A DNA stretch of 64,000 nt from Candidatus Latescibacterota bacterium (GTDB taxonomy: Bacteria > Latescibacterota > UBA2968 > UBA8231), in NCBI GenBank assembly GCA_965208105.1, contig OZ242318.1, forward strand, positions 2,592,001 to 2,656,000. The letters run 5' to 3'. Below the pieces are notes generated by a model. That model saw only the letters and a program-made list of their open reading frames with translations, had not been told where the DNA came from and did no database searches. The position numbers and the translations under genes were made by a program. The number at the start of each line of letters is the position of its first letter. Position 1 is the stretch's first letter. Positions 1 to 64,000 of this stretch are shown here, piece after piece.

Positions 1-375
1 TGCAACCAGATTGCCGTGGCGGTGAACAACATGGGCATGGCGGAGGCACTCATGCTGGCTGCAGCCTCGGACCTGGATGTCGCCAAGGTCGTGGACGCCA
101 TCAGCGGCGGCGCCGCGGGTTCCTGGCAGCTGAGCAACCTGGGGCATCGGATACTGGCAGGTGATTTCGCCCCGGGTTTCATGGTGAGGCTGCAGCAGAA
201 AGACCTGAAGCTGGTGGTGGGGGCCGCCAACGACGTGCAACTGGCCCTGCCGGGGGTGAGTATGGCGCACCAGTTTTTCAATATCGTCGAACGCGCCGGG
301 TGCGGGGATGAGGGCACTCAGGCTCTGATCAAGGCCTACGAGCTCCAGGCCAACCGCCAGGCCCGCTCCGGTTGA
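1..375 (+). CDS. NAD-dependent beta-hydroxyacid dehydrogenase (3-hydroxyisobutyrate dehydrogenase / tartronate semialdehyde reductase family), C-terminal part; 5' end lies outside the window
   Basis: Frame is open from base 1 (CNQIAVAVNNMGMAEA...GGAAGSWQL...GDFAPGF...KDL), typical of the C-terminal domain of this family. Confidence 0.85.
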   Translation, partial: CNQIAVAVNNMGMAEALMLAAASDLDVAKVVDAISGGAAGSWQLSNLGHRILAGDFAPGFMVRLQQKDLKLVVGAANDVQLALPGVSMAHQFFNIVERAGCGDEGTQALIKAYELQANRQARSG

Positions 376-405
376 ACGGCACCGTCTCCCCGGGAATGAG
401 ACCTC

Positions 406-1197
406 GTGAAGCACGGGTTTAAAAAGGTCGGAATTCTCCTGCGCGACCAGCAGCAGGCCTTTCCCCTGGGCGAGCTCCAGGGGGCTTTTGCAGAGCAGGG
501 CATCGGCGTTGTCCTCCTCGACGGCGCAGGCCAACCCCCCCCGGTGGACCTCGTGATGGCGATGGGGGGCGACGGCACCGTCCTGCGCGCCCTCGCCCGC
601 TTTCCCCGGTGCCCGGTGCTGGCGGTCAATTTCGGCAAGGTCGGCTTTCTCACCGCCGACGACCAGAAGAACCTCGAGCGCATCATCCAACGGCTGATGA
701 AAGGCAAGTTTCTGATGAGCGAGCGCCTGGCGCTCAACTGCGAGTACCCGGGCGGCGCGGCGCGGGCCATCAACGAGGTGGAAGTGCGCACCATACACCG
801 CCTGGTCTTCCTGGACGTCTTCGTCGACGACACCAAGATCCGCACCATCGTCGGGGACGGAGTGGTTGTGGGTACGCCAACGGGGAGCACGGGGTTCCTG
901 CTGTCCACCGGCGGACCCATCGTAATGCCGGACGTGCGCTGCATGATTCTCGACGGAATCAACGAGTATACCTTTTCTTCGCGCGCCCTGATTCTGAATC
1001 CGGGTTCGCGGGTGCGCCTCCATATCAACGAGGAAACCCGAGCACCTCAGGTCTACCTGATCGTCGACGGCCAGCGGCTGTGCCGCCTCGAGCCGGGACA
1101 GGAGGTGCACATCGACCAGTCCCAGGACACGGCCAAGCTGATCTATTTCAAGAAGAACTACTTCTTTCGCAATCTTTCCTCCAAGCTTTCCTGGTGA
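406..1197 (+). CDS. nadK: NAD(+) kinase
   Basis: GGDGT motif, N-x-G-x-x-GFL, AINE, GDG...TPTGSTG..LS.GGP signatures. Confidence 0.92.
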   Translation: MKHGFKKVGILLRDQQQAFPLGELQGAFAEQGIGVVLLDGAGQPPPVDLVMAMGGDGTVLRALARFPRCPVLAVNFGKVGFLTADDQKNLERIIQRLMKGKFLMSERLALNCEYPGGAARAINEVEVRTIHRLVFLDVFVDDTKIRTIVGDGVVVGTPTGSTGFLLSTGGPIVMPDVRCMILDGINEYTFSSRALILNPGSRVRLHINEETRAPQVYLIVDGQRLCRLEPGQEVHIDQSQDTAKLIYFKKNYFFRNLSSKLSW

Positions 1198-1200
1198 GCC

Positions 1201-1827
1201 ATGAAAATCGTCGTGACCGGAGCGGACCGGGCGCTGGGCAGCCTTCTCTGCCACCGTCTCACCCGGTGCGAGGTTGTTCCCGTGGGAGCGTCGGCAGAGT
1301 CGGACCTGAAAGGGTACCGCCGGGTGGACCTGTTCGCCCCCGGTGAGGTGAAATCGGTGCTTGATGGATCCGATGCCGTGGTCCATGCCCTGCCCTTCGA
1401 CCTCGGCGTGGACACCGCCGGAGCGCCGGGGGAAGGAGAATTGCTGGACCTGGCCGCCCGCGGGACCTACGTGCTGGCGACCACGGCCATTCAGGTCGGG
1501 ATTGAACGCCTTGTCCTGCTCAGCAGGATGGATTTGATGGAGGACTATCCCGAAGAGTTCCTGGTGAATCCGGACTGGAAGCCCCTGCCCCGTGCCGAGG
1601 CCGGGTCCCTGGGTCCTTACATGGCCGAGCTGGTCTGCCGCGAGATTGCACGCACCGGCAAGATCGAGGTGGCGTGTCTGCGGCTGGGAGCGCTGGACGC
1701 AGAGGAGGGTACCTCGGGCCCGGATGCGGTTGATGCGGTCAGAGACGCGTTGGAGGGCGTGGGGGAGACCGTGGGATATAACTGGGACCTGCGCCACGTG
1801 GTTTCGAGAGGTCGGTTTGCGCGGTGA
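1201..1827 (+). CDS. NAD-dependent epimerase/dehydratase-like (atypical SDR) protein
   Basis: N-terminal MKIVVTGA Rossmann strand and CLRLG; Gly-rich and YxxxK motifs are degenerate. Confidence 0.6.
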   Translation: MKIVVTGADRALGSLLCHRLTRCEVVPVGASAESDLKGYRRVDLFAPGEVKSVLDGSDAVVHALPFDLGVDTAGAPGEGELLDLAARGTYVLATTAIQVGIERLVLLSRMDLMEDYPEEFLVNPDWKPLPRAEAGSLGPYMAELVCREIARTGKIEVACLRLGALDAEEGTSGPDAVDAVRDALEGVGETVGYNWDLRHVVSRGRFAR

Positions 1828-1884
1828 ACAGCCCTGTGCGGACCCGTCTCCCCGCGCTCCGTGGACGGCGGGAGGGAGGTAATC

Positions 1885-2688
1885 ATGGCAACCGTTCGTG
1901 AAGGGAAGGTGGTCATCTTCGGCGCGGGAGGGCCTGTGGGGGCAATGGCCGTCCGCTTCCTGAAGGACCAGTACACCCTGCGGGTGACCGACTTGCGCCC
2001 CCTCGAGGAGATCGTCGGCGGAGAGCAGCGCCAGGGTCCCCGGGCTCCGGTTCTGGAATTTCCCGGGGCGCCGCACGAGACCAGAACAGTCGACATCACC
2101 CGCTACGATCAGGTCCTCGACGCGTGCAGGGGAATGGATGCCGTCATCAACACCAGCGTCCTGCGCCAAGACCCGGTCCTGTCATTCCAGGTCAGCATGG
2201 TTGGGGCCTACAATGTCGCCAAGGCCGCCGCCGCCTGCGGGGTGAAGCGGGTGATTCACACCGGACCATTTCACGTCCAGCTCTATCACAACGCGGACTT
2301 CTGGAACGACTTCGACGTCGGCGAGGTGCCTCTGCATCCGGGAGACGACATCTACGCCCTGACCAAGTATCTGGGGGGCGAGATCGTCCGCGTCTTCTCC
2401 GAGCGCCGCAATCTGGAGGTGCTGACTTTCCTCTACTGCCACTTCCGCCCCGGCAAGGTCGACGAAGACGAGAAGGGCAGTGGAGTGGGGCCTTTCACGG
2501 TTTCATGGGAGGACACGGGCAGGGCTTTCCTCTGCGGTTTGCGCGCGCCGGAGATGCCCAGCCCCTGCGAAGTGTTCCTGATCTGCGCTCCTCTGCCCCA
2601 CGGAAAATACCGGGCGGACAAGGCCAGGCTCCTGCTGGGCTGGGAAGCCCGCGACGTATTTGCCGATCTCTACCGCGGCACCAGTTGA
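1885..2688 (+). CDS. NAD-dependent epimerase/dehydratase family protein
   Basis: FGAGGPVG nucleotide-binding motif, YALTK catalytic motif, GGAGG RBS before the ATG at 1885. Confidence 0.8.
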   Translation: MATVREGKVVIFGAGGPVGAMAVRFLKDQYTLRVTDLRPLEEIVGGEQRQGPRAPVLEFPGAPHETRTVDITRYDQVLDACRGMDAVINTSVLRQDPVLSFQVSMVGAYNVAKAAAACGVKRVIHTGPFHVQLYHNADFWNDFDVGEVPLHPGDDIYALTKYLGGEIVRVFSERRNLEVLTFLYCHFRPGKVDEDEKGSGVGPFTVSWEDTGRAFLCGLRAPEMPSPCEVFLICAPLPHGKYRADKARLLLGWEARDVFADLYRGTS

Positions 2689-2717
2689 AATCCCACCTGT
2701 AAACGGAAGCGCCGCGC

Positions 2718-2778
2718 ACGGGCGCCGACGCGCTGAGTGCTTGCGGCGATGCCCTCGCGCCGGCGGATCAGCGCCCGT
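2718..2778. terminator. GC-rich hairpin between convergent genes (possible bidirectional terminator or REP-like element)
   Basis: ACGGGCGC (2718-2725) is a perfect inverted repeat of GCGCCCGT (2771-2778). Confidence 0.35.
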
Positions 2779-2784
2779 TTCCCA

Positions 2785-4299
2785 TCAAATGATACCTACC
2801 CTGTCACTGCTGCAATCCTCCAGCCTTTCCAGGGGAACCACCAGGTTGAGTTCGCCCACCTGAGCGGGACTGAGGCCGATCAGGCCGTCCACCAGGGTTA
2901 GAAACCGCTCCTGCTCGCCATCCTCCGTCAGACCCGCTGCGAGGGTGCGCAACTTGTCGACATAGTGGGAGCGCTGAAACGGCCGCGCACCGAGATAGTG
3001 AGCGTTGGGGTTGTCGAGGCGCTCGACGATCCGGGCGCCGCCCTCGAAATGGACCACCACCTCCGCTCCAAACTTCTTTCTTTGCGGATCCGGATCCAGG
3101 TATTCCCGGGTCCATGCCTCACTTTCCTCGGTGCGGATCTTGTGCCAGAGCCGGACCGTGGAAGCACGATGCGCGCGCTCGCGGCTATAGCTCGCCTCGT
3201 GGTGCCAACTCCCGTCTTCCCAGGCGACCGCCAGAATGTACATGGCGCTGTGGTCGAGGGTCTCGCGCGAAGCGTCCGGGTCCATCTTCTGCGGGTCGTC
3301 GGCACCTGTGCCGATGACGTTGTGAGTGTGGTGGCTGGTATGGACGACGACCTCCCTCACCCCCTCCAGGTCAAGCTGGCGCGCGTGCAGTTTGAACCCG
3401 ATGTCGATCAAGGCCTGGGCCTGGTACTCGGCGGAGTGCTCCTTGGTGTAGGAGCGCATGATGAGGCGTAGAGGCTCTCCCGCCTCCGGCAGGGGGACCC
3501 TGTACTCGGTCTCGGGACCGCCGAGCATGGTGGCGATTACGGCGTCGCCGCCTTCGTAGATGGGGGACGGTGCGCGCTCGCCCAGGCGCGCGCGGCCGAC
3601 GGCTTCGATGGCGGTCTTGCCGGTCTGGGCCGGTGCATAGGCCTTCCAGGAGGTGATATCGCCCTTGCGGGACTGGCGCGTCGCCGCGCCCAGGTGGACG
3701 CTCTGGTTTATGGCCTGGAAGATCTGCTCCACCGGCAGTCGGAGAAGAGTCCCCAGACCGGCCGCGACGGCGGGGGCGAGGTGGGCGACGTGGTCGATCT
3801 TGTGCTCGTGCAGGCAGATTCCGGTGACCAGGGCCATCTGGGTTTCGTATGCCGTCAGTATGCCCAGAACCAGGTCGCGGCCGCCGCAGCCGGCCTGTTG
3901 AGCCGCGGCCAGGAGGGCGGGAATGGTGTCGGCGGGGTGGGAGTAGTCGGCGGCAAGGTAGCAGTCGTGCATGTCGAGCTCGCGCACCGCAACGCCGTTG
4001 GCCAGGGCTGCCCACTCGCAGTGGAAGCTGCGATCGCTGCCCAGCCCCAGGAGACGGGCGCCTTCATTGCGGGGGTGTGGGTATCCCAGTGCGAGCAGGC
4101 GGGCGCGGCGAACGGGAACGCGGTTGATGGCGGCCATGGCCACGGCGGAGTTGTCGATGAGGCGGTTGCCGATCATCTCCACGGCGTCGGCGTCGGCGTC
4201 CCGGTTGCGCGCGGCCATGGAGGCGATCTTCCAGGCCAACTGCTCTTCCCTGGGCAGGACATTGCCCGCGGGATGGGTTCTGACCTTCGCAAGTGGCAT
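2785..4299 (-). CDS. prpD: MmgE/PrpD family protein (2-methylcitrate dehydratase-like)
   Basis: ANGVAVRELDMHD..LAADYSHPAD, HKIDHVAH, QSRKGDITSWKA, KEHSAEYQ, SRETLDHS motifs. Confidence 0.88.
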   Translation of the reverse strand: MPLAKVRTHPAGNVLPREEQLAWKIASMAARNRDADADAVEMIGNRLIDNSAVAMAAINRVPVRRARLLALGYPHPRNEGARLLGLGSDRSFHCEWAALANGVAVRELDMHDCYLAADYSHPADTIPALLAAAQQAGCGGRDLVLGILTAYETQMALVTGICLHEHKIDHVAHLAPAVAAGLGTLLRLPVEQIFQAINQSVHLGAATRQSRKGDITSWKAYAPAQTGKTAIEAVGRARLGERAPSPIYEGGDAVIATMLGGPETEYRVPLPEAGEPLRLIMRSYTKEHSAEYQAQALIDIGFKLHARQLDLEGVREVVVHTSHHTHNVIGTGADDPQKMDPDASRETLDHSAMYILAVAWEDGSWHHEASYSRERAHRASTVRLWHKIRTEESEAWTREYLDPDPQRKKFGAEVVVHFEGGARIVERLDNPNAHYLGARPFQRSHYVDKLRTLAAGLTEDGEQERFLTLVDGLIGLSPAQVGELNLVVPLERLEDCSSDRVGII

Positions 4300-4300
4300 C

Positions 4301-5089
4301 TCAGACCGAGTAGACTATGGACTGGTTGTAGGGAATGATCAGAGGCCGGGGGCCCCCGGCCGGCAGGTGGGCAGCCCACTCCAAAGGATCGTAATTGCGC
4401 TCGACGAAGCAGCCGTAGTGGGCGGGAACGGCGGCTCCGAGGCCGAGGGACGCGGCCATCTTGGCCGATCCGGGGAAGAAGGGGAATTCTCCTTCGCTCG
4501 GATGGGTGGTGAGCAGGCCGATGTGGGGCTCGAGGCGGCGGATGGGCTGGAGCAGGGACTCGTGTTCGGCAAAGGTATTGATCGGGTCTCCGGAGAGATA
4601 GAGGCGCACGCCGCCGCTGTCGATGACGTAACCCAGGTGGCGGACACCGGGTGCGGGGATCCCGTCCGCTGCAACTCCCCCGGGCGGCTTCGCCCACACC
4701 GCGTGCGCCTTCATGGATCCCAGATCGGCCTCGTCTCCCGCGGTCAGGACGGTGTAATCCACGGCAATGCCGGCTTTGCGCAACTCCCCGGCACTCTCCT
4801 CGGGGCCCACGCAGTGCACCCGGGGGAAGGCCGCCTGAATCCGCCCGATCGACTCCGGGAAGGTGTGATCGAGGTGGTTGTGGGTCAGCAGTATGTAGTC
4901 GGTGCGCAGGGTGGCTTCGTCCAGCGGCGGCCGCAAATGCACGAAGCGGCCGGCGGGGCGCTCCCTGGGAAAGTAGGGATCCACCTGGACTATGGTGCCG
5001 CGCGGAGACTTGAGGGCATAGCTGCTCTGTCCGAACCAGTGGATCCCGATGGCTTGCGGGGGAACGACGAGATCTTCGAAAGGATGCAT
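4301..5089 (-). CDS. MBL-fold metallo-hydrolase (UlaG-like)
   Basis: WFGQS, THNHLDH metal-binding motif, LSGD, VPAHY; start taken at MHPFEDL. Confidence 0.85.
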   Translation of the reverse strand: MHPFEDLVVPPQAIGIHWFGQSSYALKSPRGTIVQVDPYFPRERPAGRFVHLRPPLDEATLRTDYILLTHNHLDHTFPESIGRIQAAFPRVHCVGPEESAGELRKAGIAVDYTVLTAGDEADLGSMKAHAVWAKPPGGVAADGIPAPGVRHLGYVIDSGGVRLYLSGDPINTFAEHESLLQPIRRLEPHIGLLTTHPSEGEFPFFPGSAKMAASLGLGAAVPAHYGCFVERNYDPLEWAAHLPAGGPRPLIIPYNQSIVYSV

Positions 5090-5243
5090 GGCGTTTCTCT
5101 CCGGGCATTCCAGCCTTGTTGTCCGTGTGCTGCACTCCCCGTATATTCTTCCCGAATTAAGATAGTCTCTCTTCGGCCGCCGGACCAAGGAGAAAATCCG
5201 CGTCTCCCACATGGAATTTCAGGGGAATCGAGAAGCCGCAGAC

Positions 5244-6527
5244 ATGAGTACGATGACTCTTTTTGACAGCACCTACGAAAAGCGCAAGGGAGCTCTGCTG
5301 GAGCTGGTGCTGCAACGACTGCAGCCAATCTATTCCAGCGAGGAACTGGAGGCGCTGCAGATCGACCCCATCGACCCGGCCATACTGTCTCAGCGGTCGG
5401 GGCGCGGTTTCGTCAACCGCGATATTCTTGAGACGGTGCTGGGCAACCTGCTCGAGTGCGTGGCCCCGGGGTCGCACAACGCCCTGGACAGCCGATACCA
5501 GAAACGCGAAGTGGGCGCAGTCGTCGAGGAGATGGCCGACCAGCTCTATGCCATGATCGCCCAGTCCCTGCTGGCGGCAGGAGAGGAGAAGGCGGTGGAG
5601 GAAAGAGCATTGCTGGCCAGCTTTGCCTTGCTGTGGGAGATGCCGGTCCTGAAGGAGCGGGCGCGCTGGAACCGCTTCGCTTCGTTGAAAGACCCGGCGG
5701 TGTGGGACGCCTACCTGCTGCACCGCTGCGGAATGTCAGATTCAGAGCTGTCCGGTCTCGAGTTCGGCTCCCATATCGAAAGAGCCATCGAGGAGCGCGA
5801 TATCGATCTCTACCGCAGCTTCCTGGCGACCCTTGACTGCGAGTTCGTCTTCTCCTACCAGATGCAACTGGTCATGAGCACCTATCCCGGCTGGCGCGTG
5901 CTGTTCTACCACGACATCGCCCACGCCCTTACGCGCTCTGGCGAGGTGGAGGACAATCCCCGGCTCAGCTACACCCCCGTGCCCCTCCTGCCCCGTGCCA
6001 TCGCCGAGCTGGGCGGACGCTACTACCAGGCCGACCTCCATCCCGAGACCCGGATCGGAGACGCCAACTTTCTCGATCACCCGCACCGCGGCATCACCAC
6101 CGGGCAGACCGGGATCATCGGAAGGGGATGCCACCTGTTGCCCTGCACCATGGGCGGACTGAGCGAGAAGGTGCAGCAGCGCCATCCGGTCATAGGGGAC
6201 CATGTCTTCATCGGCACCGACGCCGGTCTCTTCGGCCCCGTGGTGATCGGCGACCGCTCGATAGTGGGACCGAATGCGGAGATGCGCGGCCTCGTGGAGG
6301 TGGGACCGGGGTGCCACATCGGCTCATCGGTGGTCATCGCCACGGTCAAAAGCGGGGACCGGACGCCGGGAAAGGTCCGCCTGGGAGCGGGGGTGGGCAT
6401 AGGCGACGGGACCATCGTCGAGAACTTTTCCGAACTCGACCTGGTCCTGCCGGAAAAAGGCGAGATCCCGGCCCGCAGCCACGTGACCAACGACGGATTC
6501 GGACACCCGCGACTCGTGCGCGAGTGA
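5244..6527 (+). CDS. Divergent serine O-acetyltransferase-like protein (hexapeptide left-handed beta-helix) with a long N-terminal extension
   Basis: TYPG..HDIAH..LPR..DLHP.TRIG..FLDH..QRHPVIGDHVFIG resembles CysE; C-terminal hexapeptide repeats. Confidence 0.6.
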   Translation: MSTMTLFDSTYEKRKGALLELVLQRLQPIYSSEELEALQIDPIDPAILSQRSGRGFVNRDILETVLGNLLECVAPGSHNALDSRYQKREVGAVVEEMADQLYAMIAQSLLAAGEEKAVEERALLASFALLWEMPVLKERARWNRFASLKDPAVWDAYLLHRCGMSDSELSGLEFGSHIERAIEERDIDLYRSFLATLDCEFVFSYQMQLVMSTYPGWRVLFYHDIAHALTRSGEVEDNPRLSYTPVPLLPRAIAELGGRYYQADLHPETRIGDANFLDHPHRGITTGQTGIIGRGCHLLPCTMGGLSEKVQQRHPVIGDHVFIGTDAGLFGPVVIGDRSIVGPNAEMRGLVEVGPGCHIGSSVVIATVKSGDRTPGKVRLGAGVGIGDGTIVENFSELDLVLPEKGEIPARSHVTNDGFGHPRLVRE

Positions 6528-6581
6528 AGGGTTGCCCCATCGGGAGGACGTGCCGAGACACCTCCCGCCTCGGGCTGTGCT

Positions 6582-7331
6582 TCACCCCTCCAGAAGGCCC
6601 CGGCTGGCAACCGTGGGGCACCAGAATTTTTCGATGTACTCCACCACCAGCCTGGTGCCTTCCGCGTGGCTGACGTATGGAGGCCGGGCCGGATTGTACA
6701 TGGCGTCGGTCAGGTCGCGCACCAGCGCTACCCGCTTCCCCCACCTCACCATCTGCTTGATGGCAAACGAGCGCTCCAGGACGCACATATTGGTGTGCAC
6801 CCCCATGATGAGGACATTCTCAGCCCCGCGCTCGGCCATGAAGCTGTATACCTGGCGCCCGTCGTCCGAGATTCCGTCGCGCTCCTGGTCGATGTAAATG
6901 CCCGGATGCTGCCGATGCCAGGCCTGGCGCCGCTCGTCCCCATCGGTATCCGAGCCATGGTCCGAGGCGTCCACGGGCAGCGGCGGATCAGGCCGCTCAG
7001 CTTCCGCCGGAGGCTCGGCCGCGGCCGCGTCCACCATGCGCCGGCGCGCCGGGGTCCCTTCGTAGAATCCCATGGTGGCCGAAGGAGCGTGGACCACGTG
7101 CACCCCGCGCCTCCTGAGGGATCGGGCCAGCAGGTCCATGCGCCCCGCCATTGCGTCCAGGCGGGCACTCGCCCCTCTGCTCCAATGCCTGTCCCAGACG
7201 TCGCAAAGCAGCAGGATGGTTGCATCGCATTGCCATTGCCGTCTTTCGATGACCGGGCGCCAGTAGTTGTGCCCGCCCTCGTCCCGATCGAGCACCTGTG
7301 ACCTCAGATTCAGAGTCAGCAGGTCGCCCAC
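6582..7331 (-). CDS. Isochorismatase-like cysteine hydrolase
   Basis: LLCDVWDRHW, HAPS, MGVHTNMCVL.RSFAI, RDLTDAMY motifs. Confidence 0.8.
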   Translation of the reverse strand: MGDLLTLNLRSQVLDRDEGGHNYWRPVIERRQWQCDATILLLCDVWDRHWSRGASARLDAMAGRMDLLARSLRRRGVHVVHAPSATMGFYEGTPARRRMVDAAAAEPPAEAERPDPPLPVDASDHGSDTDGDERRQAWHRQHPGIYIDQERDGISDDGRQVYSFMAERGAENVLIMGVHTNMCVLERSFAIKQMVRWGKRVALVRDLTDAMYNPARPPYVSHAEGTRLVVEYIEKFWCPTVASRGLLEG

Positions 7332-7357
7332 CGCTGGTCCCCGCTCAGGTCCCGCGC

Positions 7358-8668
7358 TCACGGTCGAGCCCTGCGGACATCCGGGGCGAAGCGGTGCAGT
7401 TGCCAGCGGTCCACCCACGTTCTGTCCAGGCGCAGGCGCAGGAGGACCTCGTCGTTGTGGAAGTCCTGTTCCAGTACTTCGCCCTTGGCCCGCAGCCGGG
7501 AAAGCAAGCGGCCCTCCTGTTGTGGAATCTTCAGATCCAGAGTGATTGAATTCCTCATCAGGATCTCTTCTATCTTCTCCTTCAGGGTGTCCATGCCGAA
7601 TCCAGTGAGAGCGGAAACGGCGACGGCCTCGTCGGAGCGCCTCGCCGAACCATGCAATGCTTCACCACCGTGCACCTGGTCGATTTTGTTGTAGACGAGG
7701 AGAGTTGAGTCCGCCTTGAACTGCAGGTCCCTGAGAACTTTTTCGACCGTTTCGACCTGGGAGGCGTAGTGCGGGTGGCTGAGGTCCACCACGTGGAGCA
7801 GGAGATCGGCCTCCGCCGCTTCCTCGAGGGTAGCCCGAAAGGAAGCGAAGAGGTGGTGCGGCAGGCGCCTGATGAAGCCGACGGTGTCGGTGAGGAGGAT
7901 CTTGGAACGATTCAACCGCACGGTGCGGGTGGTGGAGTCGAGGGTGGCGAAAAGCTGGTCCTGGACCAGCACCGCGGTTCCGGAAAGAGCGCGCATGAGG
8001 CTGGACTTGCCGGCGTTGGTATATCCGACCAGGGCGACCTTGAACTGGTCCCGGCGACTCTTGCGGCCGGTGGCCATCTGGGTTCCGATGCGGTCGAGCT
8101 TGGCCTTGAGGCTGCGGATGCGGTTGCGGATCATGCGCCGGTCGATCTCCAGCTGGGTCTCGCCGGGGCCGCGGACGCCCGCCGCGCCCATGCCGCGAAT
8201 GGCCCCACCTCCCGCCTGCCGCGAGAGGTGGGTCCACATCCGGGTCAGACGCGGCAGCAGGTAGGTGAGCTGGGCCAGCTCGACCTGAACCTGCGCCGTG
8301 TGGGTGCGCGCGTGGAGGGCGAATATGTCGAGGATCAGGCCGCTGCGGTCGAGGGTGCGCACGCCGGTGAGCTCTTCGATGTTGCGCATCTGAGCCGGGG
8401 ACAGGTCGTTGTCGAAAATGATCAGGTCGGCGCCGCAGCGGCGTGCCAGAGATTTGAGCTCGGACGCCTTGCCTCTGCCGATGTAGAATGCCGGATGGAT
8501 TTCCTCTCGGGACTGGATCACGCGCTCGCCTGGACGCAGGGTGGCGGTGGCGGCCAGGCGGGCAAGCTCATCGAGAGAATCCTGCGCTTCCCATAAGGGA
8601 ATGTGGGGCAGAGCCATTCCGACGAGCAGGGCGCATTGCCGTTGCCGGGAACCGGAATCTACCTCCAA
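7358..8668 (-). CDS. hflX: Ribosome-splitting GTPase HflX
   Basis: GPGETQLEIDRR, GYTNAGKSS (G1), LFATLD, DTVGF (G3), NKID (G4); TTG start after AAGGAG. The ORF-track extension to 9595 is antisense to lon. Confidence 0.95.
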   Translation of the reverse strand: MEVDSGSRQRQCALLVGMALPHIPLWEAQDSLDELARLAATATLRPGERVIQSREEIHPAFYIGRGKASELKSLARRCGADLIIFDNDLSPAQMRNIEELTGVRTLDRSGLILDIFALHARTHTAQVQVELAQLTYLLPRLTRMWTHLSRQAGGGAIRGMGAAGVRGPGETQLEIDRRMIRNRIRSLKAKLDRIGTQMATGRKSRRDQFKVALVGYTNAGKSSLMRALSGTAVLVQDQLFATLDSTTRTVRLNRSKILLTDTVGFIRRLPHHLFASFRATLEEAAEADLLLHVVDLSHPHYASQVETVEKVLRDLQFKADSTLLVYNKIDQVHGGEALHGSARRSDEAVAVSALTGFGMDTLKEKIEEILMRNSITLDLKIPQQEGRLLSRLRAKGEVLEQDFHNDEVLLRLRLDRTWVDRWQLHRFAPDVRRARP

Positions 8669-8776
8669 ATACCCTCTCCTTTGAGAGCGGAAACGCAGAG
8701 TGAAGACCTTTACGCGGACAATATTGCACCTATCTTTGCACCTGTCAAGAAAAACTCCTCCCAGGGAGAGCCCGGC

Positions 8777-11175
<2,399 letters not shown>

Positions 11176-11179
<4 letters not shown>

Positions 11180-13794
11180 GCTCGGGGATGAATCTGGCAG
11201 GTGAACTTGCGCGCCGCCGTGCCCACAGTAAAGACGAGCCGCTCAGGGCCGTCCTCGGCGATTTCTGGGCGCGGCAGATCGGCAGGCTGCGCCAGGAGCA
11301 CGCCGATGGAGCCGGGGGAACGGAAACCGCCCGCGCCATCGCCGCGGCGGTGGACGCGGTGGTCCTGGAGGCCTACGCCGACGCACTGCAGCAGGGCCGT
11401 GAGGAGGGACATTCACTTGTGGCGCTGGGCGGATACGGGCGCCAGAAGATGTCCCCCCATTCCGACATCGATCTCCTCTTTCTCTTCGCCCGGGAAAAGC
11501 AAAAGGATCCCGCCTTCATATCCGGTGTGTTGCACCCGCTCTGGGACGTGGGCTTCGACCTGGGGCACAGCAGCCGCACCGTGGCCGAGGCGGTCCGGCT
11601 TCTGCGTGACGACCTGGAATCCTGCACCGCGATGATGGACGGCCGCTTCCTGGCCGGCGACCGGGGCCTGTTCGAAGAGTTCCAGGAACGCCTCTACAAG
11701 CGCATGCCCAGGAGCATGGTGGCGACGCTGCAGAAGATGTGCCGGACTCGCTCGAGGAGAAATGGCACGGTGCAGTTGCTCGAACCCAACGTCAAGGAGA
11801 GCCCGGGCGGGCTGCGCGACATCCACGCCCTGGAATGGGCCCTGAAAGCCCACTCGCGGCAGCCCGGGGTTGATTCCCTGTGGTCACGCCACCTGGACGA
11901 GCAGGACGTCAAGACCCTGGAACGGGGGCGCGGGTTTCTGTGGTGGGTGCGTCACGAGCTTCACTTCAATGTCGGCCGCCGGCGCGACGTTCTCGGACAC
12001 GAGCTCAAACCCGAGATCGCCCACGGCCTGGGTTACGAAGACCGCGGCCAGGAGCTTGCTGCCGAGGGCTTCATGCGCGACTACTACCTCCACGCCCGCG
12101 CGGTCCACCACCTTGTCGAACTGGCCTTCGAACGGCTGACCAGCAGGCGGCGGGTCAGCCACCGCAGCGTTCTGCTGGAGCCTGGTGCGATGGCGGTAGA
12201 CGGCGAAATCGTGCTGCCCCGGGGCAAGCGTTATTTCGCCGACAAACCCTTGCGGCTGCTTTCCATCTTTCACCTGGCACAGGTCAAGAAACTGCGCCTC
12301 AGCGAGGAGGTCCAGCGCACCATCGGCGCCTCCCTGCACCTGGTCGACGACGAGCTGCGCCGGTCGGCCGAGGCGCGCGACATCTTCATGCGCATCCTCA
12401 GGCGCAAATTCCGCACGGCCGCTACCCTGCGCCGCATGCACGACCTCGGCGTCCTGGGCGCCTATCTTCCCGAATTCGGCTCCCTGACCTGCCTGGTCCA
12501 GTACGACATCTACCACCTGTACACCGCCGACGAACACACCCTGGTGGCGTTGGATAACCTCGAGGCCCTGGCCCACGCGGACAAGCCGAGCAACCTGAAG
12601 CAGGTCTTCTCCGATCTGGAACGCCGGGACCTGCTCTTTCTCTCGCTGCTCCTGCACGACATCGGCAAGTCCAGGCGCCAGGACCACATCGTCTGCGGCA
12701 TCGAGATGGCCACCCAACTGCTGGAGCGCCTGAATCTTCCCGACGAGGACCGCCGCTTCGTGCTCTTCATGGTCGAGCACCACCAGGACATGGTGGTCAT
12801 CGCCCAGCGCCGCGACCTGGACGACTACAAAATGATCGCCGAGTTCGCCAGGCTCTTCGCCAGCATGGAATGGCTCAAGGCGCTCTACCTGCTTTCCTAT
12901 GCCGACCTCTCGGCAGTGGTCAGCGACGCCTGGACGGACTGGCAGGGGGCACTGCTCTGGGAGCTCTACTACAAGACCTCGGAGCAGTTTCAATCGGGCA
13001 TGAAGACCTTCGAGGACAAGCAGCACGCCCGCCAGCTGCTGGACCAGTACCTGAAGAGACTCAGGGGCGTCTGGCCCGCCCTCAAGATCGCCGCCTTCCA
13101 GGAGCACGTTGAGCAACTGCCGCCGCACTATCTGCTGGCCTACGAGCAGGACCAGGTCGAGCTCCACCAGTCCCTGCTCGAGCGCTTGGGCGACAAGAAC
13201 GTGGAGGTCGAGTTCATCGAGCATCCCGGCCACACCGAGATCCTGGTCTGCAGCCGGGACCAGAGACAGTTGCTGGCCAAGATCTGCGGGTCCCTGGCCG
13301 TCAACGACATCAACATTCTGCGCGCCGACGTACACACCCGGGACGACGACATGGTGCTGGACATCTTCCAGGTCACCGACGTGGACGGAAGCCCGGTGCT
13401 GCCCGACTGGAAGAAGGCGCGGGTGCGGGAGCGCCTCGAGGAGGTGGTCACCCTGCGCCTGAAAGCGCGCGAGCTCCTCGAGCGCTACAGCGTGCAATGG
13501 GACCGGCGCAAGCACAAGACGCAGAAGCGGACGCCGGAGGTGGGCATCGAGAACCAGGTTTCGGACCGCTATACGGTGATCGACGTCAGCATGCCAGACG
13601 AGGTCGGACTCCTCTACAAAATCACCCACGCCCTGGCGGAACTGGACCTCGACATCCACATGGCCATCATCAACACCGTGGCCAGGCGCGCCGCCGACTC
13701 CTTCTACGTGGTGGACGACCAGGGCCGCAAGATCGTCAACTACGAGGTCCTCGAGGACGTCCGCCAGAGCCTGATCGAAAAGCTGGGCGCCTGA
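11176..13794 (+). CDS. glnD: [Protein-PII] uridylyltransferase / uridylyl-removing enzyme
   Basis: ALGGYGR..SPHSDIDL nucleotidyltransferase motif, LEPNVKESPGGLRD, HLYTADEHT..LHDIGK HD domain, two C-terminal ACT domains; ATGA overlap with lon. Confidence 0.95.
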
Positions 13795-13813
13795 ACCCCG
13801 GTTGACCCCGCCT

Positions 13814-14986
13814 ATGTTCACCGCCACCAGGGACAAAATACTGCCCACCGCGATCGTGGGTTCCTATCCCCGGCCCCAATGGTACGGGGAGAATCTGCGC
13901 GGCCGTCCCTTCAAGGTGGCGCTTGCCGACGCGGTTTTCCGCGAGCAGTACATCGATGCCGTCGGCGCCATCCTCAGGGACCAGGAGCGCGCCGGCTTGG
14001 ATATTCTGACCGACGGCGACGCCCGCTTCGACACGGACGTCGGCGGGCGGTCTTGGTTCTTCTATCCCCTGGAGCGGATGGAGGGGATCGAGGGGCATCG
14101 CGACTCGTCGCCCGGGTGGTCGCGGCGCCTCGACCTGCGCCCCGGACAGATTCTGTGGGAGGTGCAGGAAGCCTACCAGGCTCCGGCGGCGGTGGACAAG
14201 CTGGGACGCGGGCCCCTGGAGTACGCCGCGGTGTGGCAGACCGCCCAGCGCCTGAGCGGGCGCCCGGTAAAGTTCGGCTCGGTCAGCGCCCAGACCCTTT
14301 CGAGCATGCTGTGGAACGAGGCCTACGGCGACGAGCGCGAGATGATCGAGGACCTGGCGGCCATCGTCAATGCGGAACTGCGCGAGGTGGCGGCGGCGGG
14401 ATGCCAGGTGATTCAGGTGGAGGAACCGCAGCACCACCTTCGCGCCCTGGACCCGGCCGCCAGGGGGGAGGATCTGGCCTTTCTGACCCGGGCATTCAAC
14501 CGCGAGGTGGAAGGAGTGGAGGCGGAGATCTGGGCCCACACCTGCTGGGGCAATCCCAATCAGCAGGCCCTGTTCTGGGAGCGGCCCAGCTACGAGAAAG
14601 CCCTGCCCCACCTGTCCGAGCTCGACGCCGACGTGATCACCTTCGAGTGCGCCAGCACCGGGGGTAAGGACCTGCACCTCTTCGAACAACTTCCCCCCGA
14701 CAAGAAGATCGCCATCGGCGCCGTGAGCCACACGAACACGGTGGTGGAGCCGGCGGAGGTCGTGGCGGACCTGATCCGCAAGGCCCTGCGCCACGTCGCC
14801 CCCGAGCGCCTGATCGTCACCACGGACTGCGGCTTCGGCCGCGAGGGACTGTCGCGGCGCATCGCCTTTTACAAGTGCGTCGCCCTGGTGGAAGGCACCA
14901 ACATGGTCCGCAGAGAACTGGGGTTGCCCGCCGCCGAAGTCCGGGCCTCGGATGCGGAGCTTGCCTTCGTCCGGGGCGACCGGTAG
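13814..14986 (+). CDS. Cobalamin-independent methionine synthase II family protein (single-barrel MetE-like)
   Basis: VGSYPRP, GLDILTDG, Zn ligands in HTCWGN, E and TTDCGF. Confidence 0.85.
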   Translation: MFTATRDKILPTAIVGSYPRPQWYGENLRGRPFKVALADAVFREQYIDAVGAILRDQERAGLDILTDGDARFDTDVGGRSWFFYPLERMEGIEGHRDSSPGWSRRLDLRPGQILWEVQEAYQAPAAVDKLGRGPLEYAAVWQTAQRLSGRPVKFGSVSAQTLSSMLWNEAYGDEREMIEDLAAIVNAELREVAAAGCQVIQVEEPQHHLRALDPAARGEDLAFLTRAFNREVEGVEAEIWAHTCWGNPNQQALFWERPSYEKALPHLSELDADVITFECASTGGKDLHLFEQLPPDKKIAIGAVSHTNTVVEPAEVVADLIRKALRHVAPERLIVTTDCGFGREGLSRRIAFYKCVALVEGTNMVRRELGLPAAEVRASDAELAFVRGDR

Positions 14987-15002
14987 AAACCGCGGTCCTC
15001 CA

Positions 15003-16235
15003 GTGGACGCCACCTACCTGAACACACTGCGCCGCTTCCCCGCCAATGTCCGCTTCTATCTGATCAGCGCCGCCCTGTGCGGGTTCACCGTTTCCAGCAG
15101 CGGCATCTTCGGGGTCCTCCCCAACATCTATCTGCTGCGCCTGGGCTACGGTCCTGAATTCATCGGCATCGTCGGCGCCGCCGGAGCCATGGGATTCGCC
15201 GCCTGCAGCCTGCCCGCGGTGGCCCTGGGAAGACGGTGGGGCAGCCGGCGGGCGATGCTCTCCGGCCTCGTCCTGATGATCACCTTCAGCGCCCTGTTCT
15301 GCAGCGTCCAATGGGTGCCGACGGCCATCCACGACGAGTGGCTGGTTGGAACCCGCCTGCTCAGATCCCTCGGTTTCGCTCTCTACATGATCAACGCCAC
15401 TCCCTTTCTGATGGCCTCCGCCGGTCCGGCCGACCGCACCTTCGTTTTCTCCCTGCAGGCCTCACTGGTGCCCCTGACCGGATTCGCGGGAAGTTTGAGC
15501 GGAGGCTTCATACCCGGGATATTTTCGGACTTCCTTCAAATTCCCCTGGACAGTCCCGCACCCTTCAGCTATACCCTTCTGCTTGCCAGCGCCCTGCTCG
15601 CTCCCGCCCTGCCGGCCCTGCTGGCCACCCGCGAGGTGGAGGTGGAGCCGAAGCAGGAGACCAAATCCGAAGCGGAACCCGCGCCCTATGCGCGGATCGC
15701 CGCCGTAATGCTGATCGCCTTCCTCCAGGTGGCGGGAGCTTCGGTGGTGGTGACCTTCTTCAACGTCTACATGGACGCCGAGTTGAACGAGTCCACCGGC
15801 CTCATCGGAACCCTGATCGGGACGGCGCAGCTGGTGGGTGGAGTAGCTGCCCTCTCCACTCCCTTCCTGGCGGCGCGCTGGGGCCACAAGCGCGTCATCA
15901 TGCGGACGTCCCTGGGCATCTCCCTGAGTCTGGTGCTCCTGGCCCTGGTTCCGCACTGGAGCGCCGCCGGATTGGCTTACGTAAGCATCGTCTCCCTCAC
16001 CATGATCCGCTTCGCCGCCTTCTCGGTCTTCCACCAGGAGCTGGTGGCGGCGCCATGGCGCCGGACCATGGCCGGGGTTTACGCCATGGCGGGAGGATTG
16101 GGCTACGCCGCCAGCTCGCTGGGTGGCGGATTCATCATCACCTCTATGGGGTACGAGAAATTCTTCCTGTCGGGATTGGGACTGGCCCTGGCGGGCGCCC
16201 TGCTCTTCCGCATCTACTTTCGCAGGCCGCGGTGA
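15003..16235 (+). CDS. MFS transporter
   Basis: About 12 hydrophobic segments; motif-A-like LGRRWGSRR and LAARWGHKR in the two halves. Confidence 0.85.
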   Translation: MDATYLNTLRRFPANVRFYLISAALCGFTVSSSGIFGVLPNIYLLRLGYGPEFIGIVGAAGAMGFAACSLPAVALGRRWGSRRAMLSGLVLMITFSALFCSVQWVPTAIHDEWLVGTRLLRSLGFALYMINATPFLMASAGPADRTFVFSLQASLVPLTGFAGSLSGGFIPGIFSDFLQIPLDSPAPFSYTLLLASALLAPALPALLATREVEVEPKQETKSEAEPAPYARIAAVMLIAFLQVAGASVVVTFFNVYMDAELNESTGLIGTLIGTAQLVGGVAALSTPFLAARWGHKRVIMRTSLGISLSLVLLALVPHWSAAGLAYVSIVSLTMIRFAAFSVFHQELVAAPWRRTMAGVYAMAGGLGYAASSLGGGFIITSMGYEKFFLSGLGLALAGALLFRIYFRRPR

Positions 16236-18659
16236 TTACTGCGGCTGGGGAAGCGCCGGGGAAAGCTGGTAAGCAGCGCCTGCCGCAGTCTCGAAGGAAA
16301 CAATTCCATCTGAACCATTCCTAATCTCGACCTCCGCACCGTCCTCGCCTACAACCCTCACACCTTCGGGCCAGGGGGAAGCGACGCGGCATCCGCCGCC
16401 GCACTCGCTGAGAATGACAGCGGACTCCACCTGGCCGCGGCGCCACGAGGCGCTGACCAGGAACGCCCCTTCGGCGCGCAAGGTCCTGAAGCTGCAGGCC
16501 AGATCCCGGGGCCAGGAGGGGAACAGGCGGATGGCCCCGTCCCAGCTCTGCAGCATCATCTCCTGCAGGGGTCCCAGAATCCCGGTGCTCTCCAGGTAGG
16601 CCCCCATGAAGCCGCTGTTGCCGGCGGCCATGGACTGCAGCACCCCGTTGGGCATCCTCCAGCGCCGCAGGCTCGCGCGCACCGCGTCGAGGTCGCGCTC
16701 GGGGTCGTAGACCCGGTTGCGCAGGTGGATCATCAGGCACCAGGGAAACTGGCCGAAGTATTCGAGCCACAGGGCGTTGGAGCGGGACGGGTCGAGAAAG
16801 GCGGGCACCGTTCCCGGGCGCGGAATGCTGCCGCTGTCCCACGAGGTGAACTCGGGGGGATTGAGTCTGTAGCGCCGCTTTTCCTCGGCGCTGAAACCCA
16901 ACTCGTCGAGGTCGTCGACGGCCACGAGGTGGTCGAGGCGCTCCAACCACTGGCTCCGCAGGTCCTCGTCCAGACCCAGGAGCTCGGCGGCCTCGGCGGC
17001 GCACTGGAGGCAGTAGCGCGCGTGGCGCACCACCTGGGGCTGGTCGGTGTAGTCCTCGGGCCGGCCGGTGAAGGCGTACTCGCCCTGGCCGGAGGGGAAG
17101 GCGTGGTAGAAGCCGTCGTCCCCTTTCTCGAGAAAATCCAGGTAGAACAGGGCGCAGTCGCGCATCACCGGATAACCCTCGGTGCGCAGCCAGCCGAGGT
17201 CCCGGGTGTAGAGATAGCGCCACCAGTAGTGGTTGGCTATCCACCCGGTCATGTAGGCCAGGCGGCAGAGGCCTCCGCTGCCGTACGGGTCCCCCTCGGT
17301 CTCGAAGGGATAGCCCACCAGGTGAATGTAGGTGCCGCGGCAGTTCCAGTAGTCGCGGGCGAGTTTGCGCCCGAGCTCAACCATGTACTTCATCCCCGGA
17401 AAGAAGGCGCCGGCCAGGTCGGGGTGGTTGGCGGCGTAGTCGCCCCAGAAGGGGGACTGGTAGTTGTAGTTGGTGTGGTAGTCGCCGTGCCACAGGGAAT
17501 AGTCCCGCACCGTGCTGGGCAGCGCCAGGCCCGGGGCGATCACATCGGGGCGGTTGGTGCAGCGGCGCACGTGCAGGGTCTCGTACCAGGTATTCTCCAG
17601 CAGTGCATCGTCGATGGCCACCGAAGAGCGATTCCAGAAGGCGGCCGCCGCGGCCTCGCTGTCCCGCTCCCACTGCCGCATGACCGCGGCGGGGTCCCCT
17701 TCCAGGAGCCGGGAGACCCTGCCCAGCTCCGCTTCCATGCCGCCGGGGTCGGTGCTGGCGGGGACCGCCACCGCCAGCCAGCCGTCCTCCACGTCCTCGT
17801 CCGAGTAGAGGTGAAGGCAGGCCTCGTTCCTTGCGGGGACGTCCACCGGTTCGCCCTGCAGGCCGGTCGCGAAAGGGGCGAGGGCGTAGCGAAAACCTTC
17901 GGCAAAGCGCAGGTCCGGATAGAAGGTCTGCTCGACCACCGCCCGTCCCTCGATCCGGCGCACGGCCGGCGGCGGCAACGAGGTGGCTTCTCCCGCCTCG
18001 AGGACGCCCTCGAAATAGCGCATGTGGGAGCGGGCGAAGAGCTCGGCGGCGAAATCCTCGATCCCGGGATCGGCCCAGCGGTAGAGCGAGAACCACACCG
18101 GAGGGCGGCGCCCGGTGGCGCTGCGGTCGGTCCAGTTCTCCACCTCCCAGTGAAGCGCCAGGACGTTGGGGGACGGGGGGACGAAACACCCGCAGCGGAC
18201 CCTGACCCCTTCCTCCCAGGTGATTTCCACCTCCACCCGGCCTTCTTCGATGTGGAGACGCTGGCGGACCCGCTGGCCGCGCTGGTCCACCGGCAGGTGC
18301 ATGGCCAGCTCGCCCACCGGCTTGGGGCAGGGATATGGACGCCGGGCGTAGGCCGGCCAGCCGTCGCACAGCTCCTTCATCCGGCGCGGGTCGGCGCTGC
18401 CCCTGGTGGCCTCGCCGCGGCCCTCGACGTACGAGTGGCTTACCCAGCCCTCGTCGCGGATGCCGCGGGCGATTTCGTCGATGTGAGCCGCGGGGGGGCA
18501 GGCGTCGAGATCGAGGCGGCGGTCCCAGACGTCGTTCTTGCCGAAGCGCCACACGAGCCGTCCCGGCTTCTGGTAGATGCTCACCGACAGGTCCCCGTTG
18601 CCGAGGAGAAGCCCTTCATCCGGCTCGAGAACCGGATGATCCAGTTCGATAGTGTGCAT
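16236..18659 (-). CDS. Glycoside hydrolase family 95-like protein ((alpha/alpha)6 barrel)
   Basis: LLLGNGDL, KNDVWDRR, WHGDYHTNYNYQ, YPVMRDCA.FY, LQEMMLQSW.G.IRLFPSWP, FRTLRAEGAFLVSA. Confidence 0.75.
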   Translation of the reverse strand: MHTIELDHPVLEPDEGLLLGNGDLSVSIYQKPGRLVWRFGKNDVWDRRLDLDACPPAAHIDEIARGIRDEGWVSHSYVEGRGEATRGSADPRRMKELCDGWPAYARRPYPCPKPVGELAMHLPVDQRGQRVRQRLHIEEGRVEVEITWEEGVRVRCGCFVPPSPNVLALHWEVENWTDRSATGRRPPVWFSLYRWADPGIEDFAAELFARSHMRYFEGVLEAGEATSLPPPAVRRIEGRAVVEQTFYPDLRFAEGFRYALAPFATGLQGEPVDVPARNEACLHLYSDEDVEDGWLAVAVPASTDPGGMEAELGRVSRLLEGDPAAVMRQWERDSEAAAAAFWNRSSVAIDDALLENTWYETLHVRRCTNRPDVIAPGLALPSTVRDYSLWHGDYHTNYNYQSPFWGDYAANHPDLAGAFFPGMKYMVELGRKLARDYWNCRGTYIHLVGYPFETEGDPYGSGGLCRLAYMTGWIANHYWWRYLYTRDLGWLRTEGYPVMRDCALFYLDFLEKGDDGFYHAFPSGQGEYAFTGRPEDYTDQPQVVRHARYCLQCAAEAAELLGLDEDLRSQWLERLDHLVAVDDLDELGFSAEEKRRYRLNPPEFTSWDSGSIPRPGTVPAFLDPSRSNALWLEYFGQFPWCLMIHLRNRVYDPERDLDAVRASLRRWRMPNGVLQSMAAGNSGFMGAYLESTGILGPLQEMMLQSWDGAIRLFPSWPRDLACSFRTLRAEGAFLVSASWRRGQVESAVILSECGGGCRVASPWPEGVRVVGEDGAEVEIRNGSDGIVSFETAAGAAYQLSPALPQPQ

Positions 18660-18670
18660 GGTATTCCTTC

Positions 18671-19669
18671 CTATCCGTCCAGGTACAGGCCAAGCCCGGA
18701 GGAAACCTCGTCGAGACGCCGGCGCAGCGAATCCTCCAGGGTCCACCCGATGCAGCCGACCACGTCGTCAAGGTGCTCGACCCTGTCGCTGCCGGAAATG
18801 GCCGTGGTGACCTCGGGGTGGGACAGGACCCAGGCAAGGGCGAGCTGCGCCGGTGTCCTGCCCGCCTCGGCGGCGAGATCGTGGAGGGTGGAGACGACCT
18901 CGGAGACCTGCCCCTGCATGGTGGCGGCGAAGCGCTCCTTCCTGTGCCCCACGGCGGACCACAGGGACCCTGGAGGGGCCGGAGCGTCCGCCCTGTAGGC
19001 CCCGCTCAGAAGACCAATGGCCAGGGGGCTGTAGGCCATCACCCCCAGGCCCCGGTCGCGCACCAGGCCGAACATCTCCTCCTCGATGCGGCGATTCAGC
19101 AGGCTGTAGGGATTCTGCACGCAGATGTAGGGCGCGGCATTGGCATCCTCGGCGATCCACAGTGCCTTGCAGACCTGCCAGGCGGCGTAGTTGCAGCAGC
19201 CCGGGTAGCGGACCTTGCCGCTGCGCACCAGGTCGTCCAGGGCCCGGACCGTTTCCTCAAGCGGAGTGGAGGGATCGAAGTCGTGCATCAGGTAGACGTC
19301 GATGTGGTCGGTGTCGAGACGCCTGAGGGAGCGCTCCACCTCGCGCATGAGGTGGAACCGCGAAACCCCCTGGTCGTTGGGGCCGCTGCCGATGGGACCG
19401 GCCGCCTTGGTGGTGATCACCACCTCGTCGCGCCTGCCCTTGAGCGCCCTGCCCAGAATCGTCTCCGAGTGCCCCACCCAGGGTCCGTCCTCGCCCGTGG
19501 GACCGTAGATGTTGGCGCAGTCGATCAGGTTTATCCCCAGGTCCAGGGCGTGCTCTATGACTCGCTGCGCCTCGGCCTCGTCCTTCTGCCCCCTGAAACC
19601 CAGGCCGAAGGCCAGGCGGCTGACCTTCACCCCGGCGCTTCCGAAGTTGACGTACTCCATGGTCTTCAT
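18671..19669 (-). CDS. Aldo/keto reductase
   Basis: DCANIYG, TTK, SLRRLDTDHIDVY.MH, GKVRY.GCCN, YSPLA.GLL. Confidence 0.92.
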   Translation of the reverse strand: MKTMEYVNFGSAGVKVSRLAFGLGFRGQKDEAEAQRVIEHALDLGINLIDCANIYGPTGEDGPWVGHSETILGRALKGRRDEVVITTKAAGPIGSGPNDQGVSRFHLMREVERSLRRLDTDHIDVYLMHDFDPSTPLEETVRALDDLVRSGKVRYPGCCNYAAWQVCKALWIAEDANAAPYICVQNPYSLLNRRIEEEMFGLVRDRGLGVMAYSPLAIGLLSGAYRADAPAPPGSLWSAVGHRKERFAATMQGQVSEVVSTLHDLAAEAGRTPAQLALAWVLSHPEVTTAISGSDRVEHLDDVVGCIGWTLEDSLRRRLDEVSSGLGLYLDG

Positions 19670-19828
19670 TGCCTTCCGCTTCGTGGTGGTCCATCCTGCT
19701 GTTCCAAATTCTATATCTCCACAGGTGAGACTGCAAGCTGCCGGGGCAGTTGAATCCCGCGCCAGGCTGAGTTAACTTTAGATTCTTTTTGACGCCGCGG
19801 CGACTCGGAGCTGGAAAGGAGTACACAA

Positions 19829-20581
19829 ATGGCTTCCAAACCTCGCGTTCTCATTACAGGGGCGGCGGGAAAGGTCGGCACCACTCTCTGGCGGGCGTGG
19901 GAGCGGGAGGACAAATACGACCTCACCCTGGTGGACCTGAATCCGATCGATGGGGCCAGGTCGCGGGTCGAGCAGGGGGACGTGCGCGACCACCATCGCA
20001 TGCGCCGGCTCTGTGCAGGCCAGGACGTGCTCGTGCACCTGGCCTTTCTTCGCTCCGGCGAATTCGGCGACGACCCGGACGAGGTGACCGACATCGAGGT
20101 CTCCATGGGGCTCTTCGAGTCGGCGCGCCGGGAAGGACTGGGCAGGATCGTCTACGCCAGCACGAACCACGTGAGCGGCTGGAACGAAAGACAGTCCCCG
20201 ACGCGCTTTTCCACCCCCGACCAGATCAGGCCCGACGGTTGGTACGGGGCCATGAAGGGCATGGCCGAGGTGGCCGGGCGCTATCTTTCCGACGCCTTCG
20301 GCATGCGCTTCATCGCCTTCCGCATCGGCACCTTCCACGGAACCTCCGAGCCCTCCAAGATGCGCCTTTGCAGCACCCTGCTGACGCCGCGCGACTGCGT
20401 CCAGCTATTCGGCCTGGCGGTGGACTACGAGGGGCCGGTGAAATTCCTCGTGACATACGCTACCTCCGGGAACTGCACCGAGCATCAGGTTGGGTTCCTC
20501 GACATCAGCGCCGCCATGGACGTCCTGGGCTACCGGCCCCAGGACAACGCAATGGCCGAACACCTGCACAAGTTTCTGTAG
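19829..20581 (+). CDS. NAD-dependent epimerase/dehydratase (uronate dehydrogenase-like SDR)
   Basis: TGAAGKVG, YASTNH, RPDGWYGAMK, RIG. Confidence 0.82.
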   Translation: MASKPRVLITGAAGKVGTTLWRAWEREDKYDLTLVDLNPIDGARSRVEQGDVRDHHRMRRLCAGQDVLVHLAFLRSGEFGDDPDEVTDIEVSMGLFESARREGLGRIVYASTNHVSGWNERQSPTRFSTPDQIRPDGWYGAMKGMAEVAGRYLSDAFGMRFIAFRIGTFHGTSEPSKMRLCSTLLTPRDCVQLFGLAVDYEGPVKFLVTYATSGNCTEHQVGFLDISAAMDVLGYRPQDNAMAEHLHKFL

Positions 20582-20621
20582 CATGGAACGGAACATGGGA
20601 CCTTCCTCCGGCAAGAGCGGC

Positions 20622-22292
20622 ATGCCAGCCGATCTGGACATCGCTTCCTCGGCGGCCATGCGGCCCATCGAGGAGATCGCAGCCCGCCTGGGCATCGCCC
20701 GGAGCGACCTGGAACTATACGGGAACTACAAGGCCAAGCTTCCGCTGCACCTCATCGACCGCAACCGCATCGATCACAGCAAGCTGATCCTGGTCTCGGC
20801 CATTTCGCCCACACCGGCCGGCGAAGGCAAGACCACCACCTCCATCGGCCTTGCGCAGGGACTGAACCGCCTCGGCAAACCCGCCACCGTCGTGCTGCGC
20901 GAGCCGTCGCTGGGCCCGGTATTCGGGGTCAAGGGAGGGGCTGCGGGGGGAGGATACTCCCAGGTGCTGCCCATGGAGGATATCAACCTGCACTTCACCG
21001 GTGACTTTCCCGCCATCGAGAAAGCTCACAACCTGCTCGCAGCCCTGATCGACAACAACCTGGGGAGCAGGAAGAACTCGCTGGGGATCGATCCCCGCAC
21101 GGTTCAGTGGAAGCGGGTGCTGGACATGAACGACCGGGCCCTGCGCAACCTGGTCACCGGCCTGGGAGGAAATCCCACCGGGACTCCCCGGGAGACCGGC
21201 TTCGACATCACCGCCGCTTCGGAAATCATGGCCATCCTCTGCCTGTCGGAGGATCTGACCGATCTCAAGGAACGCCTGGGCAACATCTTCGTAGGCTTCA
21301 CCTTCGCCGGCAAGCCGGTGCACGCCCGCGACCTGAAGGCCAACGGCGCCATGTCCGCGCTGCTGAAGGATGCGATCAAGCCCAACCTGGTGCAGACCCT
21401 CGAGGGCACTCCCGCAATCATTCACGGAGGGCCCTTCGCCAACATCGCCCAGGGCACCAACACCGCCATCGCCACCCGCCTGGGCATGTCGCTGTCGGAA
21501 TACGTCGTCACCGAGGCCGGATTCGGGTCCGACCTGGGCGCCGAAAAATTCTTCGACATCAAGTGCGCCAGCGCCGGGCTTGCGCCCGCGGCGGTGGTCC
21601 TGGTGGCCACCGTGCGCGCGCTGCGCTACCACGGCGGGTCCGAGCTCAAGGCCGTTCACGCCCCGGACCCGCGGGCGCTGGAGAAGGGCCTGGTCAACCT
21701 GGAGAAGCACATCGAGAACATGGGTCACTTCGGCATGGACTGCGTGGTCGCCGTCAACAGGTTCGCAAGCGACACTGGCGAGGAGATCGAACTGATCAAG
21801 GAGCGCTGCGCCGGACTGGGGAAGAACGCCGTCGAGTCCGACGCCTGGGCCCGGGGCGGCAAAGGCGCCGAAGCCCTGGCACGGTCGGTGGTTCAAGTCG
21901 TCGACGGCGCCAAATCCAGCTTTCGGCCCCTCTACCGCTGGGATTGGCCGCTCAAGAGGAAGATCGAGACCATTGCAAAGAAGATCTACGGCGCCCGCTC
22001 CGTCGCCTACACCGCCAAGGCCAGGAGGGACCGCCGCACCATCAGAAAGCTGGGGCTGGAAGGCCTGCCGGTGTGCATGGCCAAAACCCAGAGTTCCCTG
22101 TCCGACGATGCCCGGCTGCGGGGCAGGCCCGCGGACTTCGTGGTGACCGTCCGCGAAATCGAGGTGGCCGCCGGCGCCGGCTTCCTGGTCCCCCTAACGG
22201 GGGACATCGTGAGGATGCCCGGCCTGCCCCAGGTGCCGGCCGCGGAGAAAATGGATATCGATGCCGAGGGCAGGATCACCGGGTTGTTCTAG
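20622..22292 (+). CDS. fhs: Formate--tetrahydrofolate ligase
   Basis: PTPAGEGKTT, REPSLGPVFGVKGGAAGGGYSQV, HGGPFANIA, TEAGFG.DLG.EKF, MPGLP. Confidence 0.97.
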   Translation: MPADLDIASSAAMRPIEEIAARLGIARSDLELYGNYKAKLPLHLIDRNRIDHSKLILVSAISPTPAGEGKTTTSIGLAQGLNRLGKPATVVLREPSLGPVFGVKGGAAGGGYSQVLPMEDINLHFTGDFPAIEKAHNLLAALIDNNLGSRKNSLGIDPRTVQWKRVLDMNDRALRNLVTGLGGNPTGTPRETGFDITAASEIMAILCLSEDLTDLKERLGNIFVGFTFAGKPVHARDLKANGAMSALLKDAIKPNLVQTLEGTPAIIHGGPFANIAQGTNTAIATRLGMSLSEYVVTEAGFGSDLGAEKFFDIKCASAGLAPAAVVLVATVRALRYHGGSELKAVHAPDPRALEKGLVNLEKHIENMGHFGMDCVVAVNRFASDTGEEIELIKERCAGLGKNAVESDAWARGGKGAEALARSVVQVVDGAKSSFRPLYRWDWPLKRKIETIAKKIYGARSVAYTAKARRDRRTIRKLGLEGLPVCMAKTQSSLSDDARLRGRPADFVVTVREIEVAAGAGFLVPLTGDIVRMPGLPQVPAAEKMDIDAEGRITGLF

Positions 22293-22454
22293 CAGCCCGT
22301 TGATAAAGTTGCTCTGCAGGCGAGGCCGAGGCATGGCGGTCGAAGGCAAGGCGTGCGACCGAGGCGAATCGAGGGGATTCGGGGAGGGAGCGCAACGCCG
22401 TATTCGAACGCCAGGGCCGGCCGCAGCCCGGATGGACTTTTTCAACGGGCTGCT
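22291..22454. mobile_element. 164-bp MITE-like hairpin element (copy A), flanked by CTAG / CTTG
   Basis: TIRs 22291-22309 and 22436-22454 match 18/19; nested inner stems (GGCGGTCGAA/TTCGAACGCC, CGAATC/GATTCG); left CTAG contains the fhs TAG stop. Confidence 0.75.
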
Positions 22455-22546
22455 TGTGCCCGCGCGTGAGCAGACACCAGGGTCTGGCGGGCCCCGCCGG
22501 GACGGACAACTCCCGGCCTGACACCGCCCGCTAAAGGAGAAGCTCG

Positions 22547-23797
22547 ATGGACATAATGGAAGACCTGCAGTGGAGGGGTCTGCTGCACCAGGCAACCGAC
22601 CAGGATGGTCTCGCCCGCCGCCTGCAAAGCGGCCCGATCACCCTCTACAACGGCCTCGACCCCACGGCCGACAGCCTGACCATCGGCAACCTGGTGCCCA
22701 TCCTGGTGCTGCGCCGCTTCCAGCTTGCCGGCCACGCGCCCATCGCCCTGGTCGGCGGCGGCACCGGCCTCATCGGCGACCCCAGCGGCAAATCGGAGGA
22801 ACGCGGGCTCAACCCGGAGGAGACGGTGGCGGCGTGGACGGAGAAGATCAGGAAGCAGGTGGAGCCCATCCTCGACTTCGACGCCCCCGGCAACCCGGCG
22901 CAAATCGTCAACAACTTCGACTGGCTCACGTCGGTCAAGGCCATCGATTTCCTCCGCGACGTGGGCAAGCACTTCCCGGTTCCCTACATGCTGGCCAAGG
23001 ACTCGGTGGCCTCCCGCCTGAAAAGCGGCATCTCCTTCACCGAATTCAGCTACATGGTCCTGCAGGCCTACGACTTCCTGCAGCTCTTCGAGGCCCGCAA
23101 CTGCGAGCTGCAGGTGGGCGGATCGGACCAGTGGGGCAACATCACCGCCGGTTCCGACCTCATCCGGCGCTGCACCGGAAAGAAGTCCTATGGCCTTACT
23201 CACCCCCTGGTCACCAGGGCCGAGGGCGGCAAGTTCGGCAAGACCGAGTCGGGCACCGTCTGGCTCGATCCCCAGCGCACCTCGCCCTACCAGTTCTACC
23301 AGTTCTGGATCAACGCCGACGACCAGAGCACCCTCGAATACCTGAGATTCTTCACCTTCCTGGAGCGCGGCGCCGTCCTCGACCTCGAAGCGGCGACCCG
23401 CAGCCACCCGGAAAAGCGCGAAGCGCAGCGCACCCTGGCGCGGGAAACCACCACCCTGATCCACGGCCGCGAGAACGCGCGCAAGGCCGAGAAGATCTCC
23501 CGCGCCCTGTTCTACCAGGAGCTGCGGGAGCTCGAGGAAGACGAGATCGAGCAGGGTTTCAACCACGTCCCCTCCTACACCATGGAAGAAAGCGGGGCTC
23601 CCCTGCTGGAGCTCCTGGTGGCCGCCCGCATCTCCTCCTCGCGGCGGCAGGCGCGTGAGGACGTGGGCAACGGCGCCATCTACATCAACGGCAGCCGCTG
23701 CACCGATCCGAACCTCCCCGTGCGCAGGGAGGACGGCCTGCACGGCAAGTACGTCGTCATCCGCCGCGGCAAGAACAAATACTTCCTGATCCGCTGA
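22547..23797 (+). CDS. tyrS: Tyrosine--tRNA ligase
   Basis: G.DPTADSLTIGN (HIGH-like), YMVLQAYDF, GGSDQWGNI, KFGKT (KMSKS-like), C-terminal S4 domain (RRGK). Confidence 0.97.
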   Translation: MDIMEDLQWRGLLHQATDQDGLARRLQSGPITLYNGLDPTADSLTIGNLVPILVLRRFQLAGHAPIALVGGGTGLIGDPSGKSEERGLNPEETVAAWTEKIRKQVEPILDFDAPGNPAQIVNNFDWLTSVKAIDFLRDVGKHFPVPYMLAKDSVASRLKSGISFTEFSYMVLQAYDFLQLFEARNCELQVGGSDQWGNITAGSDLIRRCTGKKSYGLTHPLVTRAEGGKFGKTESGTVWLDPQRTSPYQFYQFWINADDQSTLEYLRFFTFLERGAVLDLEAATRSHPEKREAQRTLARETTTLIHGRENARKAEKISRALFYQELRELEEDEIEQGFNHVPSYTMEESGAPLLELLVAARISSSRRQAREDVGNGAIYINGSRCTDPNLPVRREDGLHGKYVVIRRGKNKYFLIR

Positions 23798-23836
23798 AGG
23801 TCCTGTCCTCCGTCTCCGGGCGGGGACGGCTGCCGC

Positions 23837-25633
23837 TCACTCCCACTCCACCGTGGCCGGCGGTTTGTGGGTGATGTCGTAGAACACCGCTTCCACCCCG
23901 TCCAGATTCATCAACCTGGCGGCGATATCCTCGAGAAAGGCGCGCGGCAGGCGGCTGAAGCGCGCGGTCATGAAGTCCTCGGTGGAAATCGGCCGCAGCA
24001 CGACGCTCTCCCCCGCCCCGTTGGGGGACAGGGGCGCCAGCACCGTGGGCATCTGCGCCACCTCTTGCATCAGGTCGTGGCGCTCCAGCGCCTCCATGGC
24101 CAGGGCGTCCGCCTCGCGCAGCAGATCGAGGCGGGCGCGGGTCAAGCAGGCACGCTTCAGGCGCAGCCGCGGCTGCTCCCCGGGGGCGAGCAGGTAGACC
24201 ACGCGGTTGATCTGGGCGATCTCGTTGGTCAGCTCCGTCGACACCGCTTCGAGCGCGCCCCAGTCCGCCTCGCCCCAGACCGCTGCCGGGTGGGCGTAGG
24301 TGCGCGTGTCGCCCTGCACTCCGACGCTGCGCAGCGGCAGAATCTCCGCCTTCAGCCCCGCTCCTGCCGCGATCCGCTCCGCTTCCCGCGCCGCATCGCC
24401 TCCCAGGTCCTGCCCATCGCGCCCGGCCTCCGAGCACAGGGCCCGAACCGCCAGTCCCGGCCCGGGGAATGGATGGCGCCAGACCAGGTGGTGGGGCAGC
24501 CCCAGCTTTTCCCCCAGCTCGCGCACCTCGTCCTTGTAGAGCTGGGCCAGGGGCTCGACCACCCGGCCCGAGGCCATCAGCTCCTCGATGGCCTCCACCC
24601 GGTTGTGGTGGGTCTTGATCACCGCCGCGTGGTCCGTTCCCCCCGACTCGATGGTATCCGTGTAGAGCGTCCCCTGTCCCAGCAGCCATTCCGCCGGATC
24701 GAGGTCCAGCGCCTCCAGCGCCCGCGAGCGCGAGCGCACGAACTCGGCGCCGATGATCCGGCGCTTCTCCTCCGGGTCCACCACTCCATCGACGGCGCGC
24801 AGGAACGCGGCGCTGTCGTCGGCCACCTCGAGGTTGTCGAAGCCCGACTCGTCCAGCAGGCGCCGCACCATCGCCGTCTCGTTCTTGCGCATGAAGCCGT
24901 TGTCGATGTGCAGCCCCAGGACCCGGTCCTCTCCCAGGGCCCGGTTGAGCAGCAGAAAGGAAACGGTGGAGTCCACCCCGCCGCTGACGAAGAGGAAGAC
25001 CTTGCGGCCCGCCGCCTGCTCCTTTATCCGCGCCATGGACGCCTCCATGTAGTGCTCCATGGTCCAGTCCCGCGCGCAGCCGCAGAGATCCACGAAATTC
25101 TCGAGAATCCTCATGCCCGCTTCCGTGTGGGTGACCTCGGGATGGAACTGCAGGCCGTAAATCTTCCTCTCCTCCGAGCCCATGGCCGCCACCGCGCAGT
25201 CCGCCGTCCTTCCCAGCACCTCGAACCCCGGCGGCGGCATCTCGACGCTGTCCCGGTGGCTCATCCAGATCGGCTCGTCGGGCTCGAGCCCGGCAAGCAC
25301 CCCGCGGGGCCGGTCGACCTGCAGGCGGGCTGCTCCGTACTCCATGGTATCCCCCGGCTGCACCCGCCCGCCGAACTCCTTGCAGATCAACTGGTGGCCG
25401 TAGCAAAGCCCCAGCAGCGGCCGGCCGGCACGGAGGATGGCGGCGTTGTAGGCCGGCCGGTCCTCGGCGTAGACGCTGGAGGGGCCTCCGGAGAGGATGA
25501 GCCCGTCGACGCCCTCCAGGTCATCCAGCGGCATGGCGGGAGAGCGGATCTCCGCATACACGTGCAGGCGCCGAATGCGATTGGCGATCAGGTGAGCGTA
25601 CTGGCCGCCGAAGTCGAGGACTGCGATTCCCAC
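23837..25633 (-). CDS. guaA: Glutamine-hydrolysing GMP synthase (long form)
   Basis: DFGGQY, GLCYGHQ, QFHPEV, SGGVDS, IKTHHN, RHPFPGPGL, SVGVQGD.R.Y, YDITHKPPATVEWE. Confidence 0.96.
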   Translation of the reverse strand: MGIAVLDFGGQYAHLIANRIRRLHVYAEIRSPAMPLDDLEGVDGLILSGGPSSVYAEDRPAYNAAILRAGRPLLGLCYGHQLICKEFGGRVQPGDTMEYGAARLQVDRPRGVLAGLEPDEPIWMSHRDSVEMPPPGFEVLGRTADCAVAAMGSEERKIYGLQFHPEVTHTEAGMRILENFVDLCGCARDWTMEHYMEASMARIKEQAAGRKVFLFVSGGVDSTVSFLLLNRALGEDRVLGLHIDNGFMRKNETAMVRRLLDESGFDNLEVADDSAAFLRAVDGVVDPEEKRRIIGAEFVRSRSRALEALDLDPAEWLLGQGTLYTDTIESGGTDHAAVIKTHHNRVEAIEELMASGRVVEPLAQLYKDEVRELGEKLGLPHHLVWRHPFPGPGLAVRALCSEAGRDGQDLGGDAAREAERIAAGAGLKAEILPLRSVGVQGDTRTYAHPAAVWGEADWGALEAVSTELTNEIAQINRVVYLLAPGEQPRLRLKRACLTRARLDLLREADALAMEALERHDLMQEVAQMPTVLAPLSPNGAGESVVLRPISTEDFMTARFSRLPRAFLEDIAARLMNLDGVEAVFYDITHKPPATVEWE

Positions 25634-25906
25634 CGCCGGCTCCTTTGCAGAAGGAGGAGGATCTCGAATGGGTGAACAGGGTTATGATATGAAGAAAAGA
25701 AAAGACAGACAACGCCGGGGCAGTCCTGCCCGATGGTTCCTCGAGTCAGGGGACCTCAGCGAGGGAAAGGGACACCAGTATGCCCACCAGGGCCTTCCCA
25801 CTGTCCAAGGCGCAGCGACGGCATTCTGGTCAGGCTGTGGGTTAAAAAAGATTCCAGCCGGTGATTGGTTATTGCCCGAATCGAGCCGGACAGGGCTGAC
25901 GCCATT

Positions 25907-28723
25907 CTATAGCATGCGCCCGAATCCGGGCCAGCCCACGGCTGCGCGCACGAAGAAAGACCCGCTGCCGTATTCGTCGGCGGCCTGCAAGGGGTGGTCG
26001 AATTCCAGTTTATCCCTTTTGAATCCGACGCTGGTGTAGAGCTCATAGCCGAAATACTTCGAGAGATTTATCAACTGCACAAATGATGTGCGCTGCTCGA
26101 AGCTGTTCCGCCTCCTGGTTCGGTCCTCGAGACGATAGGGCAAAGATCCCACACCCTGGACTCCTGCCTGCAGACCGGTCCGCGGCATCAGCGCGTAGTG
26201 CAGCCGAAGAATGGGAATCAGGCGATAGACCCAGCGCAACTCAACCGCGCCGGCACGGTCCACCTCGCGCTGGAAGAGGAACTTGAACTGCGGCTTCAGA
26301 CTCAGCTTTCCCAGGTACAACGCCCACTCCACCTTGCTCACCGAGGTCCACAAGTCCAGCCGCCGCCCGCCCTGCCAGGTACTGCCGGGCAGGCGCCCGC
26401 CCTGCTGCCAGTTGAGCCGCAGGCGCAGCTTCTGCTCCAGATAGAGAGTGGACCACGGCCTGAGCGTGGCTTCCACATAGGACTCGTTGACGTAGCTGTC
26501 GCGGTAGCGCAGGTAATCCTCGCGCACCTGGCTGAGATTCCTTCTGGCGCTGCTGTTTCTCTGCCGGATCAGGCGCTCGGGAGGGTCGACAAAGGTAAGA
26601 TACAGATCGGCGATGTCGTCCTGGACGAGGCGGAAATTATTCTCAATGAACAAACGGACCGGGCGATCTGCTTGCCCGTATCGGTAGCCCAGGAGGGCGT
26701 AGGTGGATCGGTTGCGCCCGTCCCCGGCAATCTGCCGCAGGGAGAAACGGCCGGCGCCGAATGACCAGTGAGGGCCGAGGCCGAACTGGCCGAAGAGGTG
26801 GTATCCGCGTTGGTCGAAGTCGTAGGGATAATCTTCCTTCCAATCGTCCTCGCGGTGATCGGGCTCGTCGTTGTGGTTGCGGTCCAGGCCATAGACGAAG
26901 GTGTTGGGCTCGACGTCGAACATCAGGAAAGGCTCTTCATAGTCTGGAACTCCATCGAAGTCCCGATCTATATCAGGAATGCCGTTCTGGTCCTCGTCCT
27001 GGCCCGGAAAGACGCCGTCCAGATCGTAGCCAACCAGCAGGATATCGGGCCAGATGTCGGCTTCGTCGTTGTCCTCCACCAGCACCCACTTGAACTGCCG
27101 GTGCTGGGCGGTTCTGTAGGTGCTGACGACCGGGTCCATGTACTGGCGCATCTCCGTGCTGTAGTCAGGATTGAGCGCAAAGAATTCGCCGCCAACCAAC
27201 CCTCCCTCGAACCAGTGGGTGGCGTTGATGAAATAGGCGGCACCGCGGTCGGCGAAGCGCGGACTGCGGCGGAAAGCGGGGACCCGGTCGACGTGGGCGG
27301 GATAGCGCAGGTAGGCCGCAGAGCGGGCGTACTCGGCATTGATTTCGATGCCGGGCAGAGCCAACTTCAAATCCGTGCCGTATACGAAGTGAGCTACCTG
27401 CTCGCCGACCCGAAACCGGACCTTTCGCAGATTGGACCCGTCCTGCACGTTGCCCGCGGCGCGAAAAACCGTGCGGTAGAAGGTAGCAGAATAGCGCTGC
27501 ACGTAGTCGCGGGAGCGCGGAGACACCTCCGCAATGGTCGAAACACCGATACGGCTGTCGTTGCCCACAACCGCCTCCACCTCCGCCTCGAGTGTGGCGG
27601 CCTCCCTTCCGACCTCGAAGAGGAACACCAGTTGCTCTTCGCCGTCGGCGCGTAGAATTTCCTCAGGCGACTCGAAGGAAAAGGTCTTCAGCAGCCCATC
27701 CAGGTTGGTGTTTGCGCTCACGTCTTCGCCTCGCGCGTGGGCGATGCGATAGAGGTAGTCGACGTAGTTGGGAACCTCCTGGCCGCGGTAGAAGGTCCCC
27801 GAGATCCTGGAATAGGGCGAGGGCCGGAAGCTGCCGTCCGCCTGAAAATAGCGGCCGGCCTGGGTCGCCGCGCCCGTCCTGTGGCGGATGACCACCGGCT
27901 GGATGTCCTGACGGACCTTCCCGTTCAGGATCAGGGTGACTTCGTGCACCTGAGCCCCGCCCCCACCGTCCCGGGGCGAGTCGTCCTTGAATCGCACAAC
28001 GATCCAGTCTGCCAGGGGCTGAAACGAACGCAGCCTTCCCCTTATGCTGTTTCCCGGCCGGGTGCTCTGAAACTGGTGCAGATTGACCCAGTTCAGACCC
28101 ATGGTGAGGACCCCGAGGTCGGCCTGGACCCTGTTGGCCAGCATGAGAGTCGAGTCGTCGACCTCGATGCCGTGGACGTGCTCGACGCGGGCAGCGTGGG
28201 CGGTAGCCTTCAAATAGGGAGTGGAGAGGTCCAGGCGGAAGCCGCGCGAGTAGGTCCGCGACAACGTCAGGGGAGTAAAGCGCAGGGCGCCGGTCAGCCC
28301 TACTACCGCACTGTAGCCCCATCCGCCGTAACTGTCGCTGGCGACCACCTGGCAGGTGGTGCAGGGCCAGTTTATCACACTGCCGCACTGCTCGCCCCGG
28401 CGCCCACCGCAATTGAGGCCCGGCATGCGCAACTCCCGCCAACTGTACCAGTGGTAGCCCCTGATCTGCTCGTACCCCAAAGGGCCATAGAATAACTTCG
28501 CTGCATCGTCGTAGGGATGGGTGTGATTGGGATAGTTGGCGTAGGTCTCGAAGGCGTAATTGCGGTAATCGGGACCCTCCTGTTTCAACAAGAAGCGCTG
28601 GGCTGCAACCTGGTTCAGCGCCAGGTGGGAAGATTTCTTCCCGTCGTCGTCCGCCGCTGCCGTGCCCCATGCAAAGAGCACGAGCGCCAAACCCCGCAGT
28701 GTAACCGCACTGTAGCTCCGCAT
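25907..28723 (-). CDS. Large exported hypothetical protein with acidic DxDxD/NG (Ca-binding-like) repeats and a probable C-terminal beta-barrel
   Basis: Signal peptide MRSYSAVTLRGLALVLFAWGTAAA; DNDEADIWPD, DEDQNGIPD.D.DFDGVPD, DRNHNDEPD; alternating aromatic strands at the C-terminus. Confidence 0.6.
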   Translation of the reverse strand: MRSYSAVTLRGLALVLFAWGTAAADDDGKKSSHLALNQVAAQRFLLKQEGPDYRNYAFETYANYPNHTHPYDDAAKLFYGPLGYEQIRGYHWYSWRELRMPGLNCGGRRGEQCGSVINWPCTTCQVVASDSYGGWGYSAVVGLTGALRFTPLTLSRTYSRGFRLDLSTPYLKATAHAARVEHVHGIEVDDSTLMLANRVQADLGVLTMGLNWVNLHQFQSTRPGNSIRGRLRSFQPLADWIVVRFKDDSPRDGGGGAQVHEVTLILNGKVRQDIQPVVIRHRTGAATQAGRYFQADGSFRPSPYSRISGTFYRGQEVPNYVDYLYRIAHARGEDVSANTNLDGLLKTFSFESPEEILRADGEEQLVFLFEVGREAATLEAEVEAVVGNDSRIGVSTIAEVSPRSRDYVQRYSATFYRTVFRAAGNVQDGSNLRKVRFRVGEQVAHFVYGTDLKLALPGIEINAEYARSAAYLRYPAHVDRVPAFRRSPRFADRGAAYFINATHWFEGGLVGGEFFALNPDYSTEMRQYMDPVVSTYRTAQHRQFKWVLVEDNDEADIWPDILLVGYDLDGVFPGQDEDQNGIPDIDRDFDGVPDYEEPFLMFDVEPNTFVYGLDRNHNDEPDHREDDWKEDYPYDFDQRGYHLFGQFGLGPHWSFGAGRFSLRQIAGDGRNRSTYALLGYRYGQADRPVRLFIENNFRLVQDDIADLYLTFVDPPERLIRQRNSSARRNLSQVREDYLRYRDSYVNESYVEATLRPWSTLYLEQKLRLRLNWQQGGRLPGSTWQGGRRLDLWTSVSKVEWALYLGKLSLKPQFKFLFQREVDRAGAVELRWVYRLIPILRLHYALMPRTGLQAGVQGVGSLPYRLEDRTRRRNSFEQRTSFVQLINLSKYFGYELYTSVGFKRDKLEFDHPLQAADEYGSGSFFVRAAVGWPGFGRML

Positions 28724-28976
28724 CAATACCTGCCTATGCCTGCATTGTCCGAGCCCTTCCCCACAATCTCCCAACCGGGGGTACTGGGATCCTTTTTGGG
28801 TAAGGTGAATCAGGCCGAATCCCCATAGAATCATGTATTTCCTGATTCCGGGTCAAGTTCCACCTTTAGTTGAAATAGGTCTCAGGCTCGGGGGAAAACC
28901 AGCTCGATTTCGCCTGACCGTTTTTGTATTTAGTTTTCCTGCCAGAAAAGGGCCTGATCAACCGAAAGGCAACACC

Positions 28977-30443
28977 ATGGGATCTGGAAGAAGCCGACCT
29001 AACGTAGTGCTGATGATCAGCGACCAGCAGCGCGCCGATACCATGCCGGGCGTGCGTCGGTTCCCGATCCACACGCCGCACCTGGCGTGGCTGATGAGCA
29101 GCTCCGCGCACTTCGAGCGCGCCTTTTGCACGAGCCCCATGTGTTCGCCCGCCCGGTCGTCCATCCTCACCGGACTCTTCCCCCACGCCACGGGCATGGT
29201 GGCCAATCACCAGGAGCGTCCCATCTCAAACGAGATCCACCTTGCAGCGGACGTGAAGATTTTGGCCGACTACCTCAAACCTCTGAACTATGTCTGCGCT
29301 TACACCGGGAAATGGCATCTGGGTACGGGCGCCGACCGCCGCGGCTTCACCGATTTCGTTACCCGCGCCGGCATGCATGACTGCGATATCGGTCACCCCG
29401 CTCAGAACCAGATGCTGTCCTTTGCGCGCAAAATCGGGGTACGGTTGGGAGGTAAACTCACTGGCAACGACCTGGACAAGGACACCTACGACCAGCGCAC
29501 CGATGTGGGGACGTCGCTGTTGCCTCTCGCATTTCACCGCTCGATGCGCGAAGCCAACCAGGCGGCGGGGTTCATTCGAAGCATGCGGGGCGAGGAACGA
29601 CCGTTTGCCCTGGTCTACTCGTGCCACGAACCCCATCCGCCGTTTGCATGTCCCCGGCCGTTCGACAGGATGTACGATCCGGAGACGATGCCTCTTCCGG
29701 AAACGCGGCGTGACCCGGCAGCATTGCGGCTACAGCAGGCACGCAACGACTGGCAACTGAAACCAGTGGCTGAGTTCAGCGACGGCGACCTCCAGCGCAT
29801 GTGGGCTGCCTACTGCGGGTCCGTCAGTTACGTGGACCACCTTCTCGGCATCCTGCTTGAAGCACTGGTCGACAGCGATCAACTGGAGAACACCCTGCTC
29901 ATCTTTACATCGGACCACGGCGAAATGCTGGGCAGCCACGGCTTCCTTCGCAAGGGCTCGGCCTTCTACGAGGAGTTGGTCAATGTTCCGCTTCTCGTGC
30001 GTCCTCCGGGAGGGCTCGACGCCGGCCATCGCACCCGCCAGCTGGTCTCCCAGGTTGACTTGGTGCCCACCATCGTCGGCTGGTGCGGCGGGGACTCGCC
30101 CGCTGGCTTGCACGGCACGGATATACGCACGCTGTCGGAGGGCGGAAACGATCCGGTGCGCCAGGGACTGGCCATGGAGTTCCACTCCTCCAACTGGGGC
30201 GAACCCCCAACTCCAATGCGCGGCTGGCGGACTGACGATCACAAGTACATCGAGACCGTTGGCGGCGATGACGAGTTCTACAATCTGTCTGACGATCCGC
30301 TGGAGACCCGCAACCTGATCTCCGAGGCGGGGGAGGCGGCCTTCCTGCAAAATATGATAGATCAACTGCGCACCTGGTTGCGCTGCAGCGAGGATCCCTG
30401 GCCGGAAGTGCCTCAACCCGAGCGCCTGGTGCAGAGGAAGTGA
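28977..30443 (+). CDS. Sulfatase (formylglycine-dependent)
   Basis: PNVVLMISDQQR, CSPARSSILTG (CxPxR), GKWHLG, EPHPP, FTSDHGEMLG.H...K. Confidence 0.92.
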   Translation: MGSGRSRPNVVLMISDQQRADTMPGVRRFPIHTPHLAWLMSSSAHFERAFCTSPMCSPARSSILTGLFPHATGMVANHQERPISNEIHLAADVKILADYLKPLNYVCAYTGKWHLGTGADRRGFTDFVTRAGMHDCDIGHPAQNQMLSFARKIGVRLGGKLTGNDLDKDTYDQRTDVGTSLLPLAFHRSMREANQAAGFIRSMRGEERPFALVYSCHEPHPPFACPRPFDRMYDPETMPLPETRRDPAALRLQQARNDWQLKPVAEFSDGDLQRMWAAYCGSVSYVDHLLGILLEALVDSDQLENTLLIFTSDHGEMLGSHGFLRKGSAFYEELVNVPLLVRPPGGLDAGHRTRQLVSQVDLVPTIVGWCGGDSPAGLHGTDIRTLSEGGNDPVRQGLAMEFHSSNWGEPPTPMRGWRTDDHKYIETVGGDDEFYNLSDDPLETRNLISEAGEAAFLQNMIDQLRTWLRCSEDPWPEVPQPERLVQRK

Positions 30444-30611
30444 CCTTGCACCCTTAAACGAGTGCAGGTATGGCCAAGTGGAGAGTTTTGACGGAACGTT
30501 CAGGGGTCAGTTGCTCAACCGGGAAGTTTTGAAGCCCCGAGGGAAGCCAAGTCTCGGGCAATTCCTCTCCAATTACCCCAAGAACAGGAGTGCCGGAAAT
30601 AATCTGCTGCA

Positions 30612-30738
30612 CACGAAAAGGCGCCATCAATCGAGCTTATCAGGCACGACTTGACGGAGCCAACTTTCACAGCAAATCAACAACAAGGAATCCACCTTAA
30701 TCAGGCTGCCTGGCTGTCCAAAGATTGGGGTCCACCTC
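30612..30738 (+). mobile_element. IS3-family right-end remnant
   Basis: Degenerate OrfB tail (KRRHQS) followed by CTGTCCAAAGATTGGGGTCCACCTC, resembling IS3-family right IRs. Confidence 0.45.
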
Positions 30739-30795
30739 TCTTGATTTCGCCTGACAGGTTTTGTGTTTATTATTCCTTTCAGAAAGGAGTCGAGC

Positions 30796-30918
30796 ATGAC
30801 TCAAGACGAAAGAGATATCCGTCGTAAAATCAGGGCCTTAGAGCATGCTTGCTCAACTGGCAATGTGTCCAAGACCTGTCGATACTTCGGAATCTCCAGA
30901 GAGACCTTCTACTGCTGA
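30796..30918 (+). pseudogene. IS481-family transposase N-terminal fragment
   Basis: MTQDERDIRRKIRALEHACSTGNVSKTCRYFGISRETFYC* (HTH) behind an AAAGGAG RBS; stops after 40 codons. Confidence 0.75.
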
Positions 30919-31488
30919 AGGCCGAAAGTCTCAACCATATCCAGGGCCATAAGCGCGGCTACGTGGGGGATTTGAAGATCATCCGCAAGGTAACAGTGGT
31001 ATTACACCCGGACCATGCGTCTTCCCCAGGTCGATCACCCCGTTCGCTTGGTGATTCTGTGGGATTGCAAGAACGGCAGGAAGCCGGTCAAGTACCTGGT
31101 GACCAACCGGGTTTTATTGTGAGATCAGCCGTATATTGAACGTCTACCGCAAACGCTGGACGGGCACGGAGACCTTTCACCGGGACGGCAAGCAGCATCC
31201 GGGCATGGGGGACTGTCAGCTACGCAGCGCCACGGGCCAGACCCGGCACCTGTATCTGGTAATGCTGGCGCACAGTCTCCTTATGGTCCGGATGGGGCAG
31301 GGCAGTGCGCGTGACTGGGCTCATGGTGTGCTGACGACCATCGGCCAAGCCTGTCGAGCCGTGTCGCGGGAAACGCTCAGTAAGACCATCCATTGGGCTG
31401 TCGAACAAGCCACCACGTTGGGGTGGAATCAGCAGCGCATCGTCACATATCTTGAGCTGGCCTGAGCCGAAGTTTGCAAAAGTCCAGT
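30919..31488 (+). pseudogene. IS701-family transposase C-terminal remnant (frameshifted) with right end
   Basis: HPVRLVILWD..KYLVTNR, then YRKRWTGTETFHRDGKQH.GMGDCQLR..QTRHLYLV (Y-2-R-3-E-6-K region); end sequence GTTTGCAAAAGTCCAGT at 31472-31488. Confidence 0.7.
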
Positions 31489-31528
31489 TATTAGGTCCGG
31501 AGCCGGGCCCCCGGGCCCCGAGGTTAAC

Positions 31529-31882
31529 GTGGTGGTCGCCGACGGGCGCGACTGGGGCAACGACTCATACGTCGTGAACTCGGCCGCCATCGACGTTCAC
31601 CTGCTGACCATCGTAGTCTCATTCGGTGGCGGCTGCCCGAGGCATGACTTCACTCTGGTGATCTCAGAAACGTTCAAGGAATCTGATCCGGTGCAGCTTT
31701 CGGCTGTGCTCGCCCATGATGCGAACGGGGACACCTGCGAGGCTTATCCGACCGAATCTCGCGTTTTCGACCTTGCCCCGATCAGGACGCGCTATCAGCA
31801 GTTCTACGAACCCGGTCCGGGCAAGACCGCTCTGCAAATCGCGGGCGTTCCCGGCGTCGAACTCCTATACGAATTCGACTAA
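31529..31882 (+). CDS. Hypothetical protein (probably 5'-truncated by the upstream IS)
   Basis: SFGGGC..HDFTL..FKESDPVQL..HDANGDTCEAY; no RBS or signal peptide; starts 40 bp after an IS end. Confidence 0.5.
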   Translation: MVVADGRDWGNDSYVVNSAAIDVHLLTIVVSFGGGCPRHDFTLVISETFKESDPVQLSAVLAHDANGDTCEAYPTESRVFDLAPIRTRYQQFYEPGPGKTALQIAGVPGVELLYEFD

Positions 31883-31893
31883 CGGGCAAGATA

Positions 31894-34665
31894 ATGAGAA
31901 TTCTTACACCCATCCTATCCCTTGTGCTCTGGTCATTGAGTTGGCCTGCGTTCTCCTTGGCTGAGAACCCGCACTTCCACCAGCCGCTCGATCCGGAGAG
32001 GCTCGGGCGGCTTCTGCAACACGCTGCGGCCAAGCCTGCTCTCCAGGATGCAGGAGAACCACGCACCGTGCGAATGATCTACTTCGTGTCCGATCCGCAG
32101 GGCTTTCGGCAGGAAGTGGTGGACCAGATGAAGACAACGATCCGGGAGGTACAGCGCATTTTTGCCGATCAGATACGGGCGCACGGATTCGAAGAAACTA
32201 CTTTCCGTTATGAGAAGGATGCACAGGACGAGCCCATGGTTCACCTCATATATGGGACCGGAGGCAATTACGACCATTGGCGCGCCCTTGGACGTATTCA
32301 TCAGGGATTCGATCTCGACGCGAATGTATACTTCATCGTCCTTGGCAACGAGGAAGATCTTCTATCTCAAAACGCAATAGGAGGACTGGGACAGCAGTAT
32401 ACAAAGACCGGGGGATGGGCGATGTTGGGACAGTATCTCGACCCCGATTTCGTTGCCCGGGCTGCCCATGAATTGGGCCATGCTTTCGGATTGGAGCACA
32501 ATTTCAACGACGGGGAGTACATCATGTCCTATGGCCCCGGGCGAAGCAGGTTATCCGAGCTCAGCGCAGGCCACCTGGCCGTACATCCCCATTTCAATCC
32601 TGCCAGTCCCACGGACCAGGAATCGCACACCGAGTTGCCCACAGGTCAAGTCGTTTCCTCGCGCACCTACCAGACAGGTGCGACAAGCGTCCCCATCCAG
32701 CTCGAGCTCAGCGACCCGGACGGTCTTCAGCAGGTATCTCTATTCGTCACCACGCCGGAATCCCACTTTTCCGCGGGCTTGCCCGAATTGAAAACAGGCC
32801 GCCTGCTGAGGGGCGCGACGGAGGCCGTCGTCGACTTCGAGTATGACGGGATCATTCCATCGGACAGGGATTATACGAGTCTCTCCACTCTTCTCACGCA
32901 CAGGATAGAGTTTGAAGTCGTGGACCTGCTCGGCAATATCGGCAGGATAGGCCTGTCGCTGCTGCATGAGTCGACCCACAAGTTCGTCATCCCCCTGGAC
33001 CGGCGGGAAAGGACCGGGGCCTATGGTGTGACCTTTTCTCCCGATGGTAAAATCCTTGCCTCAGGGCTGGAGAACCAGACTGTTGCCCTGTGGAACGCTG
33101 AGACCGGGGAACATCTGGCCACCCTGGCGGGATATGAAGGGAGGGGGTGGTCCCCCCGGGTCTGGTCCGTGGCCTTTTCCCCAGATGGCACGGTTCTGGC
33201 CACGGGGACCTGGGAAGGCACCATCAAGCTATGGGACACGGCGACATGGACGGAGATCGACACCCTCCGGCATGGAGGTGCTGCAGGTCGGATCTATTCC
33301 CTGGCCTTTTCCCCAGATGGCAGGACCCTCGCCTCCGCGTTGACGGATGAATGGACGAGTCCTGCCCACACGATCAAGCTGTGGGAGGTGTCCACATGGA
33401 CCGAGGTCGCCGAGTTGAAAGGGCATGAGTTTGGTGTCCGTACCCTAGCGTTCTCGCCGGATGGAGAAACCCTGGCCTCAGGTGCTTTTGACGGCACCAT
33501 CAGGCTGTGGGACGTGGCCACAGGAGCGCAGGCCGGATACATCCCCTATGAGGCCGCAGTCACTTCCGTGGCCTTCTCGCCGGATGGGGAAACCCTCATT
33601 TCGGGAGCTTTCAACAACATGGTCGCTTTCTGGGACGTTGAGCAAAGGACCTTCAAAGCTCAGTTTGAGGTAGCCAGACAGAATCTCCTGCGCTATGTCT
33701 CCTTCACCTCCGATGGCGAGAAAGTCGTCTCCGCGACCCAGGGAGGAGCCATCGAGCTCTGGGAAGCGGATCTGCAGGCAGGGAGAATAGAGAGAGTGGC
33801 GGCCTTTCAGGCGGCCAGCGGCGACAAGCTGTACAACACTTCGGGAACATTTTCTCCCGACGGCACGATCTTGGCCACGTCCCTGGGCAATTGGGGAGAG
33901 GGGGATTACACCCTCGTCCTGTGGGATCTGTCTCCTTACGTCACCCCCGTTGTTCATGTGGCCGACTTCAACCTCAAATCGGCGGTTCGAGAAGTCCTGG
34001 GCGAGTCCGATTTCGGCCCCCTATTCAGGGAAGACATGGAGCGGTTGACCACACTCGACCTGAGGAACCGGGAGATTCGCGATCTCATCGGTCTCGAGTG
34101 GGCCACGCGACTGACGCGCCTTGATCTCAGGGGCAATCCGCTGAATACATCCGCCCTCAGCGCCCATATCCCAGCCCTGGAAGCCAGGGGCGTAGAGGTT
34201 TTGTTCCCACCAACGCCGCAGGTGGTGGCCAAGCTCTCGGCCGACGGCCAGCAGGCGCGGTCGGGCAGTCGAGTTCAGGATCTCCTGGTCGTCGAGGTGC
34301 TTGACCAGAACGGACTGGTCCTGCCCGGAGCGGTCGTGGAGTTCGAGATTACCCAGGGGGAGGGTACCCTTTCGGTATCTACCGACACCACCGACGCAAT
34401 GGGCCGCGCCTCCACTGTCCTGACCTTCGGGGAGGGGGCAGGTACTATCACCGTGGCGGTGAAGGTGAATGGCCTTGTTTCCGAAACCTTCACCGCAACG
34501 GCTCTTTCCATAGGAGACTTCAATGGCGACGGAGTAACCAGTTATGACGACTTCTTCCTCTTCGCCAAGGCGTTCGGCAGCAACGACCCCCGCTTCGACC
34601 TGGACGGAAATGGCAAGGTGGGTATTTCCGACTTCTTTATCTTTGCCGATCATTTTGAGCAATGA
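31894..34665 (+). CDS. Secreted multidomain protein: metzincin-type Zn peptidase + WD40 propeller + LRR + Ig-like (Big_1) + EF-hand/dockerin-like
   Basis: Signal peptide; HELGHAFGLEH plus YIMSY Met-turn; about 7 'AFSPDG..LASG..D.TIKLWD' repeats; LTTLDLRNREIRDLIGLE; DFNGDG and DLDGNG. Confidence 0.85.
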   Translation: MRILTPILSLVLWSLSWPAFSLAENPHFHQPLDPERLGRLLQHAAAKPALQDAGEPRTVRMIYFVSDPQGFRQEVVDQMKTTIREVQRIFADQIRAHGFEETTFRYEKDAQDEPMVHLIYGTGGNYDHWRALGRIHQGFDLDANVYFIVLGNEEDLLSQNAIGGLGQQYTKTGGWAMLGQYLDPDFVARAAHELGHAFGLEHNFNDGEYIMSYGPGRSRLSELSAGHLAVHPHFNPASPTDQESHTELPTGQVVSSRTYQTGATSVPIQLELSDPDGLQQVSLFVTTPESHFSAGLPELKTGRLLRGATEAVVDFEYDGIIPSDRDYTSLSTLLTHRIEFEVVDLLGNIGRIGLSLLHESTHKFVIPLDRRERTGAYGVTFSPDGKILASGLENQTVALWNAETGEHLATLAGYEGRGWSPRVWSVAFSPDGTVLATGTWEGTIKLWDTATWTEIDTLRHGGAAGRIYSLAFSPDGRTLASALTDEWTSPAHTIKLWEVSTWTEVAELKGHEFGVRTLAFSPDGETLASGAFDGTIRLWDVATGAQAGYIPYEAAVTSVAFSPDGETLISGAFNNMVAFWDVEQRTFKAQFEVARQNLLRYVSFTSDGEKVVSATQGGAIELWEADLQAGRIERVAAFQAASGDKLYNTSGTFSPDGTILATSLGNWGEGDYTLVLWDLSPYVTPVVHVADFNLKSAVREVLGESDFGPLFREDMERLTTLDLRNREIRDLIGLEWATRLTRLDLRGNPLNTSALSAHIPALEARGVEVLFPPTPQVVAKLSADGQQARSGSRVQDLLVVEVLDQNGLVLPGAVVEFEITQGEGTLSVSTDTTDAMGRASTVLTFGEGAGTITVAVKVNGLVSETFTATALSIGDFNGDGVTSYDDFFLFAKAFGSNDPRFDLDGNGKVGISDFFIFADHFEQ

Positions 34666-34776
34666 CCCCGGTCGAAGCTTGTTGCCCTTGCGCGGGAGTT
34701 GATCGGTCTGCCTAAGTCAGCCTGGAGTTGACCCGGTTTGGTGGGTACCTTATCACTTGATGAAAAGGAGCCCTCC

Positions 34777-35091
34777 ATGCCTAAATCACGTATTCCCTAT
34801 CCCCCCGAATTTCGCCAGCAGATGGTCGAGCTGGTCCGCTCCGGACGCTCGCCAGGCTCCCTGGCCAAAGAGTTCGAGCCTTCGGCTCAGACGATCCACA
34901 CCTGGGTAAAACAGGCCGACCTCGATAGCGGCCGACGCCACGATGGCTTGACCACCTCCGAACGCGCCGAAATACGACGCTTACGGCGCCAGATCAAGCA
35001 GTTGCGCACCGAGCGCGACATCCTGGCAAAAGCAGCGGCCTGGTTCGCTCGCCAGACCGATTCGATGCCCACAGAGCCTTCGAATTCGTGA
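34777..35091 (+). CDS. IS3-family transposase OrfA
   Basis: MPKSRIPYPPEFRQQMVELVRSGRS..LAKEFEPS.QTI.TWV...EIRRLRR..ERDILAKAAAWFA. Confidence 0.88.
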   Translation: MPKSRIPYPPEFRQQMVELVRSGRSPGSLAKEFEPSAQTIHTWVKQADLDSGRRHDGLTTSERAEIRRLRRQIKQLRTERDILAKAAAWFARQTDSMPTEPSNS

Positions 35092-35560
35092 AGGCGTATC
35101 AGGCCCTCTATCCGGTGACCACGCTGTGCCGTGTGCTGGGTGTCTCCTCCAGCGGCTACTACGCGTGGCGCAAGCGGCGGCCCTCAATATGGCCCTGGCT
35201 CAGCGTCGACCGCAGGAGGTGATTCATCATTCCGATCAAGGCTGCCAATACACCTCCATCGCCTTTGGCCAGCGCTGTAAAGCCGCGGGAGTACGGCCGT
35301 CGATGGGCTCGGTGGGCGATTGCTTTGACAATGCCCTGTGCGAAAGTTTCTTTGCTACCTTGGAATGCGAACTCATAGATCGCTATACCATTCGCTCCCA
35401 AGCCCAGGCTCGCATCGCCCTTTTTCGTTTTATCGAGGGTTGGTACAACCCCCATCGCAGCCACTCGGCCATAGACTATATGTCGCCCATCAGCTATGAA
35501 GAGAGATGGAAGGAAGGTCTGGAAATCTCAAGTCCAAAACCGTCCACCAAACCGGGGTAA
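35088..35560 (+). pseudogene. IS3-family OrfB with internal deletion
   Basis: N-terminus (LCRVLGVSSSGYYAW.KR) is joined out of frame near 35185 to ALNMAL..HHSDQGCQYTS..DNALCESFFATLE..WYNP.R.HS; the first catalytic Asp region is missing. Confidence 0.85.
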
Positions 35561-35565
35561 CTCCA

Positions 35566-38124
35566 TAGAGCGAATTCTTTGCCCTCCTTGATTCGCTGAT
35601 TAATGAGTTTCTTGCGCAAGGCTCCGGTTCCGGCCAGTGCCACCTCGTCATCACGGAGCGAGAACCATTCCACTTCCGGTTGCTCGATCAGGTCCCACGG
35701 CGGGTTGCCGATGACCGCGTCGAAGCCTCCCCGGGGTCGGTCGCTCTGCCAGTTCCGCCACACCCCTGGAAAGGCCGCCTCCCAGTGCAGGAAGCCTTCC
35801 TGGCCGGCGAGAGTGCAGGCTTCGTTCCAGCGCTCGCTAAACATCGTCCAGGTTTCGACGTCTTTATCGGGCGGCTCGCCGCCCAGGTGGTTTGGTCCCC
35901 GCGCCAGAAGCTTATACGCTTCCGCCGGCTGGCGGCCGAGCGTAAGGTCCAGCGGCCCCTCGAAGGCGTCCCGTTCCTTCTTCTTCATCCCCGCCGTCAG
36001 CCAGCGCCAGCCGCAGAGGATATCCAGCAAGCCGCGGAGGTCCGCGGTCGTCTTCTCTACCACCTCGAACAACTCTGCCGATTCCCGCACCTCGGTCACG
36101 TCGGCATCGGACATTTCCTCGATGCGCTGCATGCCCTCCGTGGCCGCCTCGGCCCCGGCAATAGCACTTTGGGCGAACATCCTGGCCAGGCGGTACAGGT
36201 CCTTTACTGCCTGCCCCACCCGCAAGCCCACGAGGGAATCGCCGCAGCGCAGGTGGTGGTCGAGGAAGGAGAGGGGCGCGCCCACGGTGAAGCTGTGCAA
36301 CCACAGCGACACCTTGGCCAGCTCGACGGTCAGACGGTTCTTGTCCACCCCGTAGATGCAGCGCTTGAGCACCATGCGGCGGATGATGGCCTGGTCGGTG
36401 AGCTGGGCCTCGTCCAGGACCCACCGGGCCTCAGCCGCCCGTTGTTTTATTTCGGCCCGAATCTTCGCTACTCGCTGCACCAGCGGCGAGGCGTAGTCTC
36501 CGTCGAGCCACTCCGGGACCGCCGGAACGTACTCGATGAGCTCGGCGATGTAGTCGGAGAGGAAGTCCACCGCGGTGACCAGGAAATGGCCGCTGCCCAT
36601 GGCGGGGTCCAGGACCTTGAGGTCGAGGACGGCCACCGCGGGGTCGAGCATCTGGAGTTCGGCCTGGCGTTTCTCCCTGGAACGGCGGTCCCTCTTGAGG
36701 TCTGCGGCCTTGTCCTCGAAGGCCCTGAGACGCTCTTCTGCCAGCGGCTTCAGGGTGCGATCGACTATCAGGTCAACCAGGTCCTGGGAGGTGTAGAAGC
36801 TGCCGCTGTCCTTGCGGGCGTAGGGATTGGGGCGGATGACGGTCTCGCCGTTGTCGTCCCGCACCGGCTCGCGCTCGAGCAGGCGCTCGTAGATCGAGCC
36901 GAGCTGCTGCACCGACATGTCGCGGTAGTTGATGAAGCGGCGCCGGCCCTGGGCGGAGGGGGCGTGACTCAGGTCGTAGATGATGGGAGCGACCTCGTCG
37001 TCGGCCAGACGGACCTCCTCCAACAGGGGAGCCGCCTCCGTAGCGAACAGCCCGCCATTGTAGGGCGGCAGACCGATGGATGGATCGCCCTTGTCGATGA
37101 GCGAGAACAAGGTCGTCAGATGGTTGTAGTAGGTGCTGGCCTGGGTGGAGAAGATATCGTTCGCTACCATCCTGGAGGCGATGTGATCGCGAACCGGCTT
37201 GCGCAGGCCATAGTCGTCGTAGCGCGCGTCGTTGACCGGCAGCAGACCGCGGTCCTCGGCGTATAGCACGAAGAGCAGACGATAGAGGAAGATCAGCGCC
37301 GCCTCCCGGCTATCCGCGAGGCCCCTCTCCGATTTCCGGGCGAGAGCATCGACCAGGCGGGGGAAGACGCGCTCGAACACCACGCTGGATAGATCCTGCG
37401 CCACCTGGTCCTCGTAGCGCCGGCCCTCGGCCAGCGCCGCTTCGAGAAAGGTGGTCGTCGCACCGTCCCTCAGGGTGAAGGAGTTGCGGTGAAACAGCAG
37501 GAAGAAGGTCCTCAGCCCATCTTCACCATCTCCTTCCCGCAGCCCGAGCAGAGATCCCAGGTCGGCTTCGAAATAGCCGCTGGCGCGAGGCCGGGCGCGG
37601 TAGTCGTAGAGACGCCACACACTGCCGTTGGTGAGGATGCCCCATCGCATGCGGCTCTCCGACTCGATGTCGGCTGTGGAAAGGTACCTGAGGATTTGGC
37701 CGTGCGGCGTCCTGGCCTGGACTTTGTCGTCCCGGTCCCGGTCGTCCAGGGACAGCCCGAAGCGCTTGCTCTCTTCAACCGCCGCGGCGAAGCGGAACCG
37801 GTCTCCGGCCATCGGTTCGGCGGCGGCCGCCTGCTTGGCGGCGGAGTCGGCGAAAAGCAGACGGTCGGGTATGTCCTCGTTGCGGGCAACGCCCTGCTGC
37901 GGCAGGTAGTCAGACCACCCAAGAAGCTCCAGCGCCGGGCGGATCAAGTCCTGCTCGGTGACCGCTTCGTTGGGGCCATGAGACCGGCGCAGGTCCTCGT
38001 GGCGCCGGGCGACGCCGCTCCTGAACGCGGCAAATGCCTGCGGCCGGTCAACCGAGGCTTTCCACTCGGGCGTTTCCTTAATGCCGTCAGTGAGGAAGTA
38101 GTGAGTGAACAGCTGACCAGGCAT
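35566..38124 (-). pseudogene. Type IIG / Eco57I-like restriction-modification enzyme, 3'-truncated by the IS3 element
   Basis: PD..EESK nuclease-like motif, WGILTNG..WRLY, PYNGGLF, LGSIYERLL, GSFYT, LDPAMGSGHF (motif I), IGNPPW (motif IV); frame runs into the IS about 40 codons after NPPW. Confidence 0.85.
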
Positions 38125-38145
38125 GTCAGCTACCAACGCTGGCGC

Positions 38146-38391
38146 TCAGAATTGCTGCGCATAGATGTCCAGAACTTTGCGGATCATACTTTGGTAGGGG
38201 ACCCCGTTCTCCCGCGCTTTTACCTTGAAGAAATCAACGCTCCTTTTGTTGAGGTTGAGCGTGACCCGCACGGTTTCCTCTCTTGGAACGAGTTGGTCGG
38301 GCGGCGGCAGGAAATCAGCAACCACCTCTGCCTGATCGATCGCTTCTGCAATATCAAGAGGTGCTTTCTCATATTTTCTTTTATTGTTCAT
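38146..38391 (-). CDS. BrnA/CopG-family antitoxin
   Basis: DFLPPPDQLV..ETVRVTL.L..SVDFFK..A....PYQSMIR.VLD.YA (ribbon-helix-helix). Confidence 0.8.
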   Translation of the reverse strand: MNNKRKYEKAPLDIAEAIDQAEVVADFLPPPDQLVPREETVRVTLNLNKRSVDFFKVKARENGVPYQSMIRKVLDIYAQQF

Positions 38392-38476
38392 AACGCTTCG
38401 CTCCTTCGCGCCAGTAACCGGCACCAAAAATGCGGATATTGCCTCCTCGATAAGTAAAGAGTGCATATTGATACAT
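38381..38476 (-). pseudogene. BrnT-family toxin C-terminal remnant
   Basis: Manual translation MYQYALFTYRGGNIRIFGAGYWREGAKRYEQ*, overlapping the antitoxin start; resembles BrnT C-termini. Confidence 0.7.
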
Positions 38477-38835
38477 ATTTTTATACATATATTTTAAGCC
38501 CATGTCAAGATCTCACAAGTCGACCGGGGAACCTGGTCTTTCGGGCAGACCTGTTGGTACTTCGGCATTTCCACTTACATCAATGATGCAGACCGAGATT
38601 CTGCGCGCCTCCTCTGGAGAAAGAATCGCTTGCAATCGCTCTTTCAACTCTATGGCGTTGCTCGGAGAAGTGCCTGAGGGAAGGGACGCCGCGGCGGGTC
38701 AACCGGTGGATATCCAGCGGCAAGGATAGGGCATCGTGCCAGTTGCCTGTACATCACCGAGGCAAGTGCATCACATGCAGGCTGTCGATCAACTGAGGCC
38801 CTGTGTTGGAGTTGTTCGATCAAGGCACGGTTTTC

Positions 38836-39561
38836 TCATTCGTCCTCGACCACATGCCTGTTCATCTGTTGGACCAGGGGTGGCATCCGGTCCCGCACGC
38901 TGCGCTTCATCAAATGCCAATCACCGGCCCCGGGGTCCATCCACGACGCGTAATACGTAACTCCCACCCCCACGCGGTGCTTGTCCGCGGTGACATTGGC
39001 CCCGCCGCCATGCCAGATAGAGCCGTGAAAAATCACGGCGGACCCCGCCGGCCCCTCGGCGGCAACCAGGTGTTTGTAATCCACCCCGGCTCGAGGCACT
39101 CGGCGCGAATGGTGGCTGAAGGGCATCAGCCTGGTCGCGCCGTTCTCGAAGGTGAAGTCGGTCATCATCCACATACTGTTGACGATGAAACAGGCGTCCG
39201 GTACCGGCAGGCCGGATTGGGAGAACCAGCCTATGGGCACATCTGCGTGGAGCTTCGGCTCTTTTGCGCCCGGCTTGATCCAGATGGCGCCGACTGAACC
39301 GCCCAACTGAAACTGCGGTCCGAGCATATGCTCCGCCAGCTCCAGGTAGACCGGGTTGGTGACGAGCGGAACGAAGGTGTCCTGGTCATCGATATTCAAC
39401 AGGCCTTGCTGACCCTGGTTCAGTTGATTCGCACTCGGTTGCCGGTTCAAAATTTCCATCACCCGTTTTGCCATGCGGTCTGCTTCATCGGTGGGAATGA
39501 GGTTGGGTATGATGACGAAGCCATATTCTTCCAGCTCGATCTTCAACTGCTCGACGTCCAT
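38836..39561 (-). CDS. Phytanoyl-CoA dioxygenase (PhyH) family Fe(II)/2OG oxygenase
   Basis: EYGFVII, LHAD (HxD), DFT.ENGAT...P.SH, WHGGGAN, R. Confidence 0.9.
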   Translation of the reverse strand: MDVEQLKIELEEYGFVIIPNLIPTDEADRMAKRVMEILNRQPSANQLNQGQQGLLNIDDQDTFVPLVTNPVYLELAEHMLGPQFQLGGSVGAIWIKPGAKEPKLHADVPIGWFSQSGLPVPDACFIVNSMWMMTDFTFENGATRLMPFSHHSRRVPRAGVDYKHLVAAEGPAGSAVIFHGSIWHGGGANVTADKHRVGVGVTYYASWMDPGAGDWHLMKRSVRDRMPPLVQQMNRHVVEDE

Positions 39562-39590
39562 ACCTTCCTCCTTTCCAAGATACAAGGTCT

Positions 39591-39754
39591 AGTGTCCCGT
39601 CGCAGAGATAGGTTGACGCAATTGGGCCGCCGAGGCGCCAGGCTCACAAGGCGCCTGAGCAAGCCGTACCAGTGGTGTACGGCGAGTGAAGGCAACGCCG
39701 TGAGCCGGGATGGATCGGCGGAATAATGACGACATATTTCTGCCACGGGACACT
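39591..39754. mobile_element. 164-bp MITE-like hairpin element (copy B); its right CTAG is split by the IS110 element
   Basis: TIRs 39591-39610 and 39735-39754 match 18/20; inner stems GGCTCAC/GTGAGCC and GCCGTAC/GTACGGC; left CTAG at 39589-39592. Confidence 0.8.
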
Positions 39755-39825
39755 GATATGTATTGACGGTTGTCAACCCCCTCCGGGGTGGTCGTTTCGG
39801 GTGTTATCTTTGCATGAGTTTGTTC

Positions 39826-39994
39826 GGGAACAGAAGGGACGCTGTAGCGACGGTTGATCCGACTGATATTCGCGGGTTGGTTACCGCCTGTCCTGGGTGC
39901 GTCGCGGAGCGGCCTCAATCTAGAGTCGAGGGTCAGCCTGATAGGCGCCTCATAGTGTCTTCGAGGATTCTCCTGACCGGTCCCTTCTGTCCCG
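39826..39994 (-). ncRNA. Putative bridge RNA / seekRNA of the IS110 element
   Basis: 11-bp closing stem (39830-39840 / 39980-39990) encloses two stem-loops with large internal loops; loop segments GACACUA and AUAUCAG equal the reconstituted target and the element junction. Confidence 0.75.
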
Positions 39995-40047
39995 TTTCGA
40001 TTTACATGAGCAAAGGTCCTATGCCGGCTTCTGAGACGATGAGCTTA

Positions 40048-41187
40048 TCAGGCGGCGATCCGAGGCCTCCTGGCCACGAGGCGGCCGGGGCGTTTCTGCT
40101 CCCAGGCGATGGCCCAGATGAAACCCAAAAGCTCCCGCGCGATCGCGCAGCACACCTTGTTCTTCGGCATCCCTCGCCCACTCAGCCGTCGATAGCGTCC
40201 ACACAGGCGTTTCTGTGCCTTCCAGGCGATGGCCTGTATGGGGGGTGCGGTCTGTTCGGCGCGTCGTTGCAAGGCGGCCGTCTTGCGGGCGGGAAAGCGA
40301 TAGCACCAGGCCGCTTCCACCAGCACGCGCCGCACGTGGGCGTTGCCCGCCTTGGTGATCGCCCCTCGCTTTTGGCGGGAGCCGCTGGAATGCTCGCTGG
40401 GGACCAGACCGACGAAGGCCATCAGTTGGCGCGGCGAGTCAAAGCGGGTGAGGTCCCCCAACTCGGCCAGGGTCGTAACCGCGGTGAGCGTGTCTACCCC
40501 GCGCAGCGCCCTCATAGCCCGCGTCTCCCCTTCCAAAGACCATCCCTCCAGCGCCTGCTGCAGGGCCTGGTCCAACCCCTGGATCCGACCTTGGGCTTCC
40601 TGTACCGCGTCCACGTATTCCTGAAAGACGATCTGCTGGGCCGGATGATCGAAGCGCTGGGTCTGCAGCCAGCGAAAGTGGGCTTGGGTCCAGCGACTGC
40701 GCCCGGAGTAGATCCGGCCGTGGCGCTGCAAGAAGCTGTTCAGCCGCTGGCGCACGCGGCGCTCGGCGTGCTTGAAGTCTTCCCGGCAGCGCTCCAGATC
40801 GCGCATCGCCTCCTGCGCTTCGTCGGGCACCCACACGGGGGTCAACTCGCCGTGTTGGAAAAGCCGCACCAGAGACACAGCATCGCGGCGGTCGGTCTTG
40901 ATGCGGTCGCCCGGCCGACGCGGGATCAGCGAGGGCGCCACCACCGTGCAGGCGTGCCCCAGGGCTGTGAGCTGACGGTAGACGCCGTAGCCGCAGGGTC
41001 CGGCCTCGTAGCAAAACCGCAACGAGGTCCCACCACGGGCCAGTTGGCCCGCCAGCTTGGACAACGCGGCGCCCGTAGACGGTATCGTTCCATACAGGTC
41101 TGGCCCTTTTCGGCCTTCACCGGCCAGGGCGACGGTGATCGAATCTTTATGTATGTCCAAGGCGACGAATTTCGTAGATTTACGCAT
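40048..41187 (-). CDS. IS110-family transposase/recombinase
   Basis: RuvC-like DEDD residues (ALDIHK, CYEAGPCG, KTDRRDA); C-terminal GLVPSEHSSG with catalytic Ser, ITKAGN, AIAREL. Confidence 0.95.
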   Translation of the reverse strand: MRKSTKFVALDIHKDSITVALAGEGRKGPDLYGTIPSTGAALSKLAGQLARGGTSLRFCYEAGPCGYGVYRQLTALGHACTVVAPSLIPRRPGDRIKTDRRDAVSLVRLFQHGELTPVWVPDEAQEAMRDLERCREDFKHAERRVRQRLNSFLQRHGRIYSGRSRWTQAHFRWLQTQRFDHPAQQIVFQEYVDAVQEAQGRIQGLDQALQQALEGWSLEGETRAMRALRGVDTLTAVTTLAELGDLTRFDSPRQLMAFVGLVPSEHSSGSRQKRGAITKAGNAHVRRVLVEAAWCYRFPARKTAALQRRAEQTAPPIQAIAWKAQKRLCGRYRRLSGRGMPKNKVCCAIARELLGFIWAIAWEQKRPGRLVARRPRIAA

Positions 41188-41305
41188 GGCCTCCTCCTTC
41201 TCGCTGGGGATAGGTCTTTGGGTGAACTCCGTTTTCCCAAAGATAACCCCCGACAACCGAGTCGGAGGAGGTCTTTCATATCTCCGTCAATACATAAGGT
41301 CTAGG

Positions 41306-41779
41306 TCAATGTTTGGTTGATCTGGGTGTTATCCGATTGTCAAGTCCGGATTTGTGAAACAACGCCATCGCCCTAACTATCACTTCCAAATGTTTATCCT
41401 CCATTTGGTCCAATAGCCCAATAATCCGCTGTCGGCCCAAGCGCCAGAATTGTTCCAGCTTCTCTCTTCCTTTGTGCGTGAGTTGGCAGACTACGACTCT
41501 GCGGTCATGTTCATCCGATACGCGCTCCACAAGCTCTTGTCTTACCAGGCGGTCTACAGTGCTAGTCGTAGCCGAGAAAGTACCGCCCAGGTATCTGGAT
41601 ACAGTGCCCATTCGCATGGGCCCCAATTGTTCCAAAATTACCATAGTTTTTATTTGAGGAACGGTCATGTCGAGGCCAGGCCAATTTTCCAGATGGCCGC
41701 TGTACATCCATCGGCACATATTTTCCGCCTCATTTGCAAGCCGCTCGATTATTTCCTTCCGGTATTTACCTTGCATCAA
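41306..41779 (-). CDS. MarR-family transcriptional regulator
   Basis: MTVPQIK, T..VDRLV...LVER..D..DRRVV.CQLT.KG. Confidence 0.88.
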   Translation of the reverse strand: MMQGKYRKEIIERLANEAENMCRWMYSGHLENWPGLDMTVPQIKTMVILEQLGPMRMGTVSRYLGGTFSATTSTVDRLVRQELVERVSDEHDRRVVVCQLTHKGREKLEQFWRLGRQRIIGLLDQMEDKHLEVIVRAMALFHKSGLDNRITPRSTKH

Positions 41780-41840
41780 CTCCCTTCCTTAGAGGACAGT
41801 TTGCGATGATTATCATTTTTGATTTACTCTGTGCCTTCAA

Positions 41841-42023
41841 GCCCAGGTCAAAGCCTTTTATGACAAGCTCATCACCGCCGGCAAAAGCCGATGCAGGCCA
41901 TTGTCGCCGTGATGCGAAAGCTGTTGCACGCTATCGGGGGAGTATGGAACTGCAACCAGGATTTCGACGGCCGGAAATTTCACAGAATGGCCGCATAGTC
42001 CCCTTACCTATTAGAGAGTATCT
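41841..42023 (+). pseudogene. Second IS110-family transposase C-terminal remnant with right end
   Basis: VKAFYDKLI.AGK / PMQAIVAVMRKLLHAI.GVW...QDFDG.KF..MAA* (frameshifted), followed by GAGAGTATCT. Confidence 0.7.
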
Positions 42024-42319
42024 TAAACAAGCCCAGGTATGAGGTAAGAGGGAAAGGTCGGTTAGAGGCCATATACGGCCTCACAGCGCTTTGGCCTACC
42101 GGCCTCCAGCGCCTGAAGCCGTCCTGCCCCCTCCCTTACATCGACATCAATCCGCGCAAATATACGACTCGAAACCGACCATGATGTACCAGCAGCTTCG
42201 AGTCGTTAATTTTATGCTACCCTTGCCGCGCCCTGACAACCCGGGCACTCCTCTAAAATTTATGAATTTAGACCTTATCCGAAGTGAAGAATTACCTCTA
42301 TCTGCGACTGTCTCCTGAG

Positions 42320-42364
42320 CAGCTTGGTGATTATCTGCTCGGTCGTACATCGTTTTCTGGCCAT
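42320..42364 (-). pseudogene. IS3-family (IS407-like) OrfA N-terminal remnant
   Basis: GGAGG RBS followed by MARKRCTTEQIITKL, then similarity stops. Confidence 0.6.
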
Positions 42365-42424
42365 TCTGCCTCCCTGGCCATCCTGTCTCCCTATTGAAGT
42401 CCAATCTATAACCATCTTATCTTC

Positions 42425-43753
42425 CTACTGCGCCGTAGGAGGTGATGATTGACCGTCATGGTCACTGCCCCAGCACACTACTGAGGCATCATCCAGTATT
42501 CCACAGTTATGGTAGCTTCCTGAGCTGATTTGGGAAAATTTACCCTGGGGAGGTGAAGACTGGCCCTCTTCATCATCACCCCAACATTTGACAGAGCCAT
42601 CGGTCATTACTCCGCACGTATGATGCTGTCCCGAGCTGACCGAGACAAATTCACCTTCAGGAGGACTCCCTTCTCCGCTCAGGTCCTGCCCCCAACAAAC
42701 GACAGTTCCGTCCGCTCTTACCCCACAGCTATGAGCAAAGGAGGCGGTAACATCAATGAATGACCCCTCTGGTGGAGTAGCCTTGTCGAGAAAATCATCT
42801 CCCCAGCATTCAACGGTGCCATCAATCTTCACGCCACAGACATGATCTCCTCCTGCACTGACAGAGACAAACACACCCTCAGCAGGATCAGTTTTTCCAT
42901 CGTCTTCATCTCCCCAGCACTCAACCGAACCATTGGGCCTCACTCCACAGGTAAATTGCGTTCCGGCGCTGATCGAAGAAAACTCCCCAGAAGGAGGAGA
43001 TAATTCTCCTGAAGAATCGCCTCCCCAGCAGACTACCGAGCCATCCATCCTGATTCCGCAAGCATGGGCCCAGCCTGCACTGACGGAAGAAAAAATTCCT
43101 GGTGGTGGGGTGGTCAGATCAAACAAATCGTCTCCCCAACAAACAACTGATCCGTCCACCCCCACTCCACAAGTAAAATCATCCCCGGCGCCAACGGAGA
43201 TGAATTCAGATATTACCGCCTCATCCTCTGTCTCTGAAACCTGGGGTCTTTCCTCTTCAGGCAAAGCCAGCTCAACCAATTCTTCATCTATGCAGTCTGC
43301 ATTCACCATACGGGAAAGAACGTCCTTATCCATTGCCACAACCGCTCCGGCTAAACTCTGCTGATGCTCCAGGGCAAGGATAAAAATAAGGCTGATAAGG
43401 AAATCGTCCTCCGACTGACCCTCCTGAGGACCTTCGTCCAATCTCCTTCCCAGGTCTCTTTGATAGACTAGTAACGCCTGGTGCCAGTCAGAAACCTCGA
43501 CTGGAGGCTCTACCGACTCCAAGCTCTGGTGATACTGCTGCAACACGGAAGAAAAATTCTCAAGAGCATCTCCTCCTGCCGGAACCGACAAGGACGCAAA
43601 ACCCCCACACACCAACAGGTATTCATCCAAAGACAAAGGAGAGCTCGATGGCTCCTCCTGGACTACCTCTGGCTCAGGATCCTCCGAGGACGACGGACTA
43701 TCCAGGCAAGAAGCCATAGAAAAAGCCAGAAACAAAGATAAAATGAATCTCAT
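42425..43753 (-). CDS. RCC1/BLIP-II-repeat lipoprotein
   Basis: Lipobox MASC in MRFILSLFLAFSMASC; about 7 repeats of F.SVSAG..H.CG...DG.V.CWG. Confidence 0.85.
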   Translation of the reverse strand: MRFILSLFLAFSMASCLDSPSSSEDPEPEVVQEEPSSSPLSLDEYLLVCGGFASLSVPAGGDALENFSSVLQQYHQSLESVEPPVEVSDWHQALLVYQRDLGRRLDEGPQEGQSEDDFLISLIFILALEHQQSLAGAVVAMDKDVLSRMVNADCIDEELVELALPEEERPQVSETEDEAVISEFISVGAGDDFTCGVGVDGSVVCWGDDLFDLTTPPPGIFSSVSAGWAHACGIRMDGSVVCWGGDSSGELSPPSGEFSSISAGTQFTCGVRPNGSVECWGDEDDGKTDPAEGVFVSVSAGGDHVCGVKIDGTVECWGDDFLDKATPPEGSFIDVTASFAHSCGVRADGTVVCWGQDLSGEGSPPEGEFVSVSSGQHHTCGVMTDGSVKCWGDDEEGQSSPPQGKFSQISSGSYHNCGILDDASVVCWGSDHDGQSSPPTAQ

Positions 43754-43799
43754 GGTTTTCTCCGGGTTAAAGGCCGTCATTAGACGAAATCCTTCCCCC

Positions 43800-44153
43800 C
43801 TAAGGCAGTTTCTCAATCTTCCACCTATCGCTATCTTCAATTATGCTCGCTACAAAGCCTTCCAAGTCAATGCCTTCGCCATCGCATTGCCACCTTTCTC
43901 CGCCATCTGCATAGTAGATTTTATAGCATCCGGTCCCTCCCTCCCAAACCTCAAAAATATCATCATCTCCTACCAAGCATTTTTCCCCTGGCCCAAGCTC
44001 CTGGCCTACGGTGCAAGGCGACGGCAATACTTCTTCCGTTTCTCCCACTTCCTGCCCCTGCTCTTGTTCTGGCCCATTTTCAGGTTGGGTTGAACTATCA
44101 CCTGAGCAGGAAATCAGGAAAATCATGGACAGAAGGAATAAATAATTTTTCAT
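43800..44153 (-). CDS. Small acidic hypothetical lipoprotein
   Basis: MKNYLFLLSMIFLISC lipoprotein signal; four further Cys (CTVGQELGPGEKC...GC...C). Confidence 0.7.
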   Translation of the reverse strand: MKNYLFLLSMIFLISCSGDSSTQPENGPEQEQGQEVGETEEVLPSPCTVGQELGPGEKCLVGDDDIFEVWEGGTGCYKIYYADGGERWQCDGEGIDLEGFVASIIEDSDRWKIEKLP

Positions 44154-44590
44154 TGTCTTCTTCTCTCGTTGTAAGGTGAATGGCGAGTTCTTTTTTCCAT
44201 TGCCATTCGCCATTTCTTCAACATACGGCGCCGACAACCGAAATCGGAGGAGGTCTTTCAATTGGTGTTTGGAAAGAAAGGCAACCACCCTCCTCGCCAA
44301 GCGAGGGGACGGTCGTACCGGAGGTGGTGATCAGGATGCCAACGGAGCTGTTGGCACCCCTCGGCAGAAGGCAATTTCCTGCCCAAAAATTCCGTAAGGT
44401 TGAAAATTGCCACATGTTGAAATTTTAAATTCCCCGTAATATCAAATGAACATAAATATTTTATTTTCACATAGTTGTGAAAATAATTATTGACTTGAAT
44501 TCTAGCAATAGATGGAAAAGTACAGTGTGCTTTTTTGCCACGGATTGGGAAATTTTGTGGATGAGCGAGATTCATTCTCAAGTTGACGGG

Positions 44591-44630
44591 TGACCTGCCC
44601 CCACGAGTGGTGCAAGCCCTGAGTCAGAGA
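44591..44630 (-). mobile_element. IS3-family (IS407-like) terminal inverted repeat remnant
   Basis: TGACCTGCCCCCACGAGTGGT resembles IS407-group ends. Confidence 0.5.
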
Positions 44631-44735
44631 GGGAATCACAGGGGTCCATCCCACGATTAGAGCACATGGACAAAACATGCGATTTCTCTACTTTTTCATC
44701 CTGCCCATCGCACCCGCACCGGAGGAGCCCCGTCC

Positions 44736-45572
44736 ATGGACCTGGAATTCGTCAGAGAGACGCCCACCGTGATCAACCTGCGCGCCGGCGAGCGCCTGAC
44801 CCTTTCGCGCTACGTCTGGCACGCCGGTCAATACCCGCACGTCACCTGCCTGCTGGGGCCGGGGGGGCGCAACGTCCTCGAGGACCAGCCCGCCGACCAC
44901 CTCCACCACCACGGGGTCTGCTTCTCCCACGGGGTGGTCAACGACGATCTCGATTTCTACCTGTACCGCCAGAAGCGCAACCGCGGCAGGATCCAGGTGG
45001 CAGGGGAGGTGGCCACCGAGGCCGAGGGCAACGTAGCCGCCCTGTCCCATGACAGCACGTGGATAATGCCCGACGGCAACCCCCTGTTCACCGACTCCCG
45101 CTCCATGCGCTGGGAGGTCCTCGACAACGGCGAGCTCTACCTCGACGCGGCCATCGTGCTGCGCACCCTCGACACCCCCGCCACCCTGCATCCGACCAAC
45201 GAATCGGGCATGCCCCTGGTGCGGCCCGCCGACTGGCTCGTCGCCGTTCACGGTGGGGTGCTCACCGACAGCGAGGGGCGCCGCGGCGAGAAGGAAATGT
45301 TCGGCAAGGCGGCGCGCTGGATCGACGAAAGCGCGGAGACCAACGGGCGATGGCTCGGGCTGGCCATCTTCGACCATCCGTCCAACCCGGTCCCGGCGCA
45401 CTGGTTCGCCCGCGACTACGGTCCGCTTTCCCCCAACTACAACTACTTCACCGGCCCCATCGAGCTCGGCAGCGGAGACCAGCTCTCATTGAAATACCGC
45501 ATCTTCGTCCACGCCGGCCCGGGGGACGCCGACCGTCTCAACGCCGAATGCGACAAATTCGCCGAGGCCTAG
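44736..45572 (+). CDS. DUF6807 / PmoA-like family protein
   Basis: DHLHHHGVCFSHGVVN..DFY, LTDSEG..GE...GK.ARWI, AIFDHPSN..WFARDYG. Confidence 0.7.
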   Translation: MDLEFVRETPTVINLRAGERLTLSRYVWHAGQYPHVTCLLGPGGRNVLEDQPADHLHHHGVCFSHGVVNDDLDFYLYRQKRNRGRIQVAGEVATEAEGNVAALSHDSTWIMPDGNPLFTDSRSMRWEVLDNGELYLDAAIVLRTLDTPATLHPTNESGMPLVRPADWLVAVHGGVLTDSEGRRGEKEMFGKAARWIDESAETNGRWLGLAIFDHPSNPVPAHWFARDYGPLSPNYNYFTGPIELGSGDQLSLKYRIFVHAGPGDADRLNAECDKFAEA

Positions 45573-45651
45573 TTCTCCTTCCCGCATTGCAGGGTCTTGA
45601 GCCGGTGCCTGCCAGGGCCCCATTCTCCGCGGCAGCGAAGGATTCGACCAC

Positions 45652-47676
45652 GTGAACGCCAAAATGCAGTGGGGCATTCTCGGCACCGGGCGCATCGCCG
45701 CGGTCTTTGCCGCTGCGCTGGCTCGATCGAGCACCGGCGGCCTGCTGGCCGTCGCCAGCCGCAGCCGGGAAAAAGCCGAAGACTTCGGCGCCAGGTTCGA
45801 CGTGCCCAGACGCCATGGCACCTATGCGGAACTGCTCGCCGACGGCGGCGTGGAAGCCGTATACATTTCCCTTCCCAACCACATGCACCTGCAGTGGACC
45901 ATCCGCTGCGCCGCGGCGGGCAAGGCCATCCTGTGCGAGAAACCCCTGGCCACCAACGCCGCCGAGGCCATGGTTGCGGTGGAGGCCGCGCGCCGCCACG
46001 GGGTCTTTCTCATGGAAGCCTTCATGTACCGCTGCCATCCGCAGACCGCCCGCCTGGTCCGCCTCGTCCGCGAGCGCGCAATCGGCGAGCTGCGCCTGAT
46101 CCAGGCCCACTTCAGCTACAACATGGGCCCCCGCTACGAGAACATCCGCCTCTCCAACCCTGCCGCCGGGGGTGGCATCATGGACGTGGGATGTTACACC
46201 GTATCCATGTGCCGCCTGCTGGCGGGAGCCGCCCTGGGCACCGATTTCGCCGACCCGGTGGCGGTCAAGGGCGCCGGCCACGTCGGCGCCGCCAGCCGCG
46301 TCGACGAATGGGCGACGGCGGTGCTGCACTTCGACGGAGACATCGTCGCCAACGCGAGCTGCGGCACCCAGGTGGAGGTGGACCCGGCCCTGCGCATCTG
46401 GGGAAGCGAGGGCCGTATCATCGTCCCCAACCCCTGGTTTCCCGGCCGCAGCGGCGAGCCCGGCCTCATTGCCGTGCGGCGCTCCGACAGGCGCCGGACC
46501 TGGAATATCAGGGTGCGGTCCGACGCCCCGCTCTACACCGTCGAGGCCGACGTGGTGGCCCGCAACCGGAGAAAAGCGCGGCAGGCGCCGCCGCCGTGCA
46601 TGACCTGGGCCGACTCCATCGGCAACATGCGCACCCTCGACGCCTGGCGGCGGGAGCTCGGCCTCGTCTTCGACCGCGAGCTCGACGAGGCCCTCGCCAC
46701 CCCGCTCTCGGGGGAGACTCTCGAGCGCCGCGCCGAGTCCGCCATGCCCTGCGGCCGGGTCGCCGGGGTCGACCTCCCCATCTCCCGCGTGGTCATGGGG
46801 TCCATGGCCCTGGCCGCGGGCGACATGCCCTTCGCCTGCGCCCTTCTCGACCACTACTTCGAGCACGGCGGCAACGCCATCGACACCGCCTACCTCTACG
46901 GCGGCGGCGCCTGCGAGCGCGCCCTCGGCAGGTGGATCGAGCTCCGCCGCCTGCGCGGCCGCATCGTCATCATCGACAAAGGGGGGCACACTCCTCTCAA
47001 CTATCCCGAGTACGTCGACCGCCAGATCCGCGAATCCCTGGAGCGCCTGCGCACCGACTACATCGACATCTACTTCCTGCACCGCGACAATCCGGAGATT
47101 CCTGTCGGCGAGTTCGTCGACTGCCTCAACGACCACAGGGAGGCAGGCCGCATCCGCGCCTTCGGGGGTTCCAACTGGACCCCCGATCGCATCGATGCCG
47201 CCAACCGCTACGCCGCCTCGAAGGGCATCGGCGGATTTGCCGCCAGCAGCCCGAACTTCGCCCTGGCGCGCTGGAACGAACCCATGTGGAGCCCCGACTG
47301 CACCACCGCCAGGGACGAGGGCGCCTTCTCCTGGTATCTGCAAAGAAAAATGCCCGTGTTCGCCTGGTCATCCCAGGCCACGGGCTTCTTCAGCGGCCGC
47401 TTCAAGCCGGGCGACGAGAAGAAACTGCCTCCCAAGCACCCGGCCAGGGTATGGTTCAACGAGGGCAACTTCCGCCGCCTCGAGCGCGCCCGCGAGCTGG
47501 CGCGGAAAAAGGGCGTGACCCCCACCCGGATCGCCCTGGCCTACGTCCTCTGCCAGCCCCTCGACATCTACGCCCTCATCGGCCCCTGCACCCTGGATGA
47601 ATCCAGGGATTCACTGCAGGCCCCTGGCCTGAGCCTGAGCAGCGCCGAAATGCGCTGGCTTGACCTCGAATCCTGA
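45652..47676 (+). CDS. Gfo/Idh/MocA oxidoreductase fused to an aldo/keto reductase
   Basis: WGILGTGRIA, CEKP, GGGIMDVGCY in the N-half; IDTAYLYG, KGGH, SLERLRTDYIDIYFLHRD in the C-half. Confidence 0.88.
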   Translation: MNAKMQWGILGTGRIAAVFAAALARSSTGGLLAVASRSREKAEDFGARFDVPRRHGTYAELLADGGVEAVYISLPNHMHLQWTIRCAAAGKAILCEKPLATNAAEAMVAVEAARRHGVFLMEAFMYRCHPQTARLVRLVRERAIGELRLIQAHFSYNMGPRYENIRLSNPAAGGGIMDVGCYTVSMCRLLAGAALGTDFADPVAVKGAGHVGAASRVDEWATAVLHFDGDIVANASCGTQVEVDPALRIWGSEGRIIVPNPWFPGRSGEPGLIAVRRSDRRRTWNIRVRSDAPLYTVEADVVARNRRKARQAPPPCMTWADSIGNMRTLDAWRRELGLVFDRELDEALATPLSGETLERRAESAMPCGRVAGVDLPISRVVMGSMALAAGDMPFACALLDHYFEHGGNAIDTAYLYGGGACERALGRWIELRRLRGRIVIIDKGGHTPLNYPEYVDRQIRESLERLRTDYIDIYFLHRDNPEIPVGEFVDCLNDHREAGRIRAFGGSNWTPDRIDAANRYAASKGIGGFAASSPNFALARWNEPMWSPDCTTARDEGAFSWYLQRKMPVFAWSSQATGFFSGRFKPGDEKKLPPKHPARVWFNEGNFRRLERARELARKKGVTPTRIALAYVLCQPLDIYALIGPCTLDESRDSLQAPGLSLSSAEMRWLDLES

Positions 47677-47932
47677 TCGGCCTCGCCAAGTGGCCGGAAC
47701 CCGCCAGGCGGTTATGGAGTAGAATTGCGGCGGCTGCGGCACACCAGTGAAGAGCGGGCGGCCGCAGCCTGTCGCCGCGCGCGCAAGCAAGCCTGCGAAC
47801 GAGGACGCTGAAGCGCGCGGCTCGCCAGGCGACTGAGCTGGTCGTGCGGGAGTGCAGTGCGAGAGCGGGCCACGCCGCCGAACTGGGGATGGAGCGGGCG
47901 GCCGCATTCACGCGGAATGGCGCCGGCGGGCA

Positions 47933-48928
47933 CTAGGCGTAGCGCACCGCCACCTTTATCACCTCGTCAGGCGCCTGATATATCTTGCCGTAGGTACGGG
48001 GCAACTCCTCCGGCGTCACGATGGAGTGGGGCAACCCGTGAGGCACCAGATCGCCGCGCGCGAAGAACTCGGTCAGCGCGGCGAAGATCCGCTGATTGCT
48101 CCAGAACAGGTCGCGCTGGGGCGCGCTGCAGGCCCGCGCCGAGATGATGTTGATCTGGTTGAAGTGGAACTCCGCGCCCAGGTCCAGGCCTTTGGACTCG
48201 CCCGTATAGAACGCCAGCGGCACCACGTTTCCGGCGTAGCGGGCGGCCTGGATCGCCTGGTCGAGGGCGCCGTAGTGGCCGCTGGCCTCGATCGCCACGT
48301 CCGCACCGTCGGCGAACCATTGGCGCGACGCCATGGCGAAATCCCCCACTTCCCCCGGGTCCACCGCCACCACCTCCACCGCCCCCGACAGGCGCGCCAG
48401 CTGCACGCTCAGAAGCCCGATGGCGCCCATTCCGAAGACGATCACCTTCTCGCCCACGCGCACATTGCCGTCCCGCACCGCGGCCATGGCGAAGCTGGCC
48501 GGGTCCATGCAGCAGGCCGCCTCCGGGGTAAACCCGGAGACCAGCTTCTCGAACTGCGCTCCCTGGTGCACGGTCTGAAAACCACCGTATCCCCACACCC
48601 GGTCACCCTCCTTGAGGTCCTTGACCTGAGCGCCCACCGCCATCACCGTACCCACCGTTGTATTGCCGCATCCGGCCCAGGCGGCCGGGTCGTAATTCCT
48701 TTGCCGGCTGCGGTCGAACACCTTCTCTTCCCTCAGATAAGGGGTGGTGGAATAAATCGCCTTGCCGAGAAACTGCGACATCTCGGTACCGTGCTTGGCC
48801 GCGGTAAGCTCGCTTTTGACCCTCACCTGCTCCGGTCCCAGGGGATCCAGGGAGCAGGGCTCCCAGCGCGGCTTGAATTCGTTGTTGCACACCAGCCTCT
48901 TCAACTCGACGCCATCTATTTCCGCCAT
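47933..48928 (-). CDS. Medium-chain dehydrogenase (zinc-binding ADH family, lacking Zn-Cys ligands)
   Basis: KHGTE, GroES-like VG.V.AVG..V.....GDRV, FGMGAIG, GADVAIEASG. Confidence 0.8.
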   Translation of the reverse strand: MAEIDGVELKRLVCNNEFKPRWEPCSLDPLGPEQVRVKSELTAAKHGTEMSQFLGKAIYSTTPYLREEKVFDRSRQRNYDPAAWAGCGNTTVGTVMAVGAQVKDLKEGDRVWGYGGFQTVHQGAQFEKLVSGFTPEAACCMDPASFAMAAVRDGNVRVGEKVIVFGMGAIGLLSVQLARLSGAVEVVAVDPGEVGDFAMASRQWFADGADVAIEASGHYGALDQAIQAARYAGNVVPLAFYTGESKGLDLGAEFHFNQINIISARACSAPQRDLFWSNQRIFAALTEFFARGDLVPHGLPHSIVTPEELPRTYGKIYQAPDEVIKVAVRYA

Positions 48929-48970
48929 CCGTATCTCTCCTTTTCTCCTCGCCCTTCCATTTCGCCCGGC

Positions 48971-50149
48971 TCAGGGATCGTAGATGAGTACTTCCTGGCG
49001 CAGGCGGGCAAATTCCTTCAGATCGCCTTCCCACGAGGCCAGGATCTCGCCCACCGGGGCTCCGCCCTCCATGGCCCGGCGGATCCGGTCCGTGCCGGCC
49101 AGTTTGTCGAAGTTGTGGATGCCCCGGCGCGGCAGGTTCCAGGCAAACTCCCGCGGCCAAAGCTTTCGCACCATGGCAAGGGCCTCGAAGCCGGTGCGCA
49201 CCGGCTCGAAGCCGGGGCGCTCGATCACGTGGACCTGGACGCCCCGGCAGGTCTGCCCCGCGTACTTGCCGGCGGCGGGGCAGAAGTAGAGCGGCCGGAA
49301 GTGGACGCCGGGCAGGTCGAGGGAATTCAGGTGCCCGGCCAGCAGGTCGCCGTCGATGAAGGGGGCGCCGACCTGCTCGAATGGCCGGGTGGTCCCGCGG
49401 CCCTCGGAGATGTTGGTGCCCTCGAAGAAGCACATCCCCGGATAGACCACGGCGGTGTCGACCCCGGGCATGTTGGGAGACGGAGGCACCCAGGGCAACC
49501 CCGTTTCCTCCCAGTAGAAACCGCGCCGCCAGCCGCGCATCTCCACCACGCGGAGGTCGGCGCCGGGGACGAATTCCCGGCGGATGAGGCAGGCTAGCTC
49601 GCCGATGCTCAGCCCGTAGCGGATGGGGATGGGGTAGAGCCCGACGAAGGAGGCGAAGTCAGGGTCGAGGAGGTTGCCTTCCACGGTCTCTCCGCCGATG
49701 GGGTTGGGACGGTCGAGGACGACGAAGGGAAGGCCTCTGGCGGCGCAGGCCTCCATGGCGAGGCTCATGGTGTAGAGGTAGGTATAGAAACGCGCGCCGA
49801 CGTCCTGGATGTCGAAGAGCATCACCTCGATTCCGTCGAGCATGGCGTCGTCGGGCCGGCGCCTGGCGCCGTACAGACTGTAGGCGGGGACCCCGGTTTG
49901 CGCGTCCCTGGTCGTGGGGACCTCGGCGCCGTCGGCGGCGCAGCCGCGGATGCCGTGCTCGGGGCCGAAGAGGGCAACCAGCTCGGTCCCGGCCTCCCGG
50001 TGAAGGCGGTCGGCGGTGAGGCGCAGGGAGCCGTCCACTCCCGAGTGATTGGTGATGAGGCCGACGCGCCTGCCGGCGATCAGGTCGAAGGCCTCCTCGA
50101 AAAGACGCTCATTGCCCGGAACCACCCGCCGGCGCGGCGTCTTCCTCAT
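48971..50149 (-). CDS. Exo-beta-N-acetylmuramidase NamZ (DUF1343/YbbC) family
   Basis: VGLITNHSG, FGPEHG, SLYG, FDIQDVGARFYTY, LDRPNP, WVPPSPN, SEGRGTTRPFE. Confidence 0.9.
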   Translation of the reverse strand: MRKTPRRRVVPGNERLFEEAFDLIAGRRVGLITNHSGVDGSLRLTADRLHREAGTELVALFGPEHGIRGCAADGAEVPTTRDAQTGVPAYSLYGARRRPDDAMLDGIEVMLFDIQDVGARFYTYLYTMSLAMEACAARGLPFVVLDRPNPIGGETVEGNLLDPDFASFVGLYPIPIRYGLSIGELACLIRREFVPGADLRVVEMRGWRRGFYWEETGLPWVPPSPNMPGVDTAVVYPGMCFFEGTNISEGRGTTRPFEQVGAPFIDGDLLAGHLNSLDLPGVHFRPLYFCPAAGKYAGQTCRGVQVHVIERPGFEPVRTGFEALAMVRKLWPREFAWNLPRRGIHNFDKLAGTDRIRRAMEGGAPVGEILASWEGDLKEFARLRQEVLIYDP

Positions 50150-50237
50150 GGCCGCGCTGCGCCCGCGGTGGAGGAGCAGGAGGACCGGCGTCCGCGAGAC
50201 CGCCGACGCGGCTGCGGGGCCGATTGGAGCAAACCCG

Positions 50238-51281
50238 TCAAGACGCGCCCTCTTCCGGCATAAGGGCGCTGGCCTCGCGCACCCCGCGCACGAAGTACTG
50301 GTAGAGGATGCTGCCCTGGTAGACCCCCTCGGCGACGGACGCCGCGCCGCCCTGGAGCAGAGATTGGCTCTGGCGCCGCCGCCGCCGCAGGTTGAGGGGA
50401 TGGGCGAGGCACCACAGCAGGGCGGCGAGAGGGGCCGGGACCTGGCGCCATTGGCGTCTCAGCAGATAGCCCAGGCTGGCGAGCACTTCGAGGCAGCAGC
50501 GCAGCGGCAATATGCGCAGGAGGGATCCGGCGCCCAGGTTCTTGCAGACCATGACCAGGTTGTTGCGGTGCTTGAGGTAGGCCCTGCGGAAGGTGGCCGC
50601 CGACAGGGAACGGCCCGAGTGGTGATAGACCACGGACGAAGGCACCGCCATGACGCGGTAGCCCGCCAGGTGCAGCCTCCAGCACAGGTCTATCTCCTCC
50701 ATGTGCATGTAGTACTCCGGATCGAGAAATCCGATCCGGCGCACCGCTTCGAGGCGCAGGAGCATGGCCGAGCCGCAGGCCCAGAACAGGGGCACCTGGC
50801 GGTCGTACTGGCCCCGGTCGCGCTCCAGATGGTAGAGGAGCCGGCCCCGGCAGAAAGGAAATCCCAGACGGTCGATATAGCCGCCGGCCGCCCCGCCGTC
50901 GTCCAGGCGCCAGGGCTGCCCGGCCGAGAGAAGCTTGGGCTGGCATGCGGCAACGGACGGATCGCTTTCGGCCGCGGCCACAAGGGGCTCGAGCCAGTTG
51001 GCGGTCACCCGGGTGTCGTCGTTGAGCAGGACCGCATAGGGGGTGCGCACCGCCTTCAGGCCGCGGTTGCAGGAGGCGCTGAACCCGAGGTTGCGCTGGT
51101 TGCGCAGGACCTCGATCCGGGGGAACTCCTTCCTCGCGCGCTGTATGCTGGGGGCGTCCGGACCGTCGTCCACGACGATGACGCGCAGGGCCGGGCCGCC
51201 GTGGGAGAAGAGGGCCCGGAGGCAGTCGCACAAAGTCTCGGCCCGATGGTGCGGAATGACGATGGTGGCGGCCGCGCTCAC
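50238..51281 (-). CDS. Glycosyltransferase family 2
   Basis: IVVDDG, NLGF...CN.G, LLNDD, FWACGS, EEIDLCWR, VYH. Confidence 0.9.
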   Translation of the reverse strand: MSAAATIVIPHHRAETLCDCLRALFSHGGPALRVIVVDDGPDAPSIQRARKEFPRIEVLRNQRNLGFSASCNRGLKAVRTPYAVLLNDDTRVTANWLEPLVAAAESDPSVAACQPKLLSAGQPWRLDDGGAAGGYIDRLGFPFCRGRLLYHLERDRGQYDRQVPLFWACGSAMLLRLEAVRRIGFLDPEYYMHMEEIDLCWRLHLAGYRVMAVPSSVVYHHSGRSLSAATFRRAYLKHRNNLVMVCKNLGAGSLLRILPLRCCLEVLASLGYLLRRQWRQVPAPLAALLWCLAHPLNLRRRRRQSQSLLQGGAASVAEGVYQGSILYQYFVRGVREASALMPEEGAS

Positions 51282-53914
51282 GGCTGGGCAGCGGAGCTGT
51301 CCGGGGGTGATTCGGCGCCCTCCTTGGCCTCCTGCCGGCTGCGCAGGGCGTTGCCCAGGACCTGCTCTGCCTCCACCAGCTCCTTGACCTCTCCGAACTC
51401 TTTCCGGTACTCCTCGAGGAGTTCGAGGCCGGCCTCAGCGGCGCCCTTGGCCTGCAAGGTCGCCGCCAGCTCGTAGTAGGCTTCCCAGCGATGCGGCTCG
51501 CGGGCAATGGCCTTGCGGTAGAGATATTCGGCCGGGTCAAAGGACGAGTGCGGCGGATTGAGGAGAATGCCCGCCAGGGTCACCACGTTCTCGTAGGTGG
51601 CGTGGGGACCCTCGCCGTAGGAGTCGAGCAGCAGGTCGCCCGCCTTGGAGATGAAGGTGCTGGCCGCCTCGATGCGGCCGCTGTCCTTGAGGTAGTCGGC
51701 GGCGGTGTAGTAGCCCTCCCAGTTGAAGAACAGGCGCTCCTCCGCCCAGAGCATCAGCTTGGCCACCTCCGCGTTTCTGCTCTCCCTCTGGTAGATGTCG
51801 GCCAGTTGCATGACGCAGGCGCGGTAGTTGGCCAGCAGCCGCCGGGTGTTGAAATCCTTGTAGACCTCGGGGTCGGTGAGGCTGCGAAAGCGATAGACCT
51901 CGAAGAGATTGCGCTCCAGCGCCTCTACATCCGGTCCCAGATCGCGCTCCTTCACCAGCTTCAGGGCCATGCCCTGCATGCGCAGATAGGGGTCGAGCCC
52001 GAGGCGGCCGCTGCCCGCCACCGTGATGGCGAAGTAGATGGGACGCTCCCAGTCGTTCCAGAGGAGCAGACCGATGATCATGAGGTCCTGGACCCGCAGC
52101 AGCTCGCCAGGCCCGGCAGGCTTTACATCGACATCGAAGCCGGCGTCGGAGAGCGCCTTCTTCACCTGGGAGATCACCGGCTCGCGCCAGGCGCGCCGGT
52201 AGAGGTCGACCAGCTGGGTGTCGGTGAGCACCGAGTCTATGTAGGTGTCGTCGAGCCGAATGGGGACCTTGGGCTCGCGGTCGCGCAGCTGCTTGATGTA
52301 CCAGTTGGTGTTGAGCAGGCTCAGGTTGATGACGCGCACGTCCCTGCGGACCCCCTCCACCTCCTGCAGATACCACAGGGGGAAGGTGTCGTTGTCGCCG
52401 TTGGTGAAGAGCAGGCCGTTGGGCTCGCAGGTCTGCAGGATATTGTAGGCATAGTCGTAGGCAACGTAGTCGCCGGTGCGGTCCTCGATGTGGTAGAGCT
52501 TGGCGCCGATGCCCGCGGGCAGGGCCAGGCCGCAGCAGGCCAGGACCCAGAGAAGGGCCCCGCGCAGAGCGAAGCGCCGGCGCAGGTTCTCGACGATGGC
52601 GATCCAGCCCAGTCCCATCCACAGGGCGAAAGCGAAGTACATGCCGCCGAACACGTAGTGGCGCTCGCGCGGCTGCGGGTCGTGCATGTTCAGATAAAGG
52701 GACAGGCCGAACCCCATGATCAGGAACATGGAGAGGATGGCCAGGAAGCGCTTCCAGTCCCGGCGCAGGTGCCAGAGCATGCCTCCCACGCCCAGCAGGT
52801 AGGGAATCAAGGAGACGCTCACCAGGTCCCTGGCATTCTCGGTGGCGCGGCGGAACTCCACGCCGCGCTCCAGCAGGGGAAAGGGAAACTGCTGGAAGAA
52901 GTACTTCATCTGCAGGTGCCAGAACTGGTAGGTGCGCGTTGCCCGCGCCTGCAGCATGCCCAGCAGCTGGCTCTCGCTGCCGTACTGCTCGCGATTGAGG
53001 AATTTGACGAAAGCCGCCCACGTTTCCGGGTTGTTCTGGTCGACGGCGGGTTCGAGCCCCGAGCGGATATAGAGGGCCGCGTAGGTGGAATACCCCAGGG
53101 CGAACAGGATCGCGACCCCCAGCAGCAGCCAGCAGGAGCGGCGGTCGTGGCGATAGAGGTAGTAGAGCAGGACGGCAAGGGCGGCCAGGGTCGAGAGGTT
53201 GCTTCCCGTCCCCGGCCCCAGCAGCAGCAGGGAGGCGAAAGCCCAGACCCCCACCGCCAGGATCAGCATGATCGGGCGGCGCAACTTCTCGTCGGCGAAC
53301 CAGGCCAGGATCAGGATGGAAGGTATGATCAGCAGGCACAGCAGGTGCAGGCCGCCCCCCAGGCCGAAGACGTAGGCGATGAGGAAGAGCCACTTGTCGT
53401 TGCCGGACCCGTGCTGCGTGCCCTCCCAGTACAGAACGAGCCAGACCCCGAGACAGACGAAGAAGATGGAGTAACCGTAGACCTCCGCCTCGGTGGCGTT
53501 GAACCACATGGTGTAGGAGCAGGCCAGAACCAGCGCGGACACCGCGGCTCCCAGGACGACGCCGATTTCGCGGCCGTCGTCGAAGGGTTGCAGGGAGACT
53601 CCCCCCAGGGCCCGGCGGGCCAGCACCACCGTGCTCAGGTAGACGCACCACACGGACAGGGCCGAGGCCAGCACCGACATGAACACCACGCGCCAGGCGA
53701 TGTCGGCGAAGGGCAGCAGGGTGAATATTCGCCCCAGAAGGACGTAGAGGGGCGAGCCGGGTGGGTGGGGGACTCCGAGAATGTAGGAACAGGTGATGAA
53801 CTCGCCGCAGTCCCAGAAGGTCAGGCCCGGTGCCATGGTCCTGGTGTAGAGGCCCAGGACGACCACGAACACACCCATCCCGACCCAGCGATGCAGCGAT
53901 TGAATTGATGGCAT
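51278..53914 (-). CDS. DUF2723 (TMEM260-like) multi-pass membrane protein with a TPR-like C-terminus
   Basis: FWDCGEF, VPHPPG.P, NATEAEVY, REQYG, QPRER.Y, FTNGDNDTFPLWY.QEVEG.R.DVR; many TM segments. Confidence 0.85.
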   Translation of the reverse strand: MPSIQSLHRWVGMGVFVVVLGLYTRTMAPGLTFWDCGEFITCSYILGVPHPPGSPLYVLLGRIFTLLPFADIAWRVVFMSVLASALSVWCVYLSTVVLARRALGGVSLQPFDDGREIGVVLGAAVSALVLACSYTMWFNATEAEVYGYSIFFVCLGVWLVLYWEGTQHGSGNDKWLFLIAYVFGLGGGLHLLCLLIIPSILILAWFADEKLRRPIMLILAVGVWAFASLLLLGPGTGSNLSTLAALAVLLYYLYRHDRRSCWLLLGVAILFALGYSTYAALYIRSGLEPAVDQNNPETWAAFVKFLNREQYGSESQLLGMLQARATRTYQFWHLQMKYFFQQFPFPLLERGVEFRRATENARDLVSVSLIPYLLGVGGMLWHLRRDWKRFLAILSMFLIMGFGLSLYLNMHDPQPRERHYVFGGMYFAFALWMGLGWIAIVENLRRRFALRGALLWVLACCGLALPAGIGAKLYHIEDRTGDYVAYDYAYNILQTCEPNGLLFTNGDNDTFPLWYLQEVEGVRRDVRVINLSLLNTNWYIKQLRDREPKVPIRLDDTYIDSVLTDTQLVDLYRRAWREPVISQVKKALSDAGFDVDVKPAGPGELLRVQDLMIIGLLLWNDWERPIYFAITVAGSGRLGLDPYLRMQGMALKLVKERDLGPDVEALERNLFEVYRFRSLTDPEVYKDFNTRRLLANYRACVMQLADIYQRESRNAEVAKLMLWAEERLFFNWEGYYTAADYLKDSGRIEAASTFISKAGDLLLDSYGEGPHATYENVVTLAGILLNPPHSSFDPAEYLYRKAIAREPHRWEAYYELAATLQAKGAAEAGLELLEEYRKEFGEVKELVEAEQVLGNALRSRQEAKEGAESPPDSSAAQP

Positions 53915-54021
53915 ATGGACTCTTTTTGAGGAGGAAGTGCAGCCCCGGAAAGGTCCGTCGGAGCCTGCATCAGAGTAAAAGTAACAAATTCTTCAGCAAC
54001 GGCACACTTTGGCGATGGATC

Positions 54022-54696
54022 CTACGTCCCTGTCCCGGTCTCCGCCCGCAGGTCGACGCTGCCCCAGGTGCTGGGGTCGTGGGCTATGGGCTGGCCGCTG
54101 CCGGCGGACCAGGATTGCACGCCCCTTTCCACGTCGTGAAGGAGGTAGGTGAATCCCAGGCGGCCGAACTCGCGGGGTTGATATCCTTCCAGGCCGGAGG
54201 CCGGCAGTTTTATCTCCATCTGGCAGCTCCTCTTGAGACGGCGCAATCCCACCTCCATGGAGTCTTCAGGACACGGGGGCGCCTGCTCGCGGGCATTTTC
54301 GATGGTCGTCTGCCGGCCGATGGGCTTTTTGCCGTCCTTGCCCGCCCCTCCGGGAAGAAAGTAGAAATGGTAGCAGTAGCGGTTGGCGCGGTGTGCATCC
54401 TTCAGGTCGCGGGTGTCCAGCCAGAGCTCCAGGCAGTCGCCCCTCGCAGGGTTCCCGGGGTCGATCCGGTAGCGCGATTTCCGGCGGACGCGGAGAGCGA
54501 AGTAGAGGCCGGAGTCGTCCCAGGCCATGTAGAGGTCGGCGAAGGACTCCAGGCCTTCCACCGCCATCAGGTCGGGGATGCGGAAGGCGTCGTCCCAGTC
54601 GCGCAGGTTGCCGTCTATGCGCGGAGGTTCGCGGCGAAACGGGCAGGCGAAGGAGAAGTTGAAGAAGGCGCGCTGGGGGATGTGGAGGTTGTTCAT
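54022..54696 (-). CDS. Carbohydrate-binding family 9-like (DOMON-like) protein
   Basis: PRIDGNLRDW, MAWDDSGLYFA, GDCLELWLD, EIKLP, P.TWG. Confidence 0.65.
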   Translation of the reverse strand: MNNLHIPQRAFFNFSFACPFRREPPRIDGNLRDWDDAFRIPDLMAVEGLESFADLYMAWDDSGLYFALRVRRKSRYRIDPGNPARGDCLELWLDTRDLKDAHRANRYCYHFYFLPGGAGKDGKKPIGRQTTIENAREQAPPCPEDSMEVGLRRLKRSCQMEIKLPASGLEGYQPREFGRLGFTYLLHDVERGVQSWSAGSGQPIAHDPSTWGSVDLRAETGTGT

Positions 54697-54786
54697 TTGA
54701 TGTGGATTTCTTTGCGGGCCGGGCGGATCCCGGGGCCGGAGACGGCCCCGCGGAGACCCTGCGTAAACGCGGCCGCGCCGGTCTGT

Positions 54787-60477
<5,691 letters not shown>

Positions 60478-60546
60478 AGGTCCTGCAGAGTTTGAAGGCG
60501 TTCGCCGGATCGAGTGGCTCTTCCCGTCCGCTACTTTCCTCGGCCA

Positions 60547-61356
60547 CTAGGCGGCGTTTTTGCGTGACTTGACGATTTCCTTGACGTGGTTGTAGCCGGC
60601 CACCTCCATGAGCTCCAGGGTTTCCGGCGACAGACGCTCCCTGATCTCCTGCGGCAGAGGGAGGGAACCGCCGTAGTGCTGCGGCAGGTAGCGCAGCACC
60701 AGGGTGCGGCGGTCGCGGTCAGCGGGTTTCCACGGCAGGGTTCCGTGGGTCAGCAGCTCGGAGATGATCACTACGTCGCCGGCTCGCGGACAGATATTCT
60801 CCACCCCGGCGGGCACCTCTTCGGTTATCTCGTTGTCCGGGTAGAAAAGATCCAGCGGGCGCTCGAACGCGGACTTGTGGGAGCCGGGTACGACGATGAG
60901 ACCGCCGTCGCCCGGGTGGACGTCGGTGAGGTAGGGGAAAACCACAGGACAATCGCAGAAGATGCCGCCGTTCTGTACCGCATAGCGGGTGCTCGCCCAG
61001 CCGTAATCTTCCCGAGCGCTGTGCAGCCGGGTTCCTTTCATCCGCCTGTTGACCAGAAGGGTTCCCCGCAGCAGCCGCGGTCTGTCCTGGGTGAGTTCGC
61101 AGATGATGGGCAAGGTGGCCGGATGGGTGGTCAGGGACTCCAGGGCCTTGTCGAAGGCGAATCCGTTGGGGTAGGTGAAAAAGCCCTCCTTGTCGGCATT
61201 CTCACCAGTGCCGAATCCGGGGGGCATTTGTCCGGGCGGGGTGCTGACGTAGCGCTCGGCCGCCTCCTGGGCCTGCTGCAACTCCTCGTCGCCGAGGACG
61301 TTCTCGAGGTGGAGGTAGCCGGCCACGTCGAAAAAGTAGCGCTGTTCGGGAGTCAT
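60547..61356 (-). CDS. Phytanoyl-CoA dioxygenase (PhyH) family protein
   Basis: FFDVAGYL, LH, YLTDVHPGDGG..VVPGSHK, AGDV....E.LTHG..PW...RR. Confidence 0.85.
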   Translation of the reverse strand: MTPEQRYFFDVAGYLHLENVLGDEELQQAQEAAERYVSTPPGQMPPGFGTGENADKEGFFTYPNGFAFDKALESLTTHPATLPIICELTQDRPRLLRGTLLVNRRMKGTRLHSAREDYGWASTRYAVQNGGIFCDCPVVFPYLTDVHPGDGGLIVVPGSHKSAFERPLDLFYPDNEITEEVPAGVENICPRAGDVVIISELLTHGTLPWKPADRDRRTLVLRYLPQHYGGSLPLPQEIRERLSPETLELMEVAGYNHVKEIVKSRKNAA

Positions 61357-61612
61357 TCAGTAGCCTCCTGCAGGTGTCGTGGGTCGGTGAAAATTTCCGG
61401 ATTGTTTTCAGTTCCAGCTCTAACAGCGGAGGTCCATACTCGGTGATTCCGATGAGAGTGCGCACGAACATGCTCCACGATCGGCACCGTAAATCAGGGC
61501 AGTTGTGGCGGGGTTGCGAGCGGAAATCGCCGGGATGGCCGGAACCAGGAAAGATAAGAAAAAACAGAGAGAGGAGAAACATCTTGCCGGAGTTGCGCCT
61601 GGTTTCGTCCTT

Positions 61613-61629
61613 GAACCATAATATGGTTC
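61613..61629. promoter_or_regulatory. Palindromic operator candidate in the divergent phyH / sulfatase intergenic region
   Basis: GAACCATA-A-TATGGTTC is a perfect 8-1-8 inverted repeat overlapping a CATAAT -10-like hexamer. Confidence 0.5.
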
Positions 61630-61687
61630 TGGAAGCCATCCGGGACCGGAACCGATCGGCATTTTTTGAATTGTGAGGAGTGAACCC

Positions 61688-63364
61688 ATGTCCAGGCCCA
61701 ACGTAGTCATCGTCATCATGGACGACCTGGCCTACGGGGATCTCGCCTGCCACGGCAATCCCCATACCAGGACCCCCCATCTGGACCGCCTCCATGGAGA
61801 GAGTACCCGGCTGACCCGTTACCTCTCCGGACCGGTGTGCACTCCGGCGCGGGCGGCCCTCTTCACCGGACGCCATGCCTATCGCACCCGCGCCATCGAC
61901 ACCTACCTGGGGCGGTCGATGATCGACCCGGAGGAGGTGACCCTGGCGGAACTGCTGCGCGACGGAGGCTACGCCACGGGCCTGTTCGGCAAGTGGCACC
62001 TGGGCGACTGCTATCCCTGCCGGCCCCTCGACAAGGGTTTCGAGGAGTGCGTCATGCACCGCGGCGGCGGGCTGTGGCAGCCGGCGGGTCTGGGGCGCGA
62101 CAGCTACCATGACCCCGATCTGATGCACAACGGCGAACTGCGGCGCTACCAAGGCTACTGCACCGATATCTTCTTTGACGAAGCCCAGAAATTCATCGAA
62201 GAGGAGGCGCGAGGGCCCTTTTTCGCCTACGTCGCTACCAATGCGCCGCACACTCCGCTGGAGGTCGCCGAGGACTGGAGCCAGCCCTACCGCGACATGG
62301 GCCTCTGCGAATCGGAGTCCCGCCTCTACGGGATGGTGGAAAATATCGACTACAACGTCGGCCGCCTGAGCCGCAAGCTGGACGATCTCGGCATCGGCGA
62401 AAATACCATACTAATCTACACCTCGGACCACGGCCCATGCGGATCGTCGCGGGACGCATCGGGCAGGGTCCGCTTCAATGCCGGCCTCAGGGGCATCAAG
62501 GGCGGACTCTACGAAGGGGGGATCAAGGTCCCCTTCTTCATTCGCTGGCCCGCCGGGATTGCAGCCGGCCGCGACCTCCGCCTTCTGGCCAATCCCATCG
62601 ATCTGCTGCCCACGCTGTGCGCCGCCGCCGCCGTCGACCCTCCCGCGGACAGGATCATCGACGGCAGGAACCTCCTCCCCCTTCTAACCGGGGAGATGGA
62701 AGTCGAGGCCTGGCCGGAGCGCAGCATTTGCATGCAATGGCACCGGGGGGACGAAGCACGGCGCCACCGCAACTATGCCGTCATCGGTCCGCGCTACAAG
62801 CTTCTTCGTCCCGAGGGCTCCGAAGTGGACGAGCTCTACGATCTAACCGAGGACCCGGCGGAAGAACGCGACATATGCGGCGAGCATCCCGACATTGCCG
62901 TTTCAATGCGCCGGGAGTACGAACGCTGGTTCGACGATGTGTCCTCCACGCGCCCCGACAACTACGACCCACCGCGCATCGTCATCGGCACCGAACGCGA
63001 GAATCCCACCGGGCTGACCCGGCAGGACTGGCGTCTCTACGGCGTGGAGGAAGGTTGGAACTCCGACAATCCGGGGTACTGGCTGGTGGAAATCGCCGCG
63101 GAAGGAGACTACTCGCTGCGCATCGAGACCGATATCCTTGAAGGCATGGAAAACGCCGCGTTGCATTTCAAATGCGGCGGGCTGCACATCGAGCGCAGCA
63201 TCACCTCGTGGGACAGGACGGAAATCGCCTTCGCAAGGGTCGCGCTCGAAGGCGGGGCGCACACCCTGGAGGCATACGTCGAGCACGATGGGAAGAAATG
63301 GGGAGTAAGGAGGGTGATCGTAGGGAAGCCTGCCAAGTGGAGCCTGAAGGGAGAAACTGCCTGA
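61688..63364 (+). CDS. Arylsulfatase
   Basis: PNVVIVIMDDL, CTPARAALFTG, GKWHLG, NAPH.P, TSDHG, KG.LYEGG. Confidence 0.93.
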   Translation: MSRPNVVIVIMDDLAYGDLACHGNPHTRTPHLDRLHGESTRLTRYLSGPVCTPARAALFTGRHAYRTRAIDTYLGRSMIDPEEVTLAELLRDGGYATGLFGKWHLGDCYPCRPLDKGFEECVMHRGGGLWQPAGLGRDSYHDPDLMHNGELRRYQGYCTDIFFDEAQKFIEEEARGPFFAYVATNAPHTPLEVAEDWSQPYRDMGLCESESRLYGMVENIDYNVGRLSRKLDDLGIGENTILIYTSDHGPCGSSRDASGRVRFNAGLRGIKGGLYEGGIKVPFFIRWPAGIAAGRDLRLLANPIDLLPTLCAAAAVDPPADRIIDGRNLLPLLTGEMEVEAWPERSICMQWHRGDEARRHRNYAVIGPRYKLLRPEGSEVDELYDLTEDPAEERDICGEHPDIAVSMRREYERWFDDVSSTRPDNYDPPRIVIGTERENPTGLTRQDWRLYGVEEGWNSDNPGYWLVEIAAEGDYSLRIETDILEGMENAALHFKCGGLHIERSITSWDRTEIAFARVALEGGAHTLEAYVEHDGKKWGVRRVIVGKPAKWSLKGETA

Positions 63365-63397
63365 GGTCAACCGCGAGACCTCCCCTCCCTCCTTCGG

Positions 63398-63958
63398 TCA
63401 AAGCACCTGCTGGATATAACCCAGACTGCGCTTGTCCAGCAGGTCCAGGTCCTCGATCTCGAAGCGGTTGCCGTCCACGTCTACGATCAGCAGGCGGCGG
63501 GCGCCGAGCCACTGGACGTTCTCCGCCACGTTCTGCACCACGAACTCGCGCTGACCACGATTGGTTTTCACCTCCCAGTAGGAGGTTCCGAACTCGCTGC
63601 GCAGGGAGTCGATTCGCTCGACGACCGAGGTCAGGTAGCGGCGCTCGAGCTCCTCGCCGATGATGGCGCGCGTCCCCTTGTCCAGGTCCCTGAGGTCGTC
63701 GACCATGCAGATCTCCTCGTCCTTGGCGTCGAGGATCGAAATGAAGCGGTCGGGATAGGACAGGGGCGCTGCACGCACAACCTTCACCTTGAGATAGGAC
63801 CGGTCTCCGTCGATGGTCAGGCGCAAGGTCCACGGCGGTTCGCGGAACAGCCGGATTTTGTCCGCCTCCACCTTGTCCGGGTGGGTCACCACAATGGGGG
63901 TGATCGATTTTCCCTCGCCCTCGCGGCCGCCTGCGGCCTGTTCATTTTCGCCTGTCAT
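63398..63958 (-). CDS. DUF1854 domain-containing protein
   Basis: VRAAPLS.PD.FISI.D...EI, EL.RRY....I, WEV.T.RG...F, I.DVDGNRFEI.D...LD..S. Confidence 0.75.
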   Translation of the reverse strand: MTGENEQAAGGREGEGKSITPIVVTHPDKVEADKIRLFREPPWTLRLTIDGDRSYLKVKVVRAAPLSYPDRFISILDAKDEEICMVDDLRDLDKGTRAIIGEELERRYLTSVVERIDSLRSEFGTSYWEVKTNRGQREFVVQNVAENVQWLGARRLLIVDVDGNRFEIEDLDLLDKRSLGYIQQVL

Positions 63959-64000
63959 TCTCCATTCTCCATCTTCGCGCAAGCAAGGCCGACACGCCGA

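Follow-up and report, generated by a model that had tools for sequence, protein, structure and literature searches.

An IS1111-group insertion sequence at MITE tips in a Latescibacterota genome and its predicted guide RNA

In a stretch of 64,000 nucleotides from a Candidatus Latescibacterota bacterium (the window; GenBank assembly GCA_965208105.1, contig OZ242318.1, positions 2,592,001 to 2,656,000), an insertion sequence (IS) interrupts the terminal CTAG of a MITE. We consider it very probable (about 0.9) that this is an active or recently active IS of the IS1111 group, with a DEDD recombinase that is guided to MITE tips by a bridge/seekRNA from the region downstream of its gene. The first-pass annotation had proposed an IS110 element programmed against MITE termini. 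That proposal is now supported by three independent lines of evidence: the flanks of the genomic copies together with an empty allele, the match between a predicted RNA loop and the target, and the covariation of loop and flanks in relatives.

The insertion sequence, its boundaries and its landing sites

Direct reading placed the left junction at 39754|39755 (...CACGGGACACT|GATATG, the bar marking the junction) and the right junction at 41302|41303 (...AAGGTCT|AGGTCAATG), with the insertion point separating T from A in the terminal CTAG of the 162-bp MITE (Table 1). Removal of the 1548 bp rejoins CT and AG, as had been claimed, and gives the MITE a right-hand CTAG that mirrors the left one. 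The CT core reported at both IS junctions was likewise seen directly, and it leaves the boundaries ambiguous by 2 nt, 39753-41300 being equivalent. Apart from this, the boundaries are fixed in three independent ways: all 12 genomic copies align end to end over positions 1-1548, contigs of two other sequencing runs join exactly across the element (see below), and the ends fit the IS1111 rule. The accessible text of PMC11187229 gives that rule as subterminal inverted repeats of 11-13 bp with asymmetric extensions of 7 and 3 bp; here a 12-bp subterminal repeat carries extensions of 7 and 3 bp, and the pair appears in the inverted-repeat listing as 13 nt with 100% complementarity.

Table 1. Features of the insertion sequence, the interrupted MITE and the neighbouring genes (positions in the window)
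Feature	Position	Strand	Details and basis
IS1111-type insertion sequence	39755..41302	-	1548 bp, no target duplication; 12 copies 95.3-100% identical and exact 1548-bp skip in X6/X7 contigs
CT half of interrupted right-hand CTAG (core dinucleotide, left junction)	39753..39754	.	Sequence and copy flanks
AG half of interrupted CTAG (right junction)	41303..41304	.	Sequence and copy flanks
Subterminal inverted repeat, transposase-proximal end	41284..41295	.	12 bp perfect, then 7-bp terminal extension 41296-41302
Subterminal inverted repeat, non-coding end	39758..39769	.	12 bp perfect, preceded by 3-bp terminal extension 39755-39757
Transposase, 379 aa, DEDD RuvC-like and Transposase_20 domains, motif GLVPSEHSSG	40048..41187	-	Pfam, NCBIfam, translation
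Non-coding region, 293 nt, downstream of transposase gene; predicted bridge/seekRNA source	39755..40047	-	Fold and covariation
Predicted target-binding loop	39913..39966	-	Fold; covariation with flanks; compensatory stems
Target-loop outer stem (predicted)	39961-39966 with 39913-39918	-	Fold
Target-loop 5' guide strand AGACACUA (predicted)	39953-39960	-	Fold
Target-loop 3' guide strand ACUCUAGA (predicted)	39919-39926	-	Fold
Predicted donor-binding loop	39847..39905	-	Fold; IS-end covariation; GC/AU covariation in outer stem
MITE left CTAG (C, TA and first G of MITE)	39589..39592	.	CTAG on both sides in most of 91 copies
MITE copy, 162 bp G to C, imperfect terminal inverted repeats (~39 nt, 74% complementary)	39592..39753	.	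Inverted-repeat and copy searches
MarR-family regulator gene	41306..41779	-	Stop codon 41306-41308, 2 nt from insertion point
PhyH-family dioxygenase gene	38836..39561	-	Likely ATG 39561, 30 nt from MITE

The transposase matches PF01548 (DEDD RuvC-like; 49.2 bits against a cut-off of 29), PF02371 (Transposase_20; 79.9 bits) and, with 263.6 bits (cut-off 140), the equivalog model NF033542 for RNA-guided transposases of the IS110 family; the G(L)xPxxxxS/T-G motif of the Transposase_20 domain is described in the accessible text of PMC11187229. Insertion is site- and orientation-specific and creates no target duplication, as in the IS110 family, and the non-coding sequence amounts to 293 nt downstream of the gene versus 115 nt upstream, as in the IS1111 group. 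The earlier assignment to IS110 is thus upheld at the level of the family (Pfam, NCBIfam), but the group is IS1111, with the guide RNA downstream, and not the IS621-like IS110 group. Counted from the first ATG with a ribosome-binding site, the protein has 379 aa (relatives align over ~360-375 residues), outside the 330-350 aa that PMC11187229, in its accessible text, gives for IS1111 transposases, and its clade may lie outside the core IS1111 cluster. A suspected IS110-like C-terminal remnant at 41836-41997 had no match in Pfam.

The target repeat is a MITE: it is short, non-coding (no open reading frame is attributed to it) and multicopy, with terminal inverted repeats and a flanking duplication, either TA within CTAG (IS630-like) or the whole CTAG. 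The 4.85-Mb genome contains 91 near-full copies and ~203 inverted-repeat ends, with 83 inverted-repeat pairs 161-163 bp apart. A genome search for an autonomous parent found no pair of the same repeats 700-3500 bp apart that encloses a transposase, and a resident IS630-family IS was rejected as the parent on account of its different inverted repeats.

Of the 12 IS copies in the genome, 10 occupy the identical nucleotide of MITE termini in the identical orientation, seven at one MITE end and three at the other, always with the non-coding end facing the MITE (10/10). A binomial test against ~203 MITE termini gives P ~1e-45, and the MITE-tip location is far beyond chance. The flank check suggested in the first-pass annotation bore out the motif that it had predicted: CT|AG is present at the insertion point in all 12 copies, with ...GGGACACT| on one side in 10/12 and |AG on the other in 12/12, and the two sites outside MITEs retain (A/C)CACT|AG. 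The base after AG is a purine in 10/10 occupied MITE sites compared with 38/75 free ones (P = 0.002), which fits a U in the 3' guide strand that is able to pair with A or G. CTAG itself is scarce in this genome (1649 observed, ~17,000 expected).

The empty marR-MITE-phyH allele, which the same annotation had suggested looking for, was found in two other public runs, in one contig from X6 (side 23) and one from X7 (side 52; 215 nt of marR flank, zero differences). In both, 39752 is followed directly by 41301, a skip of exactly 1548 bases with two letters that fit either side. In addition, a contig of X5 places the IS beside a flank that in the present genome adjoins an unoccupied MITE end, and that insertion is therefore polymorphic.

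A predicted guide RNA and its covariation with target and donor

The 293-nt region downstream of the transposase gene folds, by prediction, into a structure with two internal loops. In the predicted target loop, an inner hairpin separates two guide strands, of which the 5' strand AGACACUA is identical to GACACT|A of the target and the 3' strand, through CUCUAG, to YCT|AG. Exact identity is limited to stretches of 7 and 5 nt, which share the core. The 5' strand is kept in 12/12 copies, while the 3' strand has AU instead of CU in two older ones. Of the target's two strands, the bottom one corresponds to the 5' guide strand and the top one, taken as the transposase-sense strand, to the 3' guide strand. 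The complement of the top strand thus lies 5' of that of the bottom strand, which is the order of the IS1111 group, provided that 'top' has the same sense in the accessible text of PMC11187229.

In the predicted donor loop, the 3' strand AUAUCAG (39863-39869) is identical to the IS end ATATC followed by AG, and the 5' strand AGGACAG (39888-39894) matches the other IS end except at two positions. In relatives L010, L022 and L075, changes in the IS end are accompanied by changes in the 3' strand.

Another match of the non-coding region to the MITE repeat, the 8 nt ACGGGACA, was discarded as a guide candidate because it forms part of a long stem and is retained even where relatives have unrelated targets. 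A scan of 39500-41500 against Rfam (E up to 1) returned no family. Parts of the IS, among them 39943-40044, are represented in contigs from an RNA library (X16); there is nothing specific in these, and contigs of this kind cannot show a transcript.

The match between RNA and target was then compared across 58 IS/flank rows comprising 47 distinct RNAs, our own copy included. The longest exact match reached at least 6 nt for the element's own target in 39/58 rows, versus 194/3188 for the targets of other elements. It was shorter than 6 nt in 19/58 rows, among them that of L004, the closest relative with the same guide, which occupies a poorly matching site, ...AACACCT|AG. The genome of L004 also carries an IS fragment (L095) adjoining the same MITE end.

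Across 44 relatives, the positions of the predicted target loop track each element's own flanks. Self identity was 0.59-0.93 at five variable right-flank positions, versus 0.29-0.37 for non-self comparisons, and 0.68 and 0.90 at two left-flank positions, versus 0.26 and 0.31 (44 rows in each case). The predicted stems are paired in 95.1% of cells versus 18-53% with the partners slid, and contain 82 compensatory cells versus 9-26. Comparison of relatives thus points to a structured RNA with internal loops that covary with target and donor, as expected of a bridge/seekRNA.

Proposed mechanism and alternative explanations

According to the mechanism that we propose, a bridge/seekRNA would be produced from the 293-nt region and would probably be bound by the transposase. 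One internal loop would read the target and the second the joined IS ends, with transposition presumably proceeding via a circle. A join stepping back 1548 bases, that is, abutted IS ends, is not listed among the contig joins; these are assembled contigs only and have no bearing on a circle. The 5' strand of the target loop would pair over ~7 nt with the future flank of the non-coding end, namely AG and the initial 4-5 nt of the MITE inverted repeat, and the 3' strand with YCT|AG on the other side. The IS would then enter the terminal CTAG between its T and A, in fixed orientation and without duplication. The 8-10 bp target, (R)GACACT|AG(R), would arise when a MITE inserts into CTAG, which accounts for MITE tips making up ~86% of the perfect targets in the genome.

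Two alternatives deserve discussion, both of them very unlikely in our view. In the first, insertion would have only weak specificity, for instance for every CTAG or every T|AG, and MITE tips would be enriched through the survival of harmless insertions. The 3' strand indeed reads just 2-3 nt past the core, the rarity of CTAG makes MITE tips a sizeable share of all such sites, and IS630-family copies too occupy MITE-terminal CTAGs. However, ~1320 CTAG sites lie outside inverted-repeat ends, yet only 2/12 copies are found off MITE tips, both at CACT|AG, and orientation is fixed in 10/10. Moreover, none of the copies is located at the CTAG ends of nine IS630-family copies or of a second CTAG-bounded MITE family (~16 copies; 0/12), whose ends have one mismatch to the guide.

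In the second, which we regard as similarly improbable, the transposase protein itself would recognize the MITE inverted repeat or its DNA hairpin, and the RNA match would be a coincidence. This was the view of REP and inverted-repeat targeting by the family before 2024, and an exact match of just 7 nt leaves some room for it. Against it stand the covariation of loop positions with flanks in 44 relatives that have unrelated targets, the two non-MITE sites, whose likeness to the MITE repeat ends after its first 4-5 nt, and the experimental demonstration of RNA guidance in IS1111 and IS110 members (accessible text of PMC11187229 and PMC11208160).

That the pairing of MITE and IS arose once and was later multiplied as a whole, through segmental duplication or through a MITE transposase moving the composite, is hardly credible and already largely refuted: the IS copies are 95-100% identical and 10 lie beside the same kind of repeat, but the adjoining MITE copies differ at several positions, both MITE ends are used (7 + 3), the outer flanks are unique on both sides, ~81 MITE copies lack the IS, the empty allele lacks the 1548 bp only and retains the MITE end, and no MITE inverted repeat is present beyond the far end of the IS.

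RNA-guided insertion at MITE tips, our preferred reading, is separate from the question of why such tips are used. The description of the MITE as a safe landing site is an evolutionary rationale, and tips may be favoured because insertions there are harmless. As a crude measure, open frames that extend 60 codons or more to each side span 36/81 MITE sites (with the MITE removed), 2374/3000 random positions and 640/1320 other CTAG sites; the measure does not set MITE sites apart from the other CTAG sites (P = 0.49).

Known systems and relatives in other phyla

The element is a clear natural example of an RNA-guided IS at MITE ends, by a mechanism already described. IS4321 and IS5075, also of the IS1111 group and with subterminal inverted repeats, have an oriented target in the terminal inverted repeat of another transposon (Tn21). 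Their target lies within the 38-bp repeat of large Tn3-family transposons on plasmids, whereas the present target is the tip of a 162-bp chromosomal MITE with ~90 copies. A close parallel is IS1111 of Coxiella burnetii, also of the IS1111 group, of which 20/21 copies lie in one MITE family, QMITE2 (10/12 here), and MITE copies with and without the IS likewise reveal that strains differ in their insertions (Wachter et al. 2018, PMC5896051, accessible text). There, however, the target is a GTAG REP-like palindrome inside the MITE, with 10-20 bp of MITE past the far side of the IS, whereas here it is the junction of the MITE inverted repeat with the flanking TA-G, and the MITE body is intact. The present MITE is, furthermore, CTAG-bounded (IS630-like), and the match of guide RNA and target is worked out here.

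ISEc11, ISKpn4, ISPst6 and ISPa11 (Siddiquee et al. 2024, PMC11187229; accessible text) have in common with the present element a non-coding region that follows the transposase gene, subterminal repeats 11-13 bp in length that are extended by 7 and 3 bp, the lack of a duplication, and an RNA in which the top-strand complement lies 5' of the bottom-strand one with an overlap at the insertion point. Their targets differ (a linear site, attC sites and REP), their transposases have 330-350 aa versus 379 aa, and the present element is known from sequence alone. ISEc21, of the IS110 group, also uses another mobile element as its landing site; according to the same text, it targets a conserved codon block in transposase genes of the IS3 family and disrupts the gene of its host element, whereas the present IS sits outside the MITE body. 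With IS621 (Durrant et al. 2024, PMC11208160, accessible text; 8wt6 and related) it has in common a DEDD recombinase, an RNA with target and donor loops and a CT core. IS621, however, has short subterminal repeats and encodes its RNA upstream of the gene, the present gene and RNA are inverted relative to the CT core, and protein similarity is weak (27 bits, C-terminal domain only).

Relatives of the transposase with 57-85% identity occur in assemblies labelled Latescibacterota, Gemmatimonadota, Gammaproteobacteria, Nitrospirota, Bryobacterales and others. Of their sites, 44/51 carry T|AG, and in 13/63 loci (the credible cases) the flank at the non-coding end begins an inverted-repeat-bounded element ending in CTAG or TTAG. 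These elements measure 63-442 bp at twelve loci and 1176 bp at one (L001), where the element is a full IS630-family IS with an inverted repeat that starts similarly to that of the MITE. One relative's genome contains 243 occurrences of the matching target (CTAG plus 12 nt), in pairs ~153 bp apart, and another's contains 25. The chances seem about even that this IS1111-like clade consists, across phyla, of second-order parasites of TA-duplicating (IS630/Tc1-like) transposons, with the guide re-written for each locally abundant MITE family. The target loop would then read T|AG and the first 5-6 nt of the inverted repeat of the host element, a junction that would exist only once such a transposon has inserted.

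What may be new is that relatives in other phyla, equipped in each case with a matching guide, lie next to an IS630-family element or to MITEs bounded by CTAG. Literature searches found nothing that combines bridge RNA, IS110 and MITEs and, going by titles and abstract openings, nothing on such targeting for IS1111 with IS630; the supplements of PMC11187229 and PMC11208160 may already list the clade.

The known picture of how the family works is unchanged by these findings. The bridge/seekRNA guide, its genomic target class and the empty allele can all be read here from the sequence alone, and the ~47 naturally re-programmed guides of relatives indicate reading spans of ~7 nt to one side and 2-3 nt to the other in this clade. 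This asymmetric rule and the guide-target pairs could aid the engineering of IS1111-type recombinases, and the layered parasitism of an IS on a MITE tip bears on how mobile elements reach harmless sites.

The insertion sequence and its copies at MITE termini

The insertion sequence (IS) and the MITE whose terminal CTAG it interrupts are located in the table below. The transposase carries DEDD_Tnp_IS110 and Transposase_20 domains (Pfam) and matches the NCBIfam model NF033542, 'IS110 family RNA-guided transposase', scoring 263.6 bits (cut-off 140). Downstream of the gene lies a long non-coding region of 293 nt, as in the reported IS1111 layout (PMC11187229; PMC11208160), compared with 115 nt upstream of it. 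Taking the subterminal repeat as 12 bp leaves terminal extensions of 7 bp (transposase-proximal end) and 3 bp (opposite end), the 7-bp/3-bp rule described for the IS1111 group (Siddiquee et al., 2024, PMC11187229). By architecture and guide logic, the IS is a member of the IS1111 group of the IS110 family and, judged from its sequence, would share the mode of action of the published seekRNA/bridge-RNA elements. Its transposase, at 379 aa, departs from the 330–350 aa listed for IS1111, and the clade of this IS may therefore sit outside the core IS1111 group. As CT is found both before the IS and at its end, the boundaries are ambiguous by 2 nt.

Coordinates of the insertion sequence, the interrupted MITE and the predicted guide RNA (window positions)
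Feature	Position	Strand	Description
MITE copy	39592-39753		162 bp, imperfect terminal inverted repeats, left of IS
IS	39755-41302		1548 bp
Subterminal inverted repeat	39757-39769 and 41284-41296		perfect, 12-13 bp, just inside IS ends
Transposase gene	41187 to 40048	minus	379 aa
Arm 1	39913-39966	minus	outer stem CCUCGA with UUGAGG, 5' strand, inner hairpin, 3' strand
Arm 2	39847-39905	minus	3' strand AUAUCAG, 5' strand AGGACAG

BLASTN searches of the source genome, a single contig of 4.85 Mb in which the window occupies 2592001-2656000, retrieved 11 IS copies spanning 1–1548, a twelfth that lacks 120 bp internally, and three short fragments; the 379-aa frame is intact in 10 of the 12 main copies. 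When all 12 were put in common orientation, the MITE terminus ...TCTGCGACGGGACACT| (bar, IS junction) adjoined the non-coding end in 10, split seven to three between the two MITE ends. Given about 203 termini and 2 x 4.85 Mb oriented positions, the probability of at least 10 of 12 copies falling there by chance is ~1e-45. The opposite flank starts |AG in all 12 copies and is otherwise unrelated among them. The adjoining MITE copies are unlike one another and the far flanks are unique, so that the insertions are separate events. The two non-MITE copies occupy ...ACAACACT|AG and ...CGACCACT|AG. One of them (C1:3964227-3966518) lies directly against a truncated member of the IS630 family; in intact members the sequence past ...GCGACCACT continues differently, not with AG, so that this IS copy marks a breakpoint, where the recombinase may have caused a rearrangement.

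CTAG is tenfold under-represented in the genome (1649 observed, about 17,000 expected), and 75 of the 87 unoccupied GACACTAG sites are MITE tips (GGGACACTAG). A purine follows AG at all 10 occupied MITE sites compared with 38 of the 75 GGGACACTAG sites still free (Fisher P = 0.002). Pairing of A, or wobble pairing of G, with the U of CUCUAG would produce such a bias. Neither the ends of a second MITE family (GGCACT|AG, one guide mismatch) nor those of nine IS630-family copies host any of the 12 copies.

Analysis of the MITE itself retrieved 143 blastn matches, including 91 near-full copies, while a 20-nt inverted-repeat probe (up to four substitutions) detected 203 ends, with 83 pairs spaced 161–163 bp; across the whole genome, no transposase was enclosed by any ends paired with this probe. 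Most copies have CTAG on both sides, the outer C and outer G being conserved. IS630 elements insert with duplication of TA, and the MITE boundaries fit such an insertion into CTAG; a 4-bp CTAG duplication is a possible alternative. A separate IS630-family IS (1162 bp, nine copies, DDE_3) has different inverted repeats from the MITE, whereas its CTAG boundaries are alike. Its reading frames are apparently split (G000, the source genome, C1:1133588-1134749, and eight copies elsewhere), and two of the nine copies (392927 and 756789) each interrupt the terminal CTAG of a copy of the first MITE, so that two kinds of IS collect at MITE tips. The second MITE family (about 16 genomic copies, CTAG-bounded) has a core in common with the first and different inverted repeats (CTAGTGCCTGCTTGCG...); its members are ~167 bp long (window 47781-47936; also, for example, C1:1464296-1464467), and the central 100 bp are about 84% identical between families, which suggests an exchange of ends on a common core. 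At C1:69766, next to an apparent tRNA gene end, GAT replaces the AG expected after a MITE end; these are the first three letters of the IS on that strand, either by coincidence or as a footprint.

A predicted guide RNA and its covariation with targets

The minus-strand RNA of 39755-40047 is predicted to fold as two arms, both containing an internal loop, closed off by a long stem; no Rfam family was found for it. The loop strands of arm 1 are AGACACUA (5') and ACUCUAGA (3'). The former has the same sequence as GACACT|A on the strand of the target that reads into the MITE tip and would thus pair with the transposase-sense strand, while the latter is identical to YCT|AG of the transposase-sense strand. 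The top-strand complement therefore comes first and the bottom-strand complement second, with overlap at the insertion point, the same order as described for IS1111 seekRNAs (Siddiquee et al.), provided that 'top' there denotes the transposase-sense strand. In arm 2, the 3' strand equals the IS end ATATC plus AG, and the 5' strand shows two mismatches to the other IS end, which it resembles. We infer that the RNA is expressed and bound, and the IS would form a circular intermediate; no circle junction appeared in the contigs of other sequencing runs, where one would hardly be expected.

A scan of GTDB representative genomes yielded 80 loci with transposases 57–85% identical, in assemblies labelled Latescibacterota, Gemmatimonadota, Gammaproteobacteria, Nitrospiraceae, Bryobacterales, Longimicrobiales and others. 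Their IS ends are conserved (AGAC... to ...ATATC, then AG) and their flanks differ. We compared 58 IS/flank rows (47 distinct RNAs, our own copy included), using loci that had a recognisable end, an anchor and a loop region of 60 nt or more. The longest exact match between loop region and own target was at least 6 nt in 39 of 58 rows and at least 7 nt in 31, compared with 194 and 42 of 3188 comparisons with other elements' targets; it was below 6 nt in 19 rows, including L002, L003 and L004.

The RNA alignment comprised 46 of 61 distinct regions; 15 were left out (L004, L033, L039, L049, L050, L059, L060, L062, L065, L068, L069, L073, L074, L078 and L080) as near-duplicates, for a misplaced anchor shifting the window or for the size limit. 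RNAalifold recovered both outer stems and both hairpins, with compensatory changes in 9 of 21 pairs. Across 20 kept pairs, 95.1% of cells were paired and 82 were compensatory, as opposed to 18–53% and 9–26 with partners slid. Among the 44 rows with flanks, 5' strand columns 21–25 equalled flank positions +7 to +3 at frequencies of 0.59, 0.81, 0.91, 0.84 and 0.93 (0.29–0.37 for non-self flanks), 3' strand columns 67 and 68 equalled left-flank positions -3 and -2 at 0.68 and 0.90 (non-self 0.26 and 0.31), and the core T|AG was nearly invariant. These identities suggest that the clade reads about 7 nt on the non-coding-end side and only 2–3 nt on the other, in agreement with the flanks of the 12 IS copies. 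The donor-loop 3' strand also tracks deviant IS ends (ATAAC in L010, ATACC in L022 and L075), with one mismatch each in L038 and L058. In a Latescibacterota assembly (G001), a close-relative fragment (L095) abuts the same MITE end, and a full relative (L087) has guide GCGCACUA and flank AGTGTGCC, in both of which the same position differs from our guide/target pair. Four copies in one Longimicrobiales assembly (L052, L053, L055 and L057) share both flanks, ...GGAACGGGTA| and |AGGGCAAACGG; guide and target match over 10 nt, the target being a repeat interior and not a CTAG tip.

Empty alleles and genomic setting

The stretch occurs, always as contigs, in 24 public sequencing runs from metagenomes (sponge, coral-reef and marine) and coded organisms; contigs of four (X5, X6, X7 and the RNA library X16) were compared over 39300-41700. 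The empty marR-MITE-phyH allele that the first-pass annotation had proposed looking for is present: one X7 contig joins 39752 to 41301, skipping 1548 nt, with 2 letters fitting either side and no differences over its 52-nt MITE flank and 215-nt marR flank, and one X6 contig has the same joint with only 23 nt on the MITE side. The IS thus inserted without target duplication. A 1769-nt X5 contig runs from the IS into 30 letters that here follow the unoccupied MITE end at 3736052, which would be occupied in another population if this contig is not chimeric. X5 contigs, labelled sponge metagenome, also match the unique flanks (phyH side 39300-39563, marR side 41560-41700) without differences. The source bacterium probably lives in association with a marine invertebrate.

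The MITE and IS separate marR, whose stop codon is 2 nt away, from phyH, whose start is 30 nt from the MITE; with all of them on the minus strand, the IS adds 1.5 kb between co-oriented genes. The same annotation regarded MITE tips as safe landing sites; such an adaptive rationale would be conjectural, and an open-frame test did not separate MITE sites from other CTAG sites. Nearby, two adjoining plus-strand frames with a frameshift (41836-41999) look, on inspection by eye, like the C-terminal end of another IS110-family transposase (...AIVAVMRKLLHAI...); they have no Pfam match, and the genome contains no second copy of the segment. Segments 42069-42129 and 42319-42373 match genomic places about 1.1 kb apart and may be the two ends of another IS; being only about 250 bp apart here, they would then mark a deletion derivative.

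Possible targeting of IS630-type termini across the clade

At 14 of the 63 relatives' loci that have 300 nt or more of flank, the sequence adjoining the non-coding end is the start of an inverted-repeat-bounded element, compared with about 0.35 expected by chance on our own estimate. Thirteen of these elements end in CTAG or TTAG, and the remaining one (L002) is doubtful; twelve measure 63–442 bp and one, at 1176 bp, is a complete IS630-family IS encoding HTH and DDE_3 domains. In one relative's genome (G007), there are 243 occurrences of the matching target (CTAG plus 12 nt), in pairs about 153 bp apart, and in another (G004) 25, with none in reversed controls; the local guides differ in line with these targets (AGCCUCCUA versus GUGCUCCUA). 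Relatives' sites read T|AG at 44 of 51 and CT|AG at 19 of 51. A description of IS110/IS1111 elements as specialists of IS630-type termini was not found in the literature searched, mostly titles and abstracts, although supplementary target logos may cover it.

Repeat targeting by the IS110/IS1111 family is already well known. IS1111 is reported in QMITE2 MITEs for 20 of 21 copies in Coxiella burnetii (PMC5896051), IS4321 and IS5075 use the inverted repeats of Tn21 (PMC11208160), ISEc21 targets IS3 transposase genes (PMC11187229), and ISPa11, IS621 and ISPpu9 target REP sequences. The IS at MITE tips therefore adds one more case of a known mechanism.

Follow-up and report, generated by a model that had tools for sequence, protein, structure and literature searches.

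An IS1111-type insertion sequence with a predicted guide RNA downstream of its transposase gene, whose first loop tracks the target and whose second loop probably tracks the donor junction

The 2024 literature describes bridge RNAs and seekRNAs as guide RNAs of IS110-family insertion sequences, and in it Durrant et al. (2024, PMC11208160) predict bridge RNAs for 93% of IS1111 elements. In IS621 (Durrant et al. 2024, PMC11208160; Hiraizumi et al. 2024, PMC11208158; Hiraizumi et al. 2026, PMC13626964), the bridge RNA contains two internal loops of two strands each, which read opposite DNA strands around a CT/AG core. The structure of this system shows a flipped-out U159 paired with A131 beside the left donor guide, as well as a discontiguous right donor guide (RDG) (PMC11208158, PMC13626964); discontiguous RDG pairing was also described by Durrant et al. 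(PMC11208160). The IS1111 elements ISEc11, ISPa11, ISKpn4 and ISPst6, as described by Siddiquee et al. (2024, PMC11187229), encode a DEDD transposase with a GL-P----S(t)G motif, have subterminal inverted repeats, leave a long stretch downstream of tnp non-coding, and carry a long RNA of 145-170 nt that holds a target-reading part of 70-100 nt. In these seekRNAs the match to the top strand comes first (5') and that to the bottom strand second, whereas IS110-type RNAs have the opposite order; the targets are repeated structured sequences (REP, attC). The published seekRNA model has the transposase mRNA and the long RNA co-transcribed from a promoter formed in the excised circle (PMC11187229). 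The subterminal inverted repeats of the IS1111 group measure 7-17 bp and are accompanied by short terminal extensions (PMC11208160), and natural retargeting was described in both 2024 papers (PMC11208160, PMC11187229).

Here we analysed a candidate system of this kind in the window, by which we mean the whole 64,000-nucleotide stretch of DNA under study. Based on comparative evidence, we propose that the minus strand of positions 39826-39994 very probably encodes the guide RNA (long seekRNA or bridge RNA) of an active IS1111-type insertion sequence. This element resembles ISEc11, ISPa11, ISKpn4 and ISPst6 in its transposase motif, its subterminal inverted repeats, its long non-coding region downstream of tnp, its long RNA holding a shorter target-reading part, the order of its two guide strands and its use of a repeated structured target, but has a 379-aa transposase (330-350 aa are quoted for IS1111 transposases) and lands at the tip of a MITE-like repeat, a comparison made by description (PMC11187229). 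With IS621 it shares two internal loops of two strands each around a CT/AG core, a putative right-donor-type guide that appears discontiguous, an intra-loop RNA-RNA pair (U159-A131 in IS621, alignment columns 135/165 here), core-adjacent positions matching the partner DNA (here a handshake-like A after UCUAG) and a promoter, here a computed one, assembled at the circle junction (PMC11208160, PMC11208158, PMC13626964). Unlike in IS621, the RNA lies 3' rather than 5' of the gene, the guides for the top and the bottom strand come in the opposite order, the subterminal repeats are long, the target-guide footprints are shorter (~3 + 2 + 4-5 nt) and the donor loop is far less variable among relatives (PMC11208160, PMC11208158, PMC13626964). 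A further IS1111-type element is known to use the terminal inverted repeat of a Tn3-family transposon, and both cases have the terminal repeat of a mobile element as a specific target that is entered in one orientation; by description, they differ in that the host element here is a non-autonomous repeat of ~168 bp. ISPpu9 of Pseudomonas putida likewise crosses over at an AG dinucleotide that both junctions carry and inserts into a genomic repeat family (REP), but belongs to the IS110 group, lacks inverted repeats and has a downstream sRNA, Ssr9, that is described as dispensable and not as a guide (PMC12288879).

Table 1. Coordinates of the insertion sequence, its predicted guide RNA and its target in the window.
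Feature	Position	Strand	Basis or relation
Whole insertion sequence, 1546 bp, plus one AG core copy	39755..41300	(-)	Ends from 13 left and 13 right genomic ends
Left target flank CCTAG, with AG core copy at 41302-41301	41301..41305	(-)	
Left subterminal inverted repeat TATGTATTGACGG, 4 nt inside left end	41284..41296	(-)	13 nt, 100% complementary
Transposase gene, 379 aa, ATG at 41187, stop included	40048..41187	(-)	
Bridge/seekRNA (predicted), long form ~170-190 nt: outer stem, target-loop module and donor-loop module	39826..39994	(-)	
Target-binding loop module GGAG...CUCC, ~68 nt, comparable to short seekRNA	39906..39973	(-)	Helices 33-36/116-119, 40-43/109-112, 56-63/77-87 of the 61-sequence alignment
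5' target guide GACACUA	39953..39959	(-)	Reverse complement of transposase-sense T-AG-TGTC (target -1, core, right flank +1..+4)
3' target guide UCUAGA	39919..39924	(-)	Same sense as left flank YCT, core AG and first left-end base; would pair with the bottom strand
Donor-binding loop module (putative), closed by GCGACG/CGUCGC, inner hairpin CGG-UAACCAAC-CCG	39847..39905	(-)	Helices 120-125/176-181, 139-143/152-155
5' donor guide (putative) AGGACAG	39888..39894	(-)	Discontiguous complement of C-AG-ACCT (right-end last base, core, left end +1..+4), 5/7
3' donor guide (putative) AUAUCAG	39863..39869	(-)	Equals right end ATATC plus core AG, 7/7
Right subterminal inverted repeat CCGTCAATACATA, 2 nt inside right end	39757..39769	(-)	13 nt, 100% complementary
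AG core copy, right junction	39753..39754	(-)	All right ends are followed by AG
Target: MITE-like repeat, ~168 bp, with 12-bp terminal inverted repeat CTAGTGTCCCGT holding the insertion site	39589..39754	(-)	

The placement of the element in the IS110 family with IS1111 architecture is supported by Pfam and NCBIfam membership of its transposase, by its subterminal repeats and by covariation of the RNA and of guides with flanks. The transposase matches PF01548 (DEDD_Tnp_IS110, E 6.5e-13) and PF02371 (Transposase_20, E 1.8e-22), both above the gathering cut-offs, and scores 263.6 bits against NCBIfam NF033542 'IS110 family RNA-guided transposase' (cut-off 140). Its translation carries GLVPSEHSSG, the G(L)-P----S/T-G motif with the catalytic serine found in the IS110 family. 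The perfect subterminal repeat of 13 bp falls within the IS1111-group range, and the non-coding DNA is longer 3' of the transposase gene (293 nt, 40047-39755) than 5' of it (113 nt, 41300-41188), as in the IS1111 layout. With the element boundary marked by a caret, the 13 genomic left ends read NNN(C/T/G)CTAG^ACCTTATG and the 13 right ends CATATC^AGTG..., one of them being diverged. AG precedes every left end, follows every right end and is the sole sequence common to both junctions, which identifies it as the core (CT when read on the opposite strand). A prior interpretation made without database searches (hereafter the sequence-only reading) had described an IS1111-type element with its guide RNA 3' of the transposase and a CT/AG core; the class, the core and the inferred ends, which read ...YCT-AG^ACCTTATG and CATATC^AG-TGTC in the genomic copies, all agree with the evidence given here. 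A named relative of this IS clade may already be present in the table of predicted bridge RNAs of Durrant et al.; among the matches listed in a literature search with the subterminal repeat string, all were unrelated. A second inverted repeat (39797-39812 / 41238-41253; 16 nt, 94% complementary) lies ~45-60 nt from each element end. As a candidate for a conserved long-range pairing it was rejected, being confined to the window lineage (also L016 and L018) and absent in more distant relatives.

To compare the RNA among relatives, we used a scan with one genome per species, which returned 233 transposase relatives; the best 80 of these 233 loci (57-85% identity) were retained. The RNA region was found by blastn downstream of the gene in 78 of these 80 loci. 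A covariance model and an RNAalifold consensus were built on 61 distinct sequences, and the model matches 77 of the 80 related loci, always on the strand of the gene, 60 of those sequences having contributed to the model. At two of the three loci without a match the contig ends at or just after the gene, and the third is L094. The minimum free energy (MFE) fold comprises an outer stem of 14 nt (39993-39980 / 39840-39827), an internal loop that CCUC/GAGG close on both sides, and a second loop bounded by GCGACG (39905-39900) and CGUCGC (39852-39847). Both closures had been proposed from the sequence alone and are present, the first as a symmetric 11+11 internal loop that RNAalifold extends to 12+12, and the guide strings GACACUA (39959-39953) and AUAUCAG (39869-39863) lie where they had been read on the minus strand.

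The comparative evidence for the fold is strong. Standard pairs occupy 91.4% of cells in the 61-sequence alignment, compared with 34-45% when the 3' partners are slid, and compensatory changes occur at 23 of 38 pairs, values that none of 500 shuffles attained. The helix 120-125/176-181 illustrates this, with a GC pair changed to AU in 23 sequences and to CG in five. Many G-U pairs are compatible with the minus (gene) strand only. The region thus has the conserved structure with compensatory changes that characterises seekRNAs and bridge RNAs. Alignment with homologous 3' regions had been put forward as a check on the sequence-only reading; it reveals covariation both within the fold (23/38 pairs) and between guides and flanks (0/10000 permutations).

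Judged by these sequence relations, loop 1 is the target-binding loop, as both of its guide strands track the insertion-site flanks across relatives. Its scaffold, GGAGAAYCCUCG...(C)UAUGAGG...GACCCUCGA...UAGA..GAGGCAGCUCC, is nearly invariant in the alignment and encloses two hypervariable stretches, one of ~8 nt in the 5' strand and a shorter one of 3-4 nt in the 3' strand. Guides were compared with flanks using one insertion per distinct guide, a count in which out-of-register rows lower rather than raise the cognate values. Over 31 distinct guides, 128 of 186 positions of the 5' guide are Watson-Crick complementary to the right flank (+1..+6); the per-position rates are 0.84, 0.74, 0.81, 0.81, 0.58 and 0.35, compared with 0.25-0.35 in non-cognate pairs. 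For the 3' guide, 62 of 99 positions over 33 guides are identical to the left flank (-2..-4). Neither value was reached in 10000 permutations (0/10000 for each strand), so that the target appears to be read by two strands, as in seekRNAs and bridge RNAs. The same relation can be followed in individual relatives, such as those pairing AGGCUCCU with AG^GAGCCU, GGAAAUCU with AG^AUUUCC and CUUCUAGAC with CTTCTAG^AC. In L067, a T-to-A change before the core is mirrored in both guide strands (UAAGA, CCCUU), and 10 of 10 positions are complementary. Within the loop the top-strand match lies 5' of the bottom-strand match. The expectation that loop 1 would read the target, with GACACUA as the complement of T-AG-TGTC and with loop sequences covarying with targets, is hence borne out for both strands.

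All 12 copies in the genome have an identical 5' guide, and the 3' guide occurs in three variants. In the window's 3' guide, a U opposite the bottom-strand G permits CCTAG as well as TCTAG. The match of the window's 5' guide to its habitual target ends at +4 (TGTC): the next guide bases, AAG, would require TGTCTT and the repeat has TGTCCC. A site matching the longer guide (TGTCTT) occurs once in the genome, as CTAGTGTCTT, and the 5' guides of relatives often match to +5 or +6. On the other strand, GACUCUAG had been matched to the left flank as GAC-CTAG. The (U)CUAG(A) portion of this match is the guide and is in register, whereas the GAC portion is coincidental, since GA belongs to the conserved scaffold CCCUCGA. 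A few relatives depart from the usual core-adjacent sequence. The 5' target guide of L045 ends in GCA rather than CUA, and its right flank AG^CTAGTCAT matches the guide only with a two-base shift; L062 and L064 also have a GCA guide ending, together with a CAAG left flank. These GCA guides may represent variant core-adjacent bases or off-target insertions.

In the genome, a single contig of 4.85 Mb, the covariance model finds the downstream RNA complete at 12 places and incomplete at one. The IS110-transposase model yields 14 matches, which comprise 10 intact ORFs, one shortened ORF, one split ORF (two matches) and one other IS110-family gene. Element copies are 95-100% identical, and the element has therefore moved recently. 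Directly after the right end in the window lies a 166-bp sequence (39754-39589) with 130 blastn matches in the genome, of which 87 are close to full length. Free copies have CTAGTGTCCCGT at their start and ACGGGACACTAG at their end, which identifies a MITE-like repeat of ~168 bp with 12-bp terminal inverted repeats. The IS is inserted within the first four bases of the terminal repeat (CT-AG^TGTCCCGT), at either end of the repeat, and in a constant orientation in which its RNA-bearing right end always faces the repeat. Ten of the 12 IS copies occupy repeat tips with the target YCTAG^TGTC; the other two are at non-repeat sites (AG^TGTTGTG and AG^TGGTCGC). Another 87 CTAGTGTC sites are free, 65 of which continue with CCG like the repeat, and ~10% of MITE-tip sites in the genome are occupied (10 of about 97). 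CTAG is depleted ~ten-fold genome-wide (1649 sites, ~16956 expected from base composition), and the repeat therefore supplies most landing sites.

The repeats mostly end within CTAG (some within TTAG or CTAA), a pattern that would be consistent with duplication of TA at CTAG. Among 189 terminal-repeat-like sites checked in the genome, no autonomous parent with a transposase was found for the repeat. One pair of such sites 2.8 kb apart was considered as a candidate parent and discarded, as it encloses an FtsW/RodA-type gene and a TPR gene and no transposase.

Loop 2 probably reads the circle junction ...CATATC-AG-ACCTT..., as suggested by the match of AUAUCAG to the right end and by its variation among relatives. 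This 3' strand is nearly invariant in the family, as are the element ends. In four loci from two lineages guide and right end have changed together: AUACCAG occurs with ATACC^AG in L037, L047 and L090 (one lineage), and AUAACAG with ATAAC^AG in L025. However, in L053 (AUCUCAG) and L073 (AUACCAG) the guide has changed and the right end is still ATATC; the right end of L071 was not located. The proposal that loop 2 is a donor loop is accordingly supported only in part: its 3' strand equals the right-end junction and covaries with it, though not in those two loci, and its 5' strand matches only discontiguously.

The 5' donor strand reads GUCAG in most relatives and complements C-x-G-A-C of the junction, that is, the last base of the right end, the second core base and left-end bases +1 and +2, with an A opposite the first core base throughout the family. 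Across relatives it does not consistently track left-end positions +3..+5. In the window lineage (the window and L016-L019) the strand is AGGACAG, of which AGG fits the left end (A)CCT of that lineage; relatives with the left end ACAT mostly have AAG or AUG where the window lineage (ACCTT) has AGG. A39891 faces left-end base +1 (A), and the window lineage has U, not A, right after AUAUCAG. The two positions form alignment columns 135/165 (A39891/U39862), which hold U-A in 47 sequences, A-U in five (the window lineage) and no pair in eight. The swap is compensated inside the RNA, and left-end base +1 is still A. The 5/7 match of AGGACAG to the left end AGGTCTG, noted in the sequence-only reading, needs to be seen differently: its register is that of the family, one mismatch (A against the core A) is near family-wide, and the other is lineage-specific and compensated within the RNA. 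By analogy with IS621, the 5' donor strand would be a built-in discontiguous guide and not a product of decay. We also raise, tentatively and as somewhat short of an even chance, the possibility that the strands of the donor loop are held by an RNA-RNA pair beside the core (column 135/165), a position that would then be kept for the fold of the RNA and not for reading DNA, which would make it the IS1111 counterpart of IS621 U159-A131. If so, the apparently mismatched 5' donor guide would be discontiguous by design.

Two other roles for bases of this loop were considered and rejected. A reading of the right flank (TGTCC) by the window's 5' donor strand is contradicted by the retention of GGACAGG in L016-L018 despite their different target guides, and a handshake of U39862 with right-flank base +1 by L017, which retains the U although its flank starts with A.

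As an alternative to a donor-reading loop 2, only loop 1 may guide DNA, as in the short seekRNA model, with loop 2 acting as a protein-binding scaffold or a processing module. The AUAUCAG match would then reflect shared conservation, and the ends would be recognised by the protein via the subterminal inverted repeats. Such a division of labour would accord with ISEc11, for which a 70-100-nt seekRNA with target matches only was sufficient, and Siddiquee et al. left the role of the long RNA and the recognition of the ends open (PMC11187229). It would also accord with the broken match between guide and right end in L053 and L073 and with a 5' strand that does not follow left-end +3..+5; moreover, loop 2 is almost invariant among relatives, so that there is little covariation to test. 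Nevertheless, at one position guide and right end have undergone an identical substitution in two independent lineages (L037/L047/L090 with T to C, L025 with T to A), the guide of the lineage with the left end ACCTT has AGG where ACAT relatives mostly have AAG or AUG, and donor-complementary loops are reported for IS1111 elements inspected by Durrant et al. (PMC11208160). We consider it rather unlikely that guiding is confined to loop 1.

Two further explanations would remove the guide function from the RNA altogether or the target from its flank. The structure could be an ordinary 3' UTR element of the transposase mRNA, involved in stability, termination or translational control, with flank matches that arose by chance. 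Its single-sequence folding energy is indeed unexceptional for its composition (z = -1.38), no Rfam family was matched in a scan of 38500-42000 against Rfam 15 at E <= 1, and the flank matches in the window are just 5-7 nt long. This explanation is disfavoured as very improbable, however, by guides that covary with flanks over 31-33 distinct guides (0/10000 permutations), by the restriction of hypervariability to two loop strands within a highly conserved scaffold, and by a guide order and geometry like those of published seekRNAs. Alternatively, the 166-bp repeat, which adjoins the right end in 10 of 12 copies, could be part of a longer composite IS and the apparent target match an internal self-match. 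This is refuted by the 87 near-full repeats, most of them without an IS and, where free, beginning with CTAGTGTCCCGT, by the occurrence of the repeat beside the IS in either orientation, and by the two IS copies at sites without the repeat.

For the preferred interpretation, a guide RNA with a target loop and a probable donor loop, we propose the following mechanism. The RNA would be made as the 3' part of the transposase transcript, which would start in the excised circle from a promoter whose -35 box is supplied by the right end and whose -10 box by the left end, and would be bound by the DEDD/serine transposase, as expected from the family. Loop 1 would present its two guide strands around the shared AG core: GACACUA, complementary to the transposase-sense target strand T-AG-TGTC, could pair with that strand, and UCUAGA could pair with the opposite strand of the left side, covering YCT-AG and, in a handshake-like position, the first left-end base. 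The guides would thereby aim the element at YCTAG^TGTC, here the tip of the terminal inverted repeat of the ~168-bp MITE-like repeat. In loop 2, AUAUCAG (right end and core) and AGGAC-A-G (discontiguous complement of core and left end) would probably read the circle junction. Recombination at the AG core would then insert the circle in one orientation, with the RNA end beside the repeat. The locus may be a complete, potentially reprogrammable recombinase system, as proposed in the sequence-only reading.

The predicted circle junction is CATATC-AG-ACCTTATG, as the sequence-only reading had proposed. In the integrated element, a scan for sigma-70 promoters returned none. When right end, AG and left end are joined computationally, most relatives give TTGACA, a spacer of 17/18 nt and CATNAT, matching at 10-11 of 12 positions; the window lineage gives a weak version with a 19-nt spacer (TTGACA-19 nt-CCTTAT, 9/12). 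Such a computed junction promoter fits the published model of co-transcription from the circle, and the first bases of the left end may be conserved because they double as a -10 box. Three metatranscriptome libraries from three studies contain contigs that match parts of the element, among them parts of the RNA region, at 90-99% likeness; since such libraries can hold DNA and contigs reveal neither transcripts nor their starts or ends, this coverage speaks neither way on expression. The joint from 39755 back to 41300 that marks the circle was not listed for the assembled contigs of four sequencing runs, which does not argue against circles, as contigs drop rare forms. In the transposase 5' leader (minus strand), CCUCCUCC can pair with the ribosome-binding site GGAGGAGG (41181-41203 / 41258-41280), and a terminator-like hairpin at 41268-41247 is followed by U-rich sequence. 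Leader pairing and hairpin could shield the transposase gene from outside read-through transcription.

The general picture of how these systems work is unchanged: bridge and seekRNAs have been known since 2024, and most IS1111 elements were already predicted to have them in that year. The locus is nonetheless a clean natural example in which the element ends, the core, both target guide strands and the genomic class of target can be read from sequence, and the ~60 distinct RNAs of its family show natural retargeting. It provides a case in which an IS1111-type element lands on the tip of a MITE-like repeat, and adds comparative evidence on the IS1111-type donor loop, a point left open in the seekRNA paper (PMC11187229). 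If the intra-loop pair does make the 5' donor guide discontiguous by design, the family would constitute a compact, naturally diversified guide set (31 distinct 5' guides) in which retargeting could leave the donor loop untouched. The features most worth retaining are the clean correspondence of guide and target, the MITE-tip target and the compensated intra-loop pair of the donor loop.

Beyond the element, the insertion separates a MarR-family regulator gene (41306-41779, minus strand) from a PhyH-type dioxygenase gene (38836-39585). The TGA stop of the former (41308-41306) lies 3 nt before the AG core copy and 5 nt before the left end at 41300. Farther along, an ORF at 35494-38136 (minus strand) encodes 880 aa, including the NPPW motif that typifies N6-adenine DNA methyltransferases, and is adjoined by a small CopG-like ORF (38146-38466); the 880-aa ORF is possibly a restriction-modification or defence gene. 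Elsewhere in the genome, a solitary partial copy of the RNA gene (G000:C1:3931291-3931443, 59 bits with the covariance model) consists of the half with the donor loop plus a right end that has diverged, and lacks a transposase gene; a different IS110-family transposase remnant or gene is found at G000:C1:2143757-2144482 (263-aa open frame, 139.9 bits). At G000:C1:2949519 (minus strand), a diverged left end, ACTTTATGTATTGAGGG, follows CTAG; no full element in the blast list corresponds to it, and it is possibly the remnant of a related IS.
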